Both the position numbers and the translations under genes were made by a program. A DNA stretch of 64,000 nucleotides from Vulcanimicrobiota bacterium. GTDB taxonomy: Bacteria > Vulcanimicrobiota > Vulcanimicrobiia > Vulcanimicrobiales > Vulcanimicrobiaceae. Where the stretch lies: assembly GCA_003136355.1 (NCBI GenBank), contig PLED01000082.1, forward strand, positions 6,753 to 70,752, written 5' to 3'. The notes under the pieces were generated by a model that made no database searches, was not told the origin of the DNA, and saw only the letters and a list, made by a program, of their open reading frames with translations. Shown here piece by piece: positions 1-64,000 of the stretch; position 1 is the first letter of the stretch; each line of letters begins with the position of its first letter.

Positions 1-953
1 TTACTTGGGATGAATTGGAAGAGCCCGCGATAGTTGTGAATCGAGAGCGGGCCTGCGTACCACACAGTGAAATAGCGCGTGCCTTTCTTCGATTGCAAGA
101 AATTCACCGGCGCCAACAACGGACGGTACGTTCCGTTCGCAAGCGCATTTCCGCGCGGCATAGCGAGCGTGCTGACGAATTGCGGCCAGTTCATATTATT
201 CATCCGCGCGAGTCCGCCCATGCGATCGAAGACCATATTGTATTGCAGAATGAGGTTCCGGATCGGAATGTGCCGCTTCGTGACGACCGGCAGGTTGCCG
301 TCGGTGCGGCCGATCTCAAGCAGCCCCGCAAGACCGAAATACGTTTGCGGCGTCGTGATCGTGTGCAGGTGGCTGTGATACCAATACGCGCCTTGCGGCA
401 TGTCGGTCGGGATGTGATACGTATACGTGTTCGCCATCCCCGGCGGAACATGCAGCAAAACGTTATCGGAGTTGCCTTTGGGACTCGTGTGAATGCCGTG
501 CACGTGCAGATTCATCGGCGCCTCCGACAGCTGCGCCGGATACCTGGGAACCGTCTTTCCCTTGGCCGTGTAACCGGGATTATAGAAATCGCGGATCGTT
601 AAACCGGTGAGCGCGTTATTGAGGTGAACGATCAGCGTTTGGCCCGGATAGACCCGCAACGTGGGCGCGGGATAAAGATTGTCGCCCGACATCTGGCCGT
701 TTGAGGCCGTTCCGCGATTGACCGTATAGGCAAAGAGCATCATGTTCTTGAGGGGTCCGGAGACCGTATCCAAATGTGCCTGGCTTTGATGCGCGGTCAG
801 GGTGACTTCGAGTACGCCGTTTTGACTCGCGAGCACGACCTGCTCGCTGTACGTGGAGCGCGTCACTCCAGCCGAGAGATTTGATCCGGCCACCGCGATC
901 AGAACGATGGCGGCGCCGGCGGCGCGCAAAAGATAAAACCAACGAGCGATCAT
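1..953 (-). CDS. multicopper oxidase family protein, N-terminal part (C-terminus runs off the window start)
   Basis: The minus-strand frame is open from ATG (953-951) to base 1, so it is absent from the ORF track (no stop in window). Translation starts MIARWFYLLRAAGAAIVLIAV (signal/anchor), then contains MNLHVHGIHTSPKG and QGAYWYHSHLHTITT. These are the HxHG and WYHSH copper-ligand motifs of multicopper oxidases. The + ORF 15..602 is its antisense shadow. Confidence 0.75.
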   Translation of the reverse strand, partial: MIARWFYLLRAAGAAIVLIAVAGSNLSAGVTRSTYSEQVVLASQNGVLEVTLTAHQSQAHLDTVSGPLKNMMLFAYTVNRGTASNGQMSGDNLYPAPTLRVYPGQTLIVHLNNALTGLTIRDFYNPGYTAKGKTVPRYPAQLSEAPMNLHVHGIHTSPKGNSDNVLLHVPPGMANTYTYHIPTDMPQGAYWYHSHLHTITTPQTYFGLAGLLEIGRTDGNLPVVTKRHIPIRNLILQYNMVFDRMGGLARMNNMNWPQFVSTLAMPRGNALANGTYRPLLAPVNFLQSKKGTRYFTVWYAGPLSIHNYRGLFQFIPS

Positions 954-1025
954 AGCAAGTCCCCCAAGCGCGGAGTTGGGCACCGGTTACGCCGCCGCCT
1001 GTCAAAGGGAGTACCGGCGCGTCGT

Positions 1026-1160
1026 TTGGCGAAATATTCTTCGATGGGCAAGACTTTTGAAGAGCGAGCCAAAGAACGCCGGGCGACGCAAGAGATAACT
1101 GCCCTGGAACGAGCGCGCGAAGATGCTCTGTTGCCATTCGAACGCGCGCAGGCCATTTAG
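1026..1160 (+). CDS. small helical protein upstream of the NTase-like gene (possible partner)
   Basis: Runs from TTG 1026 (or ATG 1044) to TAG 1158-1160, giving LAKYSSMGKTFEERAKERRATQEITALERAREDALLPFERAQAI. It is below the track length cutoff and ends 34 nt before the next gene. No recognisable motif. Confidence 0.25.
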   Translation: MAKYSSMGKTFEERAKERRATQEITALERAREDALLPFERAQAI

Positions 1161-1194
1161 AGCATCGTCCGAGACCTGACGGTCGCGCGAGGAA

Positions 1195-1614
1195 GTGATG
1201 GATCTGAACTCCGACTTGATCGATCTCTTGCGCGCCTTGAACGCAGAGGGCGCTAAGTATAAGCTCCGCGCCACAAAGGACGCGGATATTTTCATCGGAA
1301 CCGATCGGGAAAACGCGCAAAGCGTCTGGAATGCATTAAGCGCATTCGGCGCTCCGTTGGAAGAGCTGCAAGTCCAGGACTTAACCGTCCCGCAAACGTT
1401 TTTTATTATGGGACGCGCACCTAATCAGATCGACATCATCACGACGATCGATGGGGTGACCTTCGATCGCGCCTGGGAGAACCGGTTCGCCGCGACCTAT
1501 GGAGGCGTCCAAGTGAACTACATCGGTAAGGCGGACCTCATTTCGAACAAGGAAGCCGCCGGGCGGCCACAAGATCGCGTCGACGTGGAGTATCTGCGGA
1601 ACTCGAGAGAGTAA
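1195..1614 (+). CDS. minimal nucleotidyltransferase-fold protein (DUF6036/MNT-like), probably inactive
   Basis: 139-aa ORF. LIDLLRALNAEGAKY..TKDADIFIG..FGAP..MGRAPNQIDIITTIDGVTFDRAW..ADLISNKEAAGRPQDRVDVEYL resembles small NTase-fold proteins. The glycine-rich segment expected between KY and TKD is missing. Confidence 0.5.
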   Translation: MMDLNSDLIDLLRALNAEGAKYKLRATKDADIFIGTDRENAQSVWNALSAFGAPLEELQVQDLTVPQTFFIMGRAPNQIDIITTIDGVTFDRAWENRFAATYGGVQVNYIGKADLISNKEAAGRPQDRVDVEYLRNSRE

Positions 1615-1624
1615 GCGAGCCCGA

Positions 1625-2773
1625 ATGATGCTCACGCGACGGCGCTTCACCGCGCTGCTTGCCGGCGCGCCATTTGCAAGCGCCGCTTTCGCGCACGCCG
1701 CGAGCGGTGCGATCAGCGAGAGACAACGCGCCGCGGTGGAACGACTGCTCCGCGTCCTCGTCGACAGCGGTACCGTCCCAGGCGTCAGCTTTTCGATCGG
1801 CAATGCGAGCACGACGCTCATAGAAGCGGCAGCCGGACTGCGCGCTCTTTCGCCTGCCGAGCCGATGCAGCCGGCTACGCGCTGCGCCCTGGCTTCGGTG
1901 AGCAAACAGTTTGCCGCCGCTGCGATCTTCTTATTGCAGCAGCGCGGCCTCGTGTCATTAGATGCGCCGTTCTCGCACTATCTTCCGGACTACAAAGATG
2001 GGCGCGACATGACGCTGGCGCAGCTCCTGACGATGCGCGCCGGCGTGCCGGCCGACGATGAGATCTGCGAAGCGCCGATCGACGGAAGGATCGACGACGC
2101 GACGCTGATCGCCAATCTTAACCGCCACAAACTCGACTTCGCCCCGGGCAGCTATTTTTCGTACACCAACTGCGGCTATAACGTCGCGGGCGTAGTCATC
2201 GAGCGCATCTCGGGAAAGCGCTACGGTCAGTTTATTGCCGAGAACTTCTTCGAGCCGCTTGGGATGCGTGGGTCATACGTTCTCGGCGCTCGTAACGATT
2301 CGAACTTCGCGCAAGGGTATGCGCGCGAGAACGGCCGCTGGCAGGGCGCACCTCCGACGCCTGCCGATAGAGCATTTGCCTCCGGAAATTTGGTCTCGAC
2401 CGCCGGCGATATGCAGCGTTGGGATCGGTCGCTCTTCAATGCAACGATCCTCTCGCGAGCATCGCTCCACAACATGTTCGAGATTCCGACGCGGAGCGGC
2501 TCCGCGCATACGCACTATGCCAGCGGCTGGTTTGTGGAACCAAGCGGCGCCATTTGGCACGGCGGTACGCTCGCCGGATACGGCACGATGAATTTACTCG
2601 TTCCCGCAACCGGCTACGCGATCGTCTTGCTGTCGAACGCCGGTCCAAGCGATAAGTGGAAGCCGGCCGACGTCGCGCGCGAACTCTACAACACCGCCGA
2701 ACTTGGGCCGCCTCTTCCGCTGCTTCTACCCCGCACGCGCTCGACCGCACCTCAGCCCAGAAAGGCACCCTGA
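1625..2773 (+). CDS. serine hydrolase, class C beta-lactamase / DD-peptidase family
   Basis: 382 aa. Twin-arginine-like signal MMLTRRRFTALLAGAPFASAAFAHA, plus SxxK (SVSK) and YxN (YTN) motifs. Confidence 0.85.
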   Translation: MMLTRRRFTALLAGAPFASAAFAHAASGAISERQRAAVERLLRVLVDSGTVPGVSFSIGNASTTLIEAAAGLRALSPAEPMQPATRCALASVSKQFAAAAIFLLQQRGLVSLDAPFSHYLPDYKDGRDMTLAQLLTMRAGVPADDEICEAPIDGRIDDATLIANLNRHKLDFAPGSYFSYTNCGYNVAGVVIERISGKRYGQFIAENFFEPLGMRGSYVLGARNDSNFAQGYARENGRWQGAPPTPADRAFASGNLVSTAGDMQRWDRSLFNATILSRASLHNMFEIPTRSGSAHTHYASGWFVEPSGAIWHGGTLAGYGTMNLLVPATGYAIVLLSNAGPSDKWKPADVARELYNTAELGPPLPLLLPRTRSTAPQPRKAP

Positions 2774-2938
2774 ATGTCACATACGCGTTTTGTCGTGATG
2801 CTCGTCTCCCTCGTGCTTGCTGCGGCGGTGCCGGCAGCGCCGTCACCGCTCGCCGGGCTGCGCTATCTCGCCGCGCGCCGCGCGTTAACAAGATTTCGGT
2901 CTCCGAAATCACGCAACCTTAAACGTCAAGGTCTTTGA
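2774..2938 (+). pseudogene. stump of a secreted-protein gene (signal peptide only)
   Basis: The ATG abuts the upstream stop (TGAATG). MSHTRFVVMLVSLVLAAAVPAAPSPLAGLRYLAARRA is GC-rich. The frame then reads into AT-richer DNA, a hairpin, and the 3' end of the convergent gene. Confidence 0.25.
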
Positions 2939-3515
2939 GGATGCGCTTGTGGCCGGGAACGACCGCTTCGATCGGGGGCAGGTTGGCTCGCCGCATGCGT
3001 TTGGGGTACGTGCCATCGCTGTGCTTTTTGGTCCAATCCAATCCGCATACGTACAAGTATTCGAAGTTTTCCCAGACGGCATTCCCGACCTTATGCCGCG
3101 CCAGTACGGTCATCGGCACCATCAGCTCCCACGCCTGGACGATTCGAAAGGAGTAGACGTCAAGAAAGGCGTCGATAGGAATAAGCCGATTTTTCACGAG
3201 GCTCCCAACCCAATCGTATGAGTTTCCCAATTGGAGCCAGGCGACATTTCGATCAAACGTGTTGTCGTAAACGCTCTTAACATATGCAGGATCGGCTAAC
3301 ATTTCAGGCAGCTGGTGCTGCGTATCCGTCAGCCATTTATTGAAGTTCGCGTCTTCTACGCGGGCCAGAACGCTCAATAATCCTTCGAGCTGATTGGAAG
3401 CGCGCATGTGGCGCAGCTGCATGAGCGCAGCTATTGCCGTTGTCGCGATGACGACGAAAGTGCCTATGGCGGCGACGGTGTTGAGCGTTTCGAGCATGTT
3501 GGCGCGTTTCGCCAT
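2919..3515 (-). CDS. hypothetical N-terminally anchored protein
   Basis: 198-aa ORF with a TM helix TVAAIGTFVVIATTAIAALMQL. G+C is lower than the flanks (29/60 in 3181-3240). Hairpin GATTTCGG-TCT-CCGAAATC (2892-2910) lies just downstream. Confidence 0.55.
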   Translation of the reverse strand: MAKRANMLETLNTVAAIGTFVVIATTAIAALMQLRHMRASNQLEGLLSVLARVEDANFNKWLTDTQHQLPEMLADPAYVKSVYDNTFDRNVAWLQLGNSYDWVGSLVKNRLIPIDAFLDVYSFRIVQAWELMVPMTVLARHKVGNAVWENFEYLYVCGLDWTKKHSDGTYPKRMRRANLPPIEAVVPGHKRILKDLDV

Positions 3516-3544
3516 AGCTCCAAAGCGTGCCCACTCAGGCCCGC

Positions 3545-3582
3545 TGGTACCGCCAATGGGAATCGAATCGGTAAAATAGGGG
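3545..3582 (-). repeat. tRNA-Glu 3'-end-like fragment (att-like copy a)
   Basis: The plus strand reads TGGTACCGCCAATGGGAATCGAATCGGTAAAATAGGGG. The real tRNA-Glu 3' part at 7727-7754 reads CGGTAGCGCCAACGGGAATCGAACCCGT. No D or anticodon arm. Confidence 0.7.
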
Positions 3583-3658
3583 CTACTAAGCCTTCATGGT
3601 CACAAACACGTTCCTAGAAACGGTAGGTAGCTCGTACAGATAAGGCCAAGTTCGTGAG

Positions 3659-4363
3659 ATGCCAACTGATCTGGAAAAGCAGACGCGCGAAAGCATTGAC
3701 AAGAACAAAGTCTGGTTCAGATCGAATGACGCCTACGCTAAATACGTTCAGAACGCTCATGGCAAGCTCAGGTCGGAGATTGAATCTCAGCTGACCAATG
3801 CGGGCAACTTACTTGATATAGGAAATGGCGGCGTCTTTAATTACGACACGAGTTTGGCTGAAGCAATTACGGCGCTCGATCTTTCTCTGGATATCTTCGA
3901 TGGCTCGTTCCCCCCGCCACACGTAACCTTACTTGAAGGCTCTGCCTTGAACATACCAATCGATGGTGCGCGTTTCGATTCCGTCGTAATGGTAATGCTA
4001 TTGCACCATCTCGTTGGCGCTACAGTCGCGCAGTCAAGAGAGAACGTTCGCCGATGCATAGCCGAATGCCGTAGAGTGCTCAAGCCCGGCGGCACGCTTG
4101 TCATCGGCGAATCATGTGTTCCTCAGTGGTTTTATCGCTTTGAAGTGGCCGTATTCCCAGTTGCGCTCGTCGTGGTGGACAAACTGGTTCGCCACCCCCC
4201 CGCGTTGCAATATACCGCACAAGATCTCAAAACGCTCATAGAGGAAGAATTCTCGAATTGCGACGTGTTACCGGTGCCCAAGGGTAAATACGACCTCGAA
4301 TTTGGGTTACTAGTGCCGACGTGGATCACGCCTGTCCGGCAGTTCGTGTTTCGCGCGACTTGA
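3659..4363 (+). CDS. class I SAM-dependent methyltransferase
   Basis: 234 aa. Motif I-like LLDIGNGGV, acidic loop ALDLS, and LKPGGTLVIGE. Lies between att-like copies a and b. Confidence 0.75.
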   Translation: MPTDLEKQTRESIDKNKVWFRSNDAYAKYVQNAHGKLRSEIESQLTNAGNLLDIGNGGVFNYDTSLAEAITALDLSLDIFDGSFPPPHVTLLEGSALNIPIDGARFDSVVMVMLLHHLVGATVAQSRENVRRCIAECRRVLKPGGTLVIGESCVPQWFYRFEVAVFPVALVVVDKLVRHPPALQYTAQDLKTLIEEEFSNCDVLPVPKGKYDLEFGLLVPTWITPVRQFVFRAT

Positions 4364-4375
4364 GGCGGCCTTAAT

Positions 4376-4413
4376 TGGTAGCGCCAACGGGAATCGAATC
4401 GGTCAAGTAGGGT
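4376..4413 (-). repeat. tRNA-Glu 3'-end-like fragment (att-like copy b)
   Basis: TGGTAGCGCCAACGGGAATCGAATCGGTCAAGTAGGGT. 22 consecutive nt are identical to the real tRNA-Glu acceptor/T-arm. It pairs with copy a (2 mismatches in the 28-nt core). Confidence 0.75.
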
Positions 4414-4732
4414 CACCGAAGGTCACTGTCGGCTTTCCGCGAGCGCCTGATCGAGGCTTTGTGGTCGCACAGGGTCACACCTGGATACCGGCGGTTGCGG
4501 CCGACTGCAACCAAATTGCAACCAGAGTTGGATCGGCGTTGACTGGCTCCGAGCCGTCAGGGCATTAAATGAACCGCGACTGAATATCCCTAAACCGGAC
4601 TGAGACTTCCTAATGTCAGGGCTTCGCAAGGTCGTAATGCCAGAAATGATCAGCCCGAGCAATGAAGATATACTTGATGCAATCCTCGATAGTGGCGGGC
4701 CAATGACGGGCCAATTGCTTCTTATATAAGGA

Positions 4733-4795
4733 AAGAGCTCGATAGGATCGAGCTCTGATTGGTAGCCCCAACGGGATTCGAATGCGTTGTTGCGG
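4733..4795 (-). repeat. hairpin plus tRNA-Glu-like 3' fragment (att-like copy c)
   Basis: AAGAGCTCGAT-AGG-ATCGAGCTCT hairpin (4734-4756) followed by TGGTAGCCCCAACGGGATTCGAAT (4760-4783). Direct repeat of 6819-6885. Confidence 0.7.
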
Positions 4796-4942
4796 TGCTC
4801 TCGGAGATTTCAGATCGAATCTTTAACGCATCATGGAGCGAATTACGCGCGGGGCCGCTTGCTTGGGGCAGGCGCGGCATCTTCGGAGCTGAAAGACACG
4901 AGCGCAGCAACCCACCGGTGCTGAGCTTCATTTGGAGCCGTT

Positions 4943-6772
4943 ATGAGCTTTCGTTCTTGTTTCTTTTCCGCACTTGCGTTTAGCCTAGCGCTGGCGGGAT
5001 GCTCGGGTTCAAGACCTGTGAGTCCGCAGACCGGCGGCATCATGCTCGACACACCGCAGTCCGTTTCACCTGGCTCCATCGCGCCCGCGCCGATGGCCAA
5101 AACCGCGATTCTTCCTTCGAGCGTCATGAATGTTCGCCCGCAGAGCGCGATTCAGGGTCTCAACTGGGTGCAGATTCCCGGCGCGGCAAATTTCGCGGCA
5201 GCGGCTCCCGACGGTTCGCTCTGGGCGCTCTCAACTGCGCCTTCCGGAGCCGACAAATACATTTGGCACTACGTCAGCGGAACGTGGACCAATATCAGCG
5301 GCCTGGCATCGCGGATCGCCGTCGCACCCAACGGCACGCTGTACGCGATCAACTCGGGCGGTGGCGCCTATTCGTATGACGGTGCGAGTTGGACCGCGCT
5401 GGGCGGCGGGTGCAGCGATATCACCGCTGCCAAAGACGGATCGATTTACGTGCTCTCCAACGGCAATTCCGCCGGCAGCGATCAGGCGATCTGGCATAAC
5501 GTGAGCGGAACGTGGTCGCAAGTGCCGGGCTCAGGCGTACGGATCGCGGGTTCGTGGGATGCGAACACCTACATGCTCTCGAGCGGCACGATCGCGGCCG
5601 GCGGTTTATACGTTCTGAATTCGATCGGCAGCATTTATTATGAGAACACCAACAATAGCTTCGTGCAGTTGCCGGGCAATGCGTCGGCGGTCGCAGCGAC
5701 GACCATCGGCGGCATCTTCGTTTTAGGCTACACCGCCAACTCGAGCGGCAATTCGATTTACTACTACGATCTCAACAATCCAGGCTGGAATACGCAGAGC
5801 GGCGCGGCCGTTAACATATCAACCGACAGCGCGCACCTCTACGCCATCGCAACCTCAGGCGGCATCTATTCAACTCCGATAACCTTAGCTCCGCAAACGC
5901 TTTTCGTGCCGAGCTATACGAGCTCCAACGTCGGCGAATGGCCGATAACGGCCAGCGGCAACCGCGCCCCCACAGTGCAGATCGGGGGTACGAACACAAC
6001 GATAAGCGGCCCGACGGCCGTAACCCGCGATAATACCGGCACGCTGTACGTGGCCGACTTCAATCGCAATGCTGTCGACATTTTCGCGTCGGGCTTGAGC
6101 GGCAACGTCGCGCCGACACTGCGCATTATCGGATCTTCCACCGGAATCAGCGGCCCTGAAGGGATCGGCGTGGATTCGAGCGGCAACATTTATGTGTCGA
6201 ATCGAGACGCAGGTTCCGTAACCGTTTACGCCGCCGGCGCAAGTGGGAACGTGGCGCCGACCCGCACGATTTCCGGGACGAACACCGGCATGCTGGTCCC
6301 GCAGAAACTTGCCGTCAATCCGGGCGGGGACTTCTACGTGGCTGATGCAAGCGAGAACGCGATCTTGTACTTTGCCGCCGGAGCCAGTGGAGACGCCGCG
6401 CCGACGCGCACCATCCACGGATCTTCTACCGCTCCTGCACCGTTTGGTATATCGTTGGACTCCTCGGGGAATATCTACGTCGTCAACAATGCGTGCAGCA
6501 ACTGCGGCGCAGTCAACGTTTACGCGGCCGGCTCCAACGGCAACGCCGCGCCCTTGCGGACGATCACCGGATCCTCAACGATGATCGGCAACGGGTTGCA
6601 AGGCGTAGCGGTGGATAGTTCAGGCAACATCTACGTAACGACGTGCCAAGGCAGTGGGGCCGACGGCGTCTACGTTTTTGCCGCCGGGGCAAATGGCAAC
6701 GTCGCGCCTAGTCAAAGCATCAGCGGCGCATCTACCGGCATGACCTGCCCGACTGGGCCGTTCGTATTCTAG
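4943..6772 (+). CDS. lipoprotein with tectonin-like beta-propeller repeats (N-terminal half) and NHL repeats (C-terminal half)
   Basis: 609 aa. Lipobox MSFRSCFFSALAFSLALAGC. Repeated W..V.G...I....G.L/IY.. units, then repeats of GP.G(I/V)AVDS.GN(I/L)YV...GNVAPTRTI.G. Confidence 0.8.
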   Translation: MSFRSCFFSALAFSLALAGCSGSRPVSPQTGGIMLDTPQSVSPGSIAPAPMAKTAILPSSVMNVRPQSAIQGLNWVQIPGAANFAAAAPDGSLWALSTAPSGADKYIWHYVSGTWTNISGLASRIAVAPNGTLYAINSGGGAYSYDGASWTALGGGCSDITAAKDGSIYVLSNGNSAGSDQAIWHNVSGTWSQVPGSGVRIAGSWDANTYMLSSGTIAAGGLYVLNSIGSIYYENTNNSFVQLPGNASAVAATTIGGIFVLGYTANSSGNSIYYYDLNNPGWNTQSGAAVNISTDSAHLYAIATSGGIYSTPITLAPQTLFVPSYTSSNVGEWPITASGNRAPTVQIGGTNTTISGPTAVTRDNTGTLYVADFNRNAVDIFASGLSGNVAPTLRIIGSSTGISGPEGIGVDSSGNIYVSNRDAGSVTVYAAGASGNVAPTRTISGTNTGMLVPQKLAVNPGGDFYVADASENAILYFAAGASGDAAPTRTIHGSSTAPAPFGISLDSSGNIYVVNNACSNCGAVNVYAAGSNGNAAPLRTITGSSTMIGNGLQGVAVDSSGNIYVTTCQGSGADGVYVFAAGANGNVAPSQSISGASTGMTCPTGPFVF

Positions 6773-6818
6773 CCGCTACGTAAGGTAATACCATGTCGGG
6801 CTTCTAATAGGAGCTTCG

Positions 6819-6885
6819 GAAGAGCTCGATGGAATCGAGCTCTTTAACTTAGCCCCAACGGGATTCGAATCCGCCGCTTGGCGGT
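6819..6885 (-). repeat. hairpin plus tRNA-Glu-like 3' fragment (att-like copy d)
   Basis: AAGAGCTCGAT-GGA-ATCGAGCTCT hairpin (6821-6843) followed by TTAGCCCCAACGGGATTCGAAT (6849-6870). About 80% identical to copy c over roughly 62 nt. Confidence 0.7.
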
Positions 6886-6894
6886 TTTCGAATC

Positions 6895-7068
6895 CTAACG
6901 GCGGCGATAAATATCCTTACGGTCTCCGGCGTCGAGAATTGTTACGCGCCGCAAGTTGTCCGCGACCTCCCAGATCACCCGATAAGTACCAACGCGCAGC
7001 CGAAGCTCGCCATCGCCGTCAGTGATCTTCTCGGTGCCGTGAGGTCGGGGGTTGACGGCTAACCTCAA
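6895..7068 (-). pseudogene. RelE/ParE-family toxin remnant lacking its N-terminal third
   Basis: The frame gives LRLAVNPRPHGTEKITDGDGELRLRVGTYRVIWEVADNLRRVTILDAGDRKDIYRRR and then a stop. This matches the C-terminal two thirds of RelE/ParE toxins (..NPRP.G..KL.G....RLRVGDYRVIY....V.VL.VGHR.DVY). The only possible start is a TTG, 2 nt after the antitoxin stop. Confidence 0.55.
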
Positions 7069-7070
7069 TG

Positions 7071-7328
7071 CTATAGATCGAGCATCGCCTTCACGTCATC
7101 CCAGCCGATCGCCCCGAGTTTGGCGATTTCGCGGCGGCTCGCTCTTGCGGCATCGGCCTCTGCTTTGTCTTCAAGTTTGCGCAAGAGTTCCAGCAGACGG
7201 AGGGAGACGATCGCTGCGGCCGGTTTGCCCCGGCGCGTGAGAACAAGCGATTCGTCACCGTATTGGACGCGGCTAACAATTCCAGAGCTGTCGTGGCGGA
7301 GCGCCGTCGTGGGAATCGTGGTCCACAT
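7071..7328 (-). CDS. Phd/YefM-family antitoxin
   Basis: MWTTIPTTALRHDSSGIVSRVQYGDESLVLTRRGKPAAAIVSLRLLELLRKLED... is typical of Phd/YefM. The track ORF extends to 7424, but that ATG sits inside a palindrome and adds an atypical Lys-rich leader. Confidence 0.7.
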   Translation of the reverse strand: MWTTIPTTALRHDSSGIVSRVQYGDESLVLTRRGKPAAAIVSLRLLELLRKLEDKAEADAARASRREIAKLGAIGWDDVKAMLDL

Positions 7329-7418
7329 CTTTGTCTCGAACGAGCCGAAATCCGATACGGGCGGGGCCGCGCGCTTCTTGCCGACGCCTCGTGAGGTTTT
7401 TTTTGATTTGACCATAGT

Positions 7419-7431
7419 GGGCATAATGCCC
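7419..7431. promoter_or_regulatory. GGGCAT-A-ATGCCC palindrome, candidate TA operator
   Basis: A perfect 6-1-6 inverted repeat about 90 nt upstream of the preferred antitoxin start, next to an AT-rich TATAT box in a GC-rich context. Confidence 0.35.
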
Positions 7432-7698
7432 TATATGCCCCATTTGGCCAATACTACCCTGGTGAGGGCTAAGAAAATGGGTTACTACCGCTCCCTAGCC
7501 TAGCTCCTCATGGCACCGCATCGGCTCCCTAATAAGCTTGGCGAATCCCGCGTTTCAGCCGAACGACGGCAAGAACGCATAACCTGCCGTTGCATACCAG
7601 CGAGCGAAGGCGCTCTACAAGGTCGGCAGTTCATCTCAAAACGCCCCCGGTTTTTGGTGCACGGCAACCGAATGACAACCGCGGCGCATCAAGCAACG

Positions 7699-7719
7699 AA
7701 AAAAACCCGTGGTTACGGG
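7699..7719 (-). terminator. rho-independent terminator after tRNA-Glu
   Basis: The minus strand reads CCCGT-AACC-ACGGG followed by TTTTTTT, about 10 nt downstream of the tRNA 3' end. The stem is short (5 bp). Confidence 0.5.
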
Positions 7720-7729
7720 CCTAAATCGG

Positions 7730-7801
7730 TAGCGCCAACGGGAATCGAACCCGTCTTCCCGCCTTGAAAGGGCGATGTCCTAACCGATAGACGATGGCGC
7801 C
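7730..7801 (-). tRNA. tRNA-Glu (UUC)
   Basis: The reverse complement GGCGCCATCGTCTATCGGTTAGGACATCGCCCTTTCAAGGCGGGAAGACGGGTTCGATTCCCGTTGGCGCTA folds as a cloverleaf. Anticodon loop is CTTTCAA and T-loop is TTCGATT. CCA is not encoded. Confidence 0.9.
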
Positions 7802-7832
7802 GTAGTGGCCGTGGATTCGCGGTCTGGGAGCT

Positions 7833-7904
7833 TGGGCCCGGCAGGATTCGAACCTGCGCGCAACCAGTTATGAGCCGGCCGCTCTACCGCTGAGCTACGG
7901 GCCC
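7833..7904 (-). tRNA. tRNA-Met (CAU), elongator type; the tRNA-Ile2 lysidine type cannot be excluded
   Basis: The reverse complement GGGCCCGTAGCTCAGCGGTAGAGCGGCCGGCTCATAACTGGTTGCGCGCAGGTTCGAATCCTGCCGGGCCCA folds as a cloverleaf. Anticodon loop is CTCATAA. A G1-C72 pair argues against an initiator. Confidence 0.85.
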
Positions 7905-7946
7905 CCAAGCGCTCCAACGCGCGGTCTTCTCATTCCGTTAGGCGCG

Positions 7947-8375
7947 TCACTGCCGGATGACGGTCGGCGCGACCCCGGAGGCCGAGACATTGAATGTGTA
8001 ACACGTTCGGCCGGCACCGTGCGGCCAATTTCGCGGAAACGGCGACTGCTGTTCAATCGCTTCGCTTTCAGCCGCTAAGGAAAAGCGCGCGCACAGCATG
8101 TAATTCTTGGCGTCGATCTTCCGAAACTCGTATGGGCGCCGCATCGCCGGATCGTTTGCTTCCAAGCTGTGAGGTAAGCGATTGGGTAGGCGGCCGGTGG
8201 TTCCACCGAAACGATCGTGCATTTCCGTAGCGATATTGTCGAGATCGGTTATACGCTGCTGGTCGAGCGCGACGAGCCGCGCGTGGCCCGGAGGGCCGAT
8301 GACGAGGAAGGCGAGCACCAGACCCAGCGCCACGATGACGCATGCTGCGACACCGAAGAGGCGCTCGAGTTTCAC
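7947..8375 (-). CDS. hypothetical membrane-anchored protein
   Basis: 142-aa ORF with an N-terminal TM helix FGVAACVIVALGLVLAFLVIG. Its start overlaps the upstream gene's stop by 4 nt. Confidence 0.55.
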   Translation of the reverse strand: MKLERLFGVAACVIVALGLVLAFLVIGPPGHARLVALDQQRITDLDNIATEMHDRFGGTTGRLPNRLPHSLEANDPAMRRPYEFRKIDAKNYMLCARFSLAAESEAIEQQSPFPRNWPHGAGRTCYTFNVSASGVAPTVIRQ

Positions 8376-9028
8376 GACTGCGTCGTGGGGGCGTCAATCG
8401 TCTTTAAATAGTAGAGGAAGACGCCGCCGCCAAGTACCAGCAGCACGAGCGAGTCGAGCACGAATCGGATCGTGAGCTCGCCGCGGAGCAATGCGCTAAT
8501 AAACCAGACACCGTCGAGCAATACGACGATCGCTGCGATAACGAGCGCCAGATACGTGAGCCATCGGCGCACGGCAGAATCATAGAGGTCCGGCCGCTTC
8601 GAAAGCTCGCGCCCGATCAACGTATGGACAAAGATGAACACGGGGAAAGCGATCACGACGACGGCAACCTGCCACGAGATCTGATCGCGCAACGACTCAG
8701 CGTAATACGGAGTCTGGGTCGCGTCGGGAAACGCTTGGGCTATCAAAATGTAAAAGACTTGGCCGAGCGCGACCGTCCAAAATCCCAGCATGATGAAGTT
8801 CAGCAGATAGTAAAACGCGTCTCGCGCATTTTCGACACGACCCGCCCGCGCGGGCACGGGCATGCCGAGCGCGTCGGCATAATACGACGAAAAGGCGGCA
8901 TAGACGCGCCGCTCGGACCAGCCTCGCTGACACAGCAGCGCGACGATAAACTCGTCGTTGACGCCCTGGCCTTTGGCCGCCCGGACGAACGCTAAAAGCC
9001 CCGGATCGGAAGCTGAAGCCGTACTCAC
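8372..9028 (-). CDS. DUF5671-like multi-pass membrane protein
   Basis: 218 aa. A soluble N-terminal region is followed by helices AFYYLLNFIMLGFWTVALGQVFYILIAQAF.., WQVAVVVIAFPVFIFV, and LTYLALVIAAIVVLLDGVWFI. Confidence 0.6.
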   Translation of the reverse strand: MSTASASDPGLLAFVRAAKGQGVNDEFIVALLCQRGWSERRVYAAFSSYYADALGMPVPARAGRVENARDAFYYLLNFIMLGFWTVALGQVFYILIAQAFPDATQTPYYAESLRDQISWQVAVVVIAFPVFIFVHTLIGRELSKRPDLYDSAVRRWLTYLALVIAAIVVLLDGVWFISALLRGELTIRFVLDSLVLLVLGGGVFLYYLKTIDAPTTQS

Positions 9029-9119
9029 GGAACGGGCATTCGTCGAAGGCGGGCCGGCGCCCGCCTGCTAAAAGCAAGCATGCGAAGTTCGCGCCGGATA
9101 TGCCGATGACTTATATACG

Positions 9120-9548
9120 ATGTTTCCTGCTATTGTGCTTGGCTTAGCCATGCAAAGCGCTTCGATATCCATAGCGGCAGAGAAGCGCATGCTCGCCGAC
9201 CTCAACTCCACCCGTGCCCGCGCCGGGCTGCCCATGCTCAAGCTGGACAACCGCTTGACGCAAGTGGCGCGCGCTCACGGCATCGACATGGCGCAGCACA
9301 ACTATTTCGCGCACGAGTCGGCGGGCGGACAATCGCCGTTCGACCGTATGAAGGCCGACCGCATTTCGTTCGGCTGGGCCGGCGAGAACCTCGCCATGAG
9401 CCCCGACGAGCCGACGGCCTACCAAGCGCTTCTGCAAAGCCCGGAGCATCTAGCAAACATCATGCAGCGCCACTTCTCTAAAGTGGGCATCGGTGCGGTG
9501 CAGGGTCCGGACGGCGAGATGCTGTTCGTGCAGGACTTCACCAACTAA
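9120..9548 (+). CDS. CAP/SCP (YkwD-like) domain secreted protein
   Basis: 142 aa. N..RA.AGLP.L..D..L..VAR.H..DM....YFAH.S..G.SPFDRM....I.....GENLA ... SPEH..NI. Confidence 0.75.
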   Translation: MFPAIVLGLAMQSASISIAAEKRMLADLNSTRARAGLPMLKLDNRLTQVARAHGIDMAQHNYFAHESAGGQSPFDRMKADRISFGWAGENLAMSPDEPTAYQALLQSPEHLANIMQRHFSKVGIGAVQGPDGEMLFVQDFTN

Positions 9549-9567
9549 CAACCGTTCTTTTCCGGTC

Positions 9568-10083
9568 ATGAAACGATCGGGATCCCTGATAATCGCCACG
9601 CTTGCTTGCTGCCTGATCGCGGCAATTCCGCGTCACGCCGCCCCGCGTTACACAACGCCTCCGCCGATCGACGGCATCCGCTGCGAAGGCATGGAAGGCG
9701 CCGTCGTTCATATCCACCAGTATCTCGCGCTCTACGACGGCTATCAGCGGGTGACGGTTCCTGCCTTAATCGGCATCCACAACGACTGTCTGTACTGGCT
9801 GCACACGCACACCGCCGACGGATTGATCCACGACGAAGTTCCGATTCATAAGTTTTTCACGTTGGGCAATTTTTTCGATGTTTGGAAACAGCCGCTGAAC
9901 TGGTATCAAGCCGGCCCACTGCGCGCGCGCGGCGCAACGAAGCTCAAGATTACGGTGAATGGAAAACCGTTCAAGGGAAATCCGCGCAGCATCGAGCTCG
10001 ACAACCACACCGAGATCATCATTAAGGGCGGCCCACCCTACGTAACGCATCCGCCCCATTACAACTGGGGAAATATGGGCTAG
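9568..10083 (+). CDS. conserved secreted protein of unknown function (HIH ... CLYWLHTH motif)
   Basis: The internal ATG at codon 26 of ORF 9493..10083 gives the signal peptide MKRSGSLIIATLACCLIAAIPRHAA. Confidence 0.6.
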   Translation: MKRSGSLIIATLACCLIAAIPRHAAPRYTTPPPIDGIRCEGMEGAVVHIHQYLALYDGYQRVTVPALIGIHNDCLYWLHTHTADGLIHDEVPIHKFFTLGNFFDVWKQPLNWYQAGPLRARGATKLKITVNGKPFKGNPRSIELDNHTEIIIKGGPPYVTHPPHYNWGNMG

Positions 10084-10091
10084 CAAAAAGA

Positions 10092-10119
10092 AGAGGGCCG
10101 CATTCGCGGCCCTTTCTCT
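10092..10119. terminator. bidirectional terminator hairpin between convergent genes
   Basis: GGGCCGC-ATTC-GCGGCCC (10095-10112) is flanked by an A-run upstream and TTTCTCT downstream. Confidence 0.6.
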
Positions 10120-10140
10120 GTCGCTACACAACGGATTGGG

Positions 10141-12009
10141 CTAGCGACACTTCTTGTGGAGCACCGGTTTGCCGGCCATCGCGGAGGTCCCGACGATATA
10201 ACGCGGTCCGGTCGAAGCTCCGAGCACTCCGGTCTTGTACCAGACGCAGCGCCGTTTTCCGACAGGCTGAATCGCTACCGGAAGAACGCGCGTCGGCAGT
10301 GCTGCGATGCGGCGCCCGCTGGTGGGGCCGGTCGAAGCGCCGAGCACGTGCGTCGGTGCGCCTGCAGCGCTGCCACCGACCGGCGCAACGCCGGGCCGGA
10401 AACCGCGCACGGAGGTACCGGCGTTGGCGCTGCCGCCGCTGCCATTGACCGGTGCAGCCTGGAAGCCGCGTACCGGCGTGACGGCGTTGCGGCCGCTGCC
10501 ATTGGAGCCAACCGGCGCTGCGGCGATGCCGCCGTGCAGATCGGTCGGCGAAATGCCGCCGCTCTCGCTGCGACCCATGCCGCCGCCGCACATGCTTTCG
10601 CTGCTGGACGACTTACAGAAGCCGCGCGTATGTCCGGCCGGATTCACGCACTCGTGCGGAAGTCCGGGCGGATTGTGGCCCGATGCGTCATTGGCGGCAT
10701 CTTTGGCCATTTGGTTCGCGAACGCCGGATTGCCGTTACGCGACGATCCGTGGCCGCATTTGCCCATGCCACCGGTCGTGGCAGCGACGTCGACGTCGGA
10801 CTTACTTTTCTTGATCTTGCGACCTTTGGTGTCGACGTCGGTGTTGGCTACGTCGACGTCTGATTTCTTGGCTTTCTTGCCCTTGCTGTCGATATCGAGC
10901 TTGGCGACATCGATGTCGAGTCTCTGTTTGTCGACGTCAACGTCAGCCTTCTTGCCCTTTTTCGTATCGCTATCGAGTTTCTGCTGGTCAATGTCAACCT
11001 TTTGACGATCAACATCAACGTCGGTTTTGGCTACGTCAACGTCTGATTTCTTGGCTTTCTTCGCATCGACATCAGCTTGCGCGATATCGCGATCGCACTT
11101 TTTCTTGTCGTTGTCGAGCTTGCGCTGGTCCGCATCAATGTCGGTCTTGTTGCCTTTGGCCTTGTCGACATCGAGCTTCATCTGATCGGTATCGACGTCG
11201 CGGCGATCCATATCGACCTTCGCGACGTCAACATCAACGGTAGATTTGGACTTAGCGCGATCGCTGTCGAGCTTACGCGAGTCGGCATCGACCTTTTGCC
11301 GATCGACGTCGAGCTTCGCGGCCTCTAATCCGCGGCCACCGTTGAATTTGTCGAAGCCGTGCTTCTTGACGAGATCCAGGGCGACGATTTTTCCGCTCGT
11401 TGCGCTCAGTGCCGTCACCTGTACATTCGATCCGACTTTGACATGCAGCCGGTTCGCCGTCTTGCTGTCAAGATTGATCAGGCGCGTCTGTCCGCTTTGA
11501 TCTTGCAGCATGAAGGTATCGCCCGTACGCGCGGTTACGCGCATATTGTCCTTCTCGCCGCGATTGCAAACGGCCGTGATCTGCTGACCGTTTGCGAAGA
11601 AAATTAACTGCCCGCGGTCCTGGTGCGCCTTAAGCGAGTTCAATGCCGCGGAGGAAATATCAAAGTCGTGCGTCGATCCGTTCGCCAGCTTGACGTGGAC
11701 GCCGGCTTTCGCCCCGGCCCCGATCCCGTCGGCGCTTCCTTCAAACTCACTGCCCCGCGAGCCGTCGCCCATCGTTCGATTGTGGTTCATGCTGCGATCG
11801 AAAGCGCCGGGCGAAGTTTGCGGACCGCCCATACCGCCGGGGCCGTGCTGCGCCGATGGGGCGCTGCCCTTACCGGGCGCGGAACTTTGTCCTTGAGGCG
11901 AGCTGCCCTTTTTATCATGACTGCCGCCTTTATCAGCGAATGCGATGCCTGTCGTGCACAGCAAGGCCGCGCTTAAGAAGGCCGCTACTAGTTTCTGCGG
12001 ACGTTGCAT
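10141..12009 (-). CDS. secreted low-complexity protein with heptad-periodic Asp/Lys repeats and a Gly/Cys-rich C-terminus
   Basis: The internal ATG (codon 26 of ORF 10141..12084) follows GGAGA and gives the signal MQRPQKLVAAFLSAALLCTTGIAFA. A 623-aa frame stays open through a strongly periodic region. Confidence 0.65.
   Translation of the reverse strand: MQRPQKLVAAFLSAALLCTTGIAFADKGGSHDKKGSSPQGQSSAPGKGSAPSAQHGPGGMGGPQTSPGAFDRSMNHNRTMGDGSRGSEFEGSADGIGAGAKAGVHVKLANGSTHDFDISSAALNSLKAHQDRGQLIFFANGQQITAVCNRGEKDNMRVTARTGDTFMLQDQSGQTRLINLDSKTANRLHVKVGSNVQVTALSATSGKIVALDLVKKHGFDKFNGGRGLEAAKLDVDRQKVDADSRKLDSDRAKSKSTVDVDVAKVDMDRRDVDTDQMKLDVDKAKGNKTDIDADQRKLDNDKKKCDRDIAQADVDAKKAKKSDVDVAKTDVDVDRQKVDIDQQKLDSDTKKGKKADVDVDKQRLDIDVAKLDIDSKGKKAKKSDVDVANTDVDTKGRKIKKSKSDVDVAATTGGMGKCGHGSSRNGNPAFANQMAKDAANDASGHNPPGLPHECVNPAGHTRGFCKSSSSESMCGGGMGRSESGGISPTDLHGGIAAAPVGSNGSGRNAVTPVRGFQAAPVNGSGGSANAGTSVRGFRPGVAPVGGSAAGAPTHVLGASTGPTSGRRIAALPTRVLPVAIQPVGKRRCVWYKTGVLGASTGPRYIVGTSAMAGKPVLHKKCR
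10780..11316 (-). repeat. about 25 imperfect 21-bp (7-codon) coding repeats, consensus (V/L)-D-x-D-x-x-K
   Basis: LDVDRQK VDADSRK LDSDRAK ..VDVDVAK VDMDRRD VDTDQMK LDVDKAK ... VDIDQQK LDSDTKK ... LDIDVAK LDIDSKG ... Confidence 0.8.
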
Positions 12010-12133
12010 ACCCTTGTCTCCATTGTGTAGTTCGGGGGGAAGGTGTCGGTTCAAGTGTTGCCACAAACATCTGAAGCGAAACATCGCACGCTTCTTTAGA
12101 AGCGAGCGAGCTTTTAATTGCCCGGAGTATAAG

Positions 12134-13450
<1,317 letters not shown>

Positions 13451-13909
13451 TTACTTTTCGAAGATCCAGCGCTCGAGATCGTGCTTGCGCGAAACGAAAT
13501 CGGCGGGTTGGAAAAAGATCTGCAACTCGCGCTCGGCACTTTCATGCGAATCGCTGCCATGCACGAGATTCCGGCCAATCGTTTGCGCGTAATCGGCGCG
13601 TATCGAACCAGGCGCAGCCGTCAGCGGATCGGTCGCTCCCATCAGTTGACGGCAGCCGGCAATCGCCGATTCACCCTCAATGCACATCGCGACCAACGGA
13701 CCGCTGGTAATAAACTTAACCAACCCGTCGAAGAACGGCTTGCCGGCGTGTTCGGCGTAATGCTTGCGCGCGCGCTCACCGTCGAGCTGCATCATCTTCA
13801 TGGCAATGATGAGATAGCCGCGCCGCTCGAGCCGCGCGATGATGTCGCCGGTTATGCCGCGCGACACGGCGTCGGGTTTGCACAAGAGAAGCGTACGTTC
13901 GATAGCCAT
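13451..13909 (-). CDS. ndk: nucleoside-diphosphate kinase
   Basis: 152 aa. ERTLLLCKPDAV ... NLVHGSDS (active-site His). Confidence 0.95.
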   Translation of the reverse strand: MAIERTLLLCKPDAVSRGITGDIIARLERRGYLIIAMKMMQLDGERARKHYAEHAGKPFFDGLVKFITSGPLVAMCIEGESAIAGCRQLMGATDPLTAAPGSIRADYAQTIGRNLVHGSDSHESAERELQIFFQPADFVSRKHDLERWIFEK

Positions 13910-13930
13910 AGGCGGCTCAGTTACGTCCCA

Positions 13931-13992
13931 TTGTCATCCTGAGCCTGTCGAAGGACCCCGAGCAGCGCACGAAGTGTGCCTGACGAGGGGCG
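13931..13992 (+). repeat. GC-rich palindromic element, copy A (intergenic, ndk/birA divergent region)
   Basis: TTGTCATCCTGAGCCTGTCGAAGGACCCCGAGCAGCGCACGAAGTGTGCCTGACGAGGGGCG. It aligns over its full length with the reverse complement of 17207-17272. Confidence 0.75.
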
Positions 13993-14020
13993 CGCGACTT
14001 GCGACCGAACCCGCCCAGCC

Positions 14021-14755
14021 GTGAGCCGCTTCTCGCAGATCCGCCGCGTCGAATCGACCGGCAGCACCAACGACGATATGGCGAAGATCCTCGGCGAGCC
14101 GCAAGCGCGCGGCCTAACGCTTGTTTCGGAGTATCAGACCAACGGCGCCGGGCGGAAGGGCCGGGCGTGGATCGCGCCGCCGGGGAGTGCGCTTTTGTTT
14201 ACCGCGGCGCTCCCCGATCAGGTTCCCGCGCGCGATTTGTGGAGCGTGGCTTTTTGGATCGGCTTGGCCGTGCATGACGCGCTTGCGGATTTCGACGTCG
14301 CCACGCAGCTGCAGTGGCCAAACGACGTGCTGCTCGAGGGAGCGAAGGTCGCCGGAATTCTGTGCATATCTCGCGTTGCTGCTTCGCACGCATGGGTTGC
14401 CTGCGGCGTCGGACTGAACGTCGCACGGCCGGCCGAAACCGGCGCGCTGGCCGATATCGATCCCGCGCCCGCTTTTCTTTCCGACGTTCGCGAATTCGAT
14501 CGCGGCGAATTGCTCGATACGATCCTGCAGCGCGCCGATGCTTCTTATGAGATGTTGGCGGCGCCCGAGACAATCGCCCGCGCGTGGGAACGCGCGGCCG
14601 GCATTCCCGGCGCGCACTATCGCTTGCGGTTAGACGGCTCCGACGCACGTCTCGAAGGTTCCGCCGTGCAACTCGGAACCGCGGGAGAACTCGTGATCGA
14701 TGCGCATGACGGCCGCCACGTTATCTCGCAGGCCGACGCGCGCGTCTTGCGTTAG
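14021..14755 (+). CDS. birA: biotin--[acetyl-CoA-carboxylase] ligase (no HTH domain)
   Basis: VESTGSTND ... QTNGAGRKGRAWIAPPGSALLFT (the GRGRxGRxW-type motif). A GTG at codon 16 is preferred because upstream codons lie in repeat copy A. Confidence 0.85.
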   Translation: MSRFSQIRRVESTGSTNDDMAKILGEPQARGLTLVSEYQTNGAGRKGRAWIAPPGSALLFTAALPDQVPARDLWSVAFWIGLAVHDALADFDVATQLQWPNDVLLEGAKVAGILCISRVAASHAWVACGVGLNVARPAETGALADIDPAPAFLSDVREFDRGELLDTILQRADASYEMLAAPETIARAWERAAGIPGAHYRLRLDGSDARLEGSAVQLGTAGELVIDAHDGRHVISQADARVLR

Positions 14756-14758
14756 CGC

Positions 14759-15292
14759 TCAGCTACGCGCGCGGCTGCGCTTCTCGCAGACCTCGCAAAA
14801 ATGCGGCATCTTGTTATCGGTTTCGAAAATAGAATTCGAGTAATGCATCGCGCAGCGGGCGTTGTAACAATGCTTTAATCCCAGCGCGTGACCGAGTTCG
14901 TGAACGCATTCTTTGAGCGCGCGCTGGAAGAGCGCGTTCTCGTCGGCGGCTTCCCCGTAGAATTCGTTGCGCAGCCGGTGGAGCGAAACTGCCGCCACGC
15001 GGCGGTGCTCGTCGGCGTCGCCGAAAACGAAACGCTGCGACGTCTTGTAGAGATCGAAGTCGGTAATGCCGAGCAGCAATCCGCCCTGGCCGCCATATTC
15101 GCGCAGCAATTTTGTCGTCAGTGTCGGAAGAAAGAGCTGCTTGCGCGTGCTGTTGAGGCAGCTTAGCGAGAGCGAGAGCGACCTTTCGACGACGACGTCG
15201 TACAGAAAACGCTCCGCCAAACACAATCCCAGGCGGGAGAGAAACGCGGGGTCGATCCCGTTCACGGGAACGATGCGCAATTGCATCTCCAT
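14759..15292 (-). CDS. archaemetzincin-type zinc metallopeptidase (M54)
   Basis: HELGHALGLKHCYNARCAMHYSNSIFETDNKMPHFCEVCEK matches the archaemetzincin signature HEXXHXXGX3CX4CXM...CXXC. An internal Met start (MEMQLRIVPV) is preferred. Confidence 0.8.
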   Translation of the reverse strand: MEMQLRIVPVNGIDPAFLSRLGLCLAERFLYDVVVERSLSLSLSCLNSTRKQLFLPTLTTKLLREYGGQGGLLLGITDFDLYKTSQRFVFGDADEHRRVAAVSLHRLRNEFYGEAADENALFQRALKECVHELGHALGLKHCYNARCAMHYSNSIFETDNKMPHFCEVCEKRSRARS

Positions 15293-15335
15293 CTCTGGGG
15301 CGGTTTCTTTCGACGCCTCCGCGAAAACGCCCGCT

Positions 15336-15701
15336 ATGATCGTCGGCATCGGAACGGACCTGGCCGAGGTTGCGCGCTATCGTTTTGACGAGACCGAACT
15401 CGCATGGTTCGCGCGCAAGGTTTACACGGACGAAGAGATGGCGTACGCGATGCGCAAGCGCGAGCCGGCCCAGCGTCTCGCCGGGTTTTATGCTGCTAAA
15501 GAAGCCACGCGCAAAGCGTTTGGGCACGCGATTCCGTGGCGCAGCGTCGGCGTCATCCACGAACGCAGCGGGAAACCCGCCATCCGGCTTTTCGGCCAAG
15601 CGGCAAAACTGCCGGAGCGGCGCGGCGTCACCGTCATCCACCTGTCGATCACGCACACCGACGAGATGGCCGCCGCTACCGTCATCCTGGAAGGACCGTA
15701 G
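15336..15701 (+). CDS. acpS: holo-[acyl-carrier-protein] synthase
   Basis: MIVGIGTDLAEV ... FYAAKEATRKAF ... LSITHTDEMAAATVILE. The ATG is at codon 91 of ORF 15066..15701. Confidence 0.9.
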   Translation: MIVGIGTDLAEVARYRFDETELAWFARKVYTDEEMAYAMRKREPAQRLAGFYAAKEATRKAFGHAIPWRSVGVIHERSGKPAIRLFGQAAKLPERRGVTVIHLSITHTDEMAAATVILEGP

Positions 15702-17203
15702 TGCGCGTCCTTACCCCGCAGCAAATGCGCGCGGTCGACGCCGCATCGTCGAGCGGCGGCGGTGATGTTGCGCTGATGCGGACTGCCGGCGAGCGAATCG
15801 CTGAAATGGCGCGCCGCTACGCGCGCGGTTCAAAGATCGTCGCATTCGCGGGCAGCGGGAATAACGGCGGCGACGCGTTTGCAGCGCTCGCGATGTTGCC
15901 GGCTTCGTTTGAACGCATCGTCTATGCAGATTTGGCGGATAGACCGTCGGCGGCGAGGCGCGACGCAGAGCGGCACGCGGGGGAGGCGGGCGTAATCGTG
16001 CGCTCTCTGCCACAAACCTTCGGCCAAGCTCGCGCGGCGCTCGAAGGATGCGCCGTTGCGCTGGACGGACTGCTGGGCACGGGCGCGCGTCTTCCGCTGC
16101 CGCAAAAATACGACGCACCCGTTACCGCCCTGAATGATAGCGCAGCAGCCGTGCTGGCGATCGACGTGCCGAGCGGCGTTGATACGGCGACGGGCGCAGC
16201 CGGTGACGTTTGCGTCGACGCGGACGTCACCATTACGCTCGGCGCGCTAAAGATCGGATTGCTTCTCGAGCCTGCGCGATCGCATGCAGGCGAGCTGTGG
16301 CTGGCCGAGATCGGCTTATCCGAAAAAGCGCTCGCGGAGCAGCCCGCAGAGTTCGCGGCGCTCGACGACACTGAGTTTATGCAGCTGCTGCCAAAACGCG
16401 CGCAGGATTCCGACAAACGCAAAGCCGGCGCTCCGCTGATCGTGGCCGGTTCGGAACAGTTTCCGGGTGCAGCGATCTTGTCGGCACTCGGCGCAGCGCG
16501 ATCCGGCGCCGGCTACGTCACGGTGGCGGCTCCGCGCGTCGCGCTTCCGGCACTTCGCGCGCATTTGGTCGAGCAAGTCGCGGTCGAGTTGACCAGCGCT
16601 AAGGATCTCTTGGACGTCGCCGAACGCTGTTCCGCCGTCGGCATCGGACCCGGACTCGGACTCGACGATACGACCGGCGGCATCGTTCGCGATTTCGTCA
16701 AGCGCTGCGATCTGCCGATCGTCGCGGATGCGAGCGCGCTCTTTCATTTCGCAAAACATCTGGATATGCTGCGCGGAAAACGCATCGTTCTCACGCCGCA
16801 TGCTGGCGAATTTGCGCGGCTTTCCGGAAAGGGCACGATCAAACCCGGCGAGCGTATCGATCGGCTGCGCGAATTCGTCGATCGCACTGGAGTAACCACC
16901 CTCCTCAAAGGCGATGCGACGCTTATCTACGACGGTAAAACCATGCACGTCAATACGACCGGCACGCCACTGCTGGCGACCGCCGGAACGGGTGACGTCC
17001 TTACGGGCATGACCGCCACGCTGCTTTCACAGGGGCTTGCGCCTATTGACGCAGCGCGCGCCGCGGTGTACTGGCACGGACTTGCTGCGAGAAAAGCCGG
17101 CGCGCAGCGCCCCGTCGGCGTGATCGCTCGCGACGTTGCGGACGCACTGGGCAGCGCCATTCCATGCGACCCGCCGCGCGGCGCGTTAGTGAGGATATAT
17201 TAA
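15701..17203 (+). CDS. nnr: bifunctional NAD(P)H-hydrate repair enzyme (epimerase/dehydratase)
   Basis: The GTG overlaps the acpS stop (TAGTG). VRVLTPQQMRAVDA.. GSGNNGGDAF (YjeF-N) and ..GPGLG..LTPHAGEFARL..ATAGTGDVL (carbohydrate kinase-like C domain). Confidence 0.9.
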   Translation: MRVLTPQQMRAVDAASSSGGGDVALMRTAGERIAEMARRYARGSKIVAFAGSGNNGGDAFAALAMLPASFERIVYADLADRPSAARRDAERHAGEAGVIVRSLPQTFGQARAALEGCAVALDGLLGTGARLPLPQKYDAPVTALNDSAAAVLAIDVPSGVDTATGAAGDVCVDADVTITLGALKIGLLLEPARSHAGELWLAEIGLSEKALAEQPAEFAALDDTEFMQLLPKRAQDSDKRKAGAPLIVAGSEQFPGAAILSALGAARSGAGYVTVAAPRVALPALRAHLVEQVAVELTSAKDLLDVAERCSAVGIGPGLGLDDTTGGIVRDFVKRCDLPIVADASALFHFAKHLDMLRGKRIVLTPHAGEFARLSGKGTIKPGERIDRLREFVDRTGVTTLLKGDATLIYDGKTMHVNTTGTPLLATAGTGDVLTGMTATLLSQGLAPIDAARAAVYWHGLAARKAGAQRPVGVIARDVADALGSAIPCDPPRGALVRIY

Positions 17204-17206
17204 GTT

Positions 17207-19393
<2,187 letters not shown>

Positions 19394-19747
19394 CTAGCGC
19401 GGCGAGCTGATTATCTGGATAGCGTATCCATCCGGATCGCCGATCATCGCAAAGCGGCCGAACGATTCGTCGCACGGACTTTGAAAGATCGGAACGCCCT
19501 TCGCGCTGCACTCTTCGACGAACCGGTCTACGTTTTCCACCGAGAAACCGACCTGCAATGATCCGGGACGAACGGCGAGCAGTTCGGTTTTGGGATGCAA
19601 GCCGAGCAACGCACCGCCGCCGAGATCGAAATCGACCCAGTCCGGAACGGCGTCGGTCTTAAGCTTCAATCCCAGCACGTCGCGATAAAAATCGCGCGAG
19701 CGTTCCAGATCCGCGCAGACCAGCATCGCGATCGTGAATTGGGCCAT
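19394..19747 (-). CDS. VOC (glyoxalase/bleomycin-resistance/dioxygenase) family protein
   Basis: 117 aa. A single beta-alpha-beta-beta-beta module pair, FYRDVLGL ... DPDGYAIQI. Confidence 0.75.
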   Translation of the reverse strand: MAQFTIAMLVCADLERSRDFYRDVLGLKLKTDAVPDWVDFDLGGGALLGLHPKTELLAVRPGSLQVGFSVENVDRFVEECSAKGVPIFQSPCDESFGRFAMIGDPDGYAIQIISSPR

Positions 19748-19750
19748 CCT

Positions 19751-22717
19751 TTAGGCTTCGACGGCTACCCTGTCACCCTTCGCCAAGTCGTCGAGAACGC
19801 GCAAATTCTCCCGCTCGAGTGCTTCGATGGCGCTTGCCTCGGGCCGGCGGTGCCCGACCGCACGCTGATCTTTCAGCACGGGCAGCAGATATTGGCCGGT
19901 GTAAGACCGCTTGTCGCGCGCGACCTTTTCCGGCGTTCCGGCTGCAACCACAGTGCCGCCCCGGTCGCCGCCCTCGGGACCGAGATCGATGATGTAGTCG
20001 GCAGTTTTGATGACGTCGAGGTTGTGCTCGATCACGAGCACGGTATTCCCTGTTTGCACCAAGCGGTCCAAGACTTCGAGCAGTTTGTGGATATCGGCGA
20101 AATGCAGACCGGTCGTTGGTTCGTCGAGCACGTAGAACGTACGGCCGGTCGAGCGGCGCGCGAGTTCCGTCGCCAGCTTCACGCGCTGCGCTTCGCCGCC
20201 CGAAAGCGTCGTCGCAGGCTGTCCCATTTTGATGTAGCCGAGCCCGACCTCGCAAATCGTCCGCAGTTTGTTGTGAATGCGCGGTATCGCCGAAAAGAAT
20301 TCTGACGCTTCGTCGACGCGCATTTCGAGCACATCGCTGACGTTCTTTCCTTTATATTTGATCTCGAGCGTCTGCGCGTTGTAGCGCTTGCCTTTGCAGA
20401 CTTCGCACGGCACGTAGACGTCAGGCAAAAAGTGCATCTCGATTTTGATGATGCCGTCGCCTTCACACGCTTCGCATCTGCCGCCGCGTACGTTGAACGA
20501 GAAGCGGCCGGGCATGTAGCCGCGCATCTTCGATTCCGGCACCAGCGAAAAAAGCTCGCGCACCAAATCGAAGGCGCCGGTATACGTCGCCGGGTTGCTT
20601 CGCGGCGTGCGGCCGATCGGCGATTGATCGATGACGACGAGCTTGTCGAGCATGTCGGCGCCGCGCACGCTGCCGTACGTTCCGGCCGCGGGCTGATGAT
20701 GCAGATGCTGATTGAGCGCTTTGACGACCACGTCGTTGACTAGCGTGGACTTGCCGCTGCCGCTCACACCGGTAACGCACGACAGGACGCCGACCGGAAG
20801 GTCGACGTCGATGCCGAGCAGATTGTTGGCCTTGGCCTTGCGCACTTGCAGCCACGACCGCGGCTCGCGCCGCTGCTTGGGTATCGGAATGAACTTGCGC
20901 CCGGAAATATACGCGCCCGTTTCCGATTCGGGGTTAGCGATGACGTCTTCAAGCGTTCCGGCGCTCAGCACGTAGCCGCCTTCGGCGCCGGCGCCCGGTC
21001 CAATATCGACGACCACGTCCGCGTTGCGGATCGTGTCCTCATCGTGTTCGACAATGATCAGCGTGTTGCCGAGGTCGCGCAGCGTCTTTAACGTCGCGAG
21101 CAATCTGTCGTTATCGCGTTGATGCAAGCCGATCGACGGCTCGTCCAAAATATAGAGTACGCCCACCAGGGAGCTGCCGATCTGCGTCGCGAGCCGGATG
21201 CGCTGCGACTCACCGCCCGAAAGCGTCGTTGCGGAACGCCCGAGCGTGAGATAGTTCAAACCGACGTTCGTCAAAAAGCCCAGGCGCGCACGGATCTCCT
21301 TGAGAACCTGATGAGCGATCTGCTCTTCGCGCGGGCTGGGTGTGAACTCGGCAAAGAATTTTTCGCACCGTTCGATCGACAGCCGGGTTAGGTTGTCGAT
21401 ATTCGAACCGCCAACCGTCACCGCCAGCGCTTCGGGTTTGAGCCGCGCGCCTTTACACTGCGGGCAGACCGAGGCGGACATGTATTTCTCGATGTCCTCC
21501 TTGACGTAGTCGCTCGACGTCTCGCTATGGCGCCGCTCCAAATTATTGACGACGCCTTCGAAGGTCGCCTTGTATTCCCAGACTTTGCCGGCCCGCGATT
21601 CAAAAGCGAAGTTTTGCTCGCGATCGGTGCCATATAAGATCACGTCGACGACTTCGTCGGATATCTTCTCGATCGGCGTCGTCATCTTGACGCGGTAGCG
21701 GCGCAACACGCGCTCGAGCTGCTGCAGATAGTAGGGGTTCATCGACGGGAAGCGTCCGCTGCCCAGCGACTTGCTCCACGGAACGATCGCGCCGCCCTCA
21801 ATCGACTTGCTGCGATCGGGAATGACCAGCCATGGATCGATTTCGATTTTTTCGCCCAGGCCGGTACAGCCCGGACATGCGCCGTAGGGCGAGTTGAACG
21901 AAAACAGCCGCGGCGCCAGCTCTTCAAACGAAAGTCCGCAGTAAACGCACGCAAACGCTTCGCTGTAGGTGAGCTCCCGGGTCGTTTTCCCATCCTCAAC
22001 CAACGCCGTGACGATGCCGGTGGAAAGCCGCACAGTCGTTTCGACCGAGTCGGTGAGCCGTTTGCGGATATCCGGCTTCATCACCAGACGATCGACGACG
22101 ACTTCGATCGTGTGCTTGCGTTTTTTGTCGAGGACGATCTTTTCACGCAACTCGCGGGGTTCGCCGTCGATGCGCACGCGCGAGAAGCCCTCCTTGGCTA
22201 TCTCTTCAAACAGTTTCGCGTACTCGCCCTTGCGGCCGCGCACCAGCGGCGCGAGCAGCTGAATTTTCGAGCCTTCGGGCAGCTCCATGATCGAATCGAC
22301 GATCTGCTCGCTCGTCTGCGAGCTGATTTCGCGTCCGCAGCTGTAGCAATGCGGCAACCCGATGCGCGCGAAGAGCAGGCGCAGATAATCGTAGACTTCG
22401 GTAACCGTTCCAACGGTCGAACGCGGATTACGCGAGGTCGATTTCTGGTCGATCGAAATCGCCGGCGAAAGCCCCTCGATGTAGTCGACGTCCGGCTTCT
22501 CCATCTGGCCCAAAAATTGGCGCGCATACGAGGAGAGCGACTCGACGTAGCGGCGCTGACCCTCGGCGTAGATCGTATCGAAAGCAAGCGAGGATTTGCC
22601 GGACCCCGAGAGGCCGGTAATCACGATCAGCTGGTTTCGTGGAAGGGCGAGATCGATGTTTTTGAGGTTATGCTCGCGCGCGCCCTTGATAACGATGGAG
22701 TCGAGACCGGGTGGCAT
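19751..22717 (-). CDS. uvrA: excinuclease ABC subunit A
   Basis: 988 aa. Two ABC ATPase modules ([20 protein letters not shown]), LSGGE signatures, and Zn modules. Confidence 0.97.
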
Positions 22718-22761
22718 GTTCGTTACTTCAACACGCCACCCGGTTCATACGTTGCGAGAGT

Positions 22762-23538
22762 CTAGTAGGTCGCGGGCGGCCCAGCGCTCGGCGGGGCTGC
22801 CATTACGGCAGACGTGCGCGAGAGCTTGATGTACTCACCGACGATGACCAGCGTCGCGTAGACTGCGACGATCTGCTTGATCAAGACGGCGATGATGCCG
22901 CCCAGCATCGGGATCTGGACGAGTGCCCGGTCGATCAAGCCTGCGATAAGGAACACAACGCAGAGAAGAACGAGCAGAAGCAGGGTCGTCAAAAAGTTGC
23001 GTGTCGCCACTCGCGCTGAGTCCATAAGCGCTTCGCTACCGGATCGTCCGCCGATAATAACGCTAGCAAACGTGTACAGAAAGAACAGCACGAACAAGAG
23101 CAGCGGCAAGCCGAGCGTGAAAAACAATATCACCGACAGAAACGACGCCACAATCGCCAGAACCACCAGCAAGATCACCGCGACCAGAATCGAGCCGGCG
23201 TCCTTACGGAATGCCGCCGCCCCGTCATCCAGCGTAGCGCGACCCGTGCTCCAAGCCGCACCCGCCATGCCGGTCGTATAAGCGATGGTCAGAATCACGC
23301 CGACCAATCCGACGATTGTTGCGAGCACCGCGGCCATTCCGAAGGCGCTCAGGCCCATGCCGGTCGCTCCCGCGGCGCCCAATCCGGCGCCGCCGATGAC
23401 GCCGGCTCCAATCAGGAAAAAGTTTATAACGAAGACCACGATGCCGATGACCAGTCCGGGGACCAGCATGATCCAGTTGCTGGAGAGCAGCTCCCACGCG
23501 CGGCCAAACGTGTTGCCCAAGCCTTCAGGAGATTGCAT
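22762..23538 (-). CDS. multi-pass membrane protein of unknown function
   Basis: 258 aa with 6 or more hydrophobic helices rich in G/A/I/V. No catalytic motif recognised. Confidence 0.6.
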   Translation of the reverse strand: MQSPEGLGNTFGRAWELLSSNWIMLVPGLVIGIVVFVINFFLIGAGVIGGAGLGAAGATGMGLSAFGMAAVLATIVGLVGVILTIAYTTGMAGAAWSTGRATLDDGAAAFRKDAGSILVAVILLVVLAIVASFLSVILFFTLGLPLLLFVLFFLYTFASVIIGGRSGSEALMDSARVATRNFLTTLLLLVLLCVVFLIAGLIDRALVQIPMLGGIIAVLIKQIVAVYATLVIVGEYIKLSRTSAVMAAPPSAGPPATY

Positions 23539-23601
23539 ATAACCTCACCTTTTCAATTCGCAGGCTCCCCAATGCAAAGAGCCGCACCTTTGGACTAGGT
23601 T

Positions 23602-24324
23602 TCACAGCAAGAGAGCGCTCACCTCGGCAATCGTCCGGACCACGGCCCCTGGCGGGGCGGCGTTTTCAGGAAGGGCTTCGTCCCGCAGGTTCATCCAGAT
23701 CGTGAAAAGGCCGGCCTCATTCGCGCCGGCGATGTCGCGCTCGTACCGGTCTCCCACCATGGCTGTCGCCGCCGGCCGGCTTCCGAGTTTTTCGCAGGCA
23801 TGGGCGAAGAGCCGCGGATCGGGCTTGATCATGCCGGTCTGGTCGGCCAGAAAGATCGCATCGAAGCGATCGCTCAATTCCAGCAGCGCGATCTTCTCGT
23901 TATGCGTCTCCGAAACGCCGTTGGTGACCAGCCCCAGTTTCTTTCCCGAAGCTCGAAGCCGCGTCAGCAGATCGAGCGCTCCGGGAAAGAGCGCGAAATA
24001 TTTCTTGCGATACAGATTGTAGTTGACGGCGCTGCGCTCGGCGAGACGGGGATCGTCCAGTCCGATCGACGACAGCGCGCTTCCCCACAAATGCGACCGC
24101 AGCGACGAGAGCTTGGTGAGCAGTATTTCTTGCACCTGATCGGCGGTCAGCCGTTTCCAAAACCCCTCCGCTTCGGCAACGTACGCGTCTTTGAGCGCCA
24201 GCGCGTCGATGCCGTGCTCGGCGGCAACTTCGCGCGCGACTTCTTCCGCCGCGCTCCTGAAGGCAATCGTGTCGTCGTGCAGCGTGTCGTCAAGATCGAA
24301 AAGGACGGCGTCGAGCTTACGCAT
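23602..24324 (-). CDS. HAD-IA family hydrolase
   Basis: MRKLDAVLFDLDDTL (DxDxT), LVTNG, and GDRYERDI. The ATG overlaps the end of the upstream GH38 gene by 8 nt. Confidence 0.85.
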   Translation of the reverse strand: MRKLDAVLFDLDDTLHDDTIAFRSAAEEVAREVAAEHGIDALALKDAYVAEAEGFWKRLTADQVQEILLTKLSSLRSHLWGSALSSIGLDDPRLAERSAVNYNLYRKKYFALFPGALDLLTRLRASGKKLGLVTNGVSETHNEKIALLELSDRFDAIFLADQTGMIKPDPRLFAHACEKLGSRPAATAMVGDRYERDIAGANEAGLFTIWMNLRDEALPENAAPPGAVVRTIAEVSALLL

Positions 24325-26875
24325 GGCCGAATCGCACGCGAAACGATCGCAGCTCGAAAGCATTCAATTCGAAGACCAGGGTTTCGCTTTCAATGGAGAC
24401 GGCGGTTTGCACGGCACGTTCGAGCGCGTCGACCGCATGCGCGGAAGCGACGCGCGCGCCGGAGCGCAAACGCACGGATCTTGCTTCGCCGTTACATTCA
24501 CGCACGCGTACGATCGCGCCGTCGCGATCCTCAGCCGGTTTGCAGGCTACGACCAAGACGTTTTCGTCTTGGGTCGTAAATAAGCGCACGCGCGGTTCGT
24601 GCGCGAACCGGAGCCAAGCGCGTTCCAGCGCTCCGGTGCTCGCGGAACCGAGCGGCGCGAAAGCATAGCTGAGGCGGTGCGACCCCACGTCGGCGTCCGG
24701 GTCCGGCCAAACCGTTCCACGAAGCAGCGAATGCCCGAGCGCGATTTCGCCGGCTTGCGAAAGCGCGCTCCATCCGTAGGTGTCCAGCGAAAAGCACGCC
24801 GCGCCTTCGCCGCGCGCGTCGCGCACCGCGGCAAAGCGCTGGCCCGGAACTTCGAACTTCGCGCGCTCCTCGGGTGTGTCGCGCTGTGCACTCCGCACGA
24901 TCGTGCCGTGCGGCGAACCGTAGGTCACGTCATCCGCTTCGACGGCAAAACGGTTTTCGACGCGAAGCAGCGTGCGGCGAGCGTGCCAGTCGACGTCGAG
25001 CTCGACGCGCAAAAACGGCTCACCATCGAGCAGCTCGATGCGCATCATACCGGGCGATCCGTCGAAATCGTAATCGCATTCGAGCACGCCGCCGGCGATG
25101 CGCGCCGCATGCGCGGGTATGCGCCGCATCGTTCGTTGATAACCGTCGTCGATATTCCACGCGTCCCACTGCCGCGGACGATCGCGGTACAGCGCGAGCG
25201 CGTTGGCTTCAACGACCACGTTGCGCCGGCCGGCTGCGGCGAGTTCCGTGATGACACCGTCAGCTCCAATGCGCGCGTGAAGCAAGCCGTTGTCGAACGC
25301 AAACGATGTTCCGTCTTCGCGCGGCGCGCACTGCGCCGCGGCACCGCGCGCGCCGGTGCGCGGGAGCATCGATTCGGCCGACGCAATGACGCTGGCCGCC
25401 AGCTCTTGCGCTTGCGCGTATTCGCTCTCGGCATCCCGGTAGACGTCTGCAATCGCCGTGCCCGGCAACACGTCGTGAAATTGATTGCGCAGCACGATCT
25501 CCCACGCGGCGCGAAGACGCAGCGCGAACTGCACGGTCGCGGCGGCTGGAGCGCGGACGGCTTGCGACCACGCCACGAGCTCTTCGGCTTCGAGCAGCGC
25601 TCGCTCGAGGAGCGCGTTTTGAAACTTGATGTCGTGGTGCGTCGTGTACGTGCCGCGATGATATTCCAGATAGAGCTCGCCGGTGTAGGCCGGCAGCGGC
25701 TCGCTGCGGGTCGCGAGCCCTTCGAACCATTCGCGCGGACGGATCCATCGGCCGACCGCGGGCGCTTGCGCGAGCATCTTGGGAGTGACGCCGCCGCCGC
25801 CGTCGCCGTATCCGAGCACGAGCGGCTCGTGCCGCTCGCGCGCAGTCTTCACTCGCCACGGATAGGGGCCGCCGTCGTAAGACTGGATCAGCGCACTCGT
25901 CACGGTGCTTCCGTCCGGGCCGCGCCATACGAACTGCGGATATGGAAAACGCGTTGTGTCGTTCCATTGCAGCTTCGTCGTAGCGAAGAACGGAATGCCG
26001 GCGTGCGCGAGCAGTTGCGGAAGCGTGTTCGCAAAACCGAACGAGTCGGGCAGCCACGCGATCGACGGCGTCACGCCCAAACGCTGCGTGCAATACTCGT
26101 GCGCGAACAGCATTTGGCGCAGCAGCGATTCGCCGGATGGAATATTGCAGTCACTTTCGACCCAGAGGGCGGCAACGTCGGGATCGAAACGGCCCGCGTG
26201 TACTTCTTCGCGGACGTGCTCGAAGAGCTGCGGGTCGTTTTCTTCCACAAAACGGTACAGTTGCGGCTGGCTCTGCGCAAACACGAACCGCGGATCGCGA
26301 TCGAAGAGATCGCACGCGATCGCAAACGTCCGCTGCGCTTTGCGTCGCGTCTGCTCGTACGTCCATAACCACGCCACATCGAGATGCGAGTGGCCGATGA
26401 GTGGAAGCGCTTCCGCCATGGTCCCCTCGACTGGCGCGTCTTCGACGCGCTGCTCGGGGTCGTTCGACAGGCTCACGATGACACTAGCCGCCGGCGCGCC
26501 CCTCAGGATGACATCGTCTTGTTCACCACGACACACGTTCACAAATCGTTGAGGCTTCTGGTGCGACAGCGCGTTCAGCAGCCACCATATCAGGCCCGGG
26601 CCCGACGGCAAGCCGTTTGTCGGCAGCGCCTCAAGCTCGACTTCGAGCGCGAGCTCGCGCGGCTGCGCGCAAGCCGGTACCAGGACGTCGTGATGTTCGC
26701 GATCGTAAGCGCCCGCTGCAATTCCGGCGACGCGCAGCAACGCGCCCGTTCGCGTGCGGTACGAAACCAGCACGGGCCCCGCCGATGCCGGAAGCACGGC
26801 GTGCAGCAGCGCAACCTCTTGCGTGCGCGATTCTTCGGCCAGCGGCAGTTTCACAGCGCACTCTTTCGGGGGCAA
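24317..26875 (-). CDS. GH38 alpha-mannosidase (start uncertain; carries a repeat-element insertion)
   Basis: LIGHSHLDVAWLWTYEQTRRK..RTF.., WVESDCNIPSGESLLRQ, WLPDSFGF, KLQWN. The track start is a TTG inside the upstream terminator T-run, so the real start is probably downstream. Confidence 0.85.
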   Translation of the reverse strand: MPPKECAVKLPLAEESRTQEVALLHAVLPASAGPVLVSYRTRTGALLRVAGIAAGAYDREHHDVLVPACAQPRELALEVELEALPTNGLPSGPGLIWWLLNALSHQKPQRFVNVCRGEQDDVILRGAPAASVIVSLSNDPEQRVEDAPVEGTMAEALPLIGHSHLDVAWLWTYEQTRRKAQRTFAIACDLFDRDPRFVFAQSQPQLYRFVEENDPQLFEHVREEVHAGRFDPDVAALWVESDCNIPSGESLLRQMLFAHEYCTQRLGVTPSIAWLPDSFGFANTLPQLLAHAGIPFFATTKLQWNDTTRFPYPQFVWRGPDGSTVTSALIQSYDGGPYPWRVKTARERHEPLVLGYGDGGGGVTPKMLAQAPAVGRWIRPREWFEGLATRSEPLPAYTGELYLEYHRGTYTTHHDIKFQNALLERALLEAEELVAWSQAVRAPAAATVQFALRLRAAWEIVLRNQFHDVLPGTAIADVYRDAESEYAQAQELAASVIASAESMLPRTGARGAAAQCAPREDGTSFAFDNGLLHARIGADGVITELAAAGRRNVVVEANALALYRDRPRQWDAWNIDDGYQRTMRRIPAHAARIAGGVLECDYDFDGSPGMMRIELLDGEPFLRVELDVDWHARRTLLRVENRFAVEADDVTYGSPHGTIVRSAQRDTPEERAKFEVPGQRFAAVRDARGEGAACFSLDTYGWSALSQAGEIALGHSLLRGTVWPDPDADVGSHRLSYAFAPLGSASTGALERAWLRFAHEPRVRLFTTQDENVLVVACKPAEDRDGAIVRVRECNGEARSVRLRSGARVASAHAVDALERAVQTAVSIESETLVFELNAFELRSFRVRFGHA
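26422..26514 (-). repeat. GC-rich palindromic element, copy C (composite, inside the GH38 reading frame)
   Basis: CCCCTCGACTGGCGCGTCTTCGACGCGCTGCTCGGGGTCGTTCGACAGGCTCACGATGACACT plus AGCCGCCGGCGCGCCCCTCAGGATGACATCG. It is translated as DDVILRGAPAASVIVSLSNDPEQRVEDAPVEG. Confidence 0.8.
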
Positions 26876-26900
26876 AAAAAAACCCCCGCGTGCGCGGGGG
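26874..26900 (-). terminator. rho-independent terminator
   Basis: The minus strand reads CCCCCGC-GCAC-GCGGGGG followed by nine T, directly after gene 26918..27289. Confidence 0.8.
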
Positions 26901-26917
26901 TTCAGGAGATTACTGGG

Positions 26918-27289
26918 TTACCGCACGCACTGCGTCTTGAGCTTGGTTCGCTGGGCCGCCGTCAATTTCACGCCGGGTTTCATCAGCGATTTGCACCAAG
27001 GCGGCAGCGGGGTCACCGACGGCGGGCGCATGTCCGGATCGGGCGTTGCCGTGCGGTTGAATTTCTCTAGCCAGTTACCATTGGGGTTGTTGTTCAGCAT
27101 GTCCGTTCCGGGCGCGGGCGCCGTCGGAACCGGATTGCCTGCCGGGGTGACTGCGGGATTCGGCATCGGGCTCGGGACCGGCGTCGCTTGCGGGGCTGCG
27201 GCGGCCCGCACCGATGCTCCGCTAAAAAGGGCCAGGCTCATCGCGCACGCGGCCAGCGCGGCGGTCAAAGCGCGAGGGATTGCCTTCAT
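26918..27289 (-). CDS. small secreted Pro-rich protein
   Basis: An internal ATG gives the signal MKAIPRALTAALAACAMSLALFSGASVRA, followed by a Pro-rich linker and two Cys near the C-terminus. Confidence 0.55.
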   Translation of the reverse strand: MKAIPRALTAALAACAMSLALFSGASVRAAAAPQATPVPSPMPNPAVTPAGNPVPTAPAPGTDMLNNNPNGNWLEKFNRTATPDPDMRPPSVTPLPPWCKSLMKPGVKLTAAQRTKLKTQCVR

Positions 27290-27436
27290 ATTCGTCCTCC
27301 AAAAAATGTCGGTACCAACCCGTTTTCCCGCTTTGCCGCCTTCCCCACCAAGCAACCAGCTGTGCATGCCAGCGAGTCCCATGACGGCTGCGATTCGTAA
27401 CCATGGACCCGAATCGCGGACGTCATGGGGCGAGCG

Positions 27437-29530
27437 TTAGCTGCCGACGAGTTCCTTGAGAGCGTGCGCGAATATCTTGGGCGCCTTCCCTTGAAAGAGC
27501 AGCGACTCGTTGCCGCCGATCTGCTTGCGCAGTTCCACCAACTCGTCGCGCAGCGCCGCGGCTTTTTCAAATTCGAGATTGGCAGCGTACTCGTGCATCT
27601 TCTTTTCGAGTTCGGCGGCCATGCGGACGGCGACGTCGCGCGGCAGTTTCTCGCGGCGCAACTCGAGCTGCGTCTCTTCGGTCGCGCCCACCATCGAGAG
27701 AATATCGCGGATCTCTTTTCGCACGCTCTTGGGCTCGATGCCGTGCTTGAGGTTGTGCGCGACCTGCCGTTCGCGGCGCCGCCGCGTTTCGCCGATCGCG
27801 CGTTCCATCGATTGCGTAACGACGTCCGCATACATGAGCACCTTGCCCTCGACGTGACGCGCCGCGCGGCCGATCGTTTGAATCAGCGACGTTCCGCTGC
27901 GCAGGTAGCCTTCTTTGTCGGCGTCCAGAATGCCGACCAGAGAGACCTCCGGCAGATCCAATCCTTCGCGAAGCAGATTGATGCCGACCAGCACGTCGAA
28001 AACGCCCAGCCGCAGGTCGCGCAGAATGGCGACGCGTTCGAGCGTGTCGACTTCACTGTGAAGGTACCGCACTTTAAAGCCCATCTCGAGCAAAAAGTCG
28101 GTCAAATCTTCGGCCATTTTTTTTGTGAGCGTCGTGACCAGCACGCGCTCTTTGCGCTCGACGCGCAGCCGGATCTCTTCCATCAGATCGTCCACTTGGT
28201 TGAGCGTAGGACGGATCTCGACTTCCGGATCGACCAGTCCCGTCGGCCGGATGATCATCTCGACGACCTGCGAGCTGCGCCCCATCTCGTATGTCCCCGG
28301 CGTAGCCGAAACGTAGACGACCTGATTGATGTGCGCGTCAAACTCCTCGTACGTCAGCGGGCGATTGTCGAGCGCGCTCGGCAGACGGAAGCCGTGCTCC
28401 ACCAGCGATTGTTTGCGCGAGCGGTCGCCGGCGAACATGCCGTGCACTTGCGGCAACGTCACGTGCGACTCGTCGACGAAGAGCAGCCAGTCCTTCGGAA
28501 AGAAGTCCAGCAAACACGTCGGCGTGGAGCCGGGCTCGCGCCCCGAAAGCGGACGGGAATAATTTTCGATGCCGTTGCAGTACCCGACTTCGCGCAGCAT
28601 GTCCAGATCGTAGCGCGTGCGCATTTCCAGACGCTGCGCTTCGAGCAGCTTTCCGTTCTCCTTGAAGAACTTCAGGCGATCCGCGAGCTCGAGCTCGATC
28701 GAGCCAATCGCGCGGCGCAATTTTTCGTCCGGCGTGATGAAATGCTTGGCCGGAAATATCGTGATCGCGTCTTTGCTCTCGACGTACTCGCCGGTCAGGA
28801 TGTTGACGACGTTGATCGCTTCGATGCGGTCCCCGAAGAATTCGATGCGATGCACCAGTTCCTCGTCGACGCCGATGAATTCGAGCGTATCGCCGCGAAC
28901 GCGGAACGTTCCGCGTACGAGGTTGAGGTCGTTGCGCCGGTACTGCATGTCGATCAGTCTGCGCAGCAGCACGTCGCGGTCGATATCGGTGCCGACGCTC
29001 AGATTCTGCGAAAGCTCCATATAGTCGGCCGGCGAGCCCAAGCCGTAGATGCACGAGACCGACGCGACGATGAGCGTGTCGGGCCGCGTGAGCAGCGACT
29101 GCGTGGCCGAGTGGCGCAAGCGTTCGATCTCGTCGTTGATCGAACTGTCCTTTTCAATGTAGGTGTCAGTGTGGGCGATGTATGCTTCGGGCTGATAATA
29201 ATCGAAATACGAGACGAAGAACTCGACCGCGTTCTCCGGGAAGAATTCGCGGAATTCGGCGCAGAGCTGGGCCGCGAGCGTCTTGTTGTGGCAGAGCACG
29301 AGCGCCGGTTTCTGCGCGATCTCGATGGTCCGCGCCATCGCCATCGTCTTGCCGCTGCCCGTCACGCCCAGCAGCGTCTGCGCGCGATCGCCTGCGAGTA
29401 CGCCGTCGCCCAAAGCCTTGGTAGCGGCGGGCTGATCGCCGGCGAGGCTGAAGGGCGCCACGAGTTTAAAACGGTTGGCCACGACGCTCTGGACCGATGC
29501 AGGCACCGCCAGGGTTGCGAACGCCCCCAA
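27437..29530 (-). CDS. uvrB: excinuclease ABC subunit B
   Basis: 697 aa. GDQP, GVTGSGKT, the DESH box, and the C-terminal UVR domain (LEFEKAAALRDEL). Confidence 0.97.
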   Translation of the reverse strand: MGAFATLAVPASVQSVVANRFKLVAPFSLAGDQPAATKALGDGVLAGDRAQTLLGVTGSGKTMAMARTIEIAQKPALVLCHNKTLAAQLCAEFREFFPENAVEFFVSYFDYYQPEAYIAHTDTYIEKDSSINDEIERLRHSATQSLLTRPDTLIVASVSCIYGLGSPADYMELSQNLSVGTDIDRDVLLRRLIDMQYRRNDLNLVRGTFRVRGDTLEFIGVDEELVHRIEFFGDRIEAINVVNILTGEYVESKDAITIFPAKHFITPDEKLRRAIGSIELELADRLKFFKENGKLLEAQRLEMRTRYDLDMLREVGYCNGIENYSRPLSGREPGSTPTCLLDFFPKDWLLFVDESHVTLPQVHGMFAGDRSRKQSLVEHGFRLPSALDNRPLTYEEFDAHINQVVYVSATPGTYEMGRSSQVVEMIIRPTGLVDPEVEIRPTLNQVDDLMEEIRLRVERKERVLVTTLTKKMAEDLTDFLLEMGFKVRYLHSEVDTLERVAILRDLRLGVFDVLVGINLLREGLDLPEVSLVGILDADKEGYLRSGTSLIQTIGRAARHVEGKVLMYADVVTQSMERAIGETRRRRERQVAHNLKHGIEPKSVRKEIRDILSMVGATEETQLELRREKLPRDVAVRMAAELEKKMHEYAANLEFEKAAALRDELVELRKQIGGNESLLFQGKAPKIFAHALKELVGS

Positions 29531-29544
29531 AGGAATCTCGGAGC

Positions 29545-30558
29545 GTGAGCCAGAGCCCGCTTCTCTTTAGCGGAAATTCCAATCAAAAACTCGCCGAGGA
29601 CATTGCCCGGCGGTTAAAGCTGCACGTCGGCAAAGCGACCGTTTCCAAATTCAAGAACGAGGAAACGCGCGTGCAGATCGGCGAGAACGTGCGCGGCTCC
29701 GAAGTCTTCGTCATCCAGTCGATCTGCAAATCGGCAAGCGGCGGAGTCAATGATTCGCTCATGGAGCTGCTGCTGATGATCGACGCGTTGAAGCGGGCGT
29801 CCGCCTCGCGCATCACGGCGGTCGTGCCGTACTACGGCTACGCCAAGCAAGACAAGAAATCGAGCGGCCGCGAACCGATCTCCGCGAAGGTCGTCGCCAA
29901 CATGCTCAAGACCGCCGGCGCGAAGCGCATGGTGACGATGGATTTGCATGCCGCGCAGATTCAGGGCTTCTTCGACGGCCCGGTCGACAATCTGATGGCG
30001 ATGCCGACGCTTTGCAACTATCTTAAAAAGGAAGAGCTTTCGGACGGGCGGGTGGTCATCGTCTCGCCCGACGCGGGCGGCGTTCACCGCGCCGAACTTT
30101 TCGCCAAGCGCCTGGGAAGTTCGCTCGCGATCGTCTTCAAGCGGCGCCCCGAGCCCGACGTCTCCGAAGTAACGGACATCGTCGGCGACGTTTCGGGCAA
30201 GATCGCCGTTGTTGTGGACGACATGATCTCGACCGGCGGAACGTTGGCCAAAGCCGCCGAGGCGATCCTGTCGCGCGGCGCGACAAAAGTCTATACGGTC
30301 GCGACCCATGGAATTTTCGCGGGTGATGCGATCGAGGTGCTGGAAGCTTCGCCCATCGAAAAGGTGATCGTGACCGACACGATCCCGTTCTCAGACGCAC
30401 TCGAGCACCCGAAATTCTCGCAGCTTTCGATCGCGCAGACGTTCGCCGACGCGATCAACCGTATCACCACCAATCGTTCCGTCTCGGAACTCTTTACCGA
30501 AGACGGAGAAAAAAAAATGAATGAACTACGCCCGCCGGAGCCTGTAGCAGTCACATAA
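29545..30558 (+). CDS. prs: ribose-phosphate pyrophosphokinase
   Basis: The GTG at codon 17 follows AAGGA. LLFSGNSNQKLAEDIA.., the DLHA motif, and the PRPP loop VVVDDMISTGGT. Confidence 0.93.
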   Translation: MSQSPLLFSGNSNQKLAEDIARRLKLHVGKATVSKFKNEETRVQIGENVRGSEVFVIQSICKSASGGVNDSLMELLLMIDALKRASASRITAVVPYYGYAKQDKKSSGREPISAKVVANMLKTAGAKRMVTMDLHAAQIQGFFDGPVDNLMAMPTLCNYLKKEELSDGRVVIVSPDAGGVHRAELFAKRLGSSLAIVFKRRPEPDVSEVTDIVGDVSGKIAVVVDDMISTGGTLAKAAEAILSRGATKVYTVATHGIFAGDAIEVLEASPIEKVIVTDTIPFSDALEHPKFSQLSIAQTFADAINRITTNRSVSELFTEDGEKKMNELRPPEPVAVT

Positions 30559-31223
30559 TGGCACAACAATTGAATCTGACCATCGAGCGGCGCGACAGCG
30601 CCGGCACGACCAAAGTGCGCGCGCTCCGTAAGGACGGGAAAATTCCCGGGATCCTTTACGGGCACGGCTCCAATCCGCAGGCGATCGCCTTCGCGCGCCG
30701 CGCGCTCGACGACATTCTGCATCACGGCGCGCGCACGTCGCTGATCACGCTCACGATGGACGGCAAGCGCGTGGATACCGCGCTGCTGCGCGAGGTGCAA
30801 GTCGATCCCGTTTCGCGCCGCATCTTGCACGTCGACCTTCAACGCGTCTCCGCCGACGAAACCGTACAAGCCAAACTGCCCGTCGTCACCGTTGGAACGC
30901 CCGAGGGCGTGCGCAGCTCGGGCGGCGTCATGGACGTCGTGCTCCACGAACTCGAAGTCGAAGGCCCGGCCGACAAGCTCCCCGATCGCATCGAGATCGA
31001 CGTCAACGCGCTCGACATCCATCAGCACGTGACCGCGGGCGAAATACAGCTGCCCGAAGGTTTCAAGATGATCACGCCGGGCGACGCGACCGTCATCGCG
31101 GTCGAACCCTCGAAGACCGAGAAATTGCTGGAAGAAGCCGCCGTTGCGGTTACCGAACAAGCCGAGCCCGAGATCGTCGGCAAACCCGCCGAAGAAACGC
31201 CGGCCGAAGGAGCTTCGGAGTAA
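30558..31223 (+). CDS. rplY: 50S ribosomal protein L25 / general stress protein Ctc
   Basis: 221 aa. R...GT...R.LR..G.IPGILYG with an acidic C-terminal tail. The start overlaps the prs stop (TAATG). Confidence 0.9.
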   Translation: MAQQLNLTIERRDSAGTTKVRALRKDGKIPGILYGHGSNPQAIAFARRALDDILHHGARTSLITLTMDGKRVDTALLREVQVDPVSRRILHVDLQRVSADETVQAKLPVVTVGTPEGVRSSGGVMDVVLHELEVEGPADKLPDRIEIDVNALDIHQHVTAGEIQLPEGFKMITPGDATVIAVEPSKTEKLLEEAAVAVTEQAEPEIVGKPAEETPAEGASE

Positions 31224-31813
31224 AACTCGTCGCCGGACTGGGCAATCCCGGCAAAGAGTACGCGCAGACCCGGCACAACGTCGGATTCATGGTCGCCGAC
31301 GAATTCGCGCGGCGGCTCGGTATCGATCGCTGGAAAGTCAAAGACGGCGCGCGGCAAGCCTACGATTCCGCGCGCGGCTTAGTGATCGTGGAACCGCAAA
31401 CGTTTATGAACAACAGCGGCGTACCGGTCAGACTGATCGCGTCGTGGTATAAAGTGCCGCCCGAGGGGTTGCTGGTCGTCTACGACGACATGGACATCCC
31501 GTTTGGCAAACTGCGCCTGCGCGCGTTCGGCGGACACGGCGGTCACAACGGCTTGCGTTCGTTGATCGCGACCATGGACGAGCAGTTCGCGCGCCTACGC
31601 GTCGGAGTCGGCCGCCCCGATTCCGACAGCATCGATCACGTGCTCGCGCCGTTCACGTCCGAAGAGCGCGCGGCGCTCCCGGGCATCGTGTCGGCGGCGA
31701 CCGACGGCGTCGCCTGCTGGTTCGATCGCGGCATCGAAGCGGCGATGCAGTTCGCGAACACGTGGGAGTCGCCCGAAACGCCGGACTACCAGCAGACCGA
31801 AGGGCGCCCCTGA
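31220..31813 (+). CDS. pth: peptidyl-tRNA hydrolase (no canonical start codon at the conserved N-terminus)
   Basis: The frame reads (GTA)KLVAGLGNPGKEYAQTRHNVGFMVADEF.. . The conserved GLGNPG and catalytic-His region (TRHNVGF) lie upstream of the first ATG (31289) used by the track. Confidence 0.8.
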   Translation, partial: VKLVAGLGNPGKEYAQTRHNVGFMVADEFARRLGIDRWKVKDGARQAYDSARGLVIVEPQTFMNNSGVPVRLIASWYKVPPEGLLVVYDDMDIPFGKLRLRAFGGHGGHNGLRSLIATMDEQFARLRVGVGRPDSDSIDHVLAPFTSEERAALPGIVSAATDGVACWFDRGIEAAMQFANTWESPETPDYQQTEGRP

Positions 31814-32973
31814 AGAATCGGAATGCGTTGTCCCGCCGGCGCGCGCGTTGCGAAGTACCAGTATCCTAAAGGGTGGGGACACACCGGCTGCAGCGCTTGA
31901 TCGGCGCCGCGCACCGCGCCGCGGATCGCGCTGACGCGATCGCCGGTTACCGTGAGCGCGTACTGGTCGGCAGCCATATCGAGGTTGCGTTCGTAGCCGT
32001 TAAAAAACGGTAGGGCGACCAAATAGACGCACCCGAGCAGCGCTCCCACGAGCGCGAGGCGCGAAACCGGATCGTCGTCGCGCCGGAATCCGATCCGGTC
32101 GGCCAAGAAGACTGCCAGCGCCGATCCGACGACCAGCATGGCTCCCAAGATCAGCGCCAAGTGGAGCGCGCTGTTGGCGGCAACCCATCCAAACGATCGC
32201 GCGATCGTAAATCGCAGCTCGGGTCGGGTCGCGCCGGCGACGGCGGTATCGGATATGACCACGCGCTGCGAGCCGCCCCAGCCCAAGACATACGACGACC
32301 CTGCGTGCGTTCGCCGCGAAACGATCTCTTCGACAACCGGCACGGTGACGTTTCCGGCACGGGCGCGGAGCGCCGGAAGATCGCTCTGCAGCGCGCCCGG
32401 CGGCAAGTCGCGATAGCTCGAGAACACCGGCGCGAGCGCAAACGGCTGGATATACGTCAACAACAGCGTCAGTCCGATAATGCCGGCCGTGGTGTACGCG
32501 TACCATTGATGCGTGCGATCCACCAGCCCGAGCACGATGGACGCCAGCAGTCCCGCCGCAACCATCGCGATGATCGTGGACAACAGCCAACTGCCGAACC
32601 AGTAGCGCGTCAACACGTCGCTCAGACCCATGATCCATGACATGCGGTACTGGAAAAACATCGGAATGAAAGCCGCCGCGCGATCGATCATCGCCAGCAG
32701 CGCGCCGAACCAAAAGCGCACCCAGAATTCGGAGCCGATCCGCGCGCGCAATCGATCGCGCAGCCGCGCGGATCGTCCCGAGCTCCAGAACCATGCCAAT
32801 ACGGCGATCTGCACGGCGATGGTCACAAACCAGACCGGAATGGTAAATTGTTCGAAATGCTGCGCGGCGGCGGCGCGGGCCGGATCGACCAGGAAAAAAG
32901 GCGACTGCGTCAGCAGCGCGTGCGCCGGAATCGCGTTGACGACGTGGTCGAGCGCGTTGGGCCGTCCGATCAC
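31786..32973 (-). CDS. M48/Ste24-like integral membrane protein lacking the HEXXH motif
   Basis: The GTG overlaps the thyX stop (GTGA). Multi-TM N-terminal half, then SSYVLGWGGSQRVVISDTAV..ELRFTIARSFGW.. where M48 peptidases carry ..NA.F.G....RIVL.DTL...E..AVLAHELGH. Confidence 0.6.
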   Translation of the reverse strand: MIGRPNALDHVVNAIPAHALLTQSPFFLVDPARAAAAQHFEQFTIPVWFVTIAVQIAVLAWFWSSGRSARLRDRLRARIGSEFWVRFWFGALLAMIDRAAAFIPMFFQYRMSWIMGLSDVLTRYWFGSWLLSTIIAMVAAGLLASIVLGLVDRTHQWYAYTTAGIIGLTLLLTYIQPFALAPVFSSYRDLPPGALQSDLPALRARAGNVTVPVVEEIVSRRTHAGSSYVLGWGGSQRVVISDTAVAGATRPELRFTIARSFGWVAANSALHLALILGAMLVVGSALAVFLADRIGFRRDDDPVSRLALVGALLGCVYLVALPFFNGYERNLDMAADQYALTVTGDRVSAIRGAVRGADQALQPVCPHPLGYWYFATRAPAGQRIPILQGRPSVCW

Positions 32974-33611
32974 GTGTGCGCGGGCGCGCGCTCCCAGCCC
33001 AGCGCTTGCGCGACGACAGGCAGCTGATCGACGAAGATCCGGCGGCATTCCTCGGCGATCTCGCGATGCTCTAACTGCGTGGACGGATCGGTCCGCAAAT
33101 TGATGTAGTGGATCCAGTCGCGGACGGTGCCCTTCATGTAAATGGTCGTCGCCGATGCGAGCGGCAACAAGAAGCGCGCCGACTCCTTGGCGATGCCTTT
33201 GGCCAGAGCTTCTTCATACAGGCGGAAAGCTTGTTCGAAATGCTCGTCTTGCGCGCGCTCGAACCAGCCGAGCGTGTCGGGCGAAAGGTCGTCGTGCGAC
33301 GATTGCCGGTTCTTCGGATCTTGCCGCCGCGGATTCACGCGTTCGATCTTCTGCAGCTCGGCATATCTCAGACTGAACTCTTGAAAATGCATCGACCGAT
33401 GGCGGATGATCTGCGCGCTGATGCTGCGCGTCGTCTGAATCTCGATGCACAGATCGGCCATTTCGAAAACCGACCAGTGGCCGTTCTTGATGCAGTACCG
33501 CAGCAGCCCGGCGACGTCGGGATTGTCTTGGTTGGCGGGATTGCTCACGCGCGCACAATAGCCCATCAAACGCTCGGCGTCAGGCGTAATCCAAACGAGT
33601 CTGCACCGCAT
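32970..33611 (-). CDS. thyX: FAD-dependent thymidylate synthase
   Basis: The ATG at codon 137 of ORF 32970..34019 gives MRCRLVWITPDAERL... . ThyX signature RHRSMHFQEFSLRY (RHR-x7-S-x-R). Confidence 0.9.
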   Translation of the reverse strand: MRCRLVWITPDAERLMGYCARVSNPANQDNPDVAGLLRYCIKNGHWSVFEMADLCIEIQTTRSISAQIIRHRSMHFQEFSLRYAELQKIERVNPRRQDPKNRQSSHDDLSPDTLGWFERAQDEHFEQAFRLYEEALAKGIAKESARFLLPLASATTIYMKGTVRDWIHYINLRTDPSTQLEHREIAEECRRIFVDQLPVVAQALGWERAPAHT

Positions 33612-33648
33612 GCCTTCCAGGGTTCGCGCTGCCGGGGCTCTTTGCTTT

Positions 33649-34677
33649 TCAGCGATGCACGGTGAAACCGCCGCGCCCGTCCGGAAACGCGACGCGGTCT
33701 CTTCCTGAGCGTTTGCTGTGATACATGGCCGCGTCGGCAGCTTCGAAGAGTTCGCTCGCCGCTGCAGCGTCGTACGGAAATGCGGCGACGCCCACACTGG
33801 CCGTAACCGGCAGGCCGACGCCGAAATCGCAGCCGCGCACGGCGTCGCAAAAGAGTTGCGCGCGCGCGATCGCGCCGCTTTTGTGTTCGTCGCGCAGAAC
33901 GGCGCAGAATTCGTCACCGCCGTTACGCGCCCCCAAATCAACCGCCGGCCGCAGTTGCTCGCGCAAAATGCTCGCCAATCTCTGCAGCACTCTATCGCCG
34001 GCAGCGTGTCCGCGCGCATCGTTCACGCCTTTGAAACCGTCGGTGTCGATGAACCACAGGGCCAGCGTAACGCTGCGTCCGATCGCAGCGCCGCGCAGCT
34101 CCTCTTGCAGCGTGTCGCGAAACGCGCGCGCGGTGAACAGACCCGTCAGCGCATCGTAGGTCGCGCTCGCGCGATCGGCTTGCCGATCGCGCGCGATGGT
34201 ATAGGGCACGGCGGCGTGCGTGGCGGCGCGGATAAGCGCATCTCGCGCGCAGATCGAGCCGCGCGCCGAGGCCGCGTAGGTCACGGCGCAGAGTGCGCTC
34301 CCCACATACATGGGAATGGCGAGCGCCGCGCGATCCGTAGGGATGACCGGTTGAGCGCCGCGCTCGAGCGTCATGTGGTGTCCGGCAACGGCGGCACGCG
34401 CCGGCAGCGAGTTCCCCTCCAGCCGTAATCGCAGATCGCGAAAATACTCGACCCGTTCGCCGCCCGCAAACGCGCATGCCAATTCTTCCCCTTCCGGCCG
34501 GAAAACGAGAACGGCATCGATCGCCGGATCCACTACCGCGAGCGCGGCGGCGAGCGTCTGCAGGACCGTTGCGGCCGAATCGCGCGAAGCCGCGGTGAGC
34601 GCGCTCACCGCTTCGAGCAGCGCCCGCTCGGAGTGGAGCGCCTCGCGGCAGCGCCCATGCAGCGACGGCACCTTCAT
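33649..34677 (-). CDS. GAF-like sensor / GGDEF diguanylate cyclase
   Basis: An internal ATG (codon 126) avoids overlap with the divergent regulator gene. D.F.GVND..GH..GD..L .. RNGGDEF .. SVG.. C-terminal domain. Confidence 0.85.
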   Translation of the reverse strand: MKVPSLHGRCREALHSERALLEAVSALTAASRDSAATVLQTLAAALAVVDPAIDAVLVFRPEGEELACAFAGGERVEYFRDLRLRLEGNSLPARAAVAGHHMTLERGAQPVIPTDRAALAIPMYVGSALCAVTYAASARGSICARDALIRAATHAAVPYTIARDRQADRASATYDALTGLFTARAFRDTLQEELRGAAIGRSVTLALWFIDTDGFKGVNDARGHAAGDRVLQRLASILREQLRPAVDLGARNGGDEFCAVLRDEHKSGAIARAQLFCDAVRGCDFGVGLPVTASVGVAAFPYDAAAASELFEAADAAMYHSKRSGRDRVAFPDGRGGFTVHR

Positions 34678-34711
34678 ATGATGGGCAAGTGCCCGCGTCG
34701 AAGCGCTCGCT

Positions 34712-37279
34712 GTGCACACACCGCGGTTCATGCGCGCCCGCGTCAACGACCGGCTCACGCGCGCGGCCCGCTTTCCCGTGACGCTGCTGGCGGCGCCCGC
34801 CGGCTTCGGTAAAAGCGTGGCGCTGCGAGACTTCATAGAAAGCTCGCAGTTGGACGCCGCCGTTCTGGAGCTGCGCCGCGAAGATTCGGCGCTGCTCGAT
34901 TTCGTGCGCCTCTTGAGCGAAGCGATCGCGCCCGCGGCTCCTACCGCGGCGGCCGCTTTCCCCGCACTCGCGGAACGCGTCATGGCCGCGTCACAGCCCG
35001 TGCGCGAAATTTCCGACTGGTTCGTGGAGCACACGAAACAGGCATCGTGCACGATCGTGATCGACGATCTGCATCACGCCACCGACGTCGCATCGGTGGC
35101 ATTTTTGGCCGACGTGATCGAACGCACGAGCGAGCGCATCTCGTGGATCATTGCCGCCCGGACAGACATGGGGCTGCCGGTAGCAACATGGGTCGCCTAC
35201 GGACGAATGGATTTTCCGGTCGGTGAAGACGATCTGCGATTTACGCCCGAAGAGGCGCTGGCGGCAGCGGGTGATGCCGAAGATGCCGCCCGGCCGCAGG
35301 AAGTCGAATCGTTGCGCGCGCTAACCGGCGGATGGGCGGTGGCGCTGAACATTGCGCTACGAACGCGCACGCGCGTGAGCGATCTCGCAACGGCCGCCAG
35401 CGGTACGCGCGAGATCGTCTACCGTTATCTCGCCGAACAAATTTTGGCGAGTCTGCCGGACGACCAGCGCACATTCTTGCTGGCAAGTTCGGTCTTTTCG
35501 TCGTTCGACGGCGAGATCGTCGAACGGCTGGGCGCGCGCGAGCTCTTTGCCGGCGTTCGCCGCAGCGTCACGTTCCTCACCGAAATCTCGCCCGGCGAAT
35601 TTCGCTATCACGATCTGTTCCGGGAGTTTCTGGAAAGCGAGCTGCTGCGCACCGGGCGTACCGCGTGGGTGCAGGCCATCGGCGAAGGTGCGCGCATGCT
35701 CGAAGCGCGCGGCGACGAACGCGCCGCGCTACTGCTCTACGCGCGCGCTTCCGATGCAGCGGCGATCGTGAGGATTCTCGAACGTTCGGGGTTGGCGCTG
35801 TTCGAACGCGGCGAGGGTGCGACGCTGCGCACGGCCATCGAGTCGCTTCCGCAAGCGCAGACGCGCGGAAGTGCCATGGTGCAAGCGCTGCGCGCGATGC
35901 TCGAAGCGGCGCGCGGCCACTTCGAAACGGCGGAGCCCGCATTTCTAGCGGCGATCGCCGACTCACAAGATCCGGCCGTGCGTCTCAACCTCATCCACCG
36001 GTATGCGGTCGAGTTGGTGCGTCAAGGCCGCGACTGCATCGCGCTGCTCGAGCCTGTCGCACTCGACAAATCCGTGCCCAGACAAGCGCAGCTTCCGATC
36101 TTGGGGACGCTGGCGACGGCGTATGCGGGCGCCGGATCCTTCGACCGCGCCGAAGATACGATCGAGCGGGCGTTAAAACTCGTCGACGCGCAAACGTCCG
36201 ACGAGACGCGCGCGCGCTTGCTGCAGCAAGCGTCGTACATCTATCAGTTCACACACCCCGACCGCGCCAGAAAGTATGCGGGTCTCGCGATCGAGCTTGC
36301 GGTCGCGCGCAACTTGTACGACGTCGCCGCGCGCGCCGCCAGCGTACAGTATGCGATCCTCTATAATGAAACGACCGATCCGATCGGATTGCTCGGCATT
36401 CTCGACAAACTCGGCGAGTATGCGCGCAAAGGCGGCAGCGAGCAAACCCGGCTCTACGGACTGATCGCCTCCTACGACCTGCAAGTCGAACGCGGCGAAG
36501 AATCCGCGCTCGAACAGCTCGACCGCGAACTCGCGCAAAGTCAAGCCGCGCTTCCGCTCGCAAGCAACGAGATGCTCGTCCCGGCACGGGCGCTGCGCGA
36601 AACGTGGTCGGGAAATTTCCGCGGCGCGTTCGCGTTGGTTCGCGAGAATCCGCACGTCCAGCGCAACGACGAGTTGCGCGCGGTCGCGGCATCCGTAGCG
36701 GCGCTCTGCGCGTTCGCCGCCGGCATGCCGGACGAAGGCGATGCGTTCGCGCACGAAGCCAACGAAGCGCTGCAGCGCATCAGCGGATCGAATATGCAGA
36801 CGATTCGCGCGCGGCTGTTTCTCGCGCTGGCGGAGATGCAGCGCGGGCGCGATCAAGAAGCGCACCGCCATCTGTCGGCCGCCGAGAAAGCCGCCGCGCC
36901 GTCGATGGCGCAGCTTCGCGCATTCGCGCACGCCGTGCGCGTGGCGTACCGGGTCCGGCTCGCGCAGTCCGACGATGGATCATGGCCGGCCGCGCTCGAG
37001 CGTCTGCGTGCCGCGCACTTTGGCGGAATCGCGCGCATGCTGGCCGCTTTGCCCGCGAGCGGACCGGCCGCCGAAGGGTACAGTTCTCTCACGCCGGCGG
37101 AACGCGAGATACTGCAGCTGCTCGCGCTGGGCGGAAGCAGCAAGGACGTGGCCGCAAGAACGGGCCGCAGCCCACAGACCGTCGACACCCATATCCGGTC
37201 CATTTGCCGGAAGTTGGGGTGCAGCGGCCGCCGCGAGGCGGTCGCGTTAGCAACAAGCAGCGGCTGGGTAGAAACCTAG
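34712..37279 (+). CDS. LuxR-family (LAL/MalT-like) STAND ATPase transcriptional regulator
   Basis: 855 aa. Walker A APAGFGKS, a long helical/TPR-like middle, and a C-terminal LuxR HTH (LTPAEREILQLLALGGSSKDVAARTGRSPQTVDTHIRSICRKLG). Confidence 0.85.
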   Translation: MHTPRFMRARVNDRLTRAARFPVTLLAAPAGFGKSVALRDFIESSQLDAAVLELRREDSALLDFVRLLSEAIAPAAPTAAAAFPALAERVMAASQPVREISDWFVEHTKQASCTIVIDDLHHATDVASVAFLADVIERTSERISWIIAARTDMGLPVATWVAYGRMDFPVGEDDLRFTPEEALAAAGDAEDAARPQEVESLRALTGGWAVALNIALRTRTRVSDLATAASGTREIVYRYLAEQILASLPDDQRTFLLASSVFSSFDGEIVERLGARELFAGVRRSVTFLTEISPGEFRYHDLFREFLESELLRTGRTAWVQAIGEGARMLEARGDERAALLLYARASDAAAIVRILERSGLALFERGEGATLRTAIESLPQAQTRGSAMVQALRAMLEAARGHFETAEPAFLAAIADSQDPAVRLNLIHRYAVELVRQGRDCIALLEPVALDKSVPRQAQLPILGTLATAYAGAGSFDRAEDTIERALKLVDAQTSDETRARLLQQASYIYQFTHPDRARKYAGLAIELAVARNLYDVAARAASVQYAILYNETTDPIGLLGILDKLGEYARKGGSEQTRLYGLIASYDLQVERGEESALEQLDRELAQSQAALPLASNEMLVPARALRETWSGNFRGAFALVRENPHVQRNDELRAVAASVAALCAFAAGMPDEGDAFAHEANEALQRISGSNMQTIRARLFLALAEMQRGRDQEAHRHLSAAEKAAAPSMAQLRAFAHAVRVAYRVRLAQSDDGSWPAALERLRAAHFGGIARMLAALPASGPAAEGYSSLTPAEREILQLLALGGSSKDVAARTGRSPQTVDTHIRSICRKLGCSGRREAVALATSSGWVET

Positions 37280-37304
37280 CCGACCGGGCACACGGAGTCT
37301 TTGC

Positions 37305-38576
37305 TTGCGCATACGTCTTTTTTGTTTTCTGACTTTCGCGGCGGTCTTGGCGGGATGCGCCGGTTCTTCACGTGCGCTCATACCCGCCGCACCCCAGAGT
37401 GCGGCCGCCCCCGGGATGACCAATTCGCCCAACCTGCTCTCGGACGGCACCGCAACCACCGCCGGAAACGGCGCGACGGGTCTCCCGGGCGGGAACGGCG
37501 CCACGGGCCTTCCGGGCGGAAACGGCGCGACGGGTCTTCCGGGCGGAAACGGCGCCACGGGGCTTCCGGGCGCCTTATTGGCGTGCTCGCCTGTAGCGAT
37601 TTCAGGGCAAGCGTCATGCACGATTGCGGTCAACATCAACATCCCGCCGTTGAGCGATCTCGGCACTCCGTCGTCGCTGCTTCCTGGGCTCCACCCCGGC
37701 GATCTGCAGAACGCGTATAACCTTCCGTCCGCGCGGTCCGGCGGTACGGTGGCGATCGTCGATGCTTATGACGATCCGCTGGCCGAAACGGATCTCGCCA
37801 TTTACCGCACCGCGTACGGCCTGCCCGGATGCCGCACGTCGAACGGCTGCTTCCGCAAACTCAATCAGCAGGGCGCAGCCGGATCGTACCCCCCGGCCAA
37901 CGGCGCATGGGGCGAAGAGATTTCGCTCGACCTCGACGTCGTGTCGGCAGCATGTCCGAAATGTTCGATCGTGCTCGTCGAGGCAAACTCGGCGCAGATC
38001 GAGGACCTCGGCGCAGCCGTAGACACCGCAGCTTCGCTGGGCGTTTCGGCGATCAGCAACAGTTATTACGCGGCCGAATGGTCGGGAGAAAACACCGAGG
38101 ACGTGCACTACCGTCACCCCGGCACTGCGATCACGGCAAGCTCGGGCGATCAAGCCGCGCCATTTTATCCGGCCGCCTCGCAGTACGTCACCGCCGTCGG
38201 CGGCACGACGCTTTCGGGCAGCGACGGCGCGTGGCACGAATCGCCGTGGGCGTACGGCGGCCAAGGCTGCTCCGCGTACATCGCCCGCCCGTCGTGGCAA
38301 AAAAATATCTGTAAGTCGCGCGCCACGGTCGACATGGCGGCGGTCGCCGATCCGCAAACCGGCGTCTCCATGTACGATTCGCTCGCCGGCGGCTGGCTGG
38401 TCGCGGGCGGCACGAGCATCGGCGCTCCGCTCATCGCTTCGGCTTACGCGCTCTCCGGCAATCCCGCCGGCCCGGCGTATTCCTACGCACACCGGGATCA
38501 GTTCAACGATGTCTCGCCGTCGGGATTCGATCTCGCGACGGGCCTCGGCTCTCCCAACGGCGTCGGCGGCTTCTAA
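37305..38576 (+). CDS. sedolisin (S53) family peptidase lipoprotein with a collagen-like repeat and no obvious prodomain
   Basis: Lipobox FAAVLAGC. AIVDAYD, GEEISLDLDVV (E..LD) and GGTSIGAPLIA (the SGTS-type nucleophile). Confidence 0.75.
   Translation: MRIRLFCFLTFAAVLAGCAGSSRALIPAAPQSAAAPGMTNSPNLLSDGTATTAGNGATGLPGGNGATGLPGGNGATGLPGGNGATGLPGALLACSPVAISGQASCTIAVNINIPPLSDLGTPSSLLPGLHPGDLQNAYNLPSARSGGTVAIVDAYDDPLAETDLAIYRTAYGLPGCRTSNGCFRKLNQQGAAGSYPPANGAWGEEISLDLDVVSAACPKCSIVLVEANSAQIEDLGAAVDTAASLGVSAISNSYYAAEWSGENTEDVHYRHPGTAITASSGDQAAPFYPAASQYVTAVGGTTLSGSDGAWHESPWAYGGQGCSAYIARPSWQKNICKSRATVDMAAVADPQTGVSMYDSLAGGWLVAGGTSIGAPLIASAYALSGNPAGPAYSYAHRDQFNDVSPSGFDLATGLGSPNGVGGF
37464..37571 (+). repeat. 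4 x 27-bp tandem repeat encoding GNGATGLPG x4 (Gly at every third residue)
   Basis: GGAAACGGCGCGACGGGTCTCCCGGGC and three near-identical units, in frame with the CDS. Confidence 0.9.
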
Positions 38577-38582
38577 CTCTTA

Positions 38583-38782
38583 GAGCGAAGATAGCCGCGT
38601 CCCGATACGCGAGCTGCCGAGTCCCATTTCGCTTGGCCACGCGCTCGCTGCGGCATCCGGCCTCAGCTCACCCTGCTGACTGCAGACCGCTCCCGCCATC
38701 CGTGGCTCCGCGGTTGCAGTCAGACGACCTGCGCCGAAACGGGACTCGGCAGCTCGCGGTCCTGGCCGGGTCATCTTCGCTC
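38583..38782. repeat. roughly 200-nt imperfect palindrome (three-segment long hairpin)
   Basis: The outer segment GAGCGAAGAT (38583-92) pairs with ATCTTCGCTC (38773-82). The middle segment 38608-38631 pairs with 38735-38758 (24 bp, 1 mismatch, core CGCGAGCTGCCGAGTCCC). The inner segment 38676-38690 pairs with 38710-38723. Confidence 0.8.
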
Positions 38783-38787
38783 GACTT

Positions 38788-39087
38788 TTAAGCTGCTTTA
38801 GGAACGAGCAGCTCGACTGCGTCGTAGACTCGGAACAGCCCGTCGAAGCCCGCCAGCGACAACAGCTTGCGCACGAAAGCCGAGTTCACCAGAATAACGG
38901 CGGGTTCGAGCATCTTCGCGGCGCGGTAAGCGCGCAGTTCGAGCAGCGCCGCAAGCAGCGTGTCGGTAACGTGACGCGCGCCGGACAGATTGATCACGAT
39001 GTGCTCCGCCGTGTAGGCCGGCTCGAGGCTGGAATGGAGTTGATCGAGTTTGTACGAGTCCCACTCGCCCGGTACTGAAATCATCAT
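38788..39087 (-). CDS. STAS-domain protein (anti-sigma-factor antagonist-like)
   Basis: An internal ATG gives MMISVPGEWDSYKLDQLHSSLEP...VINLSGARHVTDTLLAALLEL...LVNSAFVRKLLSLAGFDGLFRVYD. Confidence 0.65.
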   Translation of the reverse strand: MMISVPGEWDSYKLDQLHSSLEPAYTAEHIVINLSGARHVTDTLLAALLELRAYRAAKMLEPAVILVNSAFVRKLLSLAGFDGLFRVYDAVELLVPKAA

Positions 39088-39189
39088 GGCCCGAGGATAG
39101 GGCACTCCGCCCCGCGGGCGCTCTACCCTATTTTCGGTATATGAGCGCCGCCTTGCGACTCCTAGCCTGATGGTAAGGAGGAGCAATCC

Positions 39190-40959
39190 ATGAAGAAACT
39201 TGCAGCCCTGGCCGTCGCTTCCGCATTGTTGGCGGCGTGCGGAGGGCATGGCGGCTCGATGCCGCCGATGGGATCCACGCCGCAGTCGGCATCGCAGATG
39301 GGCATGGGCACCACGAAATCAGCATCCATTATCGAAGCCCCCTCGGGCTGGGCCGGTACGAGCACGCAGGCGATTCCGGTCGCCAACGCGAGCGATTTGG
39401 GCGTCGCGAACGCCACCCAGTCGATTACGGTCCGCGTCGGCTTACAACTTCACAATATGAAGCAGCTGCAGTCGGAGATCGCCGCGGGCAATCAACTCGA
39501 CGACGGCACCTTTATGGCGACGTACGCGCCGACCAGCTCGGACGTTTCGGCCGTGACGACGTATCTTCAAAGCCAAGGCTTCAGCAATATTACGGTCGCG
39601 CCGAATAATCTGATCGTCAGCGCGGACGGGTCGATTGCCAAAGCGCAAACTGCTTTCAATACGTCGATCCATTCGTTTTCCGGCGGTGGCACGTCGTTCA
39701 TCGCGAACGTCGCTCCGGCGTTCGTTCCTACGTCGCTGTCGGGGATTGTCGTGGCGGTTCTCGGACTGAACAGTATGCAGGCGATGAAACCCACGCCGAA
39801 AGTGACGTCGTGCCAAGTCTTCGGCGTCTCGTCACCGTCGCAGCAGTGCCTGCGCTTCTACGATCCAGCGACGTTCCAAAAGGCGTACGACGCGACGGGC
39901 GTGCCGCCGGCCAATACCACACCGGTTGCGATCATGGCCGAAGGCGACGTGACGCAATCCATCTCGGATCTTCGGCTGAACGAGCAGAAGTTCGGGCTCC
40001 CGCAAGTGCCGGTCAACGTCGTACAGGTTGGGCTGGCGAGCCCCGACACCGCCGGTGACGGCGAGTGGACGCTCGACACGGTCTATTCCAGCGGAATCGC
40101 GCAGAATCTCAAAGCGCTCTACATCTACGACACGACCTCGCTGACGGATTCGGATATCGCCAACGAATACAACAGCTGGGTCACGCAGCGCAAAACCAAA
40201 ATCGGCAACTCGTCGTTTGGCGGCTGCGAATTCTTCCCGTTCCTGGATGGTTCCATGGTTCTCGATGACGAGGTTCTGGCGCAGGGCGCGGCCGAGGGAA
40301 TGACGATGTTCGTCTCCACCGGCGACAACGGCGGCTACTGCAATAACTTCGTCAACACCAACGGCGCGCCGGGCGGCGCACCGTTCACCGAGTATCCCGC
40401 ATCTTCGCCGTACGTCGTTGCGGTCGGAGGCACGGACCTCTTCAGCAATACCGACGGTAGCTATCAGGGCGAAAGCTCGTGGGAAGCCGGCGGCGGCGGT
40501 TTAAGCCAATTCGAATATCCGCCGTACTGGGAACAGCAAACGCAAACCGTCAACGGCGCGGGAGCTCTGCTCTTCCGCGGACTCCCGGACATCGCGATGG
40601 ATGCGTCGATCGAAACCGGCGCGGAAACGTGGGGCGGTCAAGCTGCAAACGGCGCTTGCACGCCGTGCGTAACGGGTGGAACGAGTTTGTCTTCGCCGCT
40701 CGCGGCGGGAAGCTGGGCGCGGTTCCAATCGTCGCACGGCAACCGGCTAGGATTTGCGGCTGCGCTCCTCTACCGCAACTTCCAGCAGCATAGCGCCGGG
40801 GCAACGCTCACCGGACCGCCTCCGACCGCGCCCTACGGCGGTTTCCACGACATTCTCGCGGGAACCAACGGACTCTACACGGCGGCACCCGGCTATGACT
40901 ACACGACGGGACTGGGCAGTCTCGATCTCGCCGTGATGAATAGCCAAATCGGCAAGTAA
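39190..40959 (+). CDS. sedolisin (S53) family peptidase lipoprotein with a pro-kumamolisin-type activation domain
   Basis: Lipobox ALLAAC. The prodomain resembles ..LQSEIAAGN..FMATYAPTSSDVSAVTTYLQSQGF.. . Also GDGEWTLDTV (E..LD) and TGGTSLSSPLAAG. Confidence 0.85.
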   Translation: MKKLAALAVASALLAACGGHGGSMPPMGSTPQSASQMGMGTTKSASIIEAPSGWAGTSTQAIPVANASDLGVANATQSITVRVGLQLHNMKQLQSEIAAGNQLDDGTFMATYAPTSSDVSAVTTYLQSQGFSNITVAPNNLIVSADGSIAKAQTAFNTSIHSFSGGGTSFIANVAPAFVPTSLSGIVVAVLGLNSMQAMKPTPKVTSCQVFGVSSPSQQCLRFYDPATFQKAYDATGVPPANTTPVAIMAEGDVTQSISDLRLNEQKFGLPQVPVNVVQVGLASPDTAGDGEWTLDTVYSSGIAQNLKALYIYDTTSLTDSDIANEYNSWVTQRKTKIGNSSFGGCEFFPFLDGSMVLDDEVLAQGAAEGMTMFVSTGDNGGYCNNFVNTNGAPGGAPFTEYPASSPYVVAVGGTDLFSNTDGSYQGESSWEAGGGGLSQFEYPPYWEQQTQTVNGAGALLFRGLPDIAMDASIETGAETWGGQAANGACTPCVTGGTSLSSPLAAGSWARFQSSHGNRLGFAAALLYRNFQQHSAGATLTGPPPTAPYGGFHDILAGTNGLYTAAPGYDYTTGLGSLDLAVMNSQIGK

Positions 40960-40982
40960 GATCCCCAAAACGGGGCTGCAAG

Positions 40983-41015
40983 AAAGGGCGCCGCACGGAG
41001 AGAGCGGCGCCCTTT
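40983..41015. terminator. bidirectional terminator hairpin
   Basis: AAAGGGCGCCGC-(9 nt)-GCGGCGCCCTTT lies between convergent genes. Confidence 0.65.
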
Positions 41016-41018
41016 CAT

Positions 41019-41363
41019 TTACGGCGATAGATTTATCGTTACAGTCTTTCCGTAAGGTTTGGGGCACGCGCTGCCGATGTAACGCGGACGGCCCGCGCCG
41101 TCATCGCCGTACTCGGCTTTCAAACAAGCCCCGGGACGAACTTTGAAAAGTGCCGAGCCCGATGCGTTGGTCGTCTCCGTTTCCAGACTGACGATGGAAT
41201 AGGCGGCACCCATCGTGTACATCCGCACGAAGGCGTGCTTCGCGGGGCCACCGCTAGGGAGTTTGACCGTGACCGCAACCGTCGCGGCACTTGCCGCCGT
41301 GCACACGGCACCTCCAAGGAGAAGCGCCGCCGCCAAACTTGTCGCAAAAGGTTTCATGGCCAT
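41019..41363 (-). CDS. small secreted beta-rich protein
   Basis: An internal ATG gives the signal MAMKPFATSLAAALLLGGAVCTAASA. 114 aa. Confidence 0.5.
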   Translation of the reverse strand: MAMKPFATSLAAALLLGGAVCTAASAATVAVTVKLPSGGPAKHAFVRMYTMGAAYSIVSLETETTNASGSALFKVRPGACLKAEYGDDGAGRPRYIGSACPKPYGKTVTINLSP

Positions 41364-41382
41364 TCGAACCTCCCGTCTAGAG

Positions 41383-42717
41383 CTATTTATTGGGCAGTGG
41401 TTTTGCCGGATTCCCGGCGACACGCTGGCCCGCCGGAACATCTTTCGTGACAACCGAACCTGCGCCGGTCAGCGCTCCGTCGCCGATGGTGATCGGCGCG
41501 ATGAGCGATGTGTTCGATCCGATCATGACGTCGCGCCCGATCACTGTCTTGTTCTTGCGCTTGCCGTCGTAGTTGCACGTGATCGTGCCGGCGCCGATGT
41601 TCGTCTCCTCGCCGATCTCCGCGTCCCCCAAATACGTGAGATGGCTTGCCTTCACGCCGCGCGCGAGTTTCGAGTTCTTGACCTCCACGAAGTTTCCGAT
41701 GCGCACGTCTTGCGCGAGTTGGGAGTCGTCCCGAATGCGTGCGTAGGGCCCGATGCTGGTGCGGTCGCCGGCCCTCGAATCGAAGACCGAGCTTTCGTTC
41801 ACGGTGACTTCGTCGCCGAGCCGTGCGTTCGAAAGATGCGAATTCGGACCAATCGCGCAACGCTCGCCGATCTCGGATAAGCGGCCGATCGAAGTATTCG
41901 GATAGATCACGGTGTCGCGCCCGATCTTCAACTCCGGTTCCAGCGATGTGCTGAGCGGATTGACGATCGTTACGCCGTCGCGCATATGCTGGGCGCAGAG
42001 GCGTATATTCATCTCTCTGCGCGCAAGCGCGAGGTCCGCGCGATCGTTGATGCCGATGACGTGAGCCGGGTTCGAGATTTCGACGGGCGCTACGCGCTTG
42101 CCCGAACGGACCAAATCGGCAACGGTGTCGGTGAGGTAATACTCTTTTTGCGCGTTATCGTTGCGCAGGCGGCCGACCGCATCGCGCAAGGCCGCTTCGT
42201 CGAACGCATAAATGCCTGCATTGACTTCGTCGATCTGTAATTCGCTCGCGCTGGCGTCGCGCGTCTCGACGATTCGTTCCACGCTGCCGTCGCGGCGGAC
42301 GATCCGGCCGAAGTTTGAGGGCAGCGATACGCGTGCGGTCACCAGAGCCATAGCGCTGTTGCCGTCAGCCGCAGCAAGCACTGCGCTGAAGAGGCCGGCA
42401 TCGACCAAGGGCATGTCGCCGCAAGCGATCAGCACGCGCCCCGATTCGTCCGGTTTCATCGCGTCCAGCGCGGTGCGTACGGCGTGCCCGGTACCGAGCT
42501 GCTCTTCTTGCAGAATCCCTGTCGCGCCGAATTCATCCATGCGCGCCTGCAGCTCGGCGTTCGTCACGACATACATCTCCGTGACGCCGGCCGCGCGCAC
42601 CGCGTGCAGCACGTACCACAGCATCGGCCGGCCGCACACATCGTGCAATACCTTCGCCGTATCGCTCTTCATGCGCGTGCCTTTGCCCGCGGCCAGCACG
42701 ATCGCGCGTATGCTCAT
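41383..42717 (-). CDS. glmU: bifunctional UDP-N-acetylglucosamine diphosphorylase / glucosamine-1-phosphate N-acetyltransferase
   Basis: MSIRAIVLAAGKGTRM and C-terminal hexapeptide repeats. The ATG overlaps the gltX stop (ATGA). Confidence 0.95.
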   Translation of the reverse strand: MSIRAIVLAAGKGTRMKSDTAKVLHDVCGRPMLWYVLHAVRAAGVTEMYVVTNAELQARMDEFGATGILQEEQLGTGHAVRTALDAMKPDESGRVLIACGDMPLVDAGLFSAVLAAADGNSAMALVTARVSLPSNFGRIVRRDGSVERIVETRDASASELQIDEVNAGIYAFDEAALRDAVGRLRNDNAQKEYYLTDTVADLVRSGKRVAPVEISNPAHVIGINDRADLALARREMNIRLCAQHMRDGVTIVNPLSTSLEPELKIGRDTVIYPNTSIGRLSEIGERCAIGPNSHLSNARLGDEVTVNESSVFDSRAGDRTSIGPYARIRDDSQLAQDVRIGNFVEVKNSKLARGVKASHLTYLGDAEIGEETNIGAGTITCNYDGKRKNKTVIGRDVMIGSNTSLIAPITIGDGALTGAGSVVTKDVPAGQRVAGNPAKPLPNK

Positions 42718-44177
42718 TTCGCCCACTCTTTGAGTTCGGCTGACGAGACGCCCCCCAAAACTTCGAGTGCGATGCGCAGGCGTTCGCGCACGATATCGCG
42801 GCCAAGAATATCGATCGAATCGTAGAGCGGCACCGAGGTCGCGCTTCCTGTGATGGCGACGTAAAAGGGGCGCGTTACGTCGCGCAGTTTCACGTCCAGC
42901 CGCGCGGCGACGTCCTTTAACACAGCCTCGATATCCGAGGTCTGCCAGCTCGTCAGCGCGTCAAATCCCCAGCTCGCCAGCTGCAGCGCTTTGCGCAGCG
43001 AAACGTCGTCGAGTTTCGGCGTGCGCAGCTGCTCCGCGGTCACGGCGACCCGGCCTGCAAAAAAGAAGGCAAGCAGCGGCCCGAGGTCGCTCAAGCGTTC
43101 GATGCGCGGCTGTGCGAGCGCCGCGATGCGACGCAACCTGTCGGTCTCCAGGCCCCACGTTCCAGCCTTACTCATAAACGAGTCGAGATCGTTGCGCTCG
43201 CGCAAATAGCGTCCGTTCAGCCAATCGAGTTTGGTAACGTCGAAGACCGGACCGCCCAGTGAGATGTGCTCAAGCGCAAAGCGATCGGTCATCAGCGGCA
43301 GATCCATAATCTCTTCGCCCTCGGGCGGCATGACGCAGAGCAAACCCAAGAAGTTCAGCAACGCGTCGGGCAGATAGCCCATCGCCTTGTAAAACAATAT
43401 ACTGGTCGGATTCTTGCGTTTGCTGAGTTTGCTCTTGTCGGGATTGCGCAACAGCGGCAGGTGCAGCAGCTCCGGCGGCTCCCATCCAAAATACTGATAG
43501 AGCAGCAAATGCTTGGGCGCCGACGAGAGCCACTCTTCGCCGCGAAAGACGTGCGTGATCTCCATCAAGTGGTCGTCCACGACGTTGGCGAGATGATAGG
43601 TCGGCATGCCGTCGGATTTCATCAGCACTTGCATGTCGACGCTGCCCCATTCGATTTCAATCCGCCCGCGGCGCAGGTCGTTCACGACGCATACGCCCTC
43701 GGCCGGAACGCTCAACCGCACGACATACGGAATACCGGCAGCCTCTTTTTTCGCAACCTCATCTGCGCTCAAGCTCGTGCACAATCCGTCGTAACGCGAC
43801 GGCAGTTTCGACGCGCGCTGCGCGGCGCGCATATCATCCAGCCGTTCCGGCGTGCAGAAACACTTGAAGGCATTACCGTCGGCAAGCAGCTTTTGTACGT
43901 GCTCGCGGTAGATCTCCGAACGCTCGCTCTGACGGTACGGTCCGTGCGGCCCGCCGACGTCGGGGCCTTCGTCCCAGCTCAAACCCAGCCAATGCAGCGA
44001 ATCCAGAATCGCCTGCTCCGATTCGCGCGTGCTGCGCGCGCGATCCGTATCCTCGATGCGCAGCACGAACTTGCCGCCGTTTTTCTTGGCGAAACAGTAG
44101 TTGATCAGTGCGACGTAAGCCGTACCGACGTGCGGATCGCCGGTCGGCGACGGCGCGATACGCGTCCTAACGGTCAA
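42714..44177 (-). CDS. gltX: glutamate--tRNA ligase
   Basis: RIAPSPTGDPHVGTAY (HIGH) and KLSKRK (KMSKS). Confidence 0.95.
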   Translation of the reverse strand: MTVRTRIAPSPTGDPHVGTAYVALINYCFAKKNGGKFVLRIEDTDRARSTRESEQAILDSLHWLGLSWDEGPDVGGPHGPYRQSERSEIYREHVQKLLADGNAFKCFCTPERLDDMRAAQRASKLPSRYDGLCTSLSADEVAKKEAAGIPYVVRLSVPAEGVCVVNDLRRGRIEIEWGSVDMQVLMKSDGMPTYHLANVVDDHLMEITHVFRGEEWLSSAPKHLLLYQYFGWEPPELLHLPLLRNPDKSKLSKRKNPTSILFYKAMGYLPDALLNFLGLLCVMPPEGEEIMDLPLMTDRFALEHISLGGPVFDVTKLDWLNGRYLRERNDLDSFMSKAGTWGLETDRLRRIAALAQPRIERLSDLGPLLAFFFAGRVAVTAEQLRTPKLDDVSLRKALQLASWGFDALTSWQTSDIEAVLKDVAARLDVKLRDVTRPFYVAITGSATSVPLYDSIDILGRDIVRERLRIALEVLGGVSSAELKEWAK

Positions 44178-44190
44178 TCTTGCTCAGCCG

Positions 44191-44604
44191 TCACCCGACG
44201 AGTTCGCGGCGGTTGCCGCATTCACGCTGAACGAAATTGATGATGTTCGCGAGCGGAGCGCCGGGCGTGAATATTTCGCGCACACCGATGCGCTTGAGTT
44301 CTTCGGCGTCTTCGGGCGGAATGGTGCCGCCGCCGAAAAAGACGATGTCTTGCGCGTTCTGCGCTTTGAGCTGTTCGACGATCAGCGGGAACAGCGTCAT
44401 GTGCGCGCCGCTGAGGATCGAGAGGCCGATGCCGTCGGCATCTTCTTGAATCGCCGTCTGCACGATCTGTTCGGGCGCTTGGAAGAGCCCGGTGTAAATC
44501 ACTTCCATACCCGCGTCGCGCAGCGCGCGCGCGATCACCTTCGCGCCGCGATCGTGCCCGTCGAGTCCGGCTTTTGCGATGACGATGCGCAACGGTCTAG
44601 CCAT
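44191..44604 (-). CDS. acyl-CoA (methylmalonyl-CoA-type) mutase, B12-binding small subunit
   Basis: 137 aa. RIVIAKAGLDGHDRGAKVIA (DxHxxG) and GGTIP. Confidence 0.9.
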   Translation of the reverse strand: MARPLRIVIAKAGLDGHDRGAKVIARALRDAGMEVIYTGLFQAPEQIVQTAIQEDADGIGLSILSGAHMTLFPLIVEQLKAQNAQDIVFFGGGTIPPEDAEELKRIGVREIFTPGAPLANIINFVQRECGNRRELVG

Positions 44605-44725
44605 GCGGCGGAGTTTCCTCGCGTTCGAGCTCGAGGCTTAAGCGCAGCGCTTCTTCGAGCTTCGCCATAACTTCTTTTAGTGTCGCTGCTTCGGCGGCGC
44701 GTTGTTCTTGCGTCAGCGCGGCCAT
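44597..44725 (-). CDS. 42-codon micro-ORF between the mutase large and small subunit genes
   Basis: [42 protein letters not shown]. Its ATG overlaps the large-subunit stop (TAATG), and its TAG overlaps the small-subunit start (ATGGCTAG). Below the track cutoff. Confidence 0.35.
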   Translation of the reverse strand: MAALTQEQRAAEAATLKEVMAKLEEALRLSLELEREETPPHG

Positions 44726-46434
44726 TAGAATGCCACCTTCTCGGTGTAGCGTCCGTAGACGCCGGCCATCGCTTCGACGATTTCGCCTTCAGTGAGATAC
44801 GCGTTCACGCAGTTGATCAAATGGGGCATGACGTTGTCGTTCGGATCCGCGCAGGCTTTCTTCAAGCGCTCGAGCGCCGTTCGCGCCGCCGCCTGATCGC
44901 GATTGCCACGGACGTCTGCAACCGAACGCGCCTGCTCGCGCTCCATCTCTACACCGATGCGCAGGAGTTCTATGTCTTGCCGCTCTTCGGGCTTTTCGAA
45001 AGCGTTCACGCCGACCAGAATGCGATCTTTCGTTTCGAGCGAGCGCTGATAACGGTAGCTCGCGTCGGCGATCTCGCGCTGGAAGAACCCGGCCTCGATC
45101 GCTTCGATCACGCCGCCGAATTCCTCGATGCGTTTGAAGTAGTCTTCGGCCTGACGCTCGAGCTCATTCGTGAGCGCTTCAATAAAATATGAGCCGCCGA
45201 GCGGGTCGACCACATTCGTCACGTTGGTTTCGTAGGCGAGGACCTGTTGCGTGCGCAGTGCGATCTCGGCCGCCTTTTCCGAGGGCAGCGCCAGCACTTC
45301 GTCCATCGAGTTGGTATGCAGCGATTGCGTGCCGCCGAGTACGGCGGCCAGCGCTTCATAGGCCACGCGAACGATATTGTTTTCGGGCTGCTGTGCGGTG
45401 GCACTGCAGCCGGCAGTCTGCGTATGGAAACGCATCTGCAGCGAGCGCGGATCCTTCGCGCCGTACCGGTCGCGCATGTGCCGCGCCCAAATGCGGCGCG
45501 CGGCCCGGAACTTGCAGATCTCTTCGAAGAAGTCGATGTGCGAGTTGAAGAAAAACGAAAGGCGCGGTGCAAACGAGTCGACGTCCATCCCCGCGCCGAC
45601 GCAGGCTTCGACGTAGGCAAATCCGTCGGCGAGCGTAAAGGCCAGCTCTTGCGCGGCGGTCGATCCCGCTTCGCGAATGTGATAGCCGCTGATCGAGATC
45701 GTGTTCCAGCGCGGCATCTCGTCGCGGCAAAAACGGATCATGTCGACGATCAGCCGCATGTGCGGACGCGGCGGGAAGATCCATTCTTTCTGCGCGATGT
45801 ATTCTTTGAGAATATCGGCTTGTACCGTTCCGCCGAGTTTGGAGCGCGGAGTGCCCTTCTTCTCGGCAGCGGCCACATAGAGCGCGAGCGCGATGCACGC
45901 CGGTCCGTTGATCGTCATCGACGTCGTGATGTCGCCCATATCGATGCCGTCAAAAAGCGTATCCATATCGGCGAGCGAGTCGATGGCGACTCCGCACTTG
46001 CCGACCTCGCCGCGCGCCTGCGGCGCGTCGGAGTCGTATCCCATCAGCGTCGGCATGTCGAACGCCACCGACAATCCGTGCTGGCCGTGCGATAGCAAGA
46101 AATGGTAACGCTCGTTGGTTTGCTTGGCGTTGCCGAAGCCCGCGAACTGGCGCATCGTCCACAGGCGGTCGCGGTACATGTTGGGATGGATGCCACGCGT
46201 GTACGGATAGATCGAGGGCCAGCTCAGATCGCGCGCCAGATCGAGCTCCACGTCTTGCGGTCCGTAGATCGTCTTTAAAGGAAGGTCGGAGATGGTGCGA
46301 TCGACTGCACCGGAGCCGACGTCTTTCCGCCGCTTGCCCTTGGCGGAAGCGTTCTCCCAAATTTTTTCCTGCGCGCTGAAGTCGTTCTCCGGCTGCGCGC
46401 CCGGACTGGCCGGGCGTTCGATCATTTTTGCCAA
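44725..46434 (-). CDS. acyl-CoA (methylmalonyl-CoA-type) mutase, large catalytic subunit
   Basis: 569 aa. [36 protein letters not shown], and other TIM-barrel mutase motifs. Substrate specificity was not assigned. Confidence 0.92.
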
Positions 46435-46468
46435 TGTGTCCTCGAATGGCGGGGTCTAAAGCCTTCCC

Positions 46469-47239
46469 CTAGGTGCCGTCGCAATCCCGGGCCGCTATCA
46501 GCGCCTGCTGGATCAGGCTCCGGCCTTGGCTGACCAGGGCCGCGTTGAGCTGGGAAAGCCTGTAGTACTTCAACACGCGCAAGCTGACGACGGCCGGCGG
46601 CTTGCTCGCCAAGCGCGGATCGTAATCGGCCGGCAGGGGCGGCGGAGTGTTAAACTGCGGCGCGGGAGCCGGCGTTGCGGCGTTCGGCATCGTGTCGTAC
46701 CCCGGTGGTCCGGCGCCGGCCCCGGCGCTTGCCGCGTCGGAGGAACCGAAGGCGCTGCTGACCGTCTGCAGCACGTCGGTACCGTAGTTGTCGACGATCG
46801 TGCCATAGATCTCGGTGTAACGATCGGCGGTGGCGCGCTGGAGATCGACGATATTTTGCACGCGTTGCCGCATCGCGTCCACTTTGGGAACTTTACCAAC
46901 CGGGTAGATCGCGTAAGACTCCTGTAAGAGTTCTTCGATCTGATGGATCGCACCGATCAAGTTCGTGCTTTCCTGATCGATCTTTGAAGCATAGAGCTGT
47001 ACGCCGTCCTGCAGTTTGGTCTTTGAATATTTCGCGAGCTGCAGCTCGTCTTGCTTGATCGCCGCGGTCGAGGCGCGATACTGGCCCTGCATGCGCGCCA
47101 GCGGCAGCACGACCTTATGCAGCGTGCTGCACACCGGGCTCACGCGTTCTTGGATGATGGTCGGCGGCGGCTGAAATACCGGATACGGCTTTGGCGACGG
47201 AGTGGCCGCGGCGACAAGCGCAAGTACCAACGGTATCAT
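46469..47239 (-). CDS. secreted protein of unknown function, paralog 1
   Basis: MIPLVLALVAAATPS.. PPPTIIQERVSPVCSTLH .. LYASKID .. SYAIYP .. KVDAMRQRVQNIVDLQR .. ALIAARDCDGT. It is a clear paralog of the upstream gene. Confidence 0.65.
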   Translation of the reverse strand: MIPLVLALVAAATPSPKPYPVFQPPPTIIQERVSPVCSTLHKVVLPLARMQGQYRASTAAIKQDELQLAKYSKTKLQDGVQLYASKIDQESTNLIGAIHQIEELLQESYAIYPVGKVPKVDAMRQRVQNIVDLQRATADRYTEIYGTIVDNYGTDVLQTVSSAFGSSDAASAGAGAGPPGYDTMPNAATPAPAPQFNTPPPLPADYDPRLASKPPAVVSLRVLKYYRLSQLNAALVSQGRSLIQQALIAARDCDGT

Positions 47240-47240
47240 T

Positions 47241-47990
47241 TCAGACGCCATCGCAATCGTGCGCCGCGATCAGCGCTTGCGCTTCGAGCGCGGGCCCTTC
47301 GCGCTGCATCAAAGTTTGGAGTTCCGGCGGTCGCGTCCATTTCAGACTACGCATCGCAAAGGCGGGAGGGGGCGAGCTAGCGAGCCTTCGATCCGTGTCG
47401 GGTGCAGTCGCCCGCTGAACCGGCTCGAGCGGATTCGGAGATGGCGCCGGCGTTGCGAACGGAACGATGTCCGTAGGAAGCGACGGCGGCGTTCCATGCT
47501 CGTCGGGACGTTCCCCAACCATTGTATTTAGTCCATTCTCAATGCCGCTTACCGAATCGTTGTCGACCATTGCTGCATATGTGGCCAGGCTGTAGTTTAT
47601 CGCAACGCGCTCCAGATCGACAACGTTTTGCACACGCTGGCGCAGAGCGTCGACCTTCGAATTGGTTCCCTGTGGATACATCGCATATGATTTGATGAGC
47701 AGCTGATCAAAGTCGGTTAGCTGCTGAAGAATAGCCATGTGCAACGTGTCTAGTCGCGACGCATACAGAAAAGCGCCGTCACCCAGGCGGGTGTTGCGAC
47801 TCTTCGAGAGGTTACTCCGCGCCACGCGAATAGCATCCATAATAGGTTTATCTTTTAGATTCATTTCCGCGAGCGGCAGCACCAGCTGATGCAGTGTCGA
47901 GCATACCGGACTCACCCGCTCGCGAATGATCGTGGGCGGCGGCGAGGCCGTTGCCGCAGCGAGTACGAGCGATCCAAGCAGCGCGATCAC
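47241..47990 (-). CDS. secreted protein of unknown function, paralog 2
   Basis: The GTG overlaps the meaB stop (GTGA). VIALLGSLVLAAATAS PPPTIIRERVSPVCSTLH .. LYASRLD .. SYAMYP .. KVDALRQRVQNVVDLER .. ALIAAHDCDGV. Confidence 0.65.
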   Translation of the reverse strand: MIALLGSLVLAAATASPPPTIIRERVSPVCSTLHQLVLPLAEMNLKDKPIMDAIRVARSNLSKSRNTRLGDGAFLYASRLDTLHMAILQQLTDFDQLLIKSYAMYPQGTNSKVDALRQRVQNVVDLERVAINYSLATYAAMVDNDSVSGIENGLNTMVGERPDEHGTPPSLPTDIVPFATPAPSPNPLEPVQRATAPDTDRRLASSPPPAFAMRSLKWTRPPELQTLMQREGPALEAQALIAAHDCDGV

Positions 47991-48973
47991 GTCAGGCCTT
48001 TGACCGACGCGCGGACGTGCGGCGCGCGAGCCGGCTCGTCGGAGACTTCAGATGAAATGCCGAACGCACCGAGGACACGTTCGGCGGCCGCATACGGATC
48101 GACTCCGGCCGCCAGTTCACTTCCCAGCTGGCGATCCAGTTTGCGTTCGAGCTGCCCGAGCGCCAATTGCCGGACCTGGTGCGCGAATGCTTCGCGCCGC
48201 TTCTCATCGAGCTCGCCCGATTCGCGCAGGTAGGCAACATGCCGCTCGACGCCCGCCCAAAGCTCGTCGATGCCGTCGCCGCTTGTTGCTTGCGTCATGA
48301 TCAGCTCGGGCACCCAGCCGCTGAAATCGAGCATTTCCATCATCGAACGAATCTCGTGCTTGAGTTGATTCGCCATCGGGTGATCCTTCTTGTTGACCAC
48401 AAAAATGTCGGCGATCTCCAGTATCCCGGCTTTGAGCACTTGAATGCTGTCGCCGCTGCCCGGCTGCAAAGCGACAATCGTTGTTTGCACAAGCTCGGCG
48501 ATTTCGATCTCGGATTGCCCCACGCCGACGGTTTCGATGATGACGACGTCCATGCCGAATGCATCCATCAGCAGCACGGCGTCGGCCGTCGCTCCGGAAA
48601 GGCCGCCCAGGTGGCCGCGGCTGGCCATCGACCGGATAAAAACTTCGCTGTCCGTAAAGTGTTCCGTCAGTCGAATGCGATCGCCCAATAACGCCCCGTG
48701 CGAAAACGGAGAACTCGGATCCACCGACACGACGCCGACGCTCTTGCCGAGCGACCGGACTTTGCGAACGAGCGCGTTACCAAGCGTGGATTTGCCGACG
48801 CCGGGCGGCCCCGTCAGACCGATGGTCAGCGCGCGTCCCGTCTGCGAAAAAAGATGGCGCACGAGCTCCGCTCCCCGGCCGGACTCCGCGCGGCTGATCG
48901 CGCGCGCCAGCGCGCGTGGGGAACGGGCGCGGAATTGCCGCAAGAGGTCGGAGTGATCGCCTGGATTGCCCAC
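47987..48973 (-). CDS. meaB: methylmalonyl-CoA mutase-associated G-protein chaperone (MeaB/ArgK)
   Basis: GLTGPPGVGKSTL, ETVGVGQSE, and NKKD. Confidence 0.92.
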   Translation of the reverse strand: MGNPGDHSDLLRQFRARSPRALARAISRAESGRGAELVRHLFSQTGRALTIGLTGPPGVGKSTLGNALVRKVRSLGKSVGVVSVDPSSPFSHGALLGDRIRLTEHFTDSEVFIRSMASRGHLGGLSGATADAVLLMDAFGMDVVIIETVGVGQSEIEIAELVQTTIVALQPGSGDSIQVLKAGILEIADIFVVNKKDHPMANQLKHEIRSMMEMLDFSGWVPELIMTQATSGDGIDELWAGVERHVAYLRESGELDEKRREAFAHQVRQLALGQLERKLDRQLGSELAAGVDPYAAAERVLGAFGISSEVSDEPARAPHVRASVKGLT

Positions 48974-50446
48974 GTTCGAAGGATTGCCGCCGCGCTGACG
49001 GTTGTCCTTGCCTTATGCGGTGTGCCCGCGCACGCGCAAACCCTGATCGTTCCGCTAACCGGGCATCGCGCGCGCACAATCGAACCGGCCTCGCTTTTCC
49101 ATACGCTCTTCTCAGATTTTTTCAGCGAACGCGACGGTACGACGTACGTGCAAACCGGCGACATTCCCGCGATGTGGCTGCGCGACTCGTCCGCGCAGAC
49201 GATTCCCTACGTGCGGTTCGTTCCGGGATATCCGATTCTCGCGGTGCGGCTGCTCGGCGTTATCGAGCGCAACGCGCGCAACGTGGCCGTCGATCCATAC
49301 GCGAACGCGTTCACAGCGGACTACCATATCTGGGAGCGCAAATGGGAAGCGGATTCGCTCGCATGGCCCGTGCTGCTGGCGTGGGTGGTCCGGCAGCAAA
49401 CCGGCACGCGCGCAATCTTCAGCAATGCGTTCCACCGCGAACTGCGCGCGAGCGTGGATACGTGGCGGTGCGAGCAGCTGCATGCGAACTGCAGCCGCTA
49501 TCACACCGAGCTGCAAACCGGAGCGTTTAATCCGGGAACCGGAATGATTTGGACCGCCTACCGTCCCTCCGACGACGCCGTCCGCTATCATTTCAATATA
49601 CCGCAGGAAGCGATCGCGGCGACCGCTCTGCGCGTCATCGCAACGCTCGCCGTCGATGGATACGGCGACCGCAATCTCGCAAACGAAGCGAACGCGATGT
49701 CGGCGCAGGTTGAAGACGGCATCGAACTTTACGGACGGGCTTGGCGGCCCGAACTGGGCGGCTGGGTCTACGCTTATGAAACCGACGGCAACGGCGCGCA
49801 GCTCTTTGCCGACGACGCCAACATTCCGAACCTCACGGCGATGCCGTACATCGGATGGTCGTCGTCTTCGGATCCCGTCTATTTGAACACGCGTGCGTTC
49901 GCGCTTTCCTCCGGCAATCCGTGGTACTACAAAGGACTCTACGCTTCGGGATTGGGCAGCGAACACACGCCGGCCGGATACGTGTGGCCGCTGGGCATCA
50001 TCGGACGAGCGCTGACCGCGACGTCGTCGCAAGAGATCGCGGCGAGCGTAACGACGCTGGCCGAAACCGACAGCAAAGACGGTCTCATCCACGAGAGCTT
50101 TAACGCAAACGCGTACTGGGCGTTTACGCGCGCCGAATTCGGTTGGGCGAACGCCCTCTACGCCGAGCTGCTGTTTCGCACGCTGGCCGGATTTTCGGCC
50201 GCGCCGCTAACGGGCGCCGGTACTCCGGTCATTCCGTTTGAAGCGCTCAGCGGAACGCCGGCGATCGTGAGCGCGCCGGGCATTCAGATCTATAACACGA
50301 CGCTGATCTACGGCGCGCTGGATCGCTTGTTGATCGAAGCGAACGGCCGAACGATCGTGCCGGGAGCGCCTGCGATGATCATGATCCGAAGCGCCGGCAG
50401 CGCTCCGCGTACTGCGTCAAAGCGCTCGCAAAATCGTTCTCGCTGA
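48953..50446 (+). CDS. GH125 (metal-independent exo-alpha-1,6-mannosidase, DUF1237) family protein
   Basis: TGDIPAMWLRDSSAQ is the hallmark motif. The GTG at 48953 gives the signal VIAWIAHVRRIAAALTVVLALCGVPAHA. The start is uncertain. Confidence 0.8.
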   Translation: MIAWIAHVRRIAAALTVVLALCGVPAHAQTLIVPLTGHRARTIEPASLFHTLFSDFFSERDGTTYVQTGDIPAMWLRDSSAQTIPYVRFVPGYPILAVRLLGVIERNARNVAVDPYANAFTADYHIWERKWEADSLAWPVLLAWVVRQQTGTRAIFSNAFHRELRASVDTWRCEQLHANCSRYHTELQTGAFNPGTGMIWTAYRPSDDAVRYHFNIPQEAIAATALRVIATLAVDGYGDRNLANEANAMSAQVEDGIELYGRAWRPELGGWVYAYETDGNGAQLFADDANIPNLTAMPYIGWSSSSDPVYLNTRAFALSSGNPWYYKGLYASGLGSEHTPAGYVWPLGIIGRALTATSSQEIAASVTTLAETDSKDGLIHESFNANAYWAFTRAEFGWANALYAELLFRTLAGFSAAPLTGAGTPVIPFEALSGTPAIVSAPGIQIYNTTLIYGALDRLLIEANGRTIVPGAPAMIMIRSAGSAPRTASKRSQNRSR

Positions 50447-51092
50447 ACTCCGGCCACATCACGGGCAGCGTCAGCAGCTCCGTGTACGCGAGTTGGAAGA
50501 GAAGAAAATTGGAGACGCGGAAGTCGCCGCCCGTGCGGATCAGCAGGTCGGGATCGGGCTGGCGCGGAGCGTAGAAGCGGCGGCGCAAAGCGGATTCGTC
50601 AACATCACGCGCGCGTAGACTCCCGGATTCGACGTCATCGGCAATCGCCCGCACCGCGCGGACGATCTCGGCGCGTCCGCTGTAATTCAGCGCGAGATTC
50701 AGCGTCAGCCGCCGGTTGTGCTCCGTTGCGCGCACGAGCCTCTCGATCGCGCAACGCGCGGGACGGGGAAATTCGGCGATGTCGCCGACGACTTGGACGG
50801 CAACGCCTTGCCTGCGAAGTGCGGCGAGCTCGGTTCGCGCAAAGATCGCGCACAGCTGCATGAGGGCGCGCACTTCGGATGGATCGCGCGCCCAATTCTC
50901 CGTTGAGAAACCATAAACGGTCAGTACTTTCACGCCGGTCGCCAGCGCGGCGCGGACCGTGGCGCGCAGCGCGCCGACTCCGCGGCGGTAGCCTTCGGCT
51001 GCCGGCAACCCGCGACTCCTGGCCCAACGGCGGTTGCCGTCCATGATGACGGCTACGTGGACGGGGAGCGCATCTTGAACCGGAGCGTGCAT
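50379..51092 (-). CDS. uppS: isoprenyl transferase (undecaprenyl-diphosphate synthase)
   Basis: The last 237 aa of ORF 50379..51992: HVAVIMDGNRRWA, FSTENW, and RTGG..R.SNFLL.Q. Confidence 0.93.
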   Translation of the reverse strand: MHAPVQDALPVHVAVIMDGNRRWARSRGLPAAEGYRRGVGALRATVRAALATGVKVLTVYGFSTENWARDPSEVRALMQLCAIFARTELAALRRQGVAVQVVGDIAEFPRPARCAIERLVRATEHNRRLTLNLALNYSGRAEIVRAVRAIADDVESGSLRARDVDESALRRRFYAPRQPDPDLLIRTGGDFRVSNFLLFQLAYTELLTLPVMWPEFSENDFASALTQYAERCRRFGS

Positions 51093-51097
51093 TGCCA

Positions 51098-51124
51098 CAT
51101 TTACTTTGTACCACAAAGTAAATG
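51098..51124. promoter_or_regulatory. perfect 12-3-12 AT-rich palindrome in the uppS/tricorn divergent region
   Basis: CATTTACTTTGT-ACC-ACAAAGTAAATG lies 6 nt upstream of the uppS ATG and 50 nt upstream of the tricorn ATG. Confidence 0.5.
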
Positions 51125-51173
51125 ACCCGGGCAAGCGGGACCGGCCTTCCCGGACGCTAACCATACCGCCCTC

Positions 51174-54100
51174 ATGGACCTTGGGTATTGTAGATTCGCG
51201 ACGGTCTCGGGCGATCGCGTCGCATTCGTCTGCGAAGACGACGTCTGGATCGCTCCGCTGGCGGGCGGCGCCGCGGTCCGTCTCACCGCGACCCCCGGCG
51301 CATGCAGCACGCCGCGCTTCGCACCTGACGGCGCGCAGATCGCCTTCGTCGCTACCGACGAGGGCAACGCGGAAGTCTACGTCGTGCCGGCGGCCGGCGG
51401 GAAACCGCGGCGGCTGACGTTCCTTGGCGGAACGCTGACCACGGTCAGCGGATGGACGCCCGACGGTTCGGAGATTCTCTTTGTTTCGAATCCGAACGCT
51501 TGGTACGAACGTGACACGCGCGGCTTTGCCGTACCGGCCTCCGGCGGAACGCCGCGTCCGCTCGGCCTCGGACACATGCGCGCGATTTCTCCCGGACCCG
51601 GAACGCGGATCGCGATCGGGCGTAACGCCGACGATCCGGCGCGCTGGAAACGATACCACGGCGGAACTTCCGGCGAAATTTGGATCGATGCGGCCGGCGA
51701 AGGCGAATTCGAACATCTCGCGCTGCCCGACGGCAATCCCGTTTGGCCGATGTGGATCGGCGACCGGATCTATTTCGCCGCAGATCACGAAGGCCTGGGC
51801 AACATCTATTCTTGCGCGTTGGACGGCAGCGACGTGCAGAGGCACACGCATCACGGCGAATACTACGCGCGCTTTCCGTCGACCGACGGATCGCGCATCG
51901 TCTACACCGCGGGCGGAGCGCTCTTCTGCTACGACGTCAAGACAGGCGAATCGCACGAAGTTGAGGTCACCATGCCGTCGGCAGCCTCGCAAACCGTGCG
52001 CAAGTTTTTACCGGGAACGCACACGCTCGACGAGTTCGCGCCCTCTCCCGACGGCACCAAACTCGCAGTTATCGCGCGGGGGCAGCCGTTCACCATGCCG
52101 TTCTGGGAAGAAGCGCCCGTGGGACACGGCGCCGGCAGCGCGGTGCGTTACCGTTGCATCGCCTGGTTGAACGACGGGCGCTTCGCGACGACCACGGACG
52201 TCAACGGCTTCGAGCAGATCGCCGTGCATGAGGTCGACGGATCGAAAGAACCGGTTTTGGTAACGACGGGCGACATCGGGCGCGTCACCGAGCTCGTTGC
52301 TTCGTCCGTCAAGGACATCGTCGCGTTTGCGAACCATCGTTACGAACTGATCGCAGTCGACTTGCGCGACGGCGCGCCGCGCGTGCTCGACAAGAGTGTG
52401 GGGAACCGCGTCACCGGCCTCGCGTTTTCACCCGACGGCCGCTATCTCGCCTATGCGTGGTCGCCGCTCGATCAAGCCGTCTCGATCATTCGCGTCGTCA
52501 AATTGAAGTCGGGCGAGATTCACGACGTCACACCGCAGCTGCGCGCCGATCAAAATCCGGCGTGGGATCCCGAAGGCCGGTACCTGTACTTCATCTCCAC
52601 GCGCGACTTCGATCCGGTTTACGACGCGCTGCAGTTCGACTTGAGCTTTCCGCAAGCGCAACGGCCGTTCGTCACGACGCTGCGCGCCGACGTGCCCAAT
52701 CCCTTCACGCCGACGCCCAAGCCCGTTCACCGCGACCTCGATCACGATCGCGACGGACCGGAGAAAAAGAAAGACTCGGGGCCGCCGCGGCTTGAGATCG
52801 ATTTTGACGGAATACAGGGCCGGATCTTGGCTTTCCCGGTGGACGAAGGCGAGTACGATCAGATCGTAGCCGTCCGTAACCGCGTGCTGTTCACCAAATT
52901 CGAAGTGCGCGGCATCAAGCCGCAGTCGCGTTCGTGGGACGAAGAGGACGCGGCCGGAACGCTGATGGCCTACGATTTTGAAACGCAGCGTGCCGCGACC
53001 GTGGCGACTGACGTCTGCGAGATCGCTCTCGCGGCCGATCACCACACGCTGCTCTACCGCTCGCACGAGAAGCTGCGCGCGATCGATGCGCTCGCCGAAC
53101 TGCCCGACGATCACGACGATCCCAAACCGCCGTCCGAACCGGGACGCAAGAGCGGCTGGATCGATCTGGATCGCATCAGCGTCGAAATCGAACCGCGCGC
53201 AGAATGGCGGCAGATGTATCGCGAAGCGTGGCGGCTGCAAACCGAGCACTACTGGCTCGAAGACATGGCCGACATTGACTGGGATCGCGTACGCGACCGT
53301 TACGAAGCCGTGCTTCCGCGCGTGCGCACGCGCGCCGAACTCTCGGATCTCATCTGGGAGATGCATGGGGAGCTCGGCACGTCGCACGCCTATGAATACG
53401 GTGGCGACCTTCGTGAGCCGCCCCAATACCGCCGCGGCTTTTTAGGCGCCGACTACATCTACGACGACGCCGCGGGCGGCTGGCGCATCACGCACATCCT
53501 GCGCGGCGACTCTTGGAATCCGCAAAGCGATTCGCCGCTGGCCGAGCCCGGCCTGAACGTTCGCGAAGGCGACGTGCTCGCCGCAATCGGCGGAAAGAAA
53601 CTCGACCGGGAGTTCGGACCGGACCACGCGCTGGTCAACGCCGCGGGCCGCGAGGTCAGCGTCGTCATTCGTTCCGGATCGCAAGAGCGCCCCGTCACCG
53701 CCAAAGCGCTTGCAAGCGAACAGAGCTTGCGTTACCGCGCATGGGTGGACGCGCAGCGGAAGTACGTCCATGAAGCGACCGGCGAGAAGATCGGCTACGT
53801 GCACATTCCCGATATGGGACCGTGGGGATTTTCGGAGTTTCACCGCGGCTATCTTTCTGAATTCGATCGCAGCGGACTGATCGTGGACGTGCGGTACAAT
53901 CGCGGAGGTCACGTTTCGCCGCTGCTGCTCGAAAAGCTCGCGCGCAAACGCGTAGGTTACGACATCGCGCGTTACAGCCAAAAACCGTTTCCCTACCCAC
54001 CCGAGTCGGTCGCCGGCCCGCTCGTCGCGATCACCAATCAGTTTGCGGGATCGGACGGCGACATCTTCAGCCACTGCTTCAAACTCTACAAACTCGGCCC

Positions 54101-54404
54101 GCTGGTCGGAAAGCGCACGTGGGGCGGTGTGGTCGGCATCAATCCGTATCACCGTCTGGTGGACGGCACGATCACCACGCAGCCGGAGTTTTCGTTCTGG
54201 TTCAAAGACGTCGGCTGGCGCGTCGAAAACTACGGAACCGATCCCGACTACGACGTGGATATTGCCCCGCACCATTACCGCGAAGGCAAAGATCCACAGC
54301 TCGACTTCGCGATCCGGCTCGTCATGACGGCGGCTGAAAACTTCCACGAAACCTACCCGGATTTGGCCACGAGAACGTCACTTTCGCTGCCGGCTCTGCC
54401 GTAA
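51174..54404 (+). CDS. tricorn protease homolog (S41B)
   Basis: 1076 aa. N-terminal beta-propellers (RFPSTDGSRIVYTAGG.., FSPDGRYLAY) and a C-terminal S41 domain (NQFAGSDGDIF). Confidence 0.88.
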   Translation: MDLGYCRFATVSGDRVAFVCEDDVWIAPLAGGAAVRLTATPGACSTPRFAPDGAQIAFVATDEGNAEVYVVPAAGGKPRRLTFLGGTLTTVSGWTPDGSEILFVSNPNAWYERDTRGFAVPASGGTPRPLGLGHMRAISPGPGTRIAIGRNADDPARWKRYHGGTSGEIWIDAAGEGEFEHLALPDGNPVWPMWIGDRIYFAADHEGLGNIYSCALDGSDVQRHTHHGEYYARFPSTDGSRIVYTAGGALFCYDVKTGESHEVEVTMPSAASQTVRKFLPGTHTLDEFAPSPDGTKLAVIARGQPFTMPFWEEAPVGHGAGSAVRYRCIAWLNDGRFATTTDVNGFEQIAVHEVDGSKEPVLVTTGDIGRVTELVASSVKDIVAFANHRYELIAVDLRDGAPRVLDKSVGNRVTGLAFSPDGRYLAYAWSPLDQAVSIIRVVKLKSGEIHDVTPQLRADQNPAWDPEGRYLYFISTRDFDPVYDALQFDLSFPQAQRPFVTTLRADVPNPFTPTPKPVHRDLDHDRDGPEKKKDSGPPRLEIDFDGIQGRILAFPVDEGEYDQIVAVRNRVLFTKFEVRGIKPQSRSWDEEDAAGTLMAYDFETQRAATVATDVCEIALAADHHTLLYRSHEKLRAIDALAELPDDHDDPKPPSEPGRKSGWIDLDRISVEIEPRAEWRQMYREAWRLQTEHYWLEDMADIDWDRVRDRYEAVLPRVRTRAELSDLIWEMHGELGTSHAYEYGGDLREPPQYRRGFLGADYIYDDAAGGWRITHILRGDSWNPQSDSPLAEPGLNVREGDVLAAIGGKKLDREFGPDHALVNAAGREVSVVIRSGSQERPVTAKALASEQSLRYRAWVDAQRKYVHEATGEKIGYVHIPDMGPWGFSEFHRGYLSEFDRSGLIVDVRYNRGGHVSPLLLEKLARKRVGYDIARYSQKPFPYPPESVAGPLVAITNQFAGSDGDIFSHCFKLYKLGPLVGKRTWGGVVGINPYHRLVDGTITTQPEFSFWFKDVGWRVENYGTDPDYDVDIAPHHYREGKDPQLDFAIRLVMTAAENFHETYPDLATRTSLSLPALP

Positions 54405-54405
54405 G

Positions 54406-55242
54406 CTAGTCCTTTCCGTTTCCCATCGGAACAAATTTCAGACGCTGCAGCAGCGTCCTGTCTCGCGTGACAAAGTCGATAAAACCGGCGACCTGCGCGC
54501 TCGGTTGTCCGTTTGTATACATGTGCTCGTAAGACCAATACGGGTAGTTCTTGAGCCCGGCTTGAGCCGCGCCGATGCCGTTAATGGACAGAACTGTCTG
54601 CGAGCCGGGTTGGACGTATGCTAGGCCGAGATATGAAATAGCGCCCGGCGTCTGGGCGACCATGGCGGACACCGTTCCCGAAGAATCTTGCGTCAAGCCG
54701 CTCTCCGAAGGTTCGTGACCGCCCAATATTTTGCTTACCAGCACTGCGCGCGTGCCCGAGCTGCGCGGCCGGTTAATGACGGTGATCGTTCCGGCGTGCC
54801 CGCCGGCTTGGTTCCAGTTCGTAATCTTTCCACTGAAGATATCGCGCAGCTGCGCGGTCGTGAGGTTCTTGACGCCGGTTTGCGGATTGACGACGATGCC
54901 GAAAATCACAATGGCCACCTTGTGATCGACTAAACTGGGTTCGTTCTGCCCGGGAATATCGGAGTCACCGATGTCGACCGCGCGCTGCGCGACCTGCGTA
55001 ATGCCGACGCGCGATCCGCCGCCCGCGACGCTGATCTTGACATTCGGGTGCGCGTTTTGATAATCGACGGCCGCCTGCTTCACCAGAGGCAACAGCGCGG
55101 TCGAGCCGGAGATTGAGATCGAGCCTGGGTTGCCGGCCGTGCCCGACGGGCTGCCGGACTGCGAGGAGCACGCCGCAAGCAGCAGCGCGAGAGCGGCGAT
55201 CAACGTTCTATGCGTCATCGAGCGTTGGTACTTGATCGTCAT
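54406..55242 (-). CDS. pstS: phosphate-binding protein PstS-family lipoprotein
   Basis: An internal ATG gives MTIKYQRSMTHRTLIAALALLLAAC. ISGSTALLPLV .. GGGSRVGI. No pstCAB genes are adjacent. Confidence 0.8.
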   Translation of the reverse strand: MTIKYQRSMTHRTLIAALALLLAACSSQSGSPSGTAGNPGSISISGSTALLPLVKQAAVDYQNAHPNVKISVAGGGSRVGITQVAQRAVDIGDSDIPGQNEPSLVDHKVAIVIFGIVVNPQTGVKNLTTAQLRDIFSGKITNWNQAGGHAGTITVINRPRSSGTRAVLVSKILGGHEPSESGLTQDSSGTVSAMVAQTPGAISYLGLAYVQPGSQTVLSINGIGAAQAGLKNYPYWSYEHMYTNGQPSAQVAGFIDFVTRDRTLLQRLKFVPMGNGKD

Positions 55243-56162
55243 CGCGGGACCTTCATCGTTTGGCGGATGAACTGCATGAGCACCGGATAGACGATATCGA
55301 TTCGCGGAGTTGCATTTTGCGGATCGATGATGTCGTGGTTTGACGGAAGATCGGTAAAGCGGTAGGCCTGCGTGAACTCCCGGCGGTAGCGCTGCCATGC
55401 CAGCCCGACGCTGTCGGCGGCGTGATTATTGACGGCCGGATCGCGCTCGTTGGTAAGGATCGTCGCGCGGCCTCCCGCAAACGGTGTGGCGCGCGAGGCA
55501 TCCCACACATCGTCTCCGATCAGCAAACACTCTCCGAGCGCGTGCGTGGAAAATCGCGGGTATCCGGTCGGCGGCATGATGTTTTCTTTGTTGCGCGGAT
55601 CCCACCAGACGAAAGCGTTGGGCAGTTTGCGCATGGCGGCGCCGGCGAGCCGGCTCACCGGGTACGCGAGTTTCAGCAGCGCGAAGACCGGGCTCACGGC
55701 GATCGCATGCGCGACGTCGGATCGGTGCTGCGCGAAATACGCGCACAGTAATCCGCTCGTCGAAATGCCGAGGACGCAGACGCGTTCGCCCAAGCCGCAC
55801 GCGATGTCGACGGCCTCGGTCGCCGACGAGAGCAACATCTCGGCCGTGAGATTCGCCAGACGCGTCGTCATGCGATCGCGATCGCCTTGCTCGGGAAGCC
55901 GCGGCACGAAGACGTTCGCGCCGAGCTCGCGCACGAGCGGAGCAAATTTCACGTACTGGCCCGGATGATTTGTGATGCCGTGCAGCAGCACGACGGCCAG
56001 CTGTGCGCGGTCGCCGGTGTCGTACAGTTGAGTGTATGCCTCGGGCAGAATGCGCGGATCGCGATCGAGCGCTTTGAACCTATCGGCGCGTTCCTTGGCC
56101 TCCAAATACGATCGCGCCGGCGAGGCAGAAACGGTCAGCGGCATTTGGCATACCTGAAACAT
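55239..56162 (-). CDS. alpha/beta-fold hydrolase (paralog A)
   Basis: VVLLHGITNHP, FVPRLPEQGDRDRM, and the nucleophile elbow GISTSG. Paralog of 56697..57554. Confidence 0.75.
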   Translation of the reverse strand: MFQVCQMPLTVSASPARSYLEAKERADRFKALDRDPRILPEAYTQLYDTGDRAQLAVVLLHGITNHPGQYVKFAPLVRELGANVFVPRLPEQGDRDRMTTRLANLTAEMLLSSATEAVDIACGLGERVCVLGISTSGLLCAYFAQHRSDVAHAIAVSPVFALLKLAYPVSRLAGAAMRKLPNAFVWWDPRNKENIMPPTGYPRFSTHALGECLLIGDDVWDASRATPFAGGRATILTNERDPAVNNHAADSVGLAWQRYRREFTQAYRFTDLPSNHDIIDPQNATPRIDIVYPVLMQFIRQTMKVPR

Positions 56163-56704
56163 GTCGCGACGTGGTCGTTGACCATGCCAACCGCCTGCAT
56201 GAACGAATAGCAGATCGTCGATCCGACGAACGTGAAGCCGCGCTTGCGCAAATCGGCGCTGAGCTCGTCGGATTGCTTACTTGTAGCCGGCAATCGCGAG
56301 CGCGCGGTCCGTCTGGCGCAGAGCGATTTTCCGCCCACAAAGGACCACACATACGCGTCGAAGCTGCCGAACTCGCGCTGCACGCGCAGGAAGGCCTTTG
56401 CATTTTTTACGGCTCCGCGCACTTTCAAGCGGTTGCGGACGATCCCCGGATTCTTCAGAATGCTTTGCACTTTCGCTTCGCTGAATTTCGCCACGCGGCT
56501 CGGGTCGAAGTTTGCGAAGAGCTTTCGGTAGGCATCGCGCTTGGCCAAAATCGTGTTCCAACTCAGGCCGGCCTGCGCGCCCTCGAGCAGTAAAAACTCG
56601 AAGTGGACGCGATCGTCATGCACGGGAACGCCCCATTCGCGATCGTGGTAAGCGATCGAAGCTTCGGTGACGGCCCACGCACAGCGCCTTGGGGAATCAG
56701 CCAT
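56135..56704 (-). CDS. tag: DNA-3-methyladenine glycosylase I
   Basis: RCAWA....Y..YHD.EWGVPVHDD..HFE.L.LEGAQAGLSW.TIL.KR.. Confidence 0.93.
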   Translation of the reverse strand: MADSPRRCAWAVTEASIAYHDREWGVPVHDDRVHFEFLLLEGAQAGLSWNTILAKRDAYRKLFANFDPSRVAKFSEAKVQSILKNPGIVRNRLKVRGAVKNAKAFLRVQREFGSFDAYVWSFVGGKSLCARRTARSRLPATSKQSDELSADLRKRGFTFVGSTICYSFMQAVGMVNDHVATCFRYAKCR

Positions 56705-57554
56705 CTATCAAGTCTACCAGACGCGGCTGCAGGCGCAGCGCGATGTCGGGATAGCGTTTGGGTTCGATCACGTCGTGCGCGAACGGCAAGTCGCGAAAAC
56801 GCTCGACGCGCACGTTCGCGCCGTGGGCCTTCCAAAGATCGGCGAGCTTGACTGCGGCGCGATTGCTGACGGCGGGCTCGCGAACGTTTATCGCCACGAT
56901 CAATTCTTTGGCGGCGGGCGGCCCGGCGCGCGCGGCAGCCATCAGTTCGTAGGCGAGTTTCAGACCTTCCGCGAGCGCGTGCGTTGAGTACCGAGGATAC
57001 CCGTGCGCAGGCAGTTGTTTTTCGCGCAGCCACGGATCCCACCAGAAGAAACGGTTCGGAAAATGGAGCGCCATCCGCGACGCGAGTTCGCCCCAACGCG
57101 TCGGCATCCAGATGAATCCTAAAAACGGGACGATCGCCACGGCTTTGTGCAGCGGTTCGACTTGGCCCGCGCACGCGGTCAGCAAACCGCCCAAAGAAAA
57201 GCCCGCAACGCTCACCTCTTCACCTAAGCCGCGCGCGACTTCGAGCGAGTCGCGCAGGCACGCTTTTAGCTGTTCGGCCGTCATGCCGGCGAGCGCGCGC
57301 GACATGCGATCTTCGCGCCCGTGCTGCGGAAGGCGCGGAACGAATACGTTGTGACCGCGTTCGTGAAGCGCGCGCGCGATGCCGATCATCTGCGGCGGGC
57401 TGGCGCTCAACCCGTGAAATAATACGATCGCGCGCGGGGTGCGGTGGCCGTGATCGAAAACGAGCGAACGCCCGAGCTCGCCGATGCCGGCGCCATCGCG
57501 AGAACGGAAACGCGCGATTCCCTCTTGCGCGCTACGGTACGATGCATCATTCAT
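56697..57554 (-). CDS. alpha/beta-fold hydrolase (paralog B)
   Basis: IVLFHGLSASP, FVPRLPQHGREDRM, and the nucleophile elbow GFSLGG. Confidence 0.75.
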   Translation of the reverse strand: MNDASYRSAQEGIARFRSRDGAGIGELGRSLVFDHGHRTPRAIVLFHGLSASPPQMIGIARALHERGHNVFVPRLPQHGREDRMSRALAGMTAEQLKACLRDSLEVARGLGEEVSVAGFSLGGLLTACAGQVEPLHKAVAIVPFLGFIWMPTRWGELASRMALHFPNRFFWWDPWLREKQLPAHGYPRYSTHALAEGLKLAYELMAAARAGPPAAKELIVAINVREPAVSNRAAVKLADLWKAHGANVRVERFRDLPFAHDVIEPKRYPDIALRLQPRLVDLIDG

Positions 57555-57601
57555 GAAGAAAGAGGGAACGCTCTTAAAGCGGACGGAACCGCATTCCTAC
57601 A

Positions 57602-58813
57602 ATGCACGACATCGATCGCAACGCTGCGGCTTTCATCGAACTCGAAGACCGCTACGGCGCCCATAATTACCAGCCGCTCGATCTCGTCGTCGAGCGGGCA
57701 GAGGGCGTTTGGCTCTACGACGGTGCCGGAAAACGTTACCTCGATTGCGTGAGCGCATACTCGGCGGTCAACCAAGGGCATTGCCACCCGCGCATCCGCG
57801 CCGCGCTCGAAGAGCAAGCCAAAAAAGTTACATTGACGTCGCGCGCGATGCGCAACGATCGCTTAGGACCGTTTCTCGCGCGCCTGACGGAGTTCTGCGG
57901 ATACGAGTCGGCGCTGCCGATGAACACGGGCGTCGAAGCGGTGGAGACCGCCATCAAACTCGCGCGGCGCTATGCATACGAAATCAAACGCGTCGCGCCC
58001 GACCGCGCCGAAATCATCGTCTTCGCCAATAACTTTCACGGACGCACCACCGCCGCGATCAGCGCGAGCACGACCGAACAATACCGTCACGACTTTGGAC
58101 CGTTCATGCCCGGATTCGTCGCCGTTCCCTACGGCGACTACGATGCGTTGACGGCGGCGATCAACGAACGCACGTGCGCGATCCTCGTCGAACCGATCCA
58201 GGGCGAGGGCGGCGTGATCGTCCCACCGCCGGATTTTTTGAAACGCGCTTGGGGTTTGTGCCGCGAACATCGCGTGCTGTTCATGGCGGACGAAATTCAG
58301 ACCGGGCTCGGGCGCACCGGCGATCTGTTCGCATGCGATCACGACGGAATTAAACCGGACATCATGATCGTGGGAAAAGCTCTGGGCGGCGGATACTATC
58401 CCGTCTCCGCGATGCTTGCAAGCCGCGACCTGATGAAACTCTTCGGCCCGGGCGATCACGGCAGCACGTTCGGCGGTAATCCCTTGGCGTGCGCGGTCGG
58501 ACTGGCTTCGCTCGACGTGATCGAAGGCGAGAATCTCCCCGCTCGTGCGCGATATGCGGGAGCGCGGCTGATGCGCGGATTGCGCGAGCTCGCATCGCCG
58601 GCAACCGAAGAGATTCGCGGACGCGGACTGTTGATTGGACTCCAACTCACCGTGCCGGCGCGGCGCGTAGCCGAACTGCTGATGGAACGCGGCGTCGTCG
58701 CCAAAGACACGCACGAAGACGTGCTGCGCATCGCTCCGCCGCTGGTCATCGAAGACGCCGAGATCGATCTTTTGCTGACGGCGATGGACGGCGCGCTTAA
58801 GGCAGCTCTTTAA
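57602..58813 (+). CDS. rocD: ornithine--oxo-acid aminotransferase
   Basis: 403 aa. YGAHNYQPLDLV.., SAYSAVNQGHCHP, DEIQTGLGRTG, and the PLP-Lys context IMIVGKALGGG. Confidence 0.9.
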   Translation: MHDIDRNAAAFIELEDRYGAHNYQPLDLVVERAEGVWLYDGAGKRYLDCVSAYSAVNQGHCHPRIRAALEEQAKKVTLTSRAMRNDRLGPFLARLTEFCGYESALPMNTGVEAVETAIKLARRYAYEIKRVAPDRAEIIVFANNFHGRTTAAISASTTEQYRHDFGPFMPGFVAVPYGDYDALTAAINERTCAILVEPIQGEGGVIVPPPDFLKRAWGLCREHRVLFMADEIQTGLGRTGDLFACDHDGIKPDIMIVGKALGGGYYPVSAMLASRDLMKLFGPGDHGSTFGGNPLACAVGLASLDVIEGENLPARARYAGARLMRGLRELASPATEEIRGRGLLIGLQLTVPARRVAELLMERGVVAKDTHEDVLRIAPPLVIEDAEIDLLLTAMDGALKAAL

Positions 58814-59363
58814 ACGACTGCTTGAGCCTGAATTCGCTGGCGGGATATTTCGCGCGCAGCATCGCCCATTGGTGCAGGAGCTCGTTGCCTTCCGGATCGC
58901 GCCGGTAGCGCGTGACTCCAAGATAATATTGCGCTTCGGGCGCCGCTAGTGTGGTTGGGAATCGCTTGAGTACCTCGACGTAAGATTCTTCGGCTTTATC
59001 GAATGCGCGCAAGCGCAAGTGCGCCTGTCCGATACTTACGAGCGCGCGCGCCACGAATTCGGCCGGCGGCAAGTACCCTTGCCATTCTTGGAACACGTCG
59101 CCATCGTCATTGAGGATGCGAATGTCGGGCGTCCAGATGTGGTGGTATCGCTTGAGCAGCGATTCATTTTCCGGTTTGGAGTTATCGATCTGAACCGGTA
59201 CGCAACGGTTCACGATCTCGGAGACGAACGTTTCGGGATACGTCACGGTATCCAGCGCTTGGCATCCCCCTCAACCAGGGTTGAACACGTCGAAGAACAC
59301 CAGCTTCGAATCGCGCTTGGCTTCTTTCAGTGCGTCGTCAAAATTGTTGCGCCAAGAAATCAT
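58797..59363 (-). CDS. thioredoxin-fold protein with an in-frame TGA at the CxxC position (candidate selenoprotein, or pseudogene)
   Basis: ATG 59363 gives MISWRNNFDDALKEAKRDSKLVFFDVFNPG, then TGA (59273-59271), then GGCQALDTV, joining the 149-aa track ORF in the same frame. Confidence 0.55.
59236..59253 (-). other. hairpin downstream of the in-frame TGA (SECIS-like candidate)
   Basis: The mRNA reads GGAUAC-CGUGAC-GUAUCC, beginning 18 nt after the UGA, with GU in the apical loop. Confidence 0.3.
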
Positions 59364-59415
59364 GCTTCTCTCTTTCCCCCGCAGGAGCTAGGCTACCCCC
59401 ACGTTCACCCCACGC

Positions 59416-59985
59416 GTGGATCAATGTAATCACGACGCTCAGCTGCTGCACTCGGCGCCGCGTCGGCTGCCGCCAGCGCGGTACAAGACATTGCATGGCG
59501 TCCCGGAGGCGCTCGTTTCCGTAACGGTCGATGCCAAAGGCCAGGTGCTTGCCGCGAAAATTGTGCAGCCGGCCGGTGCTCTGGACCTCGATGTAGCAGC
59601 GCTTGAGTCGGCGCGATCCTCGACGTACGCGCCAGCAGTGCAGAGCTGCAAAGCCACCGGCGGAACGTTCGGAATTACGATCGATTTTCAACCGAATGAC
59701 TACGCCTGCAATCACGACGCCTTTGTGCTAAGCCAAGGTAGCCCGCCCATGCCCGACGACGTTACTCGAACGGCCGGTGGAAAGGCAACTGCGATCGTAC
59801 ACGTGATTGTTGCGCCAAACGGAACCGTGGGCAGCGATGCGCTGACGACATCTACCGGCAATCCCAATCTGGACGCCGCCGCGCTTCAGGCCGCGCGCCA
59901 AAGTACATACTCGCCAAAGGTAGTCGATTGCCACGCGGTGCCAGGCGACTACTTTTTCAAAGTCATCTTTGACCCAAACCAGTAA
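59416..59985 (+). CDS. protein with two TonB-C-terminal-like domains and no membrane anchor
   Basis: There are two copies of the pattern ..V.V.V...G.V....I...(S/A)G...LD.AAL...R...Y.P......... . GTG start with no signal or TM segment. Confidence 0.5.
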   Translation: MDQCNHDAQLLHSAPRRLPPARYKTLHGVPEALVSVTVDAKGQVLAAKIVQPAGALDLDVAALESARSSTYAPAVQSCKATGGTFGITIDFQPNDYACNHDAFVLSQGSPPMPDDVTRTAGGKATAIVHVIVAPNGTVGSDALTTSTGNPNLDAAALQAARQSTYSPKVVDCHAVPGDYFFKVIFDPNQ

Positions 59986-60014
59986 CGCAGCTGAATTCCG
60001 GGTACAGGTATCCC

Positions 60015-60323
60015 ATGGAACAAGGTTCGCTCCCGACGCTGCCCGCGTATCCGATTAAGGAACGCCTGGAGATCAACGGCGTCAACGTGCTGCTGCTCAA
60101 CGTCCCGCCCGAGCAAGCGTATCCTCAGAACCTCTTCGGGGTAAGCGAAAAAGGCGACGTGCTCTGGCAGGTCGAGCCGCGGTCTTCGAGTACGCCAAAT
60201 TCGCGCTACACGTCGATCCGCGACGAGGTCGGCGTGATCGTCGCGCGCACCGAAGACAAGATGCAGCGCAAGGTCGATCCCAAGACCGGCAAAGTTCTGG
60301 CGGAGGAGCAGGCGGCCGACTAG
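60015..60323 (+). CDS. hypothetical protein
   Basis: 102-aa ORF with coding-like composition. No motif recognised. Confidence 0.45.
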   Translation: MEQGSLPTLPAYPIKERLEINGVNVLLLNVPPEQAYPQNLFGVSEKGDVLWQVEPRSSSTPNSRYTSIRDEVGVIVARTEDKMQRKVDPKTGKVLAEEQAAD

Positions 60324-60344
60324 CGGTTGTCCTAACGTCGGCTT

Positions 60345-61835
60345 ATGCCGGCCTTTCGGCGCCTGCCCGTTTTTCTATTGGCAGCCGCGGCTTCTATCGC
60401 CGCGGCATGCGGCGGCACGACAACGACCGTGCTGCAGCAAGTCGCCGTTCCGGCGACGGCGATTCCTATTCCGACGGTAACATCGCAATCGAGCTTCACG
60501 GTCGTACAAACCGCTGACTTAAGCGCGACGACGAATCTTCCGGTCGCGGGCGGCTACAGCGGAACGCTGCAGGTGGGCGGCACGATCCAGCAATACGCGC
60601 AAGTGACGCAAACGCTGCAAAACACGGCGCCTTCGAGCGTCGCGCCACTTTCGATGAAACCGCAAGACGGGGGTGCGCACCCGATGGACGTCTCTCCCGC
60701 GCAAGTGCTCTTCTATTACGGATTGCTCTTCGATGCGCGCACGCCGGCGTATGTGTCTCCGCTTCCCTCGCCCACGGATCCGCCGAACGCGCCGGTCACG
60801 CTGACGGTGCAAGTGCCGGCGGCCGTCTTTTTGCAGAATGTCACGTATTATTTGGCGCTTTACGATCCGCAGCGGCCGTCGTTAGGGTGGCAGCAGAAAT
60901 TTGCGGGTCCCGCGACGGTGAGCGGAACGACGCTGACATTTACCGGCGCTTATACCTTTAACCGCTACGAACAATACTGGCTCGGAATCTACGCGGTAAG
61001 CCCGCAAGCGCCGCCACCGACGCCCGCGCCGGCGATCTCGCCCGTCGCCTCGCCATCGCCGGGCCCGAACTCGATCGTCGCGATACAAGCTATGATGGGG
61101 CTAAACTTCGCGTGCTCGGGAACGCCGTGCGCGACCGGCCCGATCGCCCCGCCGACGCAGGGACCGGCGACGTACACTATACAGACGGGCGTTACCGCGC
61201 CTTCGATCAGCGGCAACGCGACGCAGCTAACGGTTTTTCCGCTGACGTCACAACCGAGCGACGTCCTCTACTATACGCCGCCGCTCGCCGACGCGCCGCT
61301 GACGACCAACGCGATCTGGGACTTCTATTACTATATCGATCAGCCGGTGTGGGCGACACCGAGTCCACGGCCGACGTCCACGCCCGAGCCGGCCGCCCCG
61401 ACCATTATGATGGCGCTCGAGTTCGATTTCAACATGGGCATGCCGAACTATGCATACAACTTTTCATCGCAGTGCTTGATCTTGGACAGCGCGAACGGCG
61501 GCCCGGTTTGGCAGATTTGGGGAGGCGGATCGCAAGGCTGGATCGATTCGGGATTGCCATGCGACCCCGCCAGCTTTACGCCCAACGTTTGGCACCACCT
61601 CACGTGGGTCTACCGCATCCATCCCGAAACACTACAAACCGAGTACGACACCTTGACGATCGACGGCACCACCGTTACGGTGCCGGCCGCGAATGCGCTC
61701 CATCCGGTGCAACCGCGCGTGGAAACCAAGACGTTTCTGGAAGTGCAGTTTCAACAAGACATGCATAAAGCGCTGGTGCCGACGCCGCCTCCGTTCAAGG
61801 AATGGGTTGACAACGTCACGCTGACGTACTGGTGA
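60345..61835 (+). CDS. lipoprotein with Pro-rich linkers and a LamG/ConA-like C-terminal domain (tentative)
   Basis: Lipobox LLAAAASIAAAC. 496 aa, with PPPTPAPAISPVASPSPGP linkers. Confidence 0.6.
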   Translation: MPAFRRLPVFLLAAAASIAAACGGTTTTVLQQVAVPATAIPIPTVTSQSSFTVVQTADLSATTNLPVAGGYSGTLQVGGTIQQYAQVTQTLQNTAPSSVAPLSMKPQDGGAHPMDVSPAQVLFYYGLLFDARTPAYVSPLPSPTDPPNAPVTLTVQVPAAVFLQNVTYYLALYDPQRPSLGWQQKFAGPATVSGTTLTFTGAYTFNRYEQYWLGIYAVSPQAPPPTPAPAISPVASPSPGPNSIVAIQAMMGLNFACSGTPCATGPIAPPTQGPATYTIQTGVTAPSISGNATQLTVFPLTSQPSDVLYYTPPLADAPLTTNAIWDFYYYIDQPVWATPSPRPTSTPEPAAPTIMMALEFDFNMGMPNYAYNFSSQCLILDSANGGPVWQIWGGGSQGWIDSGLPCDPASFTPNVWHHLTWVYRIHPETLQTEYDTLTIDGTTVTVPAANALHPVQPRVETKTFLEVQFQQDMHKALVPTPPPFKEWVDNVTLTYW

Positions 61836-63787
61836 ACGCGCGCGCGTTTTGCTGGGCGGCAGCTATGCTCGCAGCCGGATGTAATGGTGCCGCGAGCGGC
61901 GGAATTCCGCCGGCTGTTCCTTCCACGAGCGGCACGGCCGCAATCTTTGTTGCCAATGTGCGCCTTTCGAACGTCATGCGGTTTGCAGCCAATGCCAACG
62001 GCCCCGCAGCCCCGACGGTTACCGTTCAAGGCGGATTGACTCCCAACGCGATGGCGTTCGATGCGGCGGGAAATCTTTACGTGGCGGGCAGCAACAACGC
62101 CATCAGCGTGTATGCGCCGTTCGCCTCACAAGCTTTCAAAACGATCTCGAACGCGCAAATATGCCGGCTCGGCGGCATCGCCGTCGACGCGTCGGGGTCC
62201 GTGTACGCGTCGGATCCGATCTGCGATCAGATCGTCAAACTCGTGCCGCAATCGGGCGGAACATATTCGCTCGCCTGGTTCATCGTGGGTACACATACCA
62301 AACTTTCTGGTCCGTCGGGCGTCGCACTCGATCAGACCGGCCACGTTTTTGCGCTCGATCAGCCGGACTCCGTGAACACCGCACCGCCGGCGGTTACCGA
62401 ATATGACCCCTCCGGCGCTTCCGGCCAAAGCGATCTCACGCCGATCGCAACCATCACCGGCGGAAGTTTTCCCACCGACGTTCGCGGATTGGGGGTCGAT
62501 GCCGACAGTGACGTCTTTGTGGCGAACGCGGCGCAGGTCCAAGAATACGTTACCGGCAGCGGCGGTTATCATCTTGCGGGTTCCATCGATAGCTCAAATC
62601 TGTGCGGCATCGAATCGATCGCCACGGGAACGGACGGGAAAAACCGTTACGTGCTCACCGCAAACAGCTGCGGACCGTCGAGCGCCGGCAACGGAACGCT
62701 GACGATGTTCGATGTGACCACGCCGCTTTCGGGATCGCAAAATTCGTCGCCGCTCCTGATCGCGGGAGCCGCGACCGAGATGAACATCTCCACGGGTTCC
62801 GCGGCCGCGTTCGACAGCAGCGGAATCTCCGGCAGCCGCGCATTCGCCGGCAATCCACTGCTGGATACGGTCACCGGGTACTGCTTGTGCAGCAGCTCCG
62901 GTCCGGCGCAGTATCAACTCTCCACCGGGTATCCGGGGCTCGACGGCGTGCAAGCGATTTGGTTTGCGGGATCGCGCATGTATTCGAGCGACGGCGGCAC
63001 GCCGGCAATTTCGCTCTACGATCAATTTCCGCAAAGCGCACCGTCGCCGCTCACACCAGCACCTCTGTGGCGCATCTTCGGCAGCAACACGCGTCTGTGC
63101 GGACCGGCCAGCGTTGTAACCGATCGCTTCGGCAATCTGTATGTCGACAACGACTGCAGCACCAACGGCGGCGGCGCCAATTCCAATACGCTCGCGCGCT
63201 TCGATGCGCCGCCGGCGGGCTCAAATGGAAATCTGAATCTCGCGCCGGCGTGGATCAGCGCGGCAGGCGCGTGCCCTAATCCGTCGCGCGCCGCCGTGTT
63301 ATGCAATCCGCAGCAACTTGCGATCGATGTCCTCGGAAACGTTTACGTGACGAATTACGGAGGCAACTCGATCGTCGAGTATTCCTCGGCGGGCGGCGTC
63401 GCTGCCGTCATGACCGCGGATCCTGCCGTGCTGCACCGCCCAAGCGGCATCGCGATCGATCAGTTGGGCAACTTCATCGTGTATAGCGATGCCGAGAACG
63501 ACGCCGGCGGAAACTTTCCCGGCCTCATCGCGTACTTCTCGAAACCGGCCGGCACGGGAAACGTCGTGCTGACCGCGACCAAGACCATCGCGGGCGCCGG
63601 CACCACGCTGCCGGCCGCACAGTTTGGACAGATCGCGCTCGACGGCAGCGGATATCTGTTCGTCAATCTCTTCAAGTCGATTGCGGTGTACGGGCCGGAT
63701 GCCAAGGCAAGCGACGCGCCGGCCGCCACGATCACTCTCCCGGCGGGCGCCGGCGGCACCGGTTTGGCGATCGCCCCCGCGCCTTGA
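61832..63787 (+). CDS. NHL-repeat beta-propeller lipoprotein
   Basis: The GTG overlaps the upstream stop (GTGA). Lipobox AAMLAAGC. Repeated ..P.G(I/V)A(V/L)D..GN(L/V)YV.. units. Confidence 0.75.
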   Translation: MNARAFCWAAAMLAAGCNGAASGGIPPAVPSTSGTAAIFVANVRLSNVMRFAANANGPAAPTVTVQGGLTPNAMAFDAAGNLYVAGSNNAISVYAPFASQAFKTISNAQICRLGGIAVDASGSVYASDPICDQIVKLVPQSGGTYSLAWFIVGTHTKLSGPSGVALDQTGHVFALDQPDSVNTAPPAVTEYDPSGASGQSDLTPIATITGGSFPTDVRGLGVDADSDVFVANAAQVQEYVTGSGGYHLAGSIDSSNLCGIESIATGTDGKNRYVLTANSCGPSSAGNGTLTMFDVTTPLSGSQNSSPLLIAGAATEMNISTGSAAAFDSSGISGSRAFAGNPLLDTVTGYCLCSSSGPAQYQLSTGYPGLDGVQAIWFAGSRMYSSDGGTPAISLYDQFPQSAPSPLTPAPLWRIFGSNTRLCGPASVVTDRFGNLYVDNDCSTNGGGANSNTLARFDAPPAGSNGNLNLAPAWISAAGACPNPSRAAVLCNPQQLAIDVLGNVYVTNYGGNSIVEYSSAGGVAAVMTADPAVLHRPSGIAIDQLGNFIVYSDAENDAGGNFPGLIAYFSKPAGTGNVVLTATKTIAGAGTTLPAAQFGQIALDGSGYLFVNLFKSIAVYGPDAKASDAPAATITLPAGAGGTGLAIAPAP

Positions 63788-63905
63788 CGCTCCCCCGGCC
63801 TGCTATGGTATGCTCCGTAAGCCGAAGTGGGGCCCAGGGCCCTCACCGGATGCCCTCGGGCGATCCGGTTCTTCATCGAGGAACCGCCGGCCGGTTTCGT
63901 ATGAT

Positions 63906-63940
63906 GGGGGTCACCGATTTCGGCGACGGCCCATTTTTTA
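63906..63940 (+). terminator. rho-independent terminator ending a structured roughly 150-nt 3' region
   Basis: GTCACCG-ATTT-CGGCGAC (one A/C mismatch), then GGCCCATTTTTTA. Confidence 0.4.
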
Positions 63941-64000
63941 TTGTAAGACAGGAGTACTGCAATAGCTCGACCGCTCAGAATAAACGACCAAATTCGCATT

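What the first reader, a model, noticed from the sequence alone, without database searches (positions are those of the whole stretch)
58797..59363. In-frame TGA at the first Cys of a thioredoxin-fold CxxC motif: candidate UxxC selenoprotein, or a very recent pseudogene
On the minus strand, an ATG at 59363 follows the purine-rich GGGGGAAAGAGAGAAGC. It opens MISWRNNFDDALKEAKRDSKLVFFDVFNPG. Codon 31 is TGA (59273-59271). The same frame continues GGCQALDTV into the 149-aa ORF of the track, whose first residue is the GTG of that V. The N-terminal pattern (W..F..AL..AK...K.V..DF...WCxxC) is that of thioredoxin-like proteins, and the TGA sits where the first active-site Cys is expected (PG-U-GG-C). 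Starting 18 nt downstream, the mRNA can form GGAUAC-CGUGAC-GUAUCC with GU in the loop. That spacing fits bacterial SECIS elements. UxxC thioredoxin-fold selenoproteins are an established class, but a TGC/TGT-to-TGA point mutation would look identical.
Basis: partly seen in the sequence, partly recalled or inferred. Interest (0 to 1): 0.72.

Follow-up and report, generated by a model that had tools for sequence, protein, structure and literature searches.

The report
Misannotated thioredoxin-TPR selenoprotein gene
The in-frame TGA is almost certainly a real selenocysteine codon in a thioredoxin-like redox protein that databases annotate as a truncated "TPR protein"; the mechanism is ordinary, but the family appears uncatalogued and it points to selenium use in the soil phylum Eremiobacterota.

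Summary
The pseudogene reading is refuted and the selenoprotein reading is strongly supported.

- The same in-frame TGA occurs in 81/81 orthologues (one per species of Eremiobacterota, plus a few Acidobacteriota), in 9/9 distant relatives tested and in 95 metagenome sequences.
- Protein-level conservation runs on both sides of the TGA.
- Full-length relatives mostly carry Cys at that column, in a CxxC motif.
- The 35 nt after the UGA are frozen even at synonymous sites.
It shows compensatory change: A-U 66, G-C 24, G·U 1, mismatch 0.
- TGA is an ordinary stop elsewhere in the window.

The protein (188 aa, U31-G-G-C34) has a DsbDγ/DsbH-type thioredoxin domain and a YbgF-like TPR domain. A close Cys homologue models at pLDDT 95.7. 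Its architecture resembles CnoX/YbbN.

No NCBIfam model and no entry in a 2026 catalogue of 119 families matches this Trx-TPR family.

Not shown: selA, selB, selD or tRNA-Sec in the same genome, and the protein's function. Verdict: a new family within the known UxxC thioredoxin-fold selenoproteins.

The parts
58797..59363 (-). Complete selenoprotein coding sequence: 188 codons plus a TAA stop. Sec is at codon 31.
   Evidence: Translation. The same joined frame is present in 81/81 orthologous loci.
59364..59380 (-). Purine-rich stretch GGGGGAAAGAGAGAAGC directly upstream of the ATG. Possible ribosome-binding region.
   Evidence: Read directly from the sequence. Function is inferred and was not tested.
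59271..59273 (-). UGA codon 31, the proposed selenocysteine and first residue of the U-G-G-C redox motif.
   Evidence: TGA in 81/81 loci. Cys at this column in most full-length homologues.
59262..59264 (-). TGC codon for Cys34, the resolving Cys of UxxC.
   Evidence: Cys in 81/81 sequences (TGC 79, TGT 2). Conserved in most Cys-form homologues.
59236..59253 (-). SECIS core hairpin: 5' arm GGAUAC 59253-59248, loop CGUGAC 59247-59242, 3' arm GUAUCC 59241-59236. The loop starts 23 nt after the UGA.
   Evidence: 100% of cells paired, with A-U<->G-C and A-U<->G.U variation. Covariation in 91 metagenome sequences: A-U 66, G-C 24, G.U 1, A.C 0. Geometry checked.
59236..59270 (-). 35-nt stretch after the UGA that is nearly invariant at the nucleotide level, synonymous sites included.
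   Evidence: Synonymous-codon entropy is near 0 for codons 32-42, against 0.5-2 bits elsewhere. Alignment.
59244..59246 (-). Invariant GUG (Val40) inside the SECIS loop. Gene callers take it as a false start, which produces the truncated 149-aa ORF.
   Evidence: ORF list. All 120 best database homologues are about 150 aa and cover 79% of the query.
59049..59360 (-). Thioredoxin-like domain (aa 2-105) of DsbD-gamma / DsbH type.
   Evidence: Pfam Thioredoxin_2, Thioredoxin_7 and DsbH. PDB profile hits 2kuc, 2lst and DsbD C-terminal domain. AF2 model of a homologue plus Foldseek.
59127..59135 (-). W77-T78-P79, the conserved loop at the position of the thioredoxin-fold cis-proline.
   Evidence: W, T and P are invariant in alignment A1. 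P79 is invariant across the wide family. That the proline is cis is inferred.
58800..59051 (-). C-terminal helical TPR-like domain (aa 105-188) of YbgF/CpoB/BamD type.
   Evidence: Pfam TPR_1, TPR_2 and TPR_16 below cutoff. PDB profile hits 2xev and 6g5s. Helices spanning residues 105-193 in the AF2 model.

Best explanation
This is an intact gene for a 188-residue selenoprotein.

Proposed mechanism: translation starts at the ATG at 59363. At UGA-31, a SelB-type elongation factor carrying Sec-tRNA(Sec) is recruited by the hairpin GGAUAC-CGUGAC-GUAUCC in the coding sequence, whose apical loop lies 23 nt downstream. Selenocysteine is inserted instead of terminating.

The product has a U31-G-G-C34 redox centre at the N-terminus of the first helix of a DsbD-gamma/DsbH-type thioredoxin fold, opposite a conserved W-T-P loop. 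A YbgF-like TPR helical domain follows. It most likely acts as a thiol/selenol-disulfide oxidoreductase that cycles through a selenenylsulfide, with the TPR domain serving as a docking surface for partners or clients. That is the domain logic of the chaperedoxin CnoX/YbbN. The window protein shows no N-terminal signal peptide by eye, so it is probably cytoplasmic.

Shown here: the conserved UGA, coding conservation on both sides, the Cys/Sec pair, RNA-level constraint and covariation of the hairpin, the fold, and that TGA is otherwise a stop in this genome.

Inferred: that the decoded residue is Sec through SelA/SelB/SelD, the redox chemistry, the role of the TPR domain, and the localisation.
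For: - TGA at the same column in 81/81 loci from species-representative genomes, in 9/9 distant relatives whose DNA was fetched and in 95 metagenome family members.
- The N-terminal 30 codons are conserved as protein with free synonymous change, e.g. D25 GAC 52 / GAT 29.
- All 120 best database homologues are cut at the same point. Of the 150 best 50%-cluster representatives, 82 are N-truncated and 18 full-length; 13 of the 18 read CxxC at the UGA column.
- Codons 38-42 use a single codon in 81/81 sequences (65/65 for Thr39), and codons 30 and 32-37 are nearly as fixed.
- The hairpin meets the bSECIS criteria from PMC13188914 on stem, loop, loop G and spacing: 6-bp stem, 6-nt loop, G at loop position 2 followed by U, 23 nt from the UGA.
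- Covariation: AU 9 / GC 4 and AU 8 / GU 5, with 100% of cells paired and 1/500 shuffles as good. In 91 distinct metagenome sequences: A-U 66, G-C 24, G.U 1, A.C 0, Fisher p = 4e-21.
- Divergent members form different hairpins at the same place, with loops GCGA, AGGU and GGAC.
- 23 of 54 well-supported long ORFs in the window end in TGA.
- AF2 model of the closest full-length Cys homologue (P0125, 43% identity to the joined sequence): pLDDT 95.7. Its CGGC lies between a strand and the N-terminus of a helix.
- Foldseek top hits are DsbH, DsbD-gamma and, over both domains, YbbN.
Against: - No selA, selB, selD or tRNA-Sec in the window or in 1.18 Mb of family loci. This is uninformative, but it leaves the machinery unverified.
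- No paper in the searchable library links Eremiobacterota to selenocysteine.
- The isolated hairpin in the window has dG of -6.0 to -6.8 kcal/mol, short of the -7.5 of the consensus model.
- The region does not fold better than shuffles.
- No Rfam family matches.
- The covariation statistics are not corrected for phylogeny, and the scan pattern fixed most of the 3' arm.
- There is no conserved gene neighbourhood to support any specific function.
Confidence: 0.88

Rival explanations
1. The UGA is recoded without the Sec machinery. The conserved hairpin would stimulate read-through by a near-cognate tRNA (Trp, Cys or Arg), giving a WxxC, CxxC or RxxC protein in genomes that lack selA/selB.
For: The Sec machinery could not be shown in these genomes. 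No literature reports Sec use in this phylum. The review notes that aerobic bacteria rarely keep selenoproteins.
Against: The UGA sits exactly at the catalytic Cys of a CxxC motif in homologues, which is the signature of Sec. The hairpin has the geometry and loop G of bacterial SECIS elements. A Cys codon would be simpler than maintaining read-through, yet the UGA is kept in more than 180 diverse sequences.
Confidence: 0.06
2. The gene is split. UGA terminates a 30-aa peptide, and a separate 149-aa protein starts at the GTG at 59246, as the databases annotate it.
For: Every gene caller produces this model. GTG or ATG is always available a few codons after the UGA.
Against: - The two parts are always in the same frame at a fixed distance, in 81/81 loci plus the distant clades.
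- The split would cut a thioredoxin fold between its first beta-alpha-beta unit and the active-site helix, and would separate U/C from the resolving Cys.
- Full-length Cys homologues are single polypeptides.
- The GTG is invariant because it lies in the hairpin loop.
- By eye there is no Shine-Dalgarno-like sequence in front of it.
Confidence: 0.03
3. A very recent pseudogene: a TGC/TGT-to-TGA point mutation, or a sequencing error, in this genome only.
For: A single window cannot distinguish this.
Against: TGA at this column in 81/81 independent species-level genomes and in more than 100 metagenome contigs, with purifying selection on both sides.
Confidence: 0.005
4. TGA is reassigned genome-wide, as in genetic code 4 or 25.
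For: One homologue (P0161) was called with Trp at this codon.
Against: 23 of 54 well-supported long ORFs in the window end in TGA, including the three nearest genes. P0161's DNA simply has TGA and was called under an alternative code.
Confidence: 0.005

Closest known systems
[quoted passage not shown]
   Same: A thioredoxin fold of the DsbD C-terminal-domain type. Sec replaces the first Cys of CxxC. A bacterial SECIS lies in the coding sequence just after the UGA. Cys-containing homologues are widespread.
   Different: This family has a fused C-terminal YbgF-like TPR domain, a characteristic (D/G)(T/A)VTYP segment encoded by the SECIS, and in the window no signal peptide seen by eye.
VPGUxxT family thioredoxin-like (seleno)proteins (NCBIfam NF041382 / NF041383)
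   Same: A thioredoxin-like N-terminal region with a similar lead-in (xPG-U). Weak HMM similarity over about 60-90 residues.
   Different: Scores of 15-40 bits against cutoffs of 275-350. The motif is UxxC rather than UxxT. Lengths and C-terminal regions differ (287-349 aa against 188 aa).
CnoX / YbbN chaperedoxin (PDB 3qou, 3qdn)
   Same: The only solved proteins that align over both domains (about 200 columns): an N-terminal thioredoxin domain followed by a TPR domain. CnoX is cytoplasmic (my own knowledge), and this protein shows no signal peptide by eye.
   Different: 12-13% identity, TM-score 0.42 and rmsd 11 A, so the domain orientation differs and no sequence-family relationship is shown. 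CnoX is about 285 aa. E. coli CnoX lacks a CxxC motif and no Sec form is known to me (my own knowledge). Chaperone activity was not tested here.
DsbD C-terminal domain, DsbH, and the rhodanese/DsbD-fusion selenoprotein TsoB (NF045694)
   Same: The best sequence and structure matches for the N-terminal domain.
   Different: Those are periplasmic or membrane-linked modules of larger proteins. Scores are 28-55 bits against cutoffs of 330-805. There is no transmembrane or rhodanese part here.

Membership tests
Bacterial SelB/SECIS-dependent selenoprotein gene | An in-frame UGA inside a conserved ORF, retained among orthologues | tested here: met
   TGA in 81/81 loci, in 9/9 distant members and in 95 metagenome members. 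Coding conservation on both sides.
Bacterial SelB/SECIS-dependent selenoprotein gene | Cys-containing homologues with Cys aligned to the UGA (Cys/Sec pair) | tested here: met
   Of 18 full-length representatives, 13 read CxxC at the column and one is itself TGA.
Bacterial SelB/SECIS-dependent selenoprotein gene | bSECIS geometry: 3-9 nt apical loop, 4-16 bp upper stem, G in the first two loop positions, 16-37 nt from the UGA to the loop (PMC13188914, Fig 2) | tested here: met
   6-bp stem, 6-nt loop CGUGAC with G at position 2 followed by U, spacing 23 nt. Spacing is 20-24 nt in all clades examined.
Bacterial SelB/SECIS-dependent selenoprotein gene | bSECIS stability: MFE of -7.5 kcal/mol or lower | tested here: inconclusive
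   The isolated window hairpin is -6.0, or -6.8 in context. Relatives with G-C or extended stems are -8.0 to -12.2. The local MFE of -12 belongs to an alternative stem that variation does not support.
Bacterial SelB/SECIS-dependent selenoprotein gene | Evolutionary support for the RNA structure (covariation, synonymous-site constraint) | tested here: met
   Synonymous entropy near 0 over codons 32-42. 100% of cells paired with one compensatory pair, 1/500 shuffles as good. A-U 66, G-C 24, G.U 1, A.C 0.
Bacterial SelB/SECIS-dependent selenoprotein gene | selA, selB, selD and tRNA-Sec present in the same genome | not testable with these tools
   None in the 64-kb window or in 1.18 Mb of family loci. 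Whole genomes could not be fetched.
Bacterial SelB/SECIS-dependent selenoprotein gene | Selenium shown in the protein (75Se labelling or mass spectrometry) | not testable with these tools
   Requires an experiment.
Thioredoxin-fold thiol:disulfide oxidoreductase (DsbD-gamma / DsbH type) | Thioredoxin fold with the CxxC/UxxC motif at the N-terminus of the first active-site helix | tested here: met
   AF2 model of the closest full-length Cys homologue P0125 (43% identity to the joined sequence): pLDDT 95.7, with C35-G-G-C38 between strand 25-31 and helix 36-45. Foldseek hits to DsbH and DsbD-gamma with probability 1.00. The window protein itself could not be submitted, because the tool refuses an edited sequence.
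Thioredoxin-fold thiol:disulfide oxidoreductase (DsbD-gamma / DsbH type) | A conserved proline loop opposite the active site (cis-Pro) | tested here: met
   W77-T78-P79 are invariant in A1, and P79 is invariant across the wide family. The cis conformation is inferred.
Thioredoxin-fold thiol:disulfide oxidoreductase (DsbD-gamma / DsbH type) | Pfam gathering score reached | tested here: inconclusive
   Thioredoxin_2 scores 27.6 against 27.0 (just met). Thioredoxin_7 scores 26.1 and DsbH 25.7 against 27 (just missed).
VPGUxxT family thioredoxin-like (seleno)protein (NF041382 / NF041383) | NCBIfam score at or above the curated cutoff, and the VPGUxxT motif | tested here: not met
   27-31 bits against 275-350 for the window protein, and 15-40 bits for 9 other members. 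The motif here is NPG-U-GG-C.
TsoB / DsbD | Full-length architecture and curated score | tested here: not met
   Only the C-terminal thioredoxin domain matches, at 28-55 bits against 330-805.
CnoX / YbbN chaperedoxin | Thioredoxin domain followed by a TPR domain | tested here: met
   Foldseek aligns 200-207 columns to 3qou and 3qdn. This is a resemblance in architecture only.
CnoX / YbbN chaperedoxin | Sequence-family relationship and matching domain arrangement | tested here: not met
   12-13% identity, TM-score 0.42, rmsd 11 A. Not among the 60 best PDB profile hits.
Published 'Thiol:disulfide interchange protein' selenoprotein (PF13098, UxxC) | Homology to the representative WP_011366075.1 over its full length | not tested
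   The sequence was not obtainable, and the 2004 paper is not held. Only the descriptor (PF13098/cd02953, UxxC) matches.

The most novel reading that the evidence does not exclude
This is a widespread soil and sediment selenoprotein family (a thioredoxin-TPR protein whose UxxC motif is followed by a SECIS-encoded (D/G)(T/A)VTYP segment) that curated selenoprotein catalogues and NCBI annotation models have missed. It would also be the first evidence that Eremiobacterota use selenocysteine. I recall members of that phylum being described as aerobic or microaerophilic, but I did not check this. Because all 80 loci recovered from species-representative genomes (almost all Eremiobacterota) carry the Sec form and none a Cys form, it may be one of the proteins that keeps the Sec machinery in the phylum.
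Probability: 0.45. Interest if true: 0.6.

Novelty: new member of a known kind. Interest (0 to 1): 0.5.

Why it matters
Practical: hundreds of database entries named "tetratricopeptide repeat protein", "TolA-binding protein" or "hypothetical protein" of about 150 aa are truncated calls of a 188-aa redox enzyme. They lose the catalytic residue and the first third of the thioredoxin fold. A family model with a Sec exception would correct them.

Biological: it places selenocysteine use in Eremiobacterota, for which the searchable literature records none. The 2026 review states that aerobic bacteria rarely keep selenoproteins, and I recall members of this phylum being described as aerobic or microaerophilic (not checked here).

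It is also a clean example of dual coding. The SECIS hairpin freezes the peptide (D/G)(T/A)VTYP, and the Asp-to-Gly change in one arm is matched by a synonymous Tyr UAU-to-UAC change in the other. That gives a ready-made system for testing SECIS requirements outside E. coli.

The mechanism itself is standard, so this is not a conceptual surprise.

Tried and rejected
- **Alternative RNA structure.** ViennaRNA's MFE fold pairs GGGAUGC with GUAUCCC (-12 kcal/mol). Rejected: its A9-U36 pair is broken in 10/13 sequences and 308/500 shuffles do as well.
- **Single-sequence thermodynamics.** Not better than shuffles, so not used as evidence.
- **Rfam.** No SECIS or other family at gathering score or at E up to 10.
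- **Sec machinery.** tblastn with E. coli SelA/SelB/SelD plus aragorn for tRNA-Sec on the window and 213 loci (1.18 Mb) found nothing.
- **Gene neighbourhood as a functional clue.** No neighbour family is shared by more than 10 of 81 loci or 11 of 210 loci.
- **Other selenoprotein genes in the window.** A scan for TGA-interrupted ORFs gave 34 candidates. Only this one has a UxxC/CxxU context and a fitting hairpin.
- **Submitting the joined protein (U to C).** Worked around with the profile of truncated calls (A1) and, for the structure, with the closest full-length Cys homologue P0125.
- **First structure model without an alignment.** Poor (pLDDT 58) and discarded.
- **Metagenome scan with an alignment of distant members.** Failed because no stretch was conserved enough. 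Replaced by a DNA pattern scan.
- **Literature.** No paper links Eremiobacterota, WPS-2 or Vulcanimicrobiota to selenocysteine, and none describes a thioredoxin-TPR selenoprotein. Kryukov & Gladyshev 2004 and Haft & Tolstoy 2025 are not held.
- **Genetic-code reassignment and pseudogene.** Both rejected.
Full report
**Observation**

On the minus strand, the ATG at 59363 follows GGGGGAAAGAGAGAAGC and opens MISWRNNFDDALKEAKRDSKLVFFDVFNPG. Codon 31 is TGA (59273-59271). The same frame continues GGCQALDTV... to a TAA at 58799-58797. The mechanically listed 149-aa ORF (58797-59246) begins at the GTG of Val40. The hairpin GGAUAC/CGUGAC/GUAUCC occupies 59253-59236 and starts at the 18th nt after the UGA.

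**Not a pseudogene**

A search with the joined protein (U written as C) returned 448 homologues. All of the best 120, at 59-97% identity, are about 150 aa long and cover only 79% of the query, so all are cut at the same point.

I fetched 80 loci from species-representative genomes. Almost all are Eremiobacterota/Vulcanimicrobiota (Rubrimentiphilum, Baltobacteraceae, Cybelea, Aquilonibacter), and three are labelled Acidoferrum or Acidiferrales. In every one the frame upstream of the called start runs through an in-frame stop, nine codons before that start. The context is F(L/F)D(V/I)FNPG-*-GGCQALD(T/A)VTYP, and about 30 residues before it are conserved. The stop is TGA in 81/81 sequences.

Upstream residues are conserved as amino acids while their codons vary: D25 is GAC 52 / GAT 29, F27 is TTC 71 / TTT 10, N28 is AAC 70 / AAT 11. 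So the N-terminal piece is translated, in this frame, under purifying selection.

TGA is an ordinary stop in this genome. It ends 23 of 54 well-supported long ORFs in the window, including the three nearest genes. The recoding is therefore site-specific.

**Cys/Sec pair**

A profile search of 1.84 billion cluster representatives found 1788 relatives with E up to 1e-3. Among the best 150, 82 are N-truncated at this column and 18 are full-length. Of those 18, 13 read CxxC at the TGA column (CGGC, CSGC, CVGC, CTGC, CNGC and others). One of them, P0161, reads 'NPGWGGC', but its DNA has TGA and it had been called under another genetic code.

DNA was obtained for nine distant truncated members (25-40% identity). 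All have TGA there, with UTGC, UPAC, UAAC, UIGC, UGGC or USGC motifs.

**SECIS**

Within the 81 sequences, synonymous-codon entropy collapses for codon 30 and codons 32-42. GAT, GTG, ACG and TAT are each used in 81/81 sequences and ACC in 65/65. Equally conserved residues elsewhere keep 0.5-2 bits.

Measured against the consensus bacterial SECIS model quoted in a 2026 review (PMC13188914), the hairpin has:
- a 6-bp stem;
- a 6-nt loop with G at position 2 followed by U;
- 23 nt between the UGA and the loop;
- an isolated stability of -6.0 to -6.8 kcal/mol, slightly short of the -7.5 criterion.

ViennaRNA prefers a different long-range stem, but variation contradicts it. One of its pairs is broken in 10/13 sequences, and 308/500 shuffles do as well.

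Only 1/500 shuffles do as well, and slid registers pair in 23-56% of cells.

The compensatory change is neat. Asp GAU pairs with Tyr UAU, and Gly GGU pairs with Tyr UAC, so a synonymous change tracks a non-synonymous one.

A metagenome scan fixed the TGA, the second Cys codon, the loop and most of the 3' arm. Of these, 95 are family members and 91 are distinct. The pair is A-U in 66, G-C in 24, G·U in 1 and A·C in 0 (Fisher p = 4e-21, not corrected for phylogeny).

More divergent members form other hairpins at the same position, 20-24 nt from the UGA: GGAUGCG-GCGA-CGUAUCC, GAUGCGUG-AGGU-CACGUAUC and AGAGCU-GGAC-AGCUCU. One member, L092, has only a weak candidate hairpin. Rfam has no matching family.

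**The protein**

Pfam gives borderline Thioredoxin_2, Thioredoxin_7 and DsbH matches for residues 2-105, and TPR matches for residues 105-154.

A family profile against PDB sequences finds 2kuc, 2lst and the DsbD C-terminal domain (E from 1e-16 to 1e-13) for the N-terminal half, and YbgF/CpoB and BamD TPRs for the C-terminal half.

AlphaFold2 on the closest full-length Cys homologue (P0125, 43% identity to the joined sequence), run with a 53-sequence alignment, gives pLDDT 95.7 and pTM 0.91. The CGGC motif lies between strand 25-31 and the N-terminus of helix 36-45. Helices span residues 105-193.

Foldseek's top hits are DsbH (2ju5), DsbD-gamma and a Thioredox_DsbH protein. The only targets aligned over both domains are E. 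coli and Salmonella YbbN/CnoX, which also combine thioredoxin and TPR domains, but at 12-13% identity and rmsd 11 Å.

W77-T78-P79 is invariant and sits where thioredoxin folds carry the cis-proline. The window protein shows no signal peptide by eye. One other clade appears to have one.

**Function**

The most likely function is a selenol/thiol-disulfide oxidoreductase cycling through a U31-C34 selenenylsulfide, with the TPR domain binding partners. This is inference from the fold. No gene neighbour is conserved across 81 or 210 loci, so genomic context gives no help.

**What is missing**

selA, selB, selD and tRNA-Sec were not found in the window or in 1.18 Mb of family loci. This is uninformative, because whole genomes could not be searched. 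It leaves a small probability of SelB-independent recoding.

**Comparison with what is known**

UxxC thioredoxin-fold selenoproteins, including a DsbD-gamma-type 'thiol:disulfide interchange protein', have been known since 2004-2008 (PMC13188914 Table 1; PMC2398784). The kind is therefore known.

This thioredoxin-TPR family, however:
- does not appear among the 119 families in the 2026 catalogue;
- reaches no NCBIfam cutoff, for the window protein or for nine diverse members (best 28-55 bits, to TsoB/DsbD domains with cutoffs of 330-805, and 15-40 bits to the VPGUxxT models);
- is annotated by sources, NCBI included, as a truncated 'tetratricopeptide repeat protein';
- is not described in the searchable literature, which also has nothing on Sec use in Eremiobacterota.

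I could not compare it with the published representative WP_011366075.1.

**Verdict**

This is a genuine selenoprotein gene that works by the standard mechanism. It is a new, or at least uncurated, family within a known class. It has practical value for annotation and moderate biological interest.

Noticed in passing
window 59268-59285 (minus strand): In the Eremiobacterota-type sequences the Gly codon before the UGA is GGT in 76/77, in a 62% GC genome. UUCAAC-CCUG-GUUGAG could form a small hairpin that contains the UGA itself. Codons 32-37, which lie 5' of the SECIS stem, also show little synonymous change. None of this is conserved in distant clades. It may be a local context effect on UGA decoding.
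   Followed up: partly
L083:207-209 (protein P0161): A database protein with 'NPGWGGC' has TGA in its DNA. The contig was gene-called under an alternative genetic code, so the Sec codon is recorded as Trp.
   Followed up: yes
window 59244-59246 (minus strand); all homologue loci: The invariant GUG in the SECIS loop, or an ATG three codons upstream of that position in other clades, gives gene callers a start codon. This explains the uniform ~150-aa truncated annotations ('TPR repeat protein', 'TolA-binding protein').
   Followed up: yes
L111 (family member with UTGC motif): This clade seems to carry an N-terminal signal peptide (MLRCILSFLVALAAIFLAKPVIA...), unlike the window protein. Localisation may differ between clades of the family.
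   Followed up: no
window 58797-58813: The 3' ends of the selenoprotein gene (minus strand) and the convergent 403-aa aminotransferase-like ORF 57602-58813 (plus strand) overlap by 17 nt.
   Followed up: no
window 55239-57554 (minus strand): Two ORFs that look like paralogous alpha/beta-hydrolases (55239-56162 and 56697-57554) share the motif HG...FVPRLP..G.(E/R)DRM. They flank an ORF that looks like 3-methyladenine glycosylase I (56135-56704). Judged by eye only.
   Followed up: no
L090:1234-1839: In one distant clade, an AhpC/Redoxin-family gene lies directly upstream of the selenoprotein gene. No such link is seen in other clades.
   Followed up: partly
window 7728-7904 (minus strand): Adjacent tRNA-Glu(UUC) and tRNA-Met(CAU) genes are the only tRNAs in the window. 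There is no tRNA-Sec.
   Followed up: yes
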